Made by a program: the position numbers and the translations under genes
Assembly (NCBI GenBank): GCA_964016885.1
Contig: OZ024741.1
Span: 122,202,001 to 122,266,000, forward strand
Origin: Eledone cirrhosa
Lineage: Eukaryota
Length of the DNA stretch: 64,000 nucleotides
Reading direction: 5' to 3'
Notes under the pieces: generated by a model
Database searches by the model: none
What the model was told of the DNA's origin: nothing
Seen by the model: the letters and a program-made list of their open reading frames with translations, nothing else
Shown here: positions 1 through 64,000 of the stretch, piece by piece
How the letters are laid out: each line of letters opens with the position of its first letter
Position numbering within the stretch: position 1 is the first letter of the stretch

Positions 1-329
1 AAATCGTATTCCTGAGATTTACAAGGTGCTCTTGTCCTCTGTAAGGGTTTCTCTTGAACTTAAGACTTCTTATAATATTAGTTTATTCTTCCTCGAACTG
101 CACTAGATTTTTGTTGGAAGGAGGATTTCTTCTAGAGTCAAATAAATGATCAAGAAAGTTATGTTCCTTAGTATAGAAATTTCCTTTTTGGCGCTGGTCG
201 TGGAAAAAAGGTATCCATCTAAGCCTTCTCACAAAGGAGTCAGTTTTTTCAATCAGAAGTTTAGTGTAGAGTGCTACTTATCCGCTATTTGCATTGCTTT
301 ATTGTGCTACAATAAAGCTCACCTCCTAC

Positions 330-3554
<3,225 letters not shown>

Positions 3555-6500
3555 AGAATTTGGTACTATTACTAATTTATAACATTCCAATAATGGACGC
3601 AGCATGCTTTGAATGGTTACGATGTTCGCGCTTTACAAACATCCACTCACCCACTACGGCATCGTGGCCAAGTGCCACTTACCCTATTTTCGGATCATTC
3701 CAAGACTTGAGTGTGAACTTAGGACAAGGGACAACTGTTTGCAAGCTGTCGGGTGGCTTGTATCGAACATTTAAAAGGTAAACATTGACACACTCTGCGT
3801 CAAGCTGAATTTCCTTTAGAATTATGATATGTATATACACGCCTGAATAATGCTCATACGTAAATTCCCCGAGCAGACGTTTAAATATGAAGATCCATTC
3901 CAAATTTCTAAGATTATTCAAAAGTCATATAGGTTCATTTAGAAACCAATTCATTAACAAAAACGAATATGGAAGCCAATTACAAGTATAGTGTATTTCA
4001 GGTTAAATATTTCAGGTTAAATGCAAAGCTCAATAGCTTTGCAGTAAATGTTATAGCCATACCTGCGGAGTACCAAATAGATTAATACATAAATGAATAA
4101 ATACATAAATAAAAATAATTTCATCAGTACGAGATGAAACAATGAATTTTTCTACCTTATAGAAGTCTAGGCAAAGGCTGCTTATTTTGTTTGTCAATAC
4201 TTTTTTTCATAATCCTTTTCACAAGTTGCCTAATCATGAATGTTTCCATAATAAATTTTGAGCTAACATTTTCAAAATCCGAAATAAAAATGGAATTATT
4301 CGCGTTTTGCAAACATAATCTTCCGCATCCACTCCCTCACTATGTCATATTCAAGATATCAAATTACTATCGTGTCACCGAAAGGAACAGCGAAATTTGA
4401 CATGTGAAAGAAGCTATTCTCATCAACAGAACGAAATCTATCAGTGTATTCTGTTGTAAGCATTTGAGCAAGGCCTCAGGTTTGAAGATAACATCCTCCC
4501 CCGCCTCAGCAGTCCTGGAGGCCCTGAAATGAAAATAAAATGCATTAAGTCGCTGCGTTTTCTTACGTGGCTAAAATATAATAAAATGAATTAATAAGAA
4601 AACGTTTAACGAAGAGTAACCGACAAGAAATTAACTAGGTACCCTATTGATGTCTATTTATATAAATCAGTAAATTAGTTTCATTCTTTTGATTCCTTCT
4701 TTTTTCTATTTTTCTTTCTTTGTTTCTTTCTTTCGTTCTTTCTATGTATAATACTGCTTAGTGCAAGGTCATGTCAAATTAGCAACTATATGGCCGTCGT
4801 TACAACACACATACAGTATACACAACTATTAAAGAAATTCAGAACCAATAGTTAATACTAATTAATAACAGGAAGAATAGTACTACTTTAGTGGAGTGTT
4901 TAAATATTTTTTGTAGATAGTGTAACAAAGTAGTAGATATTTACAATCGACTCACTAACTTTAAATAGTTCTAAGTTTAGTAAAAATTATAACTGTTGTT
5001 TGAATCATTCTTTTCTATTTTCTTATTTAAGTATTATTTTGAGAGACGAAAAATAAAGTAAAAAATGAAATATGCCCTAAAGAATATTTAGAAACAATAT
5101 TGTAGACTGTTGAGATGTTGGTTAGTTTGTAAAAGCGAAAGCTTCCACTTTAAGCAATCATAGTGAACAGCACTTAACCTTTCCCCCTTAGTGATAACTA
5201 CCACTTATTTCTCCGTGGCTGACGTTTTTAATTTTAGCTTGTCTTCAACCAGCACATTGATATTTCTGGTTTCAAACTGTAACGATATTCTATTTAGGGG
5301 TGTTCATTCACAAGGTCAAATGAATACAAAGAAAAAATGATTTGTAACTGTAAATATGTTAGTGCATGCTCACCGAAATCATTGTCTTTGTGTAGTTTAT
5401 CCACGTTATTCACTGTGACTGGAAAGCACATGTACGGGAAAGAACAATCAAATAGCTTAACGGGCGATCGAACGTACCCCACAGATTCAGCTTGCAAAGA
5501 GCTTATAACCAGATATCTACGACTAGACCAGATATTTACAAACATTGTGTTACATATTGTCCCGTGATGTGACGCAACCTTTTGGGGAAAATTAGCGGAT
5601 CCAGAAAATAATCCGAAATCTTGTATCGGTTAAAGATTCATACCTGAACATATAAAATGTGTGCATTCCTCGCTGAAATTTGAGCTGCCATCTCTGCAGT
5701 GTTAGACCTCCTTGCAATGTGAGTTGCCCTCTCTGTTGTATAACAATTTTAATACCGGTTGTTTATAACTTTTTAAAAATTCACTGTAGGTCACAATATT
5801 TTTAGCTCCCCATTCAGTATGCTGTGGTAAACAGAAAGGTTGAAAATCCCTGAAATAGACGGTTAATACTTAGAAACTACACTGAATGAAAACAACACTG
5901 GTTCTAGTATTCAAAACTGTATTTTAAGTGTGTACATTTATCTAAAACCTGCATTCATAAATTTATGTAAAAACTTTTAAGTTGTGTTTGTTTCAAACGC
6001 CGCCTTAATAAGTAATGAAAGTTAGTTAATTTATAAACCCTTCTAAATTTATCGTACATGTTATTACAAAACTATAGACAGAGTTACCCATTAGAAATAT
6101 GGTAACGGAAAGAGTTAAATGGACCCCAGTGCATTGGTGGTGCTTTATTTTATCAACCTCGTAACCTCGGCGGGATTTGAACTCGGACCGTAAAGGGCTG
6201 CAAAGCAAGGAGGAATTGTGTTCAAATTACCTTTGAAAAGATACGTAGATGTAAACCTATCAACGAAAGACCAAGTGGTTGCAATGGAGAGGGCTCCGCT
6301 TACAGAAACCAAAGACATTTGTGGTGGCGATAAATCGGGCGACTTATAGTATCTATTACAGTAAAGATCTTTGGACGAGTTACTGGACAGATTGCATCAA
6401 CCAAATTTCAGACACGATTTAATTGTCGACTCAAACATTGCTTAACTATGTCATTACCATAATTCTACTAAAAGGCATTATATATGACTTTAGAATAATT

Positions 6501-6566
6501 CTTGAAAGTAATCAAGTATTTGGAAGAATTTTGTAATATAACTAACTCTCATTATTAAGATTTTGC

Positions 6567-6772
6567 AGGGCGGTGGACTGGCAGTATCGATAGAGTGTCG
6601 GACACCATGCTTTGCACCATGTTTTGCACCATGTTTTGCAGACCTTTACGGTCCGAGTTCAAATCCCGCCGAGGTTAACTTTGCCTTTCATCCTTACGGG
6701 GTCGATAAAATAAAGTACCAGTAATGCACTGGATAATTTCTTGCCTTGTGCCAAAAGTAGAAACAATTATTA
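6567..6772 (+). mobile_element. tRNA-derived SINE with Nin-like domain (family A, at least 20 copies in window)
   Basis: Head ggcggtggactggcagtatcg, B-box-like GAGTTCAAATCC, body gcctttcatccttacggggtcgataaaataaagtacc, tail agtagaaacaattatta; internal 12-bp triplication ccatgYtttgca. Confidence 0.85.
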
Positions 6773-8204
6773 AGCTGTTGTTTGAAGCACAACTTAACAA
6801 AAGTGTTGTATCTAAGATTTTGCTGGAAGAGTTTTAGATAAATATTTTCTAAAATGAACAGCTCGCATCATAGAACGAATGGTGATTTCAGGGGATGTAT
6901 AAAATCTTTTTATATACATGTTAGTTAAATGAACTGTATATGGGTACGGTAGGATAGCCATCAATGTAGGTGACGACAAAGCTCTATTATCTCTGAGTGT
7001 TATGGTAGATAAAATGACTGGATTCGCGTCAACTTCTTCCGGGTTAGCAGTCTGTCGAGAGAAAGACTACGCCATTAAGTTGTTCATCTGAAGATAATTT
7101 AAATAAAAGCATTTTTTCAGGGATGTCCTTACAACTCTATGTGTTATGTAACAAACATGTACACCTATAAACACTCATACACAAACACTAACGTCTTGAA
7201 GCATGAGTATGTTGAATATTACTATAACAATGGCAACCAACAAACAGGCCAATGCAGAAACAGATGGTGCATATGTACACACTGAAACTAACACACTTAA
7301 ATATACTTGCAAATAAAGAAGTTAAGAAATATACACACTAATCCCACTTACGTTACTTATACATACTTAGAAAGAAACAAAGCAATATATGTATGTGTGT
7401 GTGTGTATTTATGAATGTATCTATGTATGTATGTATATATATATATGTGTATGTGTGTGTTGGTCTGTGAGCATGCGTGTGTAATAAAAAAAAAAACAAT
7501 CGGAACGAACAAAGAAAAAAGTATAAAAGCAAAATGAAACACTTAGCTAGAGATTGAAATACTTGTAAGAATCGCGGATGTCAGGGCGCCCCACTTCCGG
7601 CCACGATCTTAGCACTAACAAAACCAGTGCTATTAACCTGGGCTACATATCACAGATGCCTTGGACCACAAGAACCTGCTTTCAGACAAAGAGAAATCGC
7701 AAATTTAAACAAAGATTAAACACCTTCAACAATTAGAGAAAATCATAAACACACACACATACATACACACATACACACACGAACACATACCCATATAAAT
7801 ATATATATACATATATATTATTTTCCTTCAAAGTGCACAACAGGTCATGCAAAATCTATGTACCAAAATATTCACACTTTTGGGATATTTTTATTGGATT
7901 TTTCTGAATTCGTCTCACGCTAGTAAGTACTTATAATGATTAATTATATTTGTGTAGTGTGCATGTTTCAGTGGTTAAAACAGAAGATAGACTTGTCCGT
8001 ACTCTCTTCATGTATTTTTGTATTCTTTTACGCTTTTGTATGCTATTACTGGTTTCAGTCATTGGACGGTAGCCATGATTGATCAGTATATAATATCCAA
8101 GACCGGTACTTATTATGTCGAATACTTTTCGTTGTACCGGGTGCAGGACATAAACACATACACACACCGACATACATACACGTATACAAATATAAACGCG
8201 GATT

Positions 8205-8491
<287 letters not shown>

Positions 8492-8552
8492 GACGGGATT
8501 CAGCAGTTTCGGTCTACAACATTCTACTCACAGGGCATTGTTCCGGCTGAAG

Positions 8553-8712
8553 TAATAATTGTTTCTGCTTTAGGCACAAGGCCAGCAATTACCCAGTGCA
8601 TTACTGGTACTTTATTTTATCGACCCCGTAAGGATGAAAGGCAAAGTCAACCTCGGCGGCATTTGAACTCAGATCGTAAAGGGACGTAACTATGCTGGAA
8701 AGCATGGCGTCT
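8553..8712 (-). mobile_element. SINE family A copy
   Basis: Reverse complement of the Nin-like body and tail (ggtactttattttatcgaccccgtaaggatgaaaggc). Confidence 0.85.
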
Positions 8713-8887
8713 GAAGCAATAATTCAAGAAATATGCACAAGTTGTCGTGCAGTGAGGTAGGCTGAACACGGAATCACGTGGTTTCGAAACGTATCCGTTA
8801 GCCATAAAATTATGCATGTTACTCTGCAAAATATAAATGCAATATTACTCTATTACAAGCATGCATGTATGTAAGTATGAATGTATC

Positions 8888-8985
<98 letters not shown>

Positions 8986-9341
8986 TAGATAGATATATGT
9001 ATATATATATATTTATATACGCTCAAAATATTCACGCACGCACACATATGCATGTATATATGTATGTATGTGTGTGTATGTGTGTGATTTTTTTTGTGCA
9101 AGACTATCAGAGTAGTAGTTGGCAGGATTTATCATGTATCTATTCATTTACTGTAACCAATGTTATTGGGAGAGGCCTGCGCATCACTACTCCCCATTCC
9201 CCTGTCTCTAAATGAAATACACTAATAATCACACTTTTCATGGCTAATGGATATTTCAAATAAGGAGAGATAAAAAAAAACATTGTCAATTTCGATATCA
9301 CGTAAGAATGTGGAATGTGTATATCAAAACATCTCTCTCTC

Positions 9342-9374
<33 letters not shown>

Positions 9375-9430
9375 ATCTCTCCCCCTCTCTCTATCTCTCT
9401 TTCTGTATATATATATATATATCTATCTAA

Positions 9431-9523
9431 GGCGGGTAAAATTCCCGAGATCCATGGACGAGCTCTCTCCAGGGGTCTCTGTCCCTCATTATCGCTGCCA
9501 TATCCTGCATCTCCAACAAGGTT

Positions 9524-9527
<4 letters not shown>
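9431..9527 (-). mobile_element. Short 3' fragment of an RTE-like LINE between (TA)n tracts
   Basis: Minus-strand translation ...[19 protein letters not shown].., resembling the RTE ORF C-terminal 'DRxxWR' motif. Confidence 0.5.
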
Positions 9528-9595
<68 letters not shown>

Positions 9596-10417
9596 TATAT
9601 ACATATATACATATATAAACACACACATATATATATATGTGTGTGCGTCTGTGTGTGTGTGCATATGTGTATGTGTGTGTTTTTTATTCTTTGTTACTCC
9701 GAAGTCATCTCAGATCGAGAAGACTTTCGATAAAACAGAAGTGCTCCAATCATGATGAATCATATTTGAGAGCGTATAGTATCGAAGACCAGGTTTTTTT
9801 TTTTTTGCTCTTTATTTTAAAATTAACAGGAGAATGCAATTTGAAAGACATTTGGCCGCTATTTCTTGCACTGTCTGTCACCATGTATTCTCTCTCTTCA
9901 CGTGGCTGATATATGAGTATGTGTGTGTTTGTGTGTGTGAGTCATGTATGAATGTACACCTACTTCAATACATACTAACCCTTCATACGAACATGAACCT
10001 GTGTCTACGTGTATATCAAGGAAGTAGACGAGATACAACAAATATATAGAAACTATATTAATGATGTTATAAGATCTATCACGAACACCACCAGATTGTG
10101 ACTAAAGTTTTTTACACATACCAACGTGCATAAATATACATACAGGGCTGCATACATAACTGCATGCATACCATACATATATACACGTATTTAAAAACAC
10201 ACACACATATATATATATATATATTTATATATAACCAAATTAAAAGATATATGTTTATAGAAAGAGTGAAAGGGCTCTAGATAAAGTCTATTGAGCTTAC
10301 TTATTGAGAAAACCAAATCTCTAAACATATCTGTTATGTTTTGATGTATTTGTATATATATATATAATATATTCCTTCCATATACTGTACCGATTGTGTT
10401 ATTTCTATTCACCTTTA

Positions 10418-10451
<34 letters not shown>

Positions 10452-10985
10452 TTATATGCAATTCCACATACATACATTCATTCATACATACATATTTACT
10501 TATATACATACGAGTACATCTCTGTGCTGTGATCGGCCCCTTCGAGAAAATGGCCACATGCCAAAGTAACAGGCTACTAAATCAGCCTAATTCATAAAAT
10601 ACCCCACTCCATTACACATGAATTCGATCTTAGGGTGTTCAGCTCACGAGCATGTAAGGTCGTGAATTCGATTCCTAAGGGAAATTGTGTCCTTGATCTT
10701 ATGTATGTCATGTCACTATAGTTCATTCAGGTGGAAAAGGATTTGTGCTTGCATGTAATGCACCCTGACACGCTGGATCTCCCTAAGCGTTTTTGTGGGA
10801 TGCCCAGCCACCTGCACGTTTAATTTCACGTAGATCAAACAACTAGAATACTGTACATTGGAACCAATAGCGGTCCAATACACACTTTATTATGGTCCTA
10901 TTGCGACCGTGCCTGTGTTGTTATCGTTGTGAATATCTGCAAAGGATCACGTTATGGGCCTAGTTGCCTAGTTATACTATAATTC

Positions 10986-11044
<59 letters not shown>

Positions 11045-11047
<3 letters not shown>

Positions 11048-11626
11048 TGGCTGCCAACTCGTTTTCGAGTACGGCCACTACTTTATATCCATGTAGGAGA
11101 ACTCCTACCGATGCGCTGAACGAATGTAACTTTAGTCCAGCCAGCGACTTGAAAACTCTGGTACAAACACTACACCTGTGACAATTATTGACACATAGTG
11201 CTAGGTCCATGGTACCATGTGACGACAAGTGCAGAGAGATCTCCAGATACAAAGCAATATAGTGAGCAAAGGCACTGCACAAAGCCAGTCCCACTCTCTT
11301 AACCAAGATGATATTTACCAAAAAGAAGAACAAGTCAACATCATTGGATACCAACAGGGTTGCAGGTGTTATATCAGAGTTTTCCTTCTCCTAGAATTCT
11401 GCCTTGACAAAGGCTAAGGGGTCATCTCTCCCAGTGATTTTGGATGGCCATTGACTCTTAAGAGCTCCTTTGCCCTTTGACAGGTTTTGTTTTTACTCCT
11501 GCAGGATGTCCAAAGTCACCCTCCTCACCAAGAAACCTTGGTGGGGTTGCCAGTTTAGTCGCCAACGACCCGACCATGAGACAGGTTGTACTGGGATACA
11601 TGTTACCAGTAGCACCAACTGGTGAC

Positions 11627-11628
<2 letters not shown>
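11045..11628 (-). mobile_element. Non-autonomous bipartite RTE derivative (5' UTR fused to the C-terminal zinc finger and 3' end)
   Basis: RTE 5'UTR-type motif ttctaggagaaggaaaactctg. The 3' part encodes CSVCTRVFKSLAGLKLH, matching CRLCARHFRSLAGLKIH of the long RTE at 30005. Flanked on both sides by (TA)n. Confidence 0.75.
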
Positions 11629-12008
<380 letters not shown>

Positions 12009-12225
12009 GGCGTGTGGCTGAGTGGTTAGAGAATTGGATTCGCAATCGTAAGGTTGTGAGTTCGATTCATGGACCAGGCGATGCGTTATGTCCTTGAGCA
12101 AGACACTTTATTTCACGTTGCTCCTTCTACCTGGAGTTGCGACCGATAGATAGTATTAGCAATTGGAAAGACCAACGGAAACGTTGTTCCCTCGGTCCGA
12201 TTAGACGAAAGTCGATCGTTCCTTT
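12009..12225 (+). mobile_element. tRNA-derived SINE family B (CORE-like domain)
   Basis: tRNA-like head ggcgtgtggctgagtggttaga...gagttcgattc, then tgtccttgagcaagacacttt. Related copies at about 14130-14340, 15190-15335(-), 46860-47145(-), 52796-53000 and 58035-58150. Confidence 0.75.
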
Positions 12226-12319
12226 TTATATATAGACATATATATATATAGAAATATATATATATATAGAAATATATATATATATTGTTATACTTGGGGA
12301 GGGTCATATTTGTGTAATA

Positions 12320-12505
12320 ATAATTATTTCTACGTTAGGCACAAGGCCAGCAATTACCCAGTGCATTACTGGTACTTTATTTTATCGACCCCGTAAGGAT
12401 GAAAGGCAAAGTTAAGCTCGGCGGGATTTGAACTCAGAATGGCAAGGGCCGTAACTCTATGCGTCAAAGCATGGTGTCCGACCCTCTACCAATACTGCCA
12501 ATCTA
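12320..12505 (-). mobile_element. SINE family A copy
   Basis: Reverse-complement match to 6567-6772. Confidence 0.85.
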
Positions 12506-13619
12506 ATGAAAAGATGGCGTAGAAAATACAATGCAACGGGAGGAAACAATAGCGCCACTGACGATGTTGCAGATGTGCAACGAAAGAACTTTGATAAACT
12601 ATATATATGTGTCTGTATCTGTATTTTTGATCGTTGGTCAGTCAATGGCAATATTGAGGACCAAATAAATTAGATTACAGATATAAAAGACACAGAAGCG
12701 AAAAGCGAAAACCAGCCAAACAGTGAGTGTGTTCTGTTATTAATTCTGGCAATATTACACAAATATGACCCTCCCCAAGTATTACAATATTTGTTTTGAC
12801 ACACGATTTCATATAAAAAACCTCGCAAAACTAATATATATATATATATATAATAAACTAAAATAAATAAGTCAAATATTTAAAATATTTAAAATATTTG
12901 ACTTATTTATTTTAGTTTATTTTACATTACTCAGGGAATATTTATAATATTCCCATTCTACAAATTACACAGCCCAGTGAAATCAAGAGAAAAATCAAAG
13001 AAAAGAATTTTATTGATAAATTCAAACCCAAGCTAAATGAACAATAATAATGCGTAGGCGTATTACTTCTACTATGACTATGACTACAACCATGTCGACT
13101 AAGACCACTAACAACAACAACAATAATAATAATAATAAAAGTGATGTTGATGGTGATGATTACTAGAAAATGCTATTTTCATCATTTCTAAAAATAGCTA
13201 AACAATTGATGCTTTGGATAGGATCAATTAGTGGTCGTTAAACATGCTCAACCAACCGTGACGCCTAAACCAATCAGCTTTAGTAATTCAGTGAAACTAC
13301 ACACCGATTGGTCGAAATACACTTTGCAAGATTTAGCATTCTGGAGCCACTTTTCACTGTATATAAGGTACAAAATTTACCCATCTCATTACAGTTGAAA
13401 ATTGCAAACTTGACTGTCACCACACATTATGAACCTGAAGATTGCGAAAGCATGAAAGTACTTGTTCAATTAACACTTAACATTTAATATTCTATCATAC
13501 TATTTCATTATAATACCATTATAAATTTTAAAGGATTGTAAATAAAACGAGTAAATCAGACAAAGTTGGAATTCCTCTTATTAATATAATCTTCTATACA
13601 CAATCATACACACCCGTGT

Positions 13620-13772
<153 letters not shown>

Positions 13773-14478
13773 TTGCAGAAGTCACCGAATTTATTTTAGT
13801 GACCAGCGACCGTAGCTCATACGTTCAATAAAATAACAAGTGAGCAGTTAATAGACTGCTCGTTGTAGGACAGAGCGAACACAATCAGTTAGTGAATTCT
13901 ACTGCAATTATCAGGTATTAGTTATTCTGATCTATCTCCCGGATGGAATTCTGTTCCCTCGCAATTATTCGACTGTAACAGTTTTTATCAGCGTTATATG
14001 CTGCGGATTATGTAACAACGGTGAATGCTACACAATCCGGGCTAATTACGACTCATCAGAGAGAGGAGAATAATGGGAGAGAAATTCTCATCAGTTATAT
14101 GACATCGTATTATCTGTATCTCTCCCCTTTAGGATGTTAGACTTACAATCATAATGTTCGATTCCTGGACATGGTGCTGCGTTGTGTTCTTGAGCAAAAC
14201 ACTTTATTTTTCGTTGCTTCAGTAGACTCAGTTATCGATGGGGAGTTAATGCTACGATAGACCAGCGTCATATCCAGGGAGAATATTGTACTCTCAGTTG
14301 CTTAATGCTAAAGAAACCAGTGACAAGCACCTGCCTGAATTTCTCCTCTCTTGAAATCCATGTTGATTTATACACTCTAAAGTCTCAGAGGAAGATATTT
14401 CATATTTTCTTTTCTGATAAGCCAGATTACTCTAGTATATGGATTTACTTCCATATTCTAGTAACTTACTAAAATGAA

Positions 14479-14568
<90 letters not shown>

Positions 14569-14653
14569 ATAATAATAAGTTTGAAGACTAAAATCCAAAG
14601 AGGGCTCGATAAGGATAAATATATATCAAATATATAAGAACCGTAGAGCAAAT

Positions 14654-14848
14654 ATTTATTAAAATAACAGATTAAAGTTTAAGCAAAGAATCGCTGCTTT
14701 CACCCTTAACGGGATCTTGTGGACATAGAAGTAAATATTTCAAAAAACGTGTTTTGAAATATTTACTTCTGCGTTCACAGATTGACTTTGTTAGTTTCAG
14801 AAGATCCGATTCTTAGCTTAAACTTTAATCTGTTATTTTAATAAATAA
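14654..14848. repeat. Fold-back (inverted repeat) cassette between (TA)n tracts
   Basis: Outer arms tatttattaaaataacagattaaagtttaagc / gcttaaactttaatctgttattttaataaata plus an inner hairpin gaagtaaatatttcaaaa / ttttgaaatatttacttc; a single arm recurs at about 34669-34750. Confidence 0.85.
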
Positions 14849-14866
14849 ATATATATATATATATAT

Positions 14867-14988
14867 ATAGGAAAAAGTATGACCCCGACGGCAGAGCTCA
14901 AGCCGTTTCGACGGCTATTTCTGGACGCGTCCAGAAATAGCCGTCGAAACGGTTTGAGCTCTGCCGTCGGGGTCATACTTTTTCCTAT
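14867..14988. repeat. 122-bp near-perfect palindrome containing the 3' half of a hammerhead motif
   Basis: Centre ggacg|cgtcc at 14927/14928, one mismatch; each arm has GAAA-cgg..ccg-TC. Confidence 0.92.
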
Positions 14989-15338
14989 TACCCACTCTAC
15001 TACCCTAAGAATTGAGTACTCTGGTGCGTTATGGTCCATCTGGTTCTTTACCACAATTCCTTCGTTATATATATATATATATATATATATCACCTTGATC
15101 ACCTTCACCGACCAATCTGTCGGGCGCCAATCGGTTTATGGTTTAAGCCATAAGATAACGGATCCCACTGGCTGGGTGGGCAGGCCGGTACTCACTTCTA
15201 CAGCTGAGTAAACTGGAGCAACGTGAAATAAAGTGTCTTTCTCAAGGAAACAACACATCACCCGGTCCGAGAATTGAACTGACAACCTTTCGATTGCAAG
15301 CCCAAATGCTCTAACCACTGAGCCATGCGCCTTCAAAC

Positions 15339-15496
<158 letters not shown>

Positions 15497-15584
15497 ATAT
15501 GTATATATATATGTATGTATATATGTATATATATATGTATATATATATATATATATGTATTATGTATATATATATATATATATA

Positions 15585-15993
15585 TATCATAAAACATGTC
15601 TATAGAATCACAAGAAAAAATATATACTATTTCCTCTCCCAATTAGCATAATTAACTATATAAAAAATCGAATAGACCAGGCTATACGAATGAGGCTCTA
15701 TGAAGGAATCTGCGACAAATACCGAAACTAGCGCTTCTAGTTCTCCTAGTTTATTTTAAACCTAATTCTGTTTAGTTGACTATATCTAGGCGATTACGCT
15801 GTCGAAATATTCGATAAATATTCCGCTACGGCCGACGCGAAGCGCTAGTTTCGGTATTTGTCGGAGATTCCTTCATAGAAGCCTCATTCGTATAGCCTGG
15901 TCTATTCGATTTTTTTATATAGTTAATTATGCTAATTGGGAGAGGAAATAGTATATATTTTATCTTGTGATTCTGTAGACATGTTTTATGATA
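15585..15993. repeat. Long inverted repeat (about 153-bp arms, about 100-bp spacer) adjoining (TA)n
   Basis: 15585-15737 is the reverse complement of 15839-15993; diverged single copy at about 34145-34305. Confidence 0.92.
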
Positions 15994-16065
15994 TATAGCT
16001 CTGATTGTTTAATTTATTAATTTTTCATTGAGCCACAAAGTGACCAGTTGCAAAACACGTATATG

Positions 16066-16154
<89 letters not shown>

Positions 16155-16249
16155 TAAAATAACAAGTGAACTCATTCTCACCGTTACTATTTGTTATAGC
16201 ACTAATACCGATAACACTAACACTTAGAAAAATAAAAATGTGCTACCAA

Positions 16250-16900
16250 TTTGGAAAGAAAGGTTTATTCATAAACTATCATCTGTTTATGGATGACTAA
16301 AACTGTTTAGGAAGTCTAAAAACCAATTAGACTCATTAGTTAAAACAGCTCAGATATGTAGCAGTGACATTGGTATGGAATTTGGGATTCCCACATGCTC
16401 TGTACTCAACATGAAAAGAAGGAACAAAGCAGCATGTAGCGGATTACATCTGCCATGGGGAGAAACCATGGGAGAACCAGAAGATAGTGGCTATAAATGC
16501 TTGGGGATATTTTGCACACAAAAATGAAAAGTTTAGAGGTATATATTTTAAAAGAGCAAAAATGATTTAAACATCCAGCTTGAATGTGAGAAATCTTGTC
16601 ACTGCAATTAATATCTGGGCAGTTGCAGTGGTTAATAGACTATACATAAAGAGAAAGAATGACACGAATATTGCGAGTTAGGAGATGGAAAAAATCGCCA
16701 TGTACTCTGAATCGAAACTGGAGATGACAAGACTATATGGAATGCAAGAGGGTAATGTGAAAGTGATACCAATTAAGGTCAATCCCATTGAAAATTCAAG
16801 ATTTCTTAAAGCGACTGGGAATACCATAGAGTTTGGGTGTCATTCAAAATTTGGCTTTGCTAGGTACTGCGCACAGTACTAGTTATCAGGCTTAAAGCCA
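16250..16900 (+). pseudogene. Highly decayed R4/Dong-type non-LTR RT fragment
   Basis: catctgtttatggatgactaa = HLFMDD*, later YKCLGI and LNVRNLVTAINIWAVAVV. Confidence 0.6.
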
Positions 16901-16912
16901 AAGTGTTATCCA

Positions 16913-17435
16913 TATAATTGTTTCTACCTTTGGCACAAGGCCAGCAATTACCCAATACATTACTGGTACTTTATTTTATCGACCCCGTAAGGATGAAAGG
17001 CAAAGTTAACCTCGGCGGGTTTTGAACTCAGACCGTAAAGGGACGTAACTATGCTGGAAAACATGGCGTCCGACTCTCTACCGATACTGCCAATCCATAA
17101 TGTTGTGAGATTAGGGTGTTGAATTGGCAGAATTGGTAAAACATCAAATAAAATGCCATTGCAGTATTTCTCCTGGCTCTCTACATTCTGAGTTCAAATC
17201 CTGTCGGGGTCAACTTTGCCTTTCATCCTTCTGGGATCCGATAAAATAAAGTACCAGTCAAGTAATGGGGTTGATGTAATCAACTCTGCTCTTCCCGTAA
17301 AGTGTTGATCATTATTAATGCTTTCTTTCTTCGATAAAATAAAGTACTAGTAATGCCCTGGGGTCGATTTAAATGACTCCCAACACCCTCTCAAAACATT
17401 GCTGACCTTGTACCTAAATCATAAACAACTATTAT
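16913..17435. mobile_element. Head-to-head pair of SINE family A copies
   Basis: Minus copy 16913-17095; plus copy from about 17115 with a duplicated body. Confidence 0.8.
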
Positions 17436-17992
17436 TGCTCTGTACCTCGCACAATATTTTGAATAGATTTATCCCATGAATTACACTTTTAATTAATCAG
17501 TTCGTTCTATTGTGGATAGTGGAAATACATTGAGATTTAAATCTTGTCATACCTCGAACAATTTTGATCTGTAAACCCTTTACACTTGTTTATATATATA
17601 TATATATATGCGATTACAATAAAATTCATGATCACTGACACCCAAAATGTGGTTATAAACACCATAACAAGTTGTGTGGTCTGGATGACCCTTTGAATTA
17701 CAGGTAAACCCATTATTCCAGTAGAGTGGAGTGGAGTAACGTAAAATAATGTACCCAAGTACACAACACAATGGAACGCACAACCTTAAAATCATGAGCT
17801 ATACATCGTAACCACTAACACACGAATCTCCACTGCACACAAGCAGTAAACAAAAACATCGATTAGTGCTGTAAGTGAAACCCCCTGACCTTTCCCTCTA
17901 GGATATGTCGTACCATAAATATACTGGTACTATAAGAAGTTTAGGATTGGGTAGATTAAGACATGGTGGTAGGGATGTATGGTAAAATCTAG

Positions 17993-18728
<736 letters not shown>

Positions 18729-19083
18729 TTTGGTCAAGTGGTCTGAGTAAAACAAGTGATCCGTTCTTTTATTTCATATTTCGTGACAGGCGCACGATGC
18801 AGATTATTGTGCCTATCTACGTCTGCCCACTTAGAGAATATGAATACAGTGGCTTTGAATGACACGTTAACTATAACTCGGCCTGCAAAGTTACTGATAT
18901 CGCTTAACAGAAATATAACAAAAGTGGCTAGCATTTATGTTGATGTTTTTCTTCTCCTGTACACTTTAAGGGTTTTATTATTATGAATTCTACGTTCATT
19001 GTTTAAATCAAGACACATCTGGGATTTTAATTGCACTGATGTCGAAGAATTAAAATAAGACCCGGCATCATGTTACACATGTT

Positions 19084-19116
<33 letters not shown>

Positions 19117-19439
19117 CAAAATTTAGTACAGCATTATCGAAGCTCTGGTTGTAGCCAAGCTAACGAATGCAGTCGGGGTGTACAGCGAAGCACTCAATAA
19201 GGTATATTACCTTAGAGTTATAACATTACGTTTAGACAGCTTTGCAAATTGAAGACAGCGACCGATAGACGAGCCGTAGTGACCAAAGCGACGAAAAAAA
19301 CTGAACTCAGGATAATATATATATATATATATATATATCTTCTCTCTCTCTTTCAATATTTTTTTCTCTCTCTATCTCAATATTTTTCCCTCTCCCTTTT
19401 ACATCTCCTTTCTTCCAACAGTTTAATTTAAATAAACCG

Positions 19440-19770
19440 TTGTGTTTTCAATTTTTCGGACACTCATTTGCATACTCACTCATAACTTTGTATCACCCTC
19501 AATAAAATATTATCTCCACTATCCAGGGAACTTCAACCGTTAAGGTTGTCTTTTTTCCGGGTATGTCAATATTGATTTATAAAACAAATCTGTATTTTAT
19601 CTGATGAAAGCGCACCATAATTTGCCTTGGTTGCCCTTGAAATATATATAATAAAATAATTATGGTTTTATAAATATAGTTTCCATTTATTAATATATTG
19701 AATATTTACTCCACTAAAATGTTGAGTGCATTATATCAGTTATAACAATTTTTAAGCTTGTTGAATCCCA
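19440..19770 (+). mobile_element. Solo Penelope-like pseudo-LTR / 3' end (family H1)
   Basis: Closely similar to 62060-62320 and, inverted, to 60490-60685; carries a hammerhead; bounded by (TA)n. Confidence 0.8.
19593..19658 (+). ncRNA. Type I hammerhead ribozyme (family H1)
   Basis: tattttat-CTGATGA-aagcgcacc..ggttgccctt-GAAA-tatata-TA-ataaaata: 8-bp stem I, full core, palindromic mini stem III, predicted cleavage after 19650. Confidence 0.85.
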
Positions 19771-19961
19771 TATATATATATATATATACATACATTAACA
19801 GAGAAAGCCTTAAGCGATACTCTGACCAACTCCATCTCACTCAACAAACATTAGGATATACCTAAGTATTCTCCCAATTTAGTGTTTGGGGTGCTAACTA
19901 ATCAGTTTATATATATATAGAGATAGATAGATAGATAGATATAGATATAGACATACATACA

Positions 19962-20025
<64 letters not shown>

Positions 20026-20148
20026 GAAACCATCAAATATGTTTAGAGATTTGTGTTTCTCAATAAGCTAGCTCATGGCTCTTTCTCTCTCTATACATAC
20101 ATATATCTTTTTCATTTGGTTATATATATATATGAATAATTAAAACAT

Positions 20149-20208
20149 TGACATAACGAAGTACTTAAGTTTCGTTGGGTTCTGGACCCCAACTCATTCA
20201 GCCTGTCA
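20149..20208 (-). ncRNA. Type I hammerhead-like motif with a 1-nt core insertion
   Basis: Minus strand: tgacagg-CTGAATGA-gttggg gtccagaa cccaac-GAAA-cttaag-TA-cttcgttatgtca. Confidence 0.6.
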
Positions 20209-20272
20209 TAAGAAAAAGTCAAAATGTTAAGTACCTGTTTATGTCACTGTTGTTATTATTTATACTAAATTA

Positions 20273-20537
20273 AGGGCGGTGGATTGGTAGTATCGGTAGA
20301 GCGTCGGACACTATGCTTTGCAGCATAGAGTTACGCCGCTTTATGATCTGAGTTCAAATCCCGCTGTGGTTAGCTTTGCCTTTCATCCTTACGGGGTCGG
20401 TAAAATAAAGCACCAATAATGTACTGGGGTCGATTTAATCGACTTTCCTCTCCCCCCAAATTGCTGGCCTTGTGCCTATAGTACCAATAATGTACTGGGT
20501 AATTGCTGCCCTTGTGCCACAAGTAGAAACAATTATT
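20273..20537 (+). mobile_element. SINE family A, full length with duplicated tail
   Basis: Matches family consensus. Confidence 0.85.
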
Positions 20538-20670
20538 TATACTAAACTCGTTCTATGGACTGAGTGCTCTTACCCTTGGATATTTCTACCAAACTTTTAC
20601 TACAGTTCATATATATATATTTATATGTTAAAATACAAATTAATAAAATAGATGTTCTTTTGATCAATTA

Positions 20671-20725
20671 TATTTTATTATACATATTTCGGATGTACAA
20701 CAGTACATCTTCATCAGATAAAATA
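20671..20725 (-). ncRNA. Type I hammerhead ribozyme (family H1b)
   Basis: Minus strand: tattttat-CTGATGA-agatgtac tgtt gtacatcc-GAAA-tatgta-TA-ataaaata. Confidence 0.85.
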
Positions 20726-21001
20726 TAATGATACATGACATACCCTGAGATATTAAATGGTTAAGATTTAATCAATGACTACCTTGATTAAATCTTAACC
20801 ATTTAACATCTTAGGGTATGTCATGGCAGTATCGGTAGAGAGTCGGACGCCATGCTTTCTGGCATAGTTACGTCCCTTTACAGTCTGAGTTCAAATCCTG
20901 CCGAGGTTAACTTTGCCTTTCATCCTTATGGGGTCGATAAAATAAAGTACCAGTAATGTACTGGATAATTGCTGGCCTTGTGCCTAAAGTAGAAACAATT
21001 A

Positions 21002-21056
21002 TATTTTGTCTGATAAGGATGTACTGTTGTACATCCGAAATATGTATAATAAAATG
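21002..21056 (+). ncRNA. Hammerhead motif with G8>A core mutation (probably impaired)
   Basis: tattttgt-CTGATAA-ggatgtac tgtt gtacatcc-GAAA-tatgta-TA-ataaaat. Confidence 0.7.
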
Positions 21057-21349
21057 TAATTGATCAAAAGAACATCTATTTTATAAATATTTGTATTTTA
21101 ATATTAATAACTCTGGAAAATAATTTTTTCTGGTAGAGTGCTTCCAATCTACTGTAAAAACTCATTCTCTGATATACTCATTGAATCTTGTTTAACTCTT
21201 TAATATATATTTATATATATATATATATATATACGTGTATATATATATATATATGTAAAGAATATATATTGCCAGAATCATTTCTGATTTTTGCGTTTCG
21301 CTTCGCCTTTCCTGCCCGCCGAAAATGCGATTCTCACTGAACCTTTATT

Positions 21350-21548
<199 letters not shown>

Positions 21549-21629
21549 CTGTCTAATGGTAGCTAAGATGCTTCCATAGGCGGTATGCCGGCTGAGCACT
21601 CCATGCTCCTACGGAGCAGTGAATTATAG

Positions 21630-21722
21630 AATGGAAAACGAAAAATCAGTGATGCATCGGAACTCAGTTGTAACACACGATAAATTGATTCCGATGCATC
21701 ACTGATTTTTCGTTTTTCCATT
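21630..21722. repeat. Inverted repeat (about 35-bp arms)
   Basis: aatggaaaacgaaaaatcagtgatgcatcggaa / ttccgatgcatcactgatttttcgtttttccatt. Confidence 0.85.
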
Positions 21723-22412
21723 ATATATATAAGATTGAAAAATAATTTGGAAAATTGTACTTAAAGCAGCCTACGTCCTTCAAGTTGCTGAAGCTGCTGA
21801 TGAATATTTATTATTCATAAAAAGGCAACTAAGAGTTTGTAGATATGAAACATTCAAATATTGAGGGTGTATTTTTGTATAGCATGTTATACATGTTATA
21901 CAACGATGTTGTTATATCTACTGAAAGTTATAAAGATAATTTAGAATTATTATTCCTAAGGACGGATTGGTGGAGTTGTTAGAATGTTGACAACATTCTC
22001 TGTGGCATATAATTACGGACTTTTACGATTTGCGTAGCTTTGTCTTTCATTCTTACGGAGTCGATAAAATAAAGTACCAGTATAGTACCAGTGTGAAGTT
22101 TGAAATTGGGTTAGAAATAGAAGCTTCCGGCGCATTTTGACTAAAGAAAATTAGCCTGATAGTGAGGTTCAAACCTTCTAAATTGAAAAAGATGCGTATT
22201 GAGGTACATCGATACCCACCTTGTTTCGATTTAGTGTGTTTTAAACCCCACTATCAAGCTAATTTCAAAGTGCTAGTAATGCACTGGTGTCGATTTAATC
22301 GATTTTCCCACCTTCCGCCCGCCAAAATTGTTGGCCTTATGCCTAAATTAGAAATAAATATTTATTCTAGCACGGTGAAGTACTACTTGGGTGAAGTACC
22401 ACTTCATATGGC

Positions 22413-22488
<76 letters not shown>

Positions 22489-23000
22489 GTTATTCCGGCT
22501 TGAATCGGAGGTAACCACAGTAAGTAAGGTACTCAATACATAGCAGAGTATAAAAGTTTTAATATAGATGAGATTCTACAGGACTAGAACTGTTTCATTC
22601 ATTAGAAATCATCAGGAATCTGGGTATCAAAAAATAAAAATGGTATTTATAGGTCTCTACAAGTGGTAGGAGAGGGTGGGGAGTGGGATGGGTGTAGGTC
22701 ATTGGTTGATAGAAAAGGGAATTCATTAAAAGCTAATTCTACAAAGCTATAGTTTATTTTTATTTATTTATGTTTTTAGAGTAACAAGGGCAGACAGAAT
22801 TCTATAAACAGGTTCCGGATGGCATACCATTCCTTGTCATTAAGTTTCTCTTAAGCTAACAGATGTCTATAAAATCAGTGGGGGGGTCAGTCATGGTCGA
22901 TAGAATTAAAGAAAAGGGAGATTCTATAAAAGCTAAAATCATTAAGGTTCTACTAAGTGACAAAGGTCTAGAGAATTCTGTAGACAGATTCAAAATACTG
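22489..23000 (-). mobile_element. Hammerhead-bearing repeat (family H2), probably the 3' end/pLTR of a Penelope-like element, between (TA)n tracts
   Basis: Homologous to 34858-35100 and, inverted, to 35600-36005. Confidence 0.75.
22571..22621 (-). ncRNA. Type I hammerhead ribozyme (family H2)
   Basis: Minus strand: agattc-CTGATGA-tttc taat gaat-GAAA-cag ttctagtc ctg-TA-gaatct (GUA cleavage triplet). Confidence 0.85.
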
Positions 23001-23133
23001 ATATATATATATATATATGTTAAATGCTCTGATCTTCTTTTAGTCCATTGAGCGCTTGCTTCATATCTCGAAGATTGGGTTTGGTTTGGTTTTTGGCCAC
23101 CGCCGAAATACAATGTCGCTGAAATTATATTTG

Positions 23134-23250
<117 letters not shown>

Positions 23251-23563
23251 TCAGTATGAGTACCAGGAAAAGCTGGGGGTTAACACTGCGATGGACTAGC
23301 GTCCTGTCCATGGGAAAGTCTTGTACTCTCAGTCGCTTCACGCCACCAAACCGGTATAAGCACCTGCCTGACGAGCCTGCAGGCTTGAGACAGACTTTAG
23401 ACTAGACCCATTAATTTAAACGGAAAATGTGGATTGATGCATGTATGATGCTTAATCCATTTTCAAGAATAAATGTTTTAAATAAACTGCATTCATTTAG
23501 GAGGATAAATATTCCAGTTGATTGCGCAACACACACACGCACGAGCACCCATACACACGTACA

Positions 23564-23652
<89 letters not shown>

Positions 23653-23790
23653 ATCATCGTCATCATTTAATTCCCATTTTCCTTGCTAGCAAGGGTTCGA
23701 CGGAAGCGGGAGCTACTGACCTCCTACGCCAGTGAGACTGCATTCCGCTTACGTACGGTTCTATCGAGTGCAGAGGAGAAGATTTGAAGC

Positions 23791-24180
23791 AACTGAAGGG
23801 TCCTCCTAACCCATTATTTGGCAAGCTTTCTACAGCTGGATGCCCTTCCTAACACCAACCACTTTATGAGTGTACTGAGTGATTTTATTGTATTTGATCA
23901 CCAGCACTAGGGAGGTAGTCATGTCTGTGACACAACTAAAGAGTCCACCAACCAATTTTTGCAGGCTTTCTACGGCTGGATGCCATTGCTATCACCAACC
24001 ACTTGTGTAATGGATGCGTCTATCTTGTAGATCACCAACACCAGAGAGGTTGTTTGTGTCTTTGACACAACTAAAGGATTTCTCAACCATTTTAGTCAAA
24101 GTTACTACAGCAGGGTGCTCTTTCTGTCCCCAACCTAACTTAGGCAGTGTACCTGGTGCATTTTCGTGGCACTCTATTAG
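23791..24180. repeat. Three diverged tandem units of about 135-143 bp
   Basis: Each begins aact(g/a)aag.g and contains ctac(a/g)gc.gg.tgc....accaacc; units start at about 23791, 23934 and 24069. Confidence 0.75.
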
Positions 24181-24837
24181 ACAAATTGTTTGTAATAGGA
24201 TCCAACTGTAGAGCCCTCTCAGCTCTGGAGAAGGGGGCAATATGAGAGCGAGATAGGTATGAAGTTATAGATGTATGTAGGGAGGGCGAAATGGAGAGAT
24301 AGGTAAGGGGTAAGGGTGATTAACGGGTAGGGGTAGTTGGTTAGTGTATGAGGAGAGGGGATGTAGTGGTGTGGGTAGGTGTGCTCAGTAGAGGGGAGCT
24401 GGTGGGGGAAAGATAGGTAAGGGAATAGTGATAGGGTAAGGGGTGGTAGTATGGGTGAACAAGGTGTAGAGATAGTAGATATTAGGGTACAATTGTGAGG
24501 ATATCTAAAATCTTTAGAGGGGGTAGTAGTTAAGTAGCGGTTTGGGAGGAGGACATGGGTGGTAGGTACAGTCATGGTGAGGATAGATGATGGGAAGTGC
24601 TTGTGGAAGGGGAAGGGGCTCATGGATGGGTCAGGTCTTATTGTATACTTCTGGCCAATTCATCGTCATCACAGCATAGCACTAGCCTCCTCGACCATTG
24701 TCTTCTCAGTTATATATATCCAAGTGATGGTGAAATAAACAGACCAGCTTTTTCTTGAAGAACTTTGTTTCCTTTTTACCTCTGCTCACTTTCCTTTATC
24801 TTTATATTTCTATTTCTTCTTGAATTTCTCATTTTAT

Positions 24838-24872
24838 TTTTTTGATGAAGAACAACCGTCCGAAATGTCAAA
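24838..24872 (+). ncRNA. Degenerate minimal hammerhead-like motif
   Basis: ttt-TTGATGA-agaac aacc gtcc-GAAA-tg-TC-aaa. Confidence 0.4.
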
Positions 24873-25028
24873 CCTTTTCACACTATATTAAGCATCAAAC
24901 TAATATATATCTTCATTGTACTTCATCGTCTGTTTTCTTTTCCATTTACTTTGCATACACACGCACACACGCACACACGACAGACACACACACGCGCGCA
25001 CCCACACACACATACGCACACACACACA

Positions 25029-25075
<47 letters not shown>

Positions 25076-25078
25076 GCA

Positions 25079-25122
<44 letters not shown>

Positions 25123-25147
25123 ATTTTTTTTCATCTTATTTTCACAG

Positions 25148-25598
25148 TTCGTCATGGGCGTAATTTAATATGGGCAGGTCAACCTATGGGTTACGACCGG
25201 GCGTGTATAGTTGGTATTGAAGGGGATCCAGATAAATGGGTTCTTGACAAGAAAATGAAGGTCAGACAGATAAGTCCTCCGTCGAGTATGTGGCACTTTC
25301 GAGGGTTGGCTTACTCCTATTCTACGAAGTACTTATACTGGAGTGAATCGGGATTAAAACGAATACAGGGTCTTGTTCTCGATGGAGTTAGGAAAGAAAC
25401 TGATAACATTTTCAGTGGAACATCTGCTGAGGTCGATGGCCTAACAGTTGACTGGATTTCAGGTAATCTCTACTGGACAGATGCTATATATAACTGGATT
25501 ATGATGGTGCCGCTTCGACCGAACCAAAAACGTTACAAGATTGTTACTAAAGTGGGACTGGATAAGCCACATGGGATTGCTGTTTTACCACAAAAAGG
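25148..25598 (+). CDS. LRP4/5/6-like YWTD-EGF receptor, exon A (first propeller)
   Basis: ttttcacag| ... |gtgagt; LYWSE, DGLTVDWISGNLYWTD, LDKPHGIAVLPQKG; phase 1 to phase 2. Confidence 0.93.
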
Positions 25599-25737
25599 GT
25601 GAGTATATTTAAATCATTTCTTTATGTGCGTAAGGTTAATCATATTATACATTCTCAGAATACCATTAACAGATAAAATAAAATGATACATGACATACCC
25701 TGACATCTACTATGTCAGGATATGTTATGTATCATTT

Positions 25738-25804
25738 TATTTTATCTGATGAGGACGTACTGTTGAAGTTAACTCAGTATCTCTGAAATATGTATAATAA
25801 AATA
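25738..25804 (+). ncRNA. Type I hammerhead ribozyme (family H1b) in the intron, sense to the LRP gene
   Basis: tattttat-CTGATGA-ggacgtactg..cagtatctct-GAAA-tatgta-TA-ataaaata; preceded by a fold-back at 25670-25748. Confidence 0.8.
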
Positions 25805-25843
25805 TAATTGATCACAAGAATATCTATTTTGTTAATATTTTGA

Positions 25844-25873
<30 letters not shown>

Positions 25874-25882
<9 letters not shown>

Positions 25883-26078
25883 TAAAAAAATAATGAATAA
25901 AACAATGAAACAGTTCCTTATATTAAACAAAAAAAGTTCATTATTTAACGATCGTTTCTAGGATATATATGTGTTAGAATTGGCATGCATATTCAACAGA
26001 TCTATGTACAAAATTATACAAAATTATACAATAAGGAACTGTTTCATTGTTTTATTCATTATTTTTTTAATATTTTAT
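25874..26078. repeat. Inverted repeat (about 47-bp arms) with a degenerate hammerhead-like motif in the spacer
   Basis: aatgaataaaacaatgaaacagttcctta / taaggaactgtttcattgttttattcatt; minus-strand CTGTTGA...GAAA-cgatcg-TT. Confidence 0.75.
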
Positions 26079-26243
26079 CTTGACTCTGTATTCCGTTTAT
26101 CTTTTACCGAAAGTGATTTTTCGTTGCATCTCTTCTTTCCATGATATCCGGATTACATTGAGTTCTTCATACGGATTGGACACTACCGTAAACTCTTGGT
26201 AGATTTATCTACATATATATATATATATATATATAATTATTAT

Positions 26244-26287
<44 letters not shown>

Positions 26288-26289
26288 AA

Positions 26290-27130
26290 ATACAAAATGG
26301 GGAATTTTAATGCATTTCTATCTTGGCACTTACACTTGAGTGGTATCCATACAGGCATGCATATGTCATGAGCTGCTATTACTTCACATTAAGCACAACT
26401 TGTCGCATCCTTGTGTAGGAATCATTACAATTCATTTCCGTTCGTTTCCTAAGTGTCTCTATCTCGGTATCATACAACAGCACTGATTCAACATTAGCAA
26501 GGAACAATACTTGTCTTTTTTTCTTTGGAGTCATGGCTAGCAGATGTTCCGCGGTTTATGGCATGATGTCCATGATTTCCAGACATATATTTTGATATCA
26601 GTATCAGAGTTGCAAACCAAATCTTGATATATTCAGCTGCATTTAACTTTGTCCAATTCTTCTCAGCCAAGCTTCAACATTCTGTTTGAAATATATATAA
26701 CCGGTACTTATTCGCATCTGTGAGCTGTCGGATCTTAGCAGCTGAAATCTCCACTTGTTTAAGCCACTCTTGTTCTTGCAGAATTTTATTGGATATAGGT
26801 GGTATGTCATCAACAACGTCAAGATGAGTAGCCATGACTGCTGGTACAACTTGTCATCTCTGCCCGTCTATGGTGAATCCTAGGCTTTCCTCTCTGGTAT
26901 CGATTGCTTGCCGCATTACATAGTCCAACACCATGGTGAACAAATAAAAGACACTAGAATCTTTCTGCAGCTGGTATCTTAAAAATTTCAGCTTCTCAAT
27001 TTGTAGAAAATACTCGAGTTCTGATAGATTCACAAGTTTTCTAATACCTACAACTCTGTTCCTCATGTTCGTACGATTTGGAGCGTTTTGCCTTGGCTAT
27101 CAAAGGTTTTCTGAAATCAACGTATGCATG
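26290..27130 (-). pseudogene. Decayed RTE-like RT fragments
   Basis: Minus strand: YVDFRKPLI, YLFTMVLDYVMRQAI, LLLYDTE. Confidence 0.55.
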
Positions 27131-28479
27131 CATGGTTCCACAATTCATGTGGGAGTGGTAGGGGCACCGCATTGACATACGGTGTTTCTAAAACATTCTA
27201 AAACCTGATGGAGCCCAATCCTTACCAAATCTGAATACAGCAGATTTCGACCACAAAAGGATAGAGATTGGGGGAATGGAAGTGAGAAAGAGATATAGAG
27301 GATGAATCGACCAGTACTTGACTGTTACTTATGTTATCGACCTCGAATGGATGAAAGGCTAAATTGATCTCAGCGGGATTTGAACTTTGAAATCAGAGAG
27401 CCAAAACAAATACCACAAAGCATCCTATCCGCCTTAAATCAACGCATAATATATTACAAAGTGCAAAGCTAATGTTATATGATTTATACAATAGTGGCAA
27501 GCTAAAACATTCAAAATTCCTGAGATTGAGATCCAGTTTCAAATCGACGCTAATGTGTACGTATTTCACTTAAGTACTGTTTTTTCATTCAACGGAGTAT
27601 ATAATGCATGTGTTGGTGTGCACAGTACGCCCACCAAAATAGTGAATTTGCTTTAGAATGATTCTCTTCTTATAGTATCATAATATAAATCAAGTTGTAA
27701 ATTCATGTGGAATCTAAGCACTCACAACTAAAGACCGAATTACATTGAGATCTTATTATGTATGGAAATATCCTCATTTTTGTATGTTTCTCCTTATGAC
27801 AAAAGAGTAGTTGCATATCGTTTCATAGCCGAATGGTGAAACATTCGCTTCGTAATCGGTGGCAGTTTACTGCTGAATCACCCTGAGAATTATGTTTAGG
27901 TCACACGTGTCTGTGAAATGCTCAGCAACTCACGTTAATTTCACGAGCTGGCAGTTCCGCTTATCGAACAATTGGAGCAATCATCTTTGGACCCGCCGCA
28001 AATCTATTCCATTCGTGGTAAATATGTAAAATATATTTGCCTTGCCGTGTAGCTTAGAAATTCCTGTGCAACTGTGAGTTTCTGGTTTATTCTATTCCGT
28101 AGCAAATTATTTCATTTCTCGAGAGCATACTTCTATTTCAGTTTTGATAGATACCGAAACATGTATTTTTAAATTCAATGCGTACACAATGTAGTAGAGT
28201 TGAGTAGTAATTTCCTTACTGTATATCTTTACGGTTAGATTTGCAGTTCATTGTAATGCAGAGAACAACTAGGACAAGACATGAGCTGTCAAGTTTTTAG
28301 CCGCCACTTTGCCATCTCAATGATTCATCTTGTAACTCCTGGTCTTAGATGTATGATTAGTCAATGCTTTAGTCAATTAAATCTGGTGACGTTATCTGCT
28401 GTACTAATGATACATATATTCATACATAAATATATACATATGTTAATACATACCTATATTTATACTTACATACATTTCT

Positions 28480-28800
28480 ACATGATGGCTGCCTCCTCGT
28501 TATCGAGTATGGCCATTGCACGATATACCATTATTAATAATTATTAATTAATTCTATCGTGCAATGCCTGTGCGTGAAGATATTTTTTTAAATGAGGAAA
28601 GATTGTACACTGAGCCAATCCCACTCTCTGAGCGACAGTAGTTATAACCCGAAAAGAAGAAAAGATCAACATCATCGGTAACTAATGAGCCGCAGGTTTT
28701 ATATCGGAGTTATCCCAGTTTCCTGAGTTGCCTTCTCCTAGAAGAATGCCCTGACAGAGGCTACGGGTCCTTCACTCCCAGTGGTTTAAACGCGCGATCG
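28480..28800 (-). mobile_element. Short non-autonomous RTE derivative (5'UTR motif + 3' end)
   Basis: Shares cactgggag..gaccc.tagcc..gtca.ggca..ttctaggagaagg.aactc with 11045-11628; its 3' terminus is almost identical to 29674-29717. Confidence 0.7.
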
Positions 28801-28820
28801 CATACATACATACATATATG

Positions 28821-29653
28821 ATAACAAGTGCAGACTCTGCAGAAGTAACATTGAATATGTCACCCATGTCATGAGCAGCTGTCGAAAGATGTCATGGCGG
28901 CACTATCTACGTATGAGGCATGATGTAGTGGCTAAAACACTGTACAATGCAATCTGTAGAAAAGATAGCCCCGATAATAAACACATTAAAAGCTACAGCA
29001 ATGTGGAAGACATCCATATACATAATATGAAAGAGTACTGGTGGAATGTTCCAGTAAAACCCCCAATAAAATGCAGGCATAACAGACCAGACATTATGAT
29101 TATGATTATGGGACAGGGAAAAGAAGGCATGCACAGTAGTGCAAGTTAGCTACCCAGCAGATACCAATATAATATCAAAGATTAGCGAAAAGGAGTATAT
29201 TTATGCAGAACTGATGAGAAATCTGTAGATACTCCACCCGGATTATACCTTCAGATTTATACCTGTGATTATTGGGGCACTGGTATATGTTAGTAACTGC
29301 CTCAATACAAATCTTGAGAAGCTGGGCTTCACAGGAACAGAAAGAACACAACTAGTTAGGAAATTACAAGTACAATCCATTTATGGAACAGTAAAAATAT
29401 GTAAAACATTCCAAACATTTTGCATCTAATAACTGCATATTCACATGTACAGATACTAAGCATATACACATGCACACATACAACTCAAAACATACACATC
29501 CACACATACAATAACATCCATATCTACCCATGCATGCATACATATCTACCTAGTTGATGTTGTGTAAATTCCAATGAGAGAGTCTTGAGTCTATGTTAGA
29601 AACCGATTCTTTCTCTATTAGCAAAAAATTGTGAAATTATAAAACCAGAAGAA
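28821..29653 (+). mobile_element. 5'-truncated R4/Dong-clade non-LTR element (CCHC + restriction-like endonuclease) inserted in (CATA)n
   Basis: CRLCRSNIEYVTHVMSSC, RHDVVAK, HNRPDIMI, FIPVIIGAL, LQVQSIYGTVKICK; (CATA)n on both flanks. Confidence 0.85.
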
Positions 29654-29806
29654 CATACATACATACATACATACATGATGGCTGCCCCCTCGTTATCGAG
29701 TATGGCCATTGCACGAGGAGAAAGAAAAAAAAAATAATAATAAATAAATAAAAATAAAAAAAAAATAAAAAAAAGGAAAAATAAATATATATATATATAT
29801 ACATAT

Positions 29807-29840
<34 letters not shown>

Positions 29841-30004
29841 TCACACACACATATACACACACACATACATCAATAACAATAATAATAATAATAACAATAA
29901 CAACAATAATAATAACGACAACAACAATAGTAATATACATATACATATATATATACACACACATAAGCATATCTACACACACACACACACACACACGATA
30001 GCAA

Positions 30005-32545
30005 CTAACAGCGCTGCGATCGAATGTGGATTTTTAGCCCAGCCAATGATCTAAAATGTCTTGCACAGAGTCGGCAACCAAAACATTCACTGGGAATAGT
30101 CGGCTGTGGTTGGAGTTCGTGTACTTTTGCATGTCGTTTGAGCCCTCCTGCTGATTTACATTCTCTACCACATGTTTGGCAAGCATGATGAGTAGCATCT
30201 CCAACAGCAGCCTGGTAGTCAACCATTGGTCTTACTTTATGACTGCGAAGATCACTTTCGAGTCCAGCCTTGCTTAGGCAGAGTCTCGCACATACGCTGC
30301 ATGTCAGCACCATAGGAGGACCCTCGCCGTCTGGAAGTGCAACAGCAATGCCCTTCCTCACATCCCGTTTTACTTTCTCGTATGCGATTCGAGATGCCTC
30401 AAAGGCAACTTTTCCTTCATATACAGTCTTTCTCCATGTATTACGATCAGCAGCAATATTCTCCCATGTATCAGCAGAGATGTTAGCGTCTTTCAGAGAG
30501 GCTTTCAAGGAATCATTATACCCCTTTTTTGGTTTATGTGGCGGTCGTTTTCCTTTAACCAACTCTCCATAAAAGAGTTGTTTTGGTATTCTAGAATCCT
30601 TCATCCTTGTAAGGTGACCACTCCAACGGAGTCGTTGCTTAAGCACAAGAGCTTCTATACTGTCACACATAGAGCTTTCCAAAATCTCGACATAACTGAT
30701 GTGGTCCCTCCAGTGAACGCCATGGATCCGTCTGAGACACATCTGATGGAAACGCTCCAATTGCTTAAGGTGGTGTCGATATGTGACCCAGGTCTCGCAG
30801 GCATAAAGAAGACAAGAGAGCACACATGCCCTGTACACCTTTACCTTTGTCCTCCTGCATATGTCTCGCCGACCCCAGAGTCGCCTTTCTAGCTTTCCGA
30901 AAGCATCACTTGCTTTCCTAATCCTAAGTGAGATTTCACTGTCAAGGTTGCTGTATCGATTGACAGTGCTTCCCATGTAGACAAACTGATCAACCCCACC
31001 AAGTCGTTTGCCATACACATAGATGTTTGGTTCAGTGTACTGCTTGCCAGGGGCAGGTTGGTACATGACGACGGTTTTCTTGAGACTGACAGTCAGACCT
31101 AGGGTAGTGCAAGCGTCAGAAAATGCATTCAAAATGTGCTGCATATAACTCTCTGTGTGCGCTACAAGATCGCAATCATCTGCATACAAGAGGTCTCTTA
31201 TGATTGATGTAAATACTTTTGTCTTCGCAGCAAAGCGCCTGATGTTAAATATGCTGCCTGAGGTTCGATATCGGATGTAAACACCATGCTCGCAATTCCT
31301 GAATGCAATACAGAAAACCATTGCAAAGTATATGGCAAACAGGGTCGGTGCTGGAATATCCCCCTGTTTAACTCCATTTTTTACTGAGATAGGCTCCGAC
31401 ATGTTACGCCCGAAATTAACCCAAGCCTTCACGTCGTCATGGAAAGACCTAACTAAAGCAAGGAACTTATCAGGGCAACCAAGTTTCTGGAGAAACTTCC
31501 ATAATGCATCCCTGTTAACAGTATCGAAAGCTTTTGTCAGATCGACAAAAACCTGATACAGATCCAAGCCTTGTTCCATGCACTTCTCCTGGAGCTGTCT
31601 AGCTGAGAAGATCATATCAGTAGTGCCGCGTCCAGCACGAAAATCAGATTGACTTTCAGGAAGAACACAATCTGCAATGTGTGTCAGCAGACGGTCCAGA
31701 AGCACCCTACATAAAACTTTCCCTACGACAGAAAGCAATGATATACCTCTGTAGTTCCCACAATCGTTCCTGTTACCCTTTCCCTTGTACAAGACCACCA
31801 TTACTGCATCTCTCCAGTCCTCAGGTACGGATTCATTAGCCCAGATCCTGCCAAACAAAGAGTCAAGATGTTGCAGGAGTCTCTCACCACCATATTGTAG
31901 GAGCTCAGCATGTATGCCATCCATACCTGCAGATCTTTCACTGTTCAGCTTCGAAATAGCCACTGCAACCTCCACAAGCGTCGGAGGTTCTGCGAGAGCT
32001 ACTTTCACAGGACTTTCTGGCATGAGATTGAGGAAATCTTCACTGACGACAGACGGCTGATTCAAAAGATCATCAAAGTGCGCTCGCAGTAGAATTCCTT
32101 GTGAGTCACGAAGAAGTTCTTTGCCATCCTTGCTGCGAAGCGGTGTCACCAGAGAAGAAGACGGTCCATAAACCTCACGCAAGAGACTGTACAACAGCTT
32201 TGTGTTATTGGAATAAGACGTAGTTTGTATCTCACCAGCCTTCTCACTCCACCACTGATCCTTCATCTGAGAAAGACTCCGCCTAACACGTGATTTTACA
32301 TCCCTGAGTTCCTCATGCAACGTATTCCTCTCCTGTGGTTTTGCCGTCAAGTAGCGTGACAGAGCACGCCTCTTATCAGCCAACAAGTCTTCTATATGTA
32401 CATCATTCTCATCAAACCAGTCCTGATGTTTTCTCTGCGCCAATCCGAGAACACGCCTGCCTACATCATAAACCGACTTTTTAAGGGTCGGCCAATCCTC
32501 ACCAAGATCTGCAGCCTGCATCTCTTCTTCCAATGTCCTCTTCAC
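30005..32545 (-). CDS. RTE ORF, RT part (846 aa open) with C-terminal C2H2 zinc fingers
   Basis: NYRGISLLS, FVDLTKAFD, GVKQGD, LLYADD, CSVC..., CQTC..HAKVH, CRLC..HIRSQRC. Confidence 0.92.
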   Translation of the reverse strand: MKRTLEEEMQAADLGEDWPTLKKSVYDVGRRVLGLAQRKHQDWFDENDVHIEDLLADKRRALSRYLTAKPQERNTLHEELRDVKSRVRRSLSQMKDQWWSEKAGEIQTTSYSNNTKLLYSLLREVYGPSSSLVTPLRSKDGKELLRDSQGILLRAHFDDLLNQPSVVSEDFLNLMPESPVKVALAEPPTLVEVAVAISKLNSERSAGMDGIHAELLQYGGERLLQHLDSLFGRIWANESVPEDWRDAVMVVLYKGKGNRNDCGNYRGISLLSVVGKVLCRVLLDRLLTHIADCVLPESQSDFRAGRGTTDMIFSARQLQEKCMEQGLDLYQVFVDLTKAFDTVNRDALWKFLQKLGCPDKFLALVRSFHDDVKAWVNFGRNMSEPISVKNGVKQGDIPAPTLFAIYFAMVFCIAFRNCEHGVYIRYRTSGSIFNIRRFAAKTKVFTSIIRDLLYADDCDLVAHTESYMQHILNAFSDACTTLGLTVSLKKTVVMYQPAPGKQYTEPNIYVYGKRLGGVDQFVYMGSTVNRYSNLDSEISLRIRKASDAFGKLERRLWGRRDICRRTKVKVYRACVLSCLLYACETWVTYRHHLKQLERFHQMCLRRIHGVHWRDHISYVEILESSMCDSIEALVLKQRLRWSGHLTRMKDSRIPKQLFYGELVKGKRPPHKPKKGYNDSLKASLKDANISADTWENIAADRNTWRKTVYEGKVAFEASRIAYEKVKRDVRKGIAVALPDGEGPPMVLTCSVCARLCLSKAGLESDLRSHKVRPMVDYQAAVGDATHHACQTCGRECKSAGGLKRHAKVHELQPQPTIPSECFGCRLCARHFRSLAGLKIHIRSQRC

Positions 32546-33395
32546 ATTTTATCCTTAAGACGAGCAGCATTCAATCTTTTGGGCAGGGCAACACCACGAG
32601 CCCGGATTTTACGTTTAGTGATTAGTTTCACTTTTGCGCGTACCAGGCGGTGGTCCGTCCAGCACTCAGCTCCACGAAGAAGACGAACACACTGCACATC
32701 CTGTCTGTCACGCATCCTGACTAGGACGTAGTCCAAAAGATGCCATTCCTTAGATGCAGGATGCATCCATGTGGTCTTGAATTTGTTCTTTTGTTGGAAC
32801 ATGGTGTTGGTAACACACAGATCCAGCTCCTCACACATCTGCAGCAGGAGCATACCATTGCTGTTACACTTTCCCACCCCATGCCTTCCGATTACATTCC
32901 ATGTGTTAAAATCCCTACCCACTCTAGCATTAAAGTCACCAAGCACGATGACTTTGTCTGCCTGAGGGATATTTCTTAAAACACCTTTCAAGGCACGGTA
33001 AAAGGAAACCTGTTCCTCATCGACAGAACTCATAGTTGGAGCATACACACTCACCAGGGTAGCATATACTCCCTTGTCCAGCGGAACTCTCATGGACATA
33101 AGACGCTCACTAATCCCTACTGGGAATTCCTCTAATTTGTTCACAAGCACAGTCTTAACAGCAAATCCTACCCCAGTCTCTCTTCTGGTTCCGCCATCTC
33201 TTCCTTTCCAGAAGAATGTATATTCTCCACAAAATTCCGTAAGATGACCATCTCCAGCTAGCCTCGTCTCAGATAAAGCCACGATGTCAAGATCGTAACG
33301 TCGAAGCTCCTTTGCAACAAGAGCGGTCCTTCGTTCAGGACGCCCCAAGGAATCCCTGTCAAGCAGCGTCCGTACGTTCCAGCAGCCAAGACTAA
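32542..33395 (-). CDS. RTE ORF, APE endonuclease part (open frame starts FSLGCWNVRTLLD, no ATG)
   Basis: WNVRTL, LSETR, VYAPT, LGDFNARVG, LDYV, WTDH motifs. Confidence 0.9.
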
Positions 33396-33555
33396 ATGGA
33401 GGGCCGTGACTCTATGCTGTAAAGTGGAGGGCCGTGACTCTATGCTGTAAAGCAATTATAATAATACTGGACTGTAGTACGATCGGCTTCAACTATACAA
33501 ACTCTTGAAAGTCAACAGTTGACATAATCTTGTAATCTTGTATCAGTAATGACGG

Positions 33556-33611
<56 letters not shown>

Positions 33612-33851
33612 AAGTGAGTAGAGTAGCGTGTGTGTGTTTGTGTGTATGTATGAGTGTTGCTGTGTGCGCGCATATGTATGCGCGTGTGTGTATGTCGTAC
33701 GTATAAGTGACATACATACATACATACATACATACATACATACATACATACATACATACATACATACATACATACATACATGAATACATACACACACATG
33801 CATATACAATCCATGCGATACTGGATGCCGTTAGATGAACATTTAGCTTAG

Positions 33852-33940
33852 TTAATCTGATGAGCAGATAAATGGTGGGGTCTAGTCTATAACACAAATA
33901 TGGTCCTTGGCCCTATCATATGTGAAACGTATGTAATTTA
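33852..33940 (+). ncRNA. Candidate type I hammerhead with a long stem II insert
   Basis: ttaat-CTGATGA-gcagat..(48 nt)..atatgt-GAAA-cgtatg-TA-attta. Confidence 0.5.
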
Positions 33941-33997
33941 TCGATAATCAATAGAAACATCCATGTGAAACTTCGTCTTGTAATACTTAATTTAATA

Positions 33998-34083
<86 letters not shown>

Positions 34084-34113
34084 ATCACATGAATGTCTAT
34101 TAATATTTTGAAG

Positions 34114-34145
<32 letters not shown>

Positions 34146-34305
34146 CTATAATGTATGTCGATAGAATCATTTGATAATATATATACACCATTTCCTCTCC
34201 CAATTAGCATAATTAACCACACAAAAATCATTTAGACCAGGCTATAAGATTAAAAGGCACCTATGAAGAAATAGTAGATAAATAAACGACAGCAATCTCT
34301 TCGCA

Positions 34306-34416
<111 letters not shown>

Positions 34417-34758
34417 CTTCAAAATATTAATAGACATTCATGTGATCAAATATATTTTATTATACATATTTCATATTATACATATTTCAACAGTGCGTCC
34501 TCATCATAAAATCTAGAATAAAATATATTTGGTTACATGAATGTTTATATTTATTAACTCCAGAACACTCCTACTGTAGACTGCTTATAATCTATTGCGA
34601 AACTTTATTCATTGATTAATTCATTGAACCTTATTAAAATTTTGATTATATATATATATATATATATTTATTTATTAAAATAACAGATTAAAGTTTAAGC
34701 AAAGAATCGCTGCTTTCACCCTTAACGGGATCTTTGGATTTTAGTCTTGAAATTTATT

Positions 34759-34824
<66 letters not shown>

Positions 34825-34939
34825 TATATATTAAATTAAGTATATATATATATATAAGTTATTCCGGGTTGAATCGGAGGTAACGACAGTAAGTAAGGTA
34901 CTCAATACATAGCAGAGTATAACAGTTTTAATATAGAAG

Positions 34940-34990
34940 AGCTTCTACAGGACTAGAACTGTTTCATTCGTGAGAAATCATCAGGAAGCT
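34940..34990 (-). ncRNA. Type I hammerhead ribozyme (family H2)
   Basis: Minus strand: agcttc-CTGATGA-tttc tcac gaat-GAAA-cag ttctagtc ctg-TA-gaagct. Confidence 0.85.
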
Positions 34991-35335
34991 GGCTGATCAA
35001 ATAAGTGGTAGTATTTATATCTTTCCTTTTCTGGTGGTAGGAGAGGGTGGGGGTTGGGATAGGTGGAGGTCATTGGTTGAAGGATTTAAAGAAAAGGGAG
35101 TTGTGTATGTGTAAATATATGTGTGTATACGTGTGTATATATGTGTGTACGTATGAATATATATATACGTGTGTGTATGTGCGTGTGTGTGCGTATATAT
35201 ATATATATATATGAATATATATGTATGTATATGTATGTGTATTTATATATATATATTTGTATATATATATATATATTTGTATATGTTTGTATATACATAT
35301 ATATTTGTATATATATGTGTGTGTATATGTATGTA

Positions 35336-35396
<61 letters not shown>

Positions 35397-35939
35397 GTGT
35401 ATATGCGTCTTTATGTACACATATATATGTATATGCGTATGTATATATTTATATATATGTATGTGTGTATGTACCATTATGTATGTTTGTTTTGTGTGTG
35501 CCTGCCTGTGTGTGCGTGTGTGTATGTGTGCGTACGTGTGTAAGTGGCCGCATCTATGAATGTGCTTGTCGACACCTGGAATATATACTAAATGAAACTT
35601 AACATTTGAATCTGTTGAAGGAACCCTTTCTACTTTGTCACCCTTATTTCAGACTTAAAGAATTAGCTTCTAAAGAATTTCCCTTTTCTTTAACCCCACC
35701 CATCCTGTAGATACCTTTCTTACAGGCATTGTTAGTCTAAGTCATAAACAAGGATTGGTATTCCAATTTTGAATTTTTTTACAGTATTTTTTCTGCCTTT
35801 AATAATTTAAAGAATTAGCTTTTAATGAACTCCCTTTTCTTTAAATCCTTAAACCGATGAACTCCACCCATCCCAACCCCCACCCTCTCCTACTATCAGA
35901 AAAGGAAAGATATAAATACTACGACTTATTTGGACAGCC

Positions 35940-35990
35940 AGGTTCTTGAAGATTTCTCACGAATGAAACAGTTCTAGTTCTGTAGAAGGT
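35940..35990 (+). ncRNA. Degenerate family H2 hammerhead
   Basis: aggttc-TTGAAGA-tttctcacgaat-GAAA-cagttctagttctg-TA-gaaggt (C3>U, weakened stem I). Confidence 0.6.
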
Positions 35991-36031
35991 CTTCTATATT
36001 AAAACTATATAATATATATAATATAAGAAAC

Positions 36032-36107
<76 letters not shown>

Positions 36108-36112
<5 letters not shown>

Positions 36113-36162
36113 AGTATGTATGTATACGTACATACATATATGTATACAGACGTACAGTAGCA

Positions 36163-36204
<42 letters not shown>

Positions 36205-36660
36205 CATATACATATACATATACACGCAGGTACACATACATATATGCACGCATCAGTTTAGCGGACGTTTATTATAACGCCGCTTTGTTCGTTTGTTTGT
36301 CAACAAACCGAACAGCCTGAATTTATGCCATACGGTGTTAAGGCAACCACGTCACCTTTTTGTTCAACACTGACACAGGAACGATGTACTAGTTTCAAGC
36401 TTGTTAGCTATCATCAGCACCGTTTACCCATCTGCCAGATAGTTGAACGTTCGAAAGTATATACTTTCCTTATGAAAATTAACGGCTGAGCAGCCTAATT
36501 TGCATATTGAGTGAGTTAAATCGGTCAGGCATACCGAAAACGATAAGTTGAAAAAAAAATGAAAACGAAATTTCATTTCTCACTCTTAGTATGGCACTTA
36601 CTTAAATGTAAGTATGTATGTATACGTACATACATATATGTATACAGACGTACAGTAGCA

Positions 36661-36730
<70 letters not shown>

Positions 36731-36792
36731 CATATACATATACATATACATATACACGCAGGTACACATACATATATGCACGCATCAGTTTA
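36108..36792. mobile_element. 345-bp hammerhead-containing insert (36261-36605) flanked by long direct repeats
   Basis: 36108-36260 is repeated at 36606-36792, differing mainly in (TA)n length. Confidence 0.8.
36381..36423 (-). ncRNA. Minimal type I hammerhead ribozyme (family H3)
   Basis: Minus strand: acggtg-CTGATGA-t agct aaca agct t-GAAA-ctag-TA-catcgt. Confidence 0.85.
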
Positions 36793-36803
36793 TATGTGTG
36801 TAC

Positions 36804-36877
<74 letters not shown>

Positions 36878-36931
36878 CGTTTCTGAATTTGTTTAGCAAG
36901 ATTCTTTATCTGAAAACGTGTGTTGAAACCG

Positions 36932-37073
36932 ATATTGTTATACTTTGGGAGGGTCATGTTGCCAATAAGAAACACACGCACCAGTTGCATTCACTTCAAT
37001 TTATTATAATAAATTGAAGTGAAAGCAACTGGTGCGTGTGTTTCTTATTGGCAACATGACCCTCCAAAAGTAT

Positions 37074-37081
<8 letters not shown>
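36932..37081. repeat. About 150-bp near-perfect palindrome of a dispersed repeat family
   Basis: Centre ttatta|taataa at 37006/37007; related arms at about 12285, 12750-12830, 39545-39635 and 55600-55680. Confidence 0.9.
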
Positions 37082-37125
<44 letters not shown>

Positions 37126-37129
<4 letters not shown>

Positions 37130-37520
37130 ATATTAAATAAATGGAAACTATATTTATAAAAACATATTTATTCTATTATATATATTTCAAGTGTACCAAC
37201 ACTTACAAAAATACAAAGTTTGTTTTATAAATATTGACATTACCAGGAATAGGATCTTAACGGTTCAAGTTATTCCTGGAATAACTTGAACCGTTAAGAT
37301 CCAATTCCTGGTTATGTCAATATTTATAAAACAAACTTTGTATTTTATCTGAAGAGAATGTACCAAAGTTTTGGTACCCTTGAAATATATATAATAGAAT
37401 AAATATGGTTTCATAAATATAGTTTCCATTTATTTAATATCATTGAATATTATACTCCAGAAATCTTGTTGAGAGCTTTGAATCAGTTATAAACATTTAT
37501 ATTTGTTGAATTACCAACAA
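37126..37520. mobile_element. Fold-back pLTR pair (family H1)
   Basis: Arms symmetric about ttcc-t-ggaa at about 37277; the left arm has a deletion of the ribozyme core; (TA)n on both sides. Confidence 0.85.
37341..37401 (+). ncRNA. Type I hammerhead ribozyme (family H1)
   Basis: tattttat-CTGAAGA-gaat gtaccaaa gt tttggtac cctt-GAAA-tatata-TA-atagaata. Confidence 0.8.
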
Positions 37521-37621
37521 ATTAAATATCCATTTTGCCTATATATATATATATATATATTAGAAAGTGAGGTTTTTTTTACAAAATGAAAAATAACCGA
37601 GGTGTCCTACACGAGTGAAAG

Positions 37622-37912
37622 TATAAAGAAAAAGAGATGAAATCGAAAATGCAACTGAAGTCTTATTTTTTTTTTAAATATATATATTTATTTGGTTCCT
37701 TTACCGGTTTCGCAGTTCTTCTGCTTTTCGAAAGGTGAGTTGAGATGGAGGGTCTGTGGTTTTTCTCACAAAAACCACAGACCCTCCATCTCAACTCACC
37801 TTTCGAAAAGCAGAAGAACTGCGAAACCGGTAAAGGAACCAAATAAATATATATATTTAAAAAAAAAATAAGACTTCAGTTGCATTTTCGATTTCATCTC
37901 TTTTTCTTTATA
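37622..37912. repeat. About 291-bp essentially perfect palindrome with a 5-nt loop (ctcac)
   Basis: Arms match by eye, including T10/A10 runs; abuts (TA)n. Confidence 0.95.
37799..37836 (+). ncRNA. Minimal hammerhead variant with U3-A8 core (family H4); mirror copy at 37698-37735 (-)
   Basis: cctt-TCGAAAA-gcag aagaa ctgc-GAAA-ccgg-TA-aagg. Confidence 0.65.
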
Positions 37913-37913
37913 T

Positions 37914-37957
<44 letters not shown>

Positions 37958-37961
<4 letters not shown>

Positions 37962-38357
37962 GTTTCTTATACAGGCACAAGGCCAACAATTTTGGGGAGG
38001 GGCAAGTGTCGATTAAATCGACCCAGTGCGTGACTGGTACTTTATTTTATCGACCCCATAAGGATGAAAGGCAAAGTTAACCTCGACGGGATTTGATCTC
38101 AGACCGTAAAGGGACGTAACTATGCTAGAAAGCATGGCATCCAACCCTCTACCGATACTGCCAAATAATAATAATAATAATAATAATTTCTAGCATAGGC
38201 ACAAGGCCAGTAATTTGGGGGGAAGGGAAAGTCGATTAAATCTACCCCAATACGTTACTGGTGCTTTATTGTGTCGACCTCGTAAGGATGAAAGGCAGAG
38301 TTAACCTCGCCGGGATTTGAACTCAAACTGTAAAGGGCCGTAACTCTATGCTGCAAA
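37958..38357 (-). mobile_element. Two tandem SINE family A copies
   Basis: 37958-38165 and 38185-38357 match the family consensus. Confidence 0.85.
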
Positions 38358-38359
38358 GA

Positions 38360-39320
38360 TAATAATAATAATAATGCTTTCTTCATTAACCACAAGGGTT
38401 GACGCAAAGTATAACGTTAAGGACAGCACAGGACAGTACAGGACGGTACAAATTGACATTTCTTCGTGTAAAAAAAAACAAAAAAAAAAATTATATCTAT
38501 AAAAAAAAAGAAACAAGGAAAAATTCCCTAATAGGTGGGGGAGAGACTTCCGAGGGTCACTCATAGAGTAAGCCCACAAAAAAGCCATGGTTACCCTCAC
38601 CGCTGGGGCAAGCGCCCTCTTCCAGTCTTCCTCCTACGATGCTACAGGCACACGCTCAAGGCAGGCCCATTCACACAGGCCATTCTTGCCTCTTACCCAC
38701 CTTTCAACAAACTGGCTGGAAGGTGACACTTCCCTCTCCACCCTGATTTTCCTTTCCAGGTGAAACCTGAAAAAGTTAAGGAGGGCGTCACCGAAGAGGA
38801 AAGTGCCCGCCTTCAATCCTTCTGACGCATCCCCCATGCGACCACTTTTACCATGGCCACCAGGCAGATACAACCTGCCTGCCCCTCCTGGTTAAAGGAG
38901 GGCGGCGGGGTAATCTTCACGATGGACGTAGCTGATATGCGGATCAGTCCTACACGTGACAGCAGATGTTCGACATAAACCCACATGTCTGCAATGCTCG
39001 GACACTGGACGAGTGCGTGCAGGACGGTTTCGTCGCCCTGTGCGCATCTCGGACAGACCCTGTTGACGGCACCTCCATGCCTGTAGAGTTTATCCAAACT
39101 GGCAAAGCTCCTCAGTAGCACTGCCAGGCCAGGGATTTCTGGAAGTTGTCCGTGGGCCCCGGCTTGAAAGTTCTTCCGAAGAGATTAGCTAGTTGATTTT
39201 CGTCGACGCCCTGAGTCTCCCAAAGACGTCGTCGCTGTTTCCCTCCACTAACCCTCTATAGAACGCCAAGGTGGAGTTTCCACCGATCGTATCGCCCGAC
39301 TGTTCGCGGGCTGTAAGCGC
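38360..39320 (-). mobile_element. 3' fragment of a Tx1/L1-clade LINE
   Basis: zf-RVT-like DKLYRHG..CPRCAQGDETVLHALVQC; FHLERKIRVER; (ATT)n tail. Confidence 0.75.
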
Positions 39321-40015
39321 CTAAAGACTAATAATATGAACGAGGTATCAAATTTTCATTACACCTCAATAAATCTAATGAAAATTTGGCACCTCCTCCC
39401 TATTATTATTATTATTATTATTACACTCTGCTTAGTTCAACCCCAAAATCATACTGGAGACTACGCAACGAGTGTTTACTTTGGTGAACCTACAGGAACC
39501 TGAGGTTACAATTCCTAAACTATATATATATTTTTATATATATAACTTGTTATATTTGGGGATGGTAATGTTGCCAATATTGTTAATAAAATCTCACGCA
39601 CGAATGCACATCAAGAATCTTGCAAAACAAATACAAGTAAGTAACATGAGATTCCACCAGCTGAAAGCTTGACACAGTATCTCTCTCTAGCCTACCCATT
39701 TGATAAAATAGATCTAAATGTTGGATCACTAACAATCTCTCACATGTTCACTGGTCTTTCACGCACACACATAACCACCAACATCAAAACATCTGTTACA
39801 AGCATGTGTAAAACATATCCCATCATAATCTGCGAACAAAACAAAAAATGGAAAACTGTTATCTGAAAAATAAAAAGAACAAACAAAAAGAATCAACATA
39901 CTAAATTATTGCCGGTAACAACACACGCATTCGAGTGCTATTACACTGATCGAATCCAAAAATGCATGAAGACCACCATCAATAACCGAAGAACAGTTGA
40001 GGAGAAATGGGCTTC

Positions 40016-41190
40016 TTTTTTTTTTTCTTTTTTTTTTTTCTTCTTCTTCTTCTTCTTCTTCTTCTTCTTCTTCTTCTTCTTCTTCTTCTTCTTCTTCTTC
40101 TTCTTCTTCTTCTTCTTCTTCTTCTTCTTCTTCTTCTTCTTCTTCTTCTATCACTTATTCCTGAGAGGGTCGTTGGGCCGAGCCCTCAAACACTCATTCC
40201 ATCGGGTCATATCAAAAGCAACCGACTCCAACTGATCCAGGTGGATCTCCAAACGAGACCAGACAAGCTTATGGATGTTATCCAACCATCTTGTTCGGAG
40301 TCTATCCCTGGCTCTCCTATCGATCGGCTTTGCCCGTAAAATCTGTCCAGTGATTCGTTTCTGAGACATTCTAACCACATGCCCATATTAACGGAACTGT
40401 GATTTCTCAATTAGGAAAACTAGTTGCTCTACCTGGAGTGATCCTCTGATCTCCGAGCTACGCACTCTATCGAATAACGTTACTTCAAAGACCTTTCGGA
40501 GGAGCCCCATTTCAGCCGCTTGAATCGAACTAAGGGTTGATACGAATACCTCCCTTCTTTTGATTACCGAATTCTGAAGCTGGTACATTACTGCACCAGC
40601 TCCTGCAATTCTTGCACTTAATTCAGCCTCCTGCCTTTCGTCACTCGCGAACACGACCAAAACATACTTGAATTTCTCCACCTGCTTCATTGGTACTCCA
40701 TTCACATGTAGAGTGCACTGCATAGGCGTTCAAAGTTAAGACATGGAAAGGCTTTTGGTTATGCTGGAATCCGACTTCAGATCAGCAAATAAAGTGTTCT
40801 GGCAGACCATCCGTCGAATTTGTGATAAGAAGTCCCCCCCCCCCCCCCTCCCAACGCCTGCTCTCAGGAACGCGTCTGGTGCTCTCCTCTCTTTCTCCTA
40901 AAACCGATCACAACAGCATCTTCTGATGTACATGATGTTCATCAGGAAGCAGTGACTAATATCTCGGATGCTGAAGTCACAAGAGCAGTTAAAGAGCTCC
41001 TTGAAAGGACGAGTATCTCAGTTTCCGCAGCACTAATTTTTATTCCAGCCATGAAGCACCCGGCATCAATCCTATCAGGTGCAAGTCAGAGACCACCTTT
41101 TGTCGGGTTAAGTAACACCATGTCGTCTGCAAATTCCATTCGGCCAATACGAAGTTTATGTAGGACATTCAAGGATGTTGATGAGTAGGT
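40016..41190 (-). mobile_element. RTE-type LINE 3' portion with (GAA)n tail and an internal inverted segment
   Basis: Minus strand: EFADDMVL (about 41110-41140), QVEKFKY, IQAAEMGLLR, GHVVRM, TRWLD; (TTC)n at 40038-40149; plus-strand piece at 40724-41000. Confidence 0.8.
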
Positions 41191-41992
41191 TTTGAGCGGT
41201 AGGTTTTTAGTATATGAATTTCACATTGTGAATTTGATTTCTATTTAGGGATATTGTCTACTGAAGCTGCATGAGCACGCCAACTTCTTAGTTTATGGCC
41301 CAAGTAGAAAATATCCATGACTGGGATGGAGATTAAAGAAGGTAAAGAGGAATTGGTATTGTATTGATAGTTCCTCTTACGATTTGACAATGAGCATTTA
41401 GTAGTTTGAGAAACCAAACATGTAAATGGTCAAATATTCTATATATACATGCATGTTAACGTAATTCTCAGGCTAAATCAGTATGACACCATGTGTGGAC
41501 AAGGCTGGACTTCTGAATTACAAGTGCACTCCATCTGACAGGCTTCTATACATTTCCTGAATATAATATTTGGGTTGATCTGAGACTGTAGAAAATGACA
41601 CATATCTAAGTCGCCAAACAGTGGAATCGAACCCAGTGCGTTACTCGTACTTTATTTTATCGACTCCTTAAGGATGAAAGGTAAAATTAATCTCGGCGAT
41701 AAAATATAGTACCAGTAATGTACTGCGTCGATTTAATCAACCTACCCTCTTACCAAATTTCTGGTCTTATGCTTAAGTTACATGATTCCAAAAATAGTAC
41801 TTCTTAACCCATCAGACATTGCTGCGTTATACTAGTATCAATTATATTTACTATATTCCACACATAAAGTAATTAGTCTAATTTTTAGTTAAAACAATAT
41901 TTTTAGTAAAGTCCAATTGTTTGATTCTGCATGATGCATATCCAATAATTTCACGATGTTGATCAATACTTTTATTTCTGTTTTGGCAAAAG

Positions 41993-42245
41993 GTACCTCT
42001 TTTGGTGTGACTGGGGCGCAAATCCTAAAATAGAAGTGTCTGACCTCATCGGCAATAACCGACGTACTATTGTAAGTAATGACATGCGAAGGCCTCGTGG
42101 ACTGGTAATTGATGCTAAAGAAAGCAAAATCTACTGGGTTGACAATGGGCACAATACTATTGAATGTATTCAATTCAACGGACGTGAACGACGAGTTATT
42201 GTAAAAGACGCGCAAACAGATTTCTATGGAATAGCTTTGTATCAG
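41993..42245 (+). CDS. LRP-like exon B
   Basis: aaag|G YLFWCDWGANPKIE..PRGLVID..IYWVD..FYGIALYQ|gtaagt; phase 2 to 0. Confidence 0.93.
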
Positions 42246-42787
42246 GTAAGTCTTGTGTCAGTGTTTACTCTTTCCATTTATTTCCCGGTATTACAATGTT
42301 CATCACACAAGAGGACTACGATAGGAACTTGCTCCCAAACAATGCGACAAAATATTGAAACCAAGAAATAAATGTTAAATGTAAATTGAAATTCAGTTAT
42401 TTGTATATTTTCGGATAGTTAAAGTGACTCTTCGATGTATTTGCTTTAGTTTCTTGCCAAACAAGTAAAACTCTCAAATAATTTCATTGTAAGAGATTAT
42501 ATGGATGGAAAACTACAGATTGAGAAACTTTGACGTTCATACGTTTTCTTATGAAACTGGAAACCTATATACGAATGTAAAAAGACATGTTTTTAACTGA
42601 GATTTGTCTTTGGATTTGTTCACCCAAGGCTGATGTCCTCTATGAAAAGGACAATGGATGTTGAAACACAAACGGTACTAAAATCTAAATTAGTAAATCC
42701 AACTAACGTAATATTAGGATGGATTTTAGATTAAATAAAGTACTTTAAGATAAACAAATCTAATGGATTGTATGTCTTGATTTTTAG

Positions 42788-42938
42788 AACATATTATTTG
42801 TCACAGAGCAAAGCCGTTCAGAAGGACATTTAAATGTGTACAACAAACTAAATGGAAATCTTATTGTCAGCTATACTCTGACGCATATACCTTACGGAAT
42901 TATTATGTATGACGAGGCGGTTCAACCTGGAGACTCTG
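42788..42938 (+). CDS. LRP-like exon C
   Basis: tttttag|NILFVTE..PYGIIMYDEAVQPGDS|gtaagt; phase 0 to 1; not in the ORF track. Confidence 0.9.
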
Positions 42939-43408
42939 GTAAGTAAACCGTCAATTGCTTGTGTTAATTTTACTCATTGAAATTCCACGTCTGAAATCAT
43001 TTGTATAAAAACGTGTAAAACGTTTAACAGTCAACCGATTTCCAAAGGATTCTGTGTTCAAATCTCGCCGAGGTTAGCTTTGCCTTTCCTTCTTGCGGGA
43101 CCGATAAAATAAAGCACCAGTAACCCAATGGAGTCGACTTAATCGACTTTCTCAAATTATTGGCCTTTCGGCTACATCAGAAACCATTATTTCATATAAT
43201 AGTTTAAAATAAATATCTAATTAAAAATATTTTTAAAAAGCTGGTACAATGTGAATAGGAAGAAATATGACTTTTACGGGTATTGTTTTGTTCTTACTTT
43301 AATTCCATTTTATATTTCCTTTTTGCATGGTACCGGCTTTCCTAAAGGATTCATAATTATAAACCTCACCATGCTTCAAATTAACTATACATATATATAT
43401 TTCTATAG

Positions 43409-43525
43409 GAAAATGTGATGCTCTCCAATGTGAACATTTTTGTGTACACAATCCAATCATGGGACCTGCCTGTCACTGTAGTGAAGGATACAAGTTAAAT
43501 ATTACTGATCATCGAACATGCACAG
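43409..43525 (+). CDS. LRP-like exon D (EGF domain)
   Basis: ctatag|KCDALQCEHFCVHNPIMGPACHCSEGYKLNITDHRTCT|gtgag; phase 1 to 1. Confidence 0.93.
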
Positions 43526-44672
43526 GTGAGAACACTTCCCTTATTATACTCCATACTTTAGTTACGGTGTTAAATGCAGAATAAGTAAAATTTTATTTTA
43601 TTATTTTACTCATTAGTCTGAGGTCATCCCGAGGCAGAGTCATGAAAATATTTTTTCGATCATAACCAAGCCAGACGACTTATTTATCTTTATATATTGT
43701 CAACGTATGCCCCCCCCCCTCCACGCACACACACAAACGCACACACAGATAAACCTACGGACACACAGTCACAGGGACGGAACTTCGAATGGTAACGGAA
43801 ATAACTGCAACTTAAAAATCGTAATATTTGCCGATTGAATAATAACTGTCTAGATAACATAGTTTGTGAATGCAAAGTAAAAACGAATAGTAAGTATTAT
43901 AGTTATATTGGTGCAACTTCCATTAGATTTAAGGAAAGGTGGTACAACCATGGCCACTCAGGGCCGTCAGAACTGATTTGGTCGCTTAAAAATTAAAATG
44001 TCGAATACTTCCTTTCTTGGCAAAAACTCTTACACGCTTTTCCATGCACAAATGCATCTATATCTAAAAGGTGTGACCTCTGTACCACAGAGATTCTCCA
44101 CATCATAAACAATAGACATAACATTATAAATAAATGGTCGGAAATTTTTAGTTCTTGTCTGCACAAAATAAGCAAGACATTTCATAGGGTATTTAGTTAA
44201 AACGTAAATAAAGTTAAATAAACTATGAAATAAATAATTCAAAATTCGTTTATATTTAGTTACATTATAACTTCAGCATCTATGAATAAATATCTAAAAT
44301 TTGAAATAGTATCTAAGTGAATTGAATCTAGCATAAAAGGAAAACATAGACTAACAGTCCATACATGCTTCCCTTTGAACTAATTGACCAATCCTGTAAC
44401 CTGATACCCTAGCCAGTTCACAAACAGCAATGCCAAATGTAAGATATATCTCCCACTCATACATGATCGACTGCGTGAAGCCTTTTCAGGCATATGCTGG
44501 CCAGTCGCCGAAGTGAATAACTCGTGTGACCGGTTTCATATTAACGGATATTTACAACTTCTGTGGGTTTTATCTGAAGGGAACACGTTCGCAGATGTTA
44601 TACAAAAGCCATATGTCTTTGAAATACGTATAACAAAATAAATAGGGATGGCTAACGTAACCGTATAACTTG

Positions 44673-44714
<42 letters not shown>

Positions 44715-44716
<2 letters not shown>

Positions 44717-44850
44717 TCTTTATGGTCTGAGTTCAAATCCCGCCGAGGTTAACTTTGCCTTTCATCCTTACGGGGTCGATAAAATAAAGTACCAGTAATA
44801 CACTGGGGAAATTGCTGTCCTTGTGCCAAAAGTAGAAACAATTATTATTA
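44715..44850 (+). mobile_element. SINE family A, 5'-truncated
   Basis: Matches family consensus. Confidence 0.85.
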
Positions 44851-44853
44851 TTA

Positions 44854-44968
<115 letters not shown>

Positions 44969-45289
44969 CTGTTTGTCGTCTGTGTGTGTGTAAACAACAC
45001 TATTTCTGTTGATTAGTCTCAATTTAGTCCAGATTGAGTATGTCATTGATGATCAAATGCAGTTGATTGCAGGATCGTTAGAGATTACAGAGTCGGATAA
45101 AATGTTTTGCGTTATTCGACCCTGCACCTTACATTCAGTTTTTAAATCTCACTGTAGGACACATTTACCTTTCATGATTAAGTTGTTGATAAAGTGAAGT
45201 ACCAATCAAATGCTGGGGTTGATTTAATCAACATCCTCCATCCTTACCTGCAAAACATTACTGGCCTTGTGCCTCATGTAGAATTCTTT

Positions 45290-45730
45290 TATTAGTCATT
45301 TTTTCTTTTACTCAGTAGTTTGTAGTTGTCCAGCCAGTATTGAATTGCTAGATCTCAAGCTGGATATATCCGCATTGGCTATTAACTGCCTTTCGTATGG
45401 TTCGTACTGTGCTAAGCAGCTACGCTTTCTGTAGAGTCCATATATATCCAACATCTTCAACCAACCATTTAAACGTCTAAGAGTCCAGTTACAGTTGGAA
45501 TAACAACTTTTAGATTCTCTGCATTCCGTACTTTAGATCAATTTATTTTACTATTTTATTGTGTTCTTTGCCTCCCATTCTCTGAAATGGGCAAGCAACA
45601 CACGCGTTTATCGTTATTGAATATAACAGTATCACGGTGTGAATAATCCAATTGTCTATACTTCAAGTCTTCATATCCCATAGTGCATATCCATAGTTGC
45701 TATAAAGGACTTGTTCTTGTTTATAGTAAT
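45290..45730 (-). pseudogene. Decayed 3' end of an R4-type RLE non-LTR element
   Basis: Minus strand: LQKA*LLSTVRTIRKAV. Confidence 0.5.
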
Positions 45731-45959
45731 ACAATAATAGTTATCTTTGGTTTGTCGTTTTTTATTGATATTGTTGTTGTTATTATTATAGAGTTCAAAA
45801 CCCGCTGAGGTTAGCTTTACCTTTCATCCTTAAGGTGTCGATAAAATAACGTACCAATCACGCACTGTGGTCGATTTAATCGACTTTCCCTTCCCCTTCA
45901 AATTGCTGACCTTGTGCCTATATCAAAAATCTTCGTTATTATTATTATTACTTTTACAG

Positions 45960-46235
45960 TGGATTCAGAATTCCCACAACCCTACCATGTTTATTCGATG
46001 GAGGAAGGAATATGTTCATTCCCACCAAACCTTGCTGATGTGGACTTGGAAAACATGACGTTGAGTAAACAATGCTTCCTTCTAGACAACAAAGGTTACC
46101 TGGCACTTGGAATGCATGCTGGTCGAGACACCTTATATTTCTCTACCAACAACACAGAGAAGTGGATCAACAGAGTCCGTATGGAATATGGCGCTTCGTT
46201 TGAAGATCTTATCGGTGGTGTTGGGATTGTTACAG
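45960..46235 (+). CDS. LRP-like exon E (start of second propeller)
   Basis: ttttacag|DSEFPQPYH..DTLYFST..GGVGIVT|gtaaac; 276 nt, phase 1 to 1. Confidence 0.88.
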
Positions 46236-47899
46236 GTAAACATATTACGATTATCAATTTCATTATTATATTGTTGAATAATTATTTGGTATTTTAATCA
46301 TTTAATGAAGAATTGAGGTGGGGTAACTAAATTTATTACTAAATAAAAGATGACATTTGTAAGAAAAAATGTTCTGAGATAAAATTATCTTGAAAGATTT
46401 TAATTTACATAGGAGCCCTTTGGAGTGGTATGTTTCCTAGAGACACAAGAGATTTTCGACTGGTTGGTATCGAGAGGTTTAACTATTTGATTTTTTTGTT
46501 TTGTTTACATAATGTAGTTTCTTAATACAACGAGTGAGTGACAAGTAAATATATTATCGTTTTATGTTATGGTATTATATTACGTAAATAAATTATGGCT
46601 AACAAAGGTTTTAATTCTTAAAGTGACAAGTTACTTGTAACTCCTCATTTGCGAAAGAGGTATGCTTGAGTGGTTACGTTAAGAATCATGACATGTTGTT
46701 GTTGTAGATGTTGTTGTTGCTGCTGCTGTTGTTGTTGTTAACTGAACTTTACATACATCAATAATGCTTCTAAGAAATGCATGAACTTCACACCTTCCTA
46801 TTTCATTCAATTTAAAATATGAGATTTTTGTTACTGTTAAGATTCAAATACATCTTAATCTAAAGTCTGTCTCGAGCCTAGAAGCTCATCAAGCCGGTGA
46901 TTATCCAGGTTTCCTTGGCGTGAAGCGACTAGGAGTAAAAGACTTCCCTCCTGAACACGAAGCCTGTCCATCACAGAGTTAAACCACCAGCTATTGCTTG
47001 CATTCAGTTTCAGCTGAGTATATCGGAGCAACGGGGAATTAATTGTTTTGTTCGAGAACGCAACACACAACCTATTCCAGGAATCGAACCCTCGACATTA
47101 TAATCGTTCGTCTAACACCCTGACCACTAGGCCATGCGCCTTCACAATAGATCTTAATGCCAATCATGATCTCCCTAGGAAATACACAAAACAACGTATA
47201 CTATAAGCATTTAGTGGAAAACGAGACGTGATATTTATGTTTTACTCATGTGAATTAGCGACCTCATTTTCCTCAGTGAAACTACTTTTACAGTGGATTT
47301 GAAATGCAGGTAGAGGGAAAATTGCTAGAGCTTGAAGTTTGCTCTACAGCGCTTTTAGTGAACTCTTTTATGAATAAAGATTTATTTCTTAGGCAGTAGA
47401 TAATAAGATCTTATCACGCATATACGCAGTTGTTTGCACCAGATGTCAACCGAAATGACGTGCATTATTTTAAATTGGGCAAACTAATAAATCAAGAAAT
47501 TGAGTTACAATGCGTTGGTATCAAATCTATATATTACCGCATGGAAGATGAATGGGGTATTGTGCTTTTTGTGACTTATGATGAGTTAAATCATTTAATC
47601 GGAAAACTGTCTACTAGGTTCTGTCTTTCAATATAAATTGTTCGTTTCTTTATTTTATTAAATTTAATGACAGGTACTGTATCTGCATAATTTAGAGACC
47701 GCCTGCATTTTAGCTGCCATATTATAAGTAACCTTAGTATACACACACAAGACCGCATATATCATCACACTTAATTTCTTTTTCAATCATTGTACATAAG
47801 TCGACCAATCACATTATTTGTATTTTCATATATATAGCACCTCGAGTCAGAATTTAAATACAGTTTTGAATACTAGCATGGCTGATATTTAAAGTGAAA

Positions 47900-48700
47900 A
47901 ACGTGCAAATATCATCCTTCTTCATGGAGAAAGCTATTGCCGACGCTAAATATCTGTACCAGTGGGTGTATCTAAGACTGGTGTTCCACAACCACTTGCC
48001 CGTAATGCAACAACAGGCATTCCTAACCCAAGCAAGCGGCATGGAAGATCACACAAGTTAAGTGTTCAAACAGATCACATAATACGCAGACTTGCAGTGT
48101 CAAATCCAACTGCTTTCAGCTCATATATCCAAGTCCAACTTCCTCAGGGGACAAACATCCGACGACACTGTGTTAAGGACTTTAACCTTTGGGCTTTTAA
48201 GCCAGCTGTCAAGCCCTAACTCTCCCATAAAAGCATCAAGGACCTCTGGTGTTCTGCAACACTTATCATCACTGGACGTAACTCAATGGGGTGAGGTAAT
48301 GTTTAGTGATGAAACATTAATTAGACAATTTAACCCATATATTCACCATGTAAGAATACCACCCGGACAGCGTTATAATTCTCGTTATGTCAAACCAACA
48401 GTTAAGAATTCACAATCATTTATGGCCTGGTGATTAATAAGCATAAATGGACGAGCTGCACTGACCATAATTCCAGCAGGAAAGACTGTAAACGTAAACA
48501 TGTATTTGGACATCATACGAGAAATGGTCCTATTATGGATGGAAAAGCATGATTGCAAGATATATCAACAAGATGGTGCTCTTTGCCATAGGGCAAAAAC
48601 CATTAACCAATTTTTTCGAGAATCTGATATTGAAGTCCTGACACATTGGCTAGGTTCAAGTCCTGACTTAAACCCAATTGAAAACTTTTGGAAATTAGTG
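47900..48700 (+). mobile_element. Tc1/mariner transposase pseudogene (DD34E-type)
   Basis: WGEVMFSDET, YVKPTVK, YQQDGALCH, SSPDLNPIENFW; frameshifts; truncated by a SINE at about 48705. Confidence 0.88.
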
Positions 48701-49513
48701 GTGCTTATTTTATCAATCCTGTGATGAGGATGAAATCAAAGTTAACCTCGACGGGATTTGAATTCAGAACGTAAAGAATCCTTACTCCATGTCGCAAAGC
48801 ATGTTATCCGATGCCCTACCGACACTGCCAATCCACCACCCTTTTTACTGCTACTATAATAAGAACTGCTTCCCTGAGGTGATTGATCTCATGCCACCTC
48901 CATTTATGCACCCTCGACTCACTCATCTCTCAGGTTATGTCTAACGCGCGAGATTCCTAACTATCCAATATGCTCAGTTTTCCTGCCAAGAACATCGACG
49001 CTCTAGGATTCCATCTCCATTCCCATCTTTCCTAAAGGAGAGGACTTCCAACAGTTTAATCGGAACAACAATGACATCAATTTATCCTGTCTTGATGGAA
49101 GATCTGTGACTGCCATGGATACTGTACTTTTCTTCGGACATATAAATAAATGAATATAAAATTAAAATAATAAAAAAGAGAAAATGAAACAAAATAAATT
49201 AGGCAGGTAATATGAAAGATCGCTTCGATTCGAAACGCTAGAAGTTTGCTTCAAGTCATACACTATTCTTTATGTGTATTGTATTGCACGATATTCAATT
49301 CGAATAATTTATGCAATGGAATGCCAAGACACATTACATTCATTCTATCCTATTTACCTTGTGTGGGCATGTTCTCATTTTCTAATATTTTTACAAATGA
49401 GAAACGTGAAGCCCAACCTAATTCGATTTTAGGTTTATCTATAAAAGAAATTGATACACATATATACAAATAAATCAAATAATTCTGTTTTACATTGTTA
49501 TTTTGTCTAAAAG

Positions 49514-49667
49514 GTATTGTTCTTGACTGGGTGTCTTCAAATCTTTATTGGACGGACAGCCTACATCGAACAATAAACGTTGCACGAGAGGATGGCATGT
49601 ATCAACAGGTTTTAATTGATACTGATCTAGAGAATCCCATTGGGATTGCTGTACACCCTGGCAAAAA
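49514..49667 (+). CDS. LRP-like exon F
   Basis: aaag|GIVLDWVSSNLYWTD..NPIGIAVHPGK|gtatgt; phase 1 to 2. Confidence 0.93.
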
Positions 49668-50450
49668 GTATGTAACGTATTTTTTGATATTATATATTAA
49701 TGGTTTCTAATTTAGACACAAGACCAGCAATGTTTGGGGGGAAAGAAGTGTCGATTATATTGACTCAATATTTGACTGGCGCTTTATTTGATCAATATCG
49801 GGAGGATGAAATGCAAAGTTGAGCTCAGCAGGATTTAACTTAGAAACTGAAGGGGAGTAACTAAATAATATTTAGCAAATTCTAGCAACTCTACTAAACC
49901 AGCGCGCCCATGATATTATATAATATTTTCTGACATTTTATTAATGTATAAAATGAATGTATTCATATGAAGTAGAGTTTTGATAAATTGTTTTAAAGAA
50001 AATATTTAACTCACCAGGAAAGTATTTATTTACTCAGAATCGTTGCAACCAACCTATTCAGATAATGGTTCTAGTTGAACTCAATGATAATGAGCCTAAA
50101 ATAAGCAATCAAATATAGGAACTTAAAATAGAGCGGCATTCCTAAATTTTGTTTATTTTAACGGAAAAAATTATATTTTTCGTATTGGTAAGCCTTTTCT
50201 AGTGTCTACTGCAATGCTTGGTTTACAATATTCTCAGAATATTTCTGTCTGGAATTTGAAATATTGAATAAAGAGACTCCTGCTATATATACAATAGGAA
50301 AGCCGATAAAGCATTTTAGGCACAGATATAAAATTTAATCATGAAATATGTTAAATATTTTCGGAAATACTTTTTTGAAAATTCATTCATGAAATAGGTT
50401 TAATTGAAGCATCAATTTATATTTATTCTACATATTGATCTATATTGCAG

Positions 50451-50585
50451 TAAGTTATTTTGGACAGACGCTGGAAGTAATCCTAAAGTAGAGTGGTCAT
50501 ATCTTGATGGTTCAGGCCGGTCATTGATAACAAATCAAGATCTTGGCTCTCCATCTCACATTCACATTGACTTTACGAAAGACAT
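50451..50585 (+). CDS. LRP-like exon G
   Basis: ttgcag|KLFWTDAGSNPKVEWSYLDG..IDFTKD|gtaagt; phase 2 to 2. Confidence 0.93.
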
Positions 50586-51356
50586 GTAAGTAGACCTATA
50601 AGAAAATTTCTCTTTTTTAAAATATGACCGTCAATAATAATTGCAATAGCGTTAAATGTTATGTGTTTGGAATCCAAGATTGGTATGACATATATACTAT
50701 GATTACTTCATATATGATAAATGATACAAACTGATGAATTTATGTGTAAGGTTTTTAAGAAGTTACAGAGGGGCATATACTATCATCTCATATCCTTTAT
50801 AAAACATCAAATGTTAAAGTTGAATTATTGTATGTGTGTATGCGTATGTATGTGCAGATGTATATATGTGTGTATGTATTTTCTCTCTTCCCCTTGTAAA
50901 TAGTTTTATCAACAATGTGTATTTTTTAAAATATTACCTTATACTTAGAAATATAATGGGATTGCTATACAACTTGCCACAGAACTGGCTATAGAAGATA
51001 GACCCGAGCCACTAGTTTCACAGAAACCATACTTTACTGTAAAGCTTTCCAAACCAACATTCAGCAAGACATATTTACCAACCGAATATATTTTTGATTG
51101 TCATTTTAAAAAGATTAGATTCTATTTTTTTTTTAAATTAAGCTTAAATAACAATAAACTATCTAATATTTTATTTATATTTTATTGATCATATTTGGTG
51201 CTTCAAAACTGGTAGTACATTAAGCTTAAAGAATATTAAAAGTTAAAATTGCATCAAATATACTCAGAGTATGCTATTGAAAAATAACGACATATAAGCT
51301 TAGTCGCTTACTAAATTTGAAGTATTAACATCTAAGTTTTCTTTTATTACATGCAG

Positions 51357-51483
51357 TTTATACTGGGCTGATTCCAGTTTGGGGAACGTACGTGCCTACA
51401 ATTTTTCAACAGGAATTATTACAGTTTTGGTTCCAAAGAACAATGGAGTACATGGATCGATATACGGTATAAGTATATTTCAG
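51357..51483 (+). CDS. LRP-like exon H
   Basis: atgcag|LYWADSSLGNVRAY..IYGISIFQ|gttagt; phase 2 to 0. Confidence 0.9.
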
Positions 51484-53606
51484 GTTAGTCGACACCACAG
51501 TTTCAAATTGACTGAGATTGTTTTATTACAAACTATTGTATTATATGTATGAACACAACTTTTGATGGAGTTGTAGGGACACCGTCTTGACAAACGGCCT
51601 GTCTTAATTAGTATAAAATAAGCAGCTCCCATTCCCTCACCAGGTCTGAACATAACCGATTTCTGCGAGAGGAATCGATGCCATTAGTGGGCTGATACTT
51701 CTTTTATCGACCGTAAAAGAATAATTTAATGACGATCTCGGTGGAATTCGAACTCAGAGCACAGAAAACAAGACCGAACACCTCAACGCATTTTATTTGA
51801 CGCTATAATGGTTCTGTTTACAAAATATTTTGATATCTTAAACTCCAATAAATCATAGAATTATATCAGATCATTTTCTAATTTACTGAATTTATCAAAC
51901 TACTCAATATTCTATCTATGTAGTGGGTGTTTCAAAAATTTGATATCAATGGCCTGTTCTCAAGCTTGTCACATTAAAATACATATTGAGAATTAGTGTT
52001 ATAATGTTCACAAAGTTTGAGGAATAAATGTTATGTTACTCAGCATTAAGTCTGCTCAGGACTTTGTAGTTCTGAGGGTATGTACATCTCAAATGATATA
52101 AAATGTTTTGAAAAACTTATTTGTCCTCCCTATACTTCTTGAATAATACATGTCTGCTCTTTCCATTAAAAACAAATTTAAAGATTATATGCTAGTTCTA
52201 GCAAATTGATACTAGGATTGCTCTCGCATAAGCTGGGATATTTTGTTCTCAGTTGATCGTATAATTACCCTACATCTTATGATTCCAACTATAAATAAGT
52301 TAGTCTTGAGTTCTATTGTTATATGAAATATTAATTTTTAATTGAGGCACAGGACCAGTAAATTTTAGGGAAGAGCAGGGTTAATTAAATCGACCCCAAA
52401 ACTTGACTAGTACTTTATTTTCTCGAACCAGGAAATATGAAATACAAAGTTATTCTCGGTGGGATGTGAACTCAGTGTCAAGAGCCACAACGATAGCAGT
52501 TTATCCGACACTCTACCAAATCTGCCAAAACACCACCACCCTCACGTATAAATAGTAAATTATCAAGCATTACAAACCTCGTGATAAGTTGGATGGGGGA
52601 TGGGTGACTATTTTCATTGATATCACATCTCACCGATACATTTACACAAAAATAGCTACTAATTTTAACATTCTGCTTTCAGTCACTCGTCAATTTGATT
52701 TCTAAATACCACGCCTGAACCCTCTCTTTAGTTGATGTGTTTGATCCGTCATCTTTTGTTTTTTATTTCTACTGAATTACAACTCCTATATTAGTGAAGG
52801 CGCGTGGCTTAATGGTTAGATAATTGGATGCTCAATCGTGAGGTTGCGTGTCAATTCCCGGACCGGGTGATGCGTTGCCGTTTTTGCCATGAGATGCGGT
52901 CGGTAAATAGTATCAGCAATAGAAAGACGATTGGAAACATTGTTTCCTTGATCCGATTTGACGAGGTCTGGGATCTTGTCGATCGATTCCTATATATCAA
53001 TGATTATTAAGCAGTTGTTTATTGTAGTTATGACCTAACCTCGGAGAAGGTGCTAAACGTTTAGATGAATTGATTATATAAACTTGACTCACTTTAAAGT
53101 TAATATTTTACTTCATGCGTAACCTTAATGTATTTAGCAATAGCATATACAGTACAACTGTTTCTTTGTTTACTCTGAAACGGATAAAACTGATCCTCCG
53201 TTGATAAATGAATACCTTCATTTATGAAGGTATTCATTTATGGTATTTATGGTATTCATTCATGTATGGATATATTCATTGCATCTTTCACTTAGAAAGT
53301 AAAAGCAATTCATGTGGTTGTTGACCCCCGCCCACCGTCAGATACGGTCGAGCTAACCTTTCATCAAAGAGAGACCATCTGTCTGCGATCATCCTATGCT
53401 GTTATGCGTCAGGGAACCCAACACACTGTGAGTCGTTCCTCTTTTAAAACAGCAGATTTGGGGTCGTAGATTAGGCTGCTATATTTAGCGAGTCAAATCA
53501 TTGCGTAGATAATCCCTCGTTTGCTTATAATGCATGACATTTAGCGCAAGAAATCAAGATAAATATAAATATATATCTATATTTACCCATGTGTCCTTCA
53601 TTATAG

Positions 53607-53763
53607 GATTACCTTATATGGACAGATTACACAGCCTCAAGAAATGGTATCCATGTAGCGCGGCTTGATAATCTTGACAAGGTTCGCGACATAATGCATC
53701 CTGACTTTGGTAAAGCTCGTGATCTCCTGACGTTTGATGCATCAAACCAACCGGATTTTGAAA
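53607..53763 (+). CDS. LRP-like exon I
   Basis: ttatag|DYLIWTD..FDASNQPDFE|gtatgt; phase 0 to 1. Confidence 0.9.
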
Positions 53764-53982
53764 GTATGTAGTATGTGTGTTTGTTTGTGTGTACGTGTGA
53801 ATGTGTTTATTTGTGTATGTGTTTCTGTGTATGTGAGTGTGCGTGCAATGTTCTCATTGATATTTAGCAAAATACCCGCAGGATATTGGTGACGGTGACA
53901 CGTTTTGATATTATTGCCTTGTATTAAGTCTGATGGGAATCTCCTGAGAATACAGCTTTTCTTTGAATATATGTAAGATTCG

Positions 53983-54770
53983 GTGGTTCATGCTCTGGCG
54001 GGAATCGGCCTCCAGGTCAATTCGTCCAAGTCGGAGGTGGTGAATGTCAGCCACGATGCTGAGAGCTTTGCAGCCTCCGTCTCGGACGAGGGGTCCATTC
54101 TCCTGCAGGCACAGTTGACTTCTAAAGAGGATGTCCTCATCCTCGGGTCACCGATCCACCCGCCGGTCATCCGCTACACCATCAGGTCCAGTCTCCAGCA
54201 ATTCAAGACCCTCACGAGCGGACTGGGCATGATTGACGCCCACCTAGCCTTTTTCCTGTTGAGGGACTGCTTCGCCATACCGAAGCTCCTCTATACCCTT
54301 CGCAGTGCTCCGTGCAATCTGGTGCAATCTACGACTAACCCATGTTCGGCTGCACTTCGGGCCGAGGAGGGCAAACTCTCCAAGTATCAGTCGCTTTGCG
54401 ACATGGTTTGCAGTCGTGCCCCAGGCAGTGGAGACTTCTGATGTCCTTGGCCCTAGGGCTACCTCCCTACTTACCACCATAGGCACTGAGTTGGCTATCC
54501 GCAGGTGTGAGCCTCGCGAGATGGAATGGCTCTTCCCGAGCATCTCCTTTACCATCCTCCGAGGAAACGCTTTCTACATTCTGTCCGCCGGGGCCGTGAG
54601 GCGGCCAGCACGTGGGACCCCATTTGCTCATAATGCAGAGAACTGGGTAGGGCGAGAAAGATGGAGGCGGTGACAGTGGGAGTTCGGCTCTTCCGCGTTC
54701 GGAGACACATTTATCAATTCTATGTTACTGTTGATACTTAAATTATTTAAATCTAGCAATGGAAAAAATA
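53983..54770 (+). mobile_element. CRE-clade non-LTR fragment with internal deletion
   Basis: GLQVNSSKSE..ILGSPI..PKLLYTLRSAP fused to AEEGKLSKY..AVETSDVLGP..TILRGNA (RLE end); GC-rich island. Confidence 0.7.
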
Positions 54771-55016
54771 ATGGTCATTAGTAACGAACTGCCAGAGTCG
54801 TTATATCGCCAGATATACTCTGAGTTCAAATCACGCCATGATCAACTTTACATTTCGTTCTTTGGGGGTCGATATATAAAATACCAATGACAGAAAGGAA
54901 GACAGGCTGTGTGTGTGTGTGTGAGAGGGAAGGGGGGATATGTTAAGGATGTCGGGTAATGGGAATGATCTTTATAGATGGAATATTTTCTCAATATTGT
55001 TTTCATTTCCTTGCAG

Positions 55017-55370
55017 CCCCATGTACAGACGGAAGTTGCGAACATCTTTGTTTACCGAAAGGAGAAAGATCTAGCACATGCCGGTGTGGACTTGGCTACC
55101 AACTTGGAGAAAATAAGAAAACCTGCGTTACAGATTTAGCAACAGACAATTTTCTCTTGGTCACAGATAGCTACAGGAAACAAATTTTTCAAATTAGTAT
55201 GCTCACTGGGCAAGTACAAGCTTTGGATGTGCGAGATCATTTTCGACCTCTTGCGATCGATTACGATCCTGTTCGACAGATTATATACTGGACAGATGTA
55301 GCACATAAATCTATCAAAAAGGTTGACATTAATGGTGTACATGAGACACTGGTGAAAAAGCTGACAAACG
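55017..55370 (+). CDS. LRP-like exon J (EGF + start of third propeller)
   Basis: ttgcag|PCTDGSCEHLCLP..CRCGLGYQL..TC..AIDYDP..IYWTD|gtaagt; phase 1 to 1. Confidence 0.94.
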
Positions 55371-55558
55371 GTAAGTCACACATACACAATATATGGCGTT
55401 TATACTTTTTCCTCTTTTAGGAGTTTGTCATTTCACTTCATCTATGTTGAGGCTCCACCTTGATTGTCGTCGAGCTTATCAATCCTAATACTTACTTCAT
55501 AAGTCTCTGTTTGTCGAACTGTTAAGTCACAGAACGTACACATAAACACACACATGGT

Positions 55559-55604
<46 letters not shown>

Positions 55605-55861
55605 GATACTTTGGAAGGGTCAGGCTGCCAATGAAAACACACGCAACTGTTTGTTTTCACTTCAATTTATTATAAATTTCCGGTTAGTTGGTTGGTTCGA
55701 TAAGCGGATGGTTGTTTATATATTGTCCAAGCTCTTTCGTCACACATTCTGTGACCTCCTCAGTGACTAGGTTTTTATTTTGTGTCTTCTCCTTTCTTCT
55801 GTCTTACACCATCTGTTTTTGTTTTCAGATAAGAAATCTTGCAAAACAAATTCCAAAAAGT

Positions 55862-55893
55862 GTATATATAAATATATATATATATGTGTGTGC

Positions 55894-55943
<50 letters not shown>

Positions 55944-56140
55944 ATATATATATATGTGTGTGTGTGTGCATATATATGTGTGTGTGTGTGTGTGCATATA
56001 TATGTGTGTGTGTGTGCATATATATGTGTGTGTGTGTGTGCATATATATGTGTGTGTGTGTGTGTGCATATGTGTGTGTGTGTGCATATGTGTGTGTGTG
56101 TGCATATATATGTGTGTGTGTGTGCATATATATATGTGTG

Positions 56141-56192
<52 letters not shown>

Positions 56193-56216
56193 CATATATA
56201 TATATATATATATATA
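55862..56216. repeat. Compound (TG)n-CA-(TA)n minisatellite
   Basis: Repeating tgtgtgtgtgcatatata units. Confidence 0.95.
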
Positions 56217-57653
56217 GTACATATTTTTATTACTCAAGTTATATCGATTTGATGTTATAATTACGAATTTCTAATTTATCCTTCTCTAACATTGTGTAAA
56301 AAGTACTGAGTATATAACCAGTGTTTGTTTGTCAGAGAGATATTGAGTGAATTAGTAGGTACTTGAGGGATTGAGACAATGTTTGAATGGATCAGAGAGA
56401 TAATGAATGAATTAGCATGTTTCAGTGGGATGGATTGAGTGGGGGAGGGAGCTTGAATGCGTGTGGGAGTGTGTGAGTGAGTGATGGAGTGGCTATTTGA
56501 AAGGGTCTGTGAGTGAGTGAGTGTCGGATTAATTGGGTAAGTATGTCGGTATATAGATAAATAAATTTATTATTCATCGCGAAGGTTCAGAAACATCTAC
56601 TTACATTAATAGTTTCTAATTTTGGCAGAACCTCAGTAAATCGATTTATCGACCTCTAGTATTTCACAGGTATTTCAGTATATCGACCCCAGAAATAATG
56701 AAATGCATAGTTCACATTGGCGGGGTTGAATACAGAACTAAAGAGCTGTAACTAAATGTGGCAAAACGTTTTGTCCGACACTGCCAATCCACCGTCCCAC
56801 CTACCTACATTACTATATAGCAGATTTGATTAATGTCTGTTATACTATTAATGTTATTGTTTCGTCTGATATATAGTGACACACGATAACGGCCGGAATC
56901 AACAAATGAAAGGTTATCACCTTCTTTAATCTATTTACAAGAGACGGAGAGACATTTGAATGATTCTTTGAAGAGTATCCCAAGCTTCTGAGATAAATGA
57001 GGTTGATCATTTGTTTTGAACTCTGCATGGTGATGTCTTCATGTCAAAAATATGGATTGTAGTAGAATTTACAGAAGGTTGTTGAACTTAACGGCAGAAA
57101 TAATTGTAGAAATGGTTTAAGGGTGAATCTGGGGTATAATGAACAGACAAGAGACAGGAACATGGCCTTGGTTTGCACATCTTCACAAACATACCAATAA
57201 TGTGCAGGAAATTGTGATAGTGCAAATCCTTTACTATATTGACTTTTTATGGTCTAGAATTTATGTCAGTAATAGATATATTGATGGTTCTATAGAAAGC
57301 CAGCAAATCTCCTCTTGAAACTTATGCCACTAACACTCGTTGGAAACCTATGTACATCGAGTAGTCTATTTTAATTTTCTTGCATTATTAGAATTCGTGC
57401 AGATTATTTTAAAGTCTTTATACCGTACAATAAATAGTTTTTATTAGTCTTCACTTTGAGGTTCAAATGCCAGAGTCCCATTTTTTAATTTTACCGTCAA
57501 TGACAACATAGGTGCAAAATATAGATGCAGAAATATATACATTCAATCGACTATACACACTTATTACTTTTCCACCAAACAAATTTGACTGTGTTCTCAG
57601 TTAAACGAAATACTTATGTGTCTACGAATTTATGTCTCTCCTCTTTATTTCAG

Positions 57654-57825
57654 ACTCTATTGCTGATGGATTAGCAATCGATTATGTGAACCAATTGTTG
57701 TTTTATAGTGATGCTGGCATCAGGATAATAGGAGTAATGACCCTTAATGCTTATCCTTTCCATAAGACTTTAATCAACAGTGGTCTGGAAAAAGTTCGAT
57801 CTGTAATAGCCAGTCCCATTGAGAG
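57654..57825 (+). CDS. LRP-like exon K
   Basis: tttcag|SIADGLAIDYVNQLLFYSD..VIASPIE|gtaagt; phase 1 to 2. Confidence 0.92.
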
Positions 57826-59310
57826 GTAAGTAATTCAATTAAATAGTGTTAGGACAACTGAATCGTGATATAGAAGTGTCATTATACCAAACAGTAATAC
57901 ATCTATTAAAAATATTATAATCAACTTAATTGCAGAAATGAATATTCTTCCTGTAATTATGCCACTAAGCTTCTTAATTCATTCCCTCTCGAGATTAACT
58001 TTCGAAATTAGATGAAATAAAATTAATGTACTTGGGTAAAGGCTCATGGTATAGTGGTTAGGGTGTTTGACTCACAATCTTAATTTGTGAGTTCGATACC
58101 CGGACAGGGCGTCGCGTTGTATCCTTGAGTATCCTTCTGTCTACTTAGCTGGAAAAAATTTAGTTTTATCTGTTTTTCAAACGTTCAGCCTTGTCATGCA
58201 TTCTTTCACGCGGAATGTTCGGGAATACTATCTTAAAGGCATACGTATCTGTAGAATGCTCAGTCACTTGCACTAATTTTATTAGCAGGTTGTTTTATTG
58301 TTCGAGCAACTGTAACATTCATAGTTGGAACCTATTGAGGCCCAACAATGTACTTGCCGATTGAATCTACCACCATACTGCTCCAACATTTGTGACCCTA
58401 TGCCAATGCATAAATATTACCATAGAAAATCTAAGAATTTTTTATAACCTAAGTAATGTTTGAGAATAGCAGTAAATTGGTAGACATGTTATTGCATTGG
58501 TTACCATTCCGTTCGGTAAACTGGGTTCAAATGTTACCCTGGTTAACAAAGTAGCAGTCCACTACTGGGTTCGATTCTTCCTACATTCATCTCTTAAAGA
58601 AATCAGCTGTGTTCAGACGTGGTGTTTATTGGTCTCCAAATGGAATAAATGCTCAAGAGTTGCTGGTTACCCTCACATGATAAAAAAGTACCAATCGAGC
58701 ATTCTCTCTCTCTGGAAGAAATCGGTTGTTTTCAGACCAGAAGGGGGGATCGGCGCAACAAGTTTAAAATGCTCAAGATACGGCATATTTCTCCGCGTCC
58801 CCTTTACGGTTCCATCAGGTATTACGGATCTATACAATTATTTATTAATCAGCATTTTGATGGTCGCAACGTTATACATAATATATGTAACGTTTACATA
58901 ATATATGTTATGTTTTGTTATTTAACGTCAAATTATTTATTAATTATATTTTTCATGCTCATTTGTTTATAAATATTAATAATAACATCGTGTATACATA
59001 GCTGATCTCTCGGACTTTTACAAAGCTGACGGAATAAAGTTAATATAAACAATGGTGTGCTCATGCACGGAGGACCTCGTATAAAATAGCTTATTAATAG
59101 GTTGAAGACCATTAAAGACATGAAAAGAAGTTGACATTGATTTTCCATAGCGTCCGCAGAAAAGTTCTGTTTACGTCCTTAAAAGTCTTCACCCTATTTT
59201 ATAAGCTATTTAATATGAGCATCTCCGCGCACGAGCACAACATTCTTTATATTAACATTAACACTAATGTAATACATAATGTTATGATGTGTTTTGTTAC
59301 TGTATTTCAG

Positions 59311-59441
59311 GAGAATATACTGGTCAGATTGGGGAACAGATCCTAAAATAGAACGCTGTGGAATGGATGGTTCAGAACGACAGCTTGTTGCCAAATTTGA
59401 AAAAGGAGCTTGGCCTAATGGTTTAGCTCTTGATGTAAGAG
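59311..59441 (+). CDS. LRP-like exon L (gene continues beyond the window)
   Basis: tttcag|RIYWSDWGTDPKIERCGMDG..WPNGLALDVR|gtatat; phase 2 to 1. Confidence 0.93.
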
Positions 59442-60006
59442 GTATATGTTCCACATACTTCATTTCTCTTTCATTAGTGTCTGTTCTTCGATTGCAGTCA
59501 TTTCACATATTTACCAAGAATAGAATGGACCTCAGTCGGTTTCAACGTTGATTGTTTCAGTTGTTCAATCAACACAACAGCCTCCTCATGAAATTAATGT
59601 AATTCTCTTTGAGATTTAGAGTGACAGAGCGCGTAACAAGACTGGCCCATGGTATAACAGGTACAGTCGACAAGACGTTTTCTAACTTACCAATTTCATT
59701 CACAAGAGCAAGGGTCAAACTGAGGATATAGTAAATGATACATATTCAAGATAACATGTTGTGGGATCAAATCCACGATCTAATGTTTGCTAAACGACCA
59801 TCTTAACCATTCGGTCATCTGCTACAGATTGTGACATGAAAAACGCAAATTTCTGGTATAAATGTTTTCAAACAAGATTTTTATTGTTTTGTATAAAATA
59901 AAGTATAAGACCAAAAGTAATGAAACAAGTTAAATATAGGCAGATTCAAAACAGGAGACCATGAGAAGTATCCGATCATGGTGTACTGGATTTTAAAAGA
60001 CCAACC

Positions 60007-60047
<41 letters not shown>

Positions 60048-60194
60048 AAAGAATAGAGGTGTAACACACAAATTATTATATATTGGTAAACGGAATAGAA
60101 AATGCTGACAAATTGTTCACAGTTGAAAAATGGTTTAATTAGGAATAAAAGAGTATTAGTGATTGTATGGGTTAGTATTCAGTTGTGGTTTTAA

Positions 60195-60235
60195 GTTTTT
60201 ACCGGTTGCGCATTTCTAAATGCTTTTCAAAAATA
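60195..60235 (-). ncRNA. Degenerate family H4 hammerhead (TTGAAAA core, GAAA>GCAA)
   Basis: Minus strand: ttt-TTGAAAA-gcattt ag aaatgc-GCAA-ccgg-TA-aaa. Confidence 0.5.
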
Positions 60236-60444
60236 ATTTTGAGATAGAGTGTCCGTGCTGTTTGCTCTGATCTGATTAGTTTTGGGAATTCTACCTGTTT
60301 TTATGTTAAAAAAGTGGCTCCAATTTGCAAAAATTCTTGTGGTCAAAACAATTTTGATTGGTCGGTAGAGGTCATGTGAATGTAAAAAATTGATTTTGCG
60401 CCAAGACTGTTTTTATGTTAAAAAAGTGGCTCCAGCAAAAATTC

Positions 60445-60486
<42 letters not shown>

Positions 60487-60616
60487 GAGATTATATTTAA
60501 TTTGTTGGGATTCAACAGCTAAAAATATTTCATAACTGATATAAAGCACTCAACAGTTTAGTGGAGTAAATATGCAATATATTAATAAATGGAAACTATA
60601 TTTATAAAGCCATATT

Positions 60617-60682
60617 TATTTTATTATACATATTTCAAGAGCCACCAAGGCAAATTATGGTGCGCTTTCATCAGATAAAATA
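60617..60682 (-). ncRNA. Type I hammerhead ribozyme (family H1)
   Basis: Minus strand: tattttat-CTGATGA-aagcgcacca..tggtggctctt-GAAA-tatgta-TA-ataaaata. Confidence 0.85.
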
Positions 60683-60685
60683 CAA

Positions 60686-60957
60686 TACAAATGTTCTTTT
60701 ACGAATATTAGTAAACAATCTTCACCTTCGCTATCTAACTTACTATGGGACCTGAAATCAAAGAACATTAACTATTCTTTACTTTGGTTATCTCCAAAGC
60801 TCCTTCATACACTGCTTTATCCGAAAATTGCGCTCTTTGTATCGAAGAAATATTCTTTATACTAAAAAATAAGAACTCTGTTAATTTAAGGAATAATTTA
60901 TTCAGTTCTTGCAAACATCGTTTAAATTCAATTTTTAAATATATATATAAAATGTAA
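60686..60957 (+). pseudogene. C-terminus of a Penelope-like GIY-YIG endonuclease (one frameshift)
   Basis: YKCSFTNISKQSSPSLSNLLWDLKSKNINYSLLW / VISKAPSYTALSENCALCIEEIFFILKNKNSVNLRNNLFSSCKHRLN..*; fits the LS..W.LK...W.I...Y..CxLCxxE..IL..N.R....S.C.H pattern. Confidence 0.75.
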
Positions 60958-62212
60958 TATAAAACTTATCTTTTTTACATAATTTCTTCTATATCCATAT
61001 ACGATTCATATACTTAACTTATTTTCTATTATCTCTACTTCACACATATATATTACTACACCTATCGATAGATAATTAAATTCCCTTATATGACTGCTTG
61101 AAACTCCTTTAAAGAAAAAAGATTTTCTTGATAAACTTACTGAAGGGTTTAAGAAAATCTTTTGAAAATTCCTTTGAAGGATATATAAAAAAAAATATAT
61201 TTTTATATTCTTATATTTTTTCAAAGTTTTTAATATATATCCTAATGTTTATATATATGTGATAAACATAGGGTTTTTTTTCTGTGTATGTGTGGAGCAA
61301 CCTATGGTTTATGCTTTAAATATATTCTTATGGAAAATGTTTGTGCTTTATGCTTTAAATATATTGTTATGAAAGAATTTTAAAATGTTATGAATTTTAA
61401 ATGTTATAACTTTATAGCAAGTAAATTTATAAATTTGTGACTTCGTATAAAATAACAAGGTTCATGTTCTAATTACATTCTTAAGATAGAAAATTTAACC
61501 TTTTAAATTCTTAACTTTATAGCATTTAATCCTTACAGTCATCTGAGTTATTAATAAATCACTTATAACTTCTTTACGCTCCTTTACTGTTATTTAATAC
61601 AAATAAGTGGTTATTCTTTTGTAAACTCTCGGAAAATTTTTCAATAAATTTAGAATTATTTGGATATTTAAATTTTATACTTATAAATTTTTGACTTACA
61701 AATAATATTAATGTATATTTTTAATAATTTATAATCCTTAACATACACATTTAAACTAATTATTAAATTATTAATTAAACCTTTAATCAAATTTTTTCAA
61801 CCTATCATTATAAATAGTATAATTAGAACATAACGAATCCTACTTCATTAACCCTCCATGCTATCCTCATTTCTTCCGCTTTCCTCTCACGTATACATAC
61901 TTACGCTGTATTTGTCCTTTATAATATTTTCTCTCACTTAAATATAATCACGCTCTCCTCTTCCACTGCTAAAAAATATATATAATTTATTCCTTCTTTT
62001 TCTCTTTCTTTCTTTTTTCTCTCTACCTCACAATATCACCTTCTTCCAACCGTTATCTTTTAAAACCTCTCGGACACTCATTTGCATACTCAATCATAAT
62101 TGTCTATAACCCTCAATAAATGTAATATCTCCACTATCCAGGAAGCTCCAACCGCTAAGGTTGTCTTTTTTCAGGGTATGTCAATATTTATTTATAAAAC
62201 TAATCTGTAATG

Positions 62213-62278
62213 TATTTTATCTGATGAAAGCGCACCATAATTTGCTTTGGTGGCCCTTGAAATATGTATAATAAAATA
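62213..62278 (+). ncRNA. Type I hammerhead ribozyme (family H1)
   Basis: tattttat-CTGATGA-aagcgcacca..tggtggccctt-GAAA-tatgta-TA-ataaaata. Confidence 0.85.
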
Positions 62279-63159
62279 AATATGGTTTTATAAATATAGT
62301 TTCCATTTATTAATATATAGTATATATATATATACACACCATTCATCTAGAGTTATTCCCCTTAGATTAGTCTGAAGTAACATTACTTGCGAAGGTAGAT
62401 CAACGGGGATTAACTCTAAGTGTTTGAAATAGTTCTTTCCCCTGGAATACTGATGCTGATGAAAGTTGTACTATAAATGTTATTTGGACGTAGTGAGTTA
62501 TAATTTTTAGCCTGTCACTCTCTAATACGACAAACGTATAATCAAAGTTAAGTTCTCCAGCTGTGACCACATCGTCGTATTTTAGAGAAATTTATGAGGA
62601 GCACGTCCAACATCTGTATGATGATAGATAAATTTATCTGCGGTTTTTACCAGGTCGAGTAACAATCTGAAGTCTTCCTATTCCATTAAAAATCTAATCC
62701 CAGTTCTAATTCTCACATCCATCCATACATACATGTACACTCACAAATATACCCATAATATTTTTATATATTTCATTGAATGTCTTTTATAATACTAACA
62801 GAAAAACCACCCTTCGCGTGGTTTTCTGCTGGCTTGTGTTATGTGCCTATTGATATTATACGCAATATAAACGTTATGATATAACGATGCAAATATATGA
62901 ACGTTTATATAAGCGATATAATATAGTGTCCGTTACATTATAACCGGAAGTGTTGTCACTTGAAAATGTTAAAAGAAGTGATTCTTAAAATAAGCAATCA
63001 TTATATATATGAATACTTATGTTTAATCAACAGCTACGAAATTTAGTACATAAATTATGTAAAATTCATTCATTATATATTCAAAGTAATCCAACTTATT
63101 ATACTAAAGGCATAACAAAAATATGTTCAGGACACAATCCCGTACTCCTCTCTTTGTAA

Positions 63160-63332
63160 TATAATTGTTTCTACTTTTGGCACAAGACCAACAAACCAGT
63201 ACATTACTGGTACTTTATTTTATCGACCCTTGTAAGAATAAAAGACAAAGTTAACCTTGGAGGGATTTGCATTCAGGACGTAACTCTATGGTGTAAAGCA
63301 TGGCGTCCGACCCTCTACTGATACTGCCAATC
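63160..63332 (-). mobile_element. SINE family A copy
   Basis: Reverse-complement match to the family consensus. Confidence 0.8.
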
Positions 63333-63569
63333 TACTGTGTTTGCGTGTGTGTATATATACACACACATATATACAGTATATATATCTATATATATATATA
63401 TATATACACACACACATATAAATATGTACGTCAATACTCATCTTTTTCCATTTATCTGAGGGTTCTAAACCCCATTATCAGGCTAAAATTCCTTTAGTCA
63501 AAAATACGGTGAAAGCTATTCTATTTTCTAATTTCAAACCTGCTCACTGTTTCAAAACATACTTACTTG

Positions 63570-63625
<56 letters not shown>

Positions 63626-64000
63626 TTAAATATCTGTAAGCACCTGCATATATGGATTTAGATGTATGCATGTGTATATATGTTTGCGTGTAGGCATGTG
63701 TATTCATGTACATGTGTTATTGCATACATATGTATAATCCATCCATGATTTAATTCTTCCAATCCCAACAACCTTTCCACTAGCTCCCGATACCTCCACA
63801 TTCATCAGCTGCCTCCCACTGACCAGTTAACATTTTATGGCTATATACATTAACTAGTTAAAATTCTATGGCTGTGCCCACCACCAGCCTTTATCACCTC
63901 CTCCTATCATACTGCTACCACAACTCTGCTTCTCCTATCTTAATTATCCCAATTAAATTCCCATCTCCCACCTAAAGTCTTCCCTATTTATACTGTGACT

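Follow-up and report, generated by a model that had tools for sequence, protein, structure and literature searches.

In the accessible text of PMC8557442, Penelope-like retrotransposons of the Hydra clade have a C-terminal nuclease, an RWK motif, DKT, a CxCx5C linker and hammerheads, and insert into (TA)n. Their nuclease carries CxxC and CxH around a conserved E and N, and a length generally below 3 kb is a descriptive trait of the clade (PMC8557442). The Naiads described in the same text have an N-terminal nuclease, and the canonical hammerhead is absent from them. Transcription of Penelope starts inside the pLTR (PMC8557442). The available part of PMC11167929 describes a Poseidon element of Anolis carolinensis, PAc, whose protein is predicted to be dimeric and cuts and extends both strands of AT-rich DNA. 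Synthesis of PAc cDNA begins at two internal positions of the RNA, which delimit the tail seen in the genome, hammerhead cleavage is not needed, and the start of reverse transcription is reported to be non-homologous to the target (PMC11167929). The study left the later steps unvalidated, as far as its accessible text goes. Minimal hammerheads of Penelope-like elements (PLEs) with a short stem III are possibly dimeric, according to the open part of PMC4209133.

The window is a stretch of 64,000 nucleotides of Eledone cirrhosa DNA (contig OZ024741.1, positions 122,202,001 to 122,266,000), in which positions 60484-62320 form a single insertion within (TA)n. A preliminary description had read this insertion as an inverted pLTR, a truncated ORF and a forward pLTR with both ends in (TA)n, and the layout is borne out; the start is 60484 rather than 60490. 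The left target tract spans 60448-60483, inside which a target-site duplication is not readable, and the right tract spans 62321-62334. To the left of the tract, 60290-60447 holds an imperfect direct repeat of ~35 nt. The motif at its end mirrors the long end of the element, so that a short palindrome spans the tract. The inverted pLTR arm (60484-60689, minus strand) terminates at the site that we call the long end site (60484) and is colinear with the 5' UTR of a full-length copy, L081. Its outer ~90 nt (60484-60574, minus strand), the interval between the short and the long end site, are the ‘tail’, which in full-length copies is 5' UTR upstream of the ATG. The arm contains a type I hammerhead motif with a minimal palindromic stem III (60617-60682, minus strand), assigned by motif pattern and with cleavage as a prediction only. 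The two arms meet head to head at 60687-60689 with 1-3 nt of microhomology. The forward arm begins with the last ~90 codons of a C-terminal GIY-YIG endonuclease (60687-60957, plus strand) that retain CxxC, E, N and CxH and have a fold similar to I-TevI. Next comes an AT-rich 3' UTR (60958-62132, plus strand; 76.5% AT), which runs for ~1.18 kb up to the pLTR boundary, slightly more than the ~1.1 kb first given for it. The forward pLTR (62133-62320, plus strand) terminates at the short end site (62320), as arm comparison indicates. It contains the second type I hammerhead motif (62213-62278, plus strand), with a cut predicted after 62270 by hammerhead convention. Both hammerheads lie exactly where they had been placed. 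The window copy thus has a long end on the minus strand and a short end on the plus strand, and its arms are 90.8% identical across 141 nt.

The frameshifted reading frame of the preliminary description is real. Its two pieces, 60683-60787 and 60775-60954, match a natural longer copy in tblastn with 77% and 83% identity (joint E 2e-36), and a 4-nt deletion after 60787 breaks the endonuclease frame. The CKH near the end of the frame is also present, but the stop (60955-60957) lies 12 residues beyond it and not directly after it. The copy had been counted as a member of an autonomous lineage; it is itself a dead fragment, non-autonomous, 5'-truncated and frameshifted.

The family to which this fragment belongs is abundant. 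A 36-nt hammerhead word has 2168 exact matches in the genome against 0 for its reversed control, so the matches are not due to chance. Used as a query against the animal's own genome, the ORF piece drew 1486 candidates. Of these, 40 were scored, and apart from the window itself they have 87-95% identity. Hydra-clade elements are therefore able to reach thousands of copies within one animal genome. As the preliminary description had supposed, longer copies link this pLTR to a reverse transcriptase (RT). L081 consists, in order, of (TA)n, a short inverted tail piece, a pLTR with hammerhead, 5' UTR, ORF, 3' UTR and a pLTR, the unit measuring ~3.9 kb from hammerhead to hammerhead. Its open frame of about 741-743 aa lies directly downstream of the pLTR and upstream of the 3' UTR. 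Natural ORFs of 741 and 742 aa have a single-ORF organization with the RT first and the GIY-YIG domain last, and the 3' UTR of the family measures 1.2-1.4 kb. Because the L081 frame differs from the rest of the family in the RT catalytic motif and in the linker, its protein is probably inactive despite the open frame. In L081 (3330-3495) and L095 (3330-3492), a predicted long stem in the 5' UTR surrounds the long end site and ends immediately ahead of the ATG; such a stem may position the second start of reverse transcription. Sister Hydra families (L091, L092 and L094-L099) have frames of 562-816 aa from stop to stop that are ~77% identical and carry Asn-rich linker expansions, features that suggest recent activity. 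A 127-aa query gave 14287 first-look candidates, 150 of which were scored.

The clade assignment is based on the protein. A natural 569-aa piece has 275 homologs among 5034 candidates, the best of them 42% identical and nearly all unnamed. Members of its Atlas cluster carry PF01541 in 31% of cases. Pfam gave no match above the cut-off for the proteins P0001, P0123 and P0124, with RVT_1 matching a homolog only, below the cut-off, and a PDB sequence search with the family proteins gave no significant match. The model of the 569-aa piece (pLDDT 86) matches reverse transcriptases over residues 1-317, with telomerases on top (Z 14.3, rmsd 3.2, 222 aligned) and tied with other RTs. Foldseek returned only polymerase folds for this model, and the nuclease became visible after separate modelling. 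The C-terminal domain modelled alone (pLDDT 91) matches I-TevI (Z 9.7, rmsd 2.2, 88 aligned), EndoII (7.8) and UvrC (6.7); Foldseek gives the same order, but with E>0.2. The earlier recognition of a Penelope-like element with a GIY-YIG ORF agrees with this result. RWR (37), DKT (118-120), CxCx5C, YVG, CxxC and CxH are present in the three proteins scanned, in which Cx2-5CxxC was not found, and RWK and RWR alternate among homologs. The linker of P0123 contains a 6-aa deletion that P0001 and P0124 do not have. Aligned by eye, the motif blocks correspond to the Hydra alignment in the accessible part of PMC8557442, and CCHH was not found in the nuclease in this alignment. Given the Hydra signature as defined there, the CxxC..E..N..CxH motif pointed out previously is the Hydra signature. 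The endonuclease (EN) is C-terminal to the RT, the Hydra arrangement, and not N-terminal as in Naiads. The pLTRs, the inverted 5'-truncated copy and the one-ended tail, all features of EN-bearing Penelope-like elements, are present as well. The length departs from the Hydra type, L081 reaching ~3.9 kb rather than <3 kb owing to its long 3' UTR. The element is almost certainly a Hydra-clade Penelope-like retrotransposon, and its family is apparently uncatalogued within an already described clade. The main text of a 2026 octopus repeat annotation, in its accessible portion, names Penelope-like elements and does not name Hydra or hammerheads; the libraries of that annotation may already contain the family.

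The type I hammerhead motif recurs across several families with a short palindromic stem III (variants TATGTA, TATATA and TGCGCA), a sequence feature consistent with dimeric action. Rfam gave 0 matches at gathering level across the window, leaving the hammerheads unscored, and only microsatellite or chance matches within the element at E<=10. As monomers, four family-type motifs fold no better than shuffles (z -0.6 and -0.8 for the window copies), and the monomer minimum-energy structure is without hammerhead topology. Hammerhead-core motifs with other stems are found at 12558, 36393 and 55735 and in many loci, and probably come from further Penelope-like families.

Four other cassettes of the window, at 19440, 20625, 25670 and 37126, had been attributed to the lineage of this insertion. 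The attribution stands for the cassette at 19340-19770 (plus strand), a short copy of the same family with the pLTR and most of the tail (89-93% identity). The palindromic short/long cassettes at 37125-37540 and 20610-21210 belong to sister families with parent ORFs of their own. The first of these, family 2, has a pLTR of 85-91% identity, and a 49-nt word from it has 1334 exact matches. It is joined to a different ORF, with a nuclease 51-64% identical, in 3 insertions among 30 loci. Family 3, whose cassette (76-78% identity) is split by another repeat, has 43 matches and a third ORF, 44-63% identical to a sister protein. This ORF link appears in 3 of 8 stretches of 7 kb, and none was found in 1.5-kb flanks. 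The hammerhead cassette at 25670-25850 (plus strand, 75% identity) represents a further related family. A short piece at 34412-34512 (minus strand) is related to it (79% identical). At 43814-44194 (plus strand) lies the decayed remnant of a nuclease from another Hydra-type family, with 38% identity to the focal family. A short interspersed repeat occurs at 20827-21000 and around 63170-63340, and splits cassettes elsewhere too, for example in L174.

The ends of family copies fall at two sites. Among 120 segments from 60 loci taken by position, 58 end at the short site, 53 at the long site ~90 nt away and 9 elsewhere. Both sites map to the 5' UTR of full-length copies, in the interval between hammerhead and ATG, and each stands just before an ATAT-like run that resembles the (TA)n target. 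Paired arms are found in 38 of the 60 loci: 37 short+long, including 2 adjacent sister-family pairs outside the focal family, 1 short+short, L174, which another insertion interrupts immediately ahead of the short site, leaving its end type ambiguous, and 0 long+long. The excess of mixed pairs (37/38 against an expectation of 0.5) has a p of 1e-10. Two sister families repeat the pattern: all of their resolved pairs are short+long (6 of 6 from 24 loci in one, 11 of 11 from 29 loci in the other), and their tails measure 93 and 96 nt. The remaining 22 of the 60 loci are without a pair, mostly as lone arms, which means either that insertion can do without twin priming or that one partner frequently disappears. 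Junction gaps mostly range from -10 to +5 nt. At five subfamily-diagnostic sites, the arms of 21 pairs are concordant in all 72 comparisons, whereas concordance between insertions is 50-64%; there is linkage among these sites, however, and gene conversion from one arm to the other could produce the same agreement. Whole-arm identity is a weaker test: in 5 of 20 pairs the own partner is the closest arm, and in 15 of 20 it is more similar than the median arm. The arms of L135, L145 and L176 contain internal template jumps that connect tail with pLTR segments. A one-ended tail on PLE insertions is already known. The literature covered, from which most subscription papers and bioRxiv supplements were absent, yielded no strict count of short+long pairs, no tail of ~90 nt, no such 5' boundary and no statement of a strong-stop origin of cassettes.

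On their other side, family arms stop preferentially at 62133. This boundary, in initiator-like context on the plus strand, plausibly marks the start of transcription. Of 75 hammerhead-bearing arms, 23 stop at 62130-62139, 34 between there and the hammerhead, and 18 further upstream. The modal stop base, A62133, lies 13 nt downstream of AATAAA (62115-62120, plus strand), by consensus a candidate polyadenylation signal or TATA-like element. Family 3 has the same boundary, 14 of 29 arms stopping within -11 to +13 nt of it. In family 2, palindromic partners and a truncated reference distort the automated mapping of 5' ends, which was left unused. Non-native junctions exactly at A62133 number 263, against 43 at the control base 62150, mostly point mutants. 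A hand count of the first 100 non-native junctions has G immediately before A62133 in 41, where the composition of the partner would predict 10-14% (p 3e-11). Among 30 G junctions, 13 were classed as templated by the partner, 9 as not templated, 2 as (TA)n plus G and 6 as other kinds; the G excess is partly due to the partner arm. The control at 62135 has G in 8 of 100 (hand count), a value biased by TAT microhomology, and both cap-G controls (62135 and 62150) are imperfect. Cap copying by other retroelements leaves an extra G. The extra G at the boundary is only suggestive of a copied cap, and a capped RNA start at 62133 is slightly favored.

With a probability of roughly 0.7, the window insertion is a 5'-truncated, frameshifted Hydra-clade copy in (TA)n whose two arms both come from one twin target-primed reverse transcription event. 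The proposed twin-priming mechanism itself is likely. The protein, probably a dimer, would nick both strands of (TA)n. The element RNA would then be primed twice, by one 3' end at its short site and by the second at its long site, perhaps aided by pairing of ATAT with (TA)n, and the two cDNAs would be joined head to head through microhomology. The PAc start without target homology counts against the ATAT-aided step (available text of PMC11167929). If the RNA starts at 62133, cDNAs would run off after ~190 and ~280 nt, and the short palindromic cassettes that are so abundant would be the product. Read-through, a tandem transcript or a template jump would be needed for arms extending into the UTR or the ORF, such as the forward arm of this insertion. 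The hammerhead, if it acts at all, would do so as a dimer or with the help of protein. A stricter version is tentative and falls slightly short of even odds: twin priming would be obligately asymmetric at two ATAT sites that mimic the target, and the cassettes would be ‘strong-stop’-like pairs of cDNAs run off the cap. If this version is true, one mechanism accounts for the tail, the inverted pLTR and the pLTR boundary of PLEs, and every insertion with two arms combines a single short end with a single long one.

Other readings concern the type of element and the origin of its arms. The preliminary description had suggested a Naiad-type element, possibly a selenoprotein. Although (TA)n targeting and inverted pLTRs occur in Naiads too (accessible text of PMC8557442), the C-terminal position of the nuclease already rules out a Naiad by domain order, and the element also has a hammerhead and DKT instead of DKA and lacks Cx2-5CxxC. 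For selenocysteine, the in-frame scan covered the codons of nine EN cysteines in 201 aligned pieces, some from overlapping loci, and TGA occurs in 1 of 641. Given this count, there is no sign of selenocysteine use in the sequences. Open frames of 569-742 aa contain no TGA at all, and Rfam SECIS models gave no match at E<=10 within the element. This suggestion can for practical purposes be dismissed. An unlikely but more serious account of the arms is that an antisense template gives rise to the inverted one through self-priming or fold-back, the tail being left by nuclease resolution of an intermediate. Both components have precedents, antisense self-priming for Penelope elements (in the available part of PMC3846280) and a nuclease-made tail (in that of PMC8557442). 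Self-priming likewise predicts arms of the same subfamily, and some junctions are indeed palindromic, at a CCWGG quasi-palindrome. However, the junctions are for the most part asymmetric. Of 38 long arms, 13 do not get beyond ~100 nt from the long site, and the short arm extends further in 30 of the 38 pairs. Unpaired arms also stop at the 62133 boundary, and PAc in vitro shows two RT start sites that bound the tail (accessible text of PMC11167929).

The boundary at 62133 also admits readings other than a cap, which together are still less probable than self-priming. It could be a polyadenylation cleavage point, as the AATAAA 13 nt upstream would allow, or the end of a short non-autonomous master. 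Family ORF pieces occur in only 6 of the 60 loci sampled by position, and short copies dominate, as expected with such a master; the junctions, however, vary between loci, which speaks against a single one. Alternatively, the template could be a retrozyme-like circular RNA generated by the hammerhead, and the accessible text of 10.64898/2026.07.22.740005 describes retrozymes as non-autonomous PLE derivatives. Yet the boundary is ~140 nt upstream of the predicted hammerhead cut, at which few arms stop, and the cassettes are inverted pairs rather than head-to-tail tandem arrays. The excess of G at the boundary argues against all of these non-cap readings. Taken by itself, the insertion is ordinary; what gives it value is that its family offers a large natural sample of PLE insertion products. 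The strict pairing, seen in three families, and the sharp 5' boundary together predict precisely where reverse transcription and transcription should start, and these predictions can be tested.

Among described systems, the family shares with Naiads a GIY-YIG domain with an RT, the (TA)n bias and inverted pLTRs, whereas Naiads in the accessible text of PMC8557442 have an N-terminal EN, CxC, DKA, CCHH and no canonical hammerhead. Selenocysteine is reported there only in some spider and clam families of Naiads. With the minimal PLE hammerheads in the available part of PMC4209133 and with non-LTR retrozymes, the family shares the type I motif and the short palindromic stem III. Unlike retrozymes, its cassettes are inverted pairs and not tandem arrays, and its hammerheads are known here as motifs. 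Poseidon PAc resembles the family in the placement of its ends: both have two internal end sites that bound the tail, near the ORF start and downstream of the hammerhead, and an AT-rich target (PMC11167929, accessible text). PAc belongs to another clade, and its start sites lie inside the ORF at an AC-rich stem-loop, whereas those of the window family lie in the 5' UTR beside ATAT. The same accessible text reports no strict short+long pairing or 5' boundary. The described members of its own clade, Hydra, include Hydra-1_Obim, Penelope-13_HM and Penelope-1_NV in the available parts of PMC8557442. They share a single ORF with the RT followed by GIY-YIG, RW[K/R], DKT, CxCx5C, CxxC and CxH around E and N, a pLTR hammerhead and a (TA)n target, and Penelope-13_HM likewise carries a 5'-truncated inverted copy (accessible supplement of PMC8557442). 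Hydra-1_Obim (2507 bp), the sole cephalopod member in that supplement, differs clearly by eye in its protein blocks and hammerhead, which marks the present family as a distinct one. Against the clade as described in its accessible text, the window family has RWR in place of RWK, a length of ~3.9 kb where <3 kb is usual, a tail of ~90 nt where 30-40 bp is usual, and thousands of copies.
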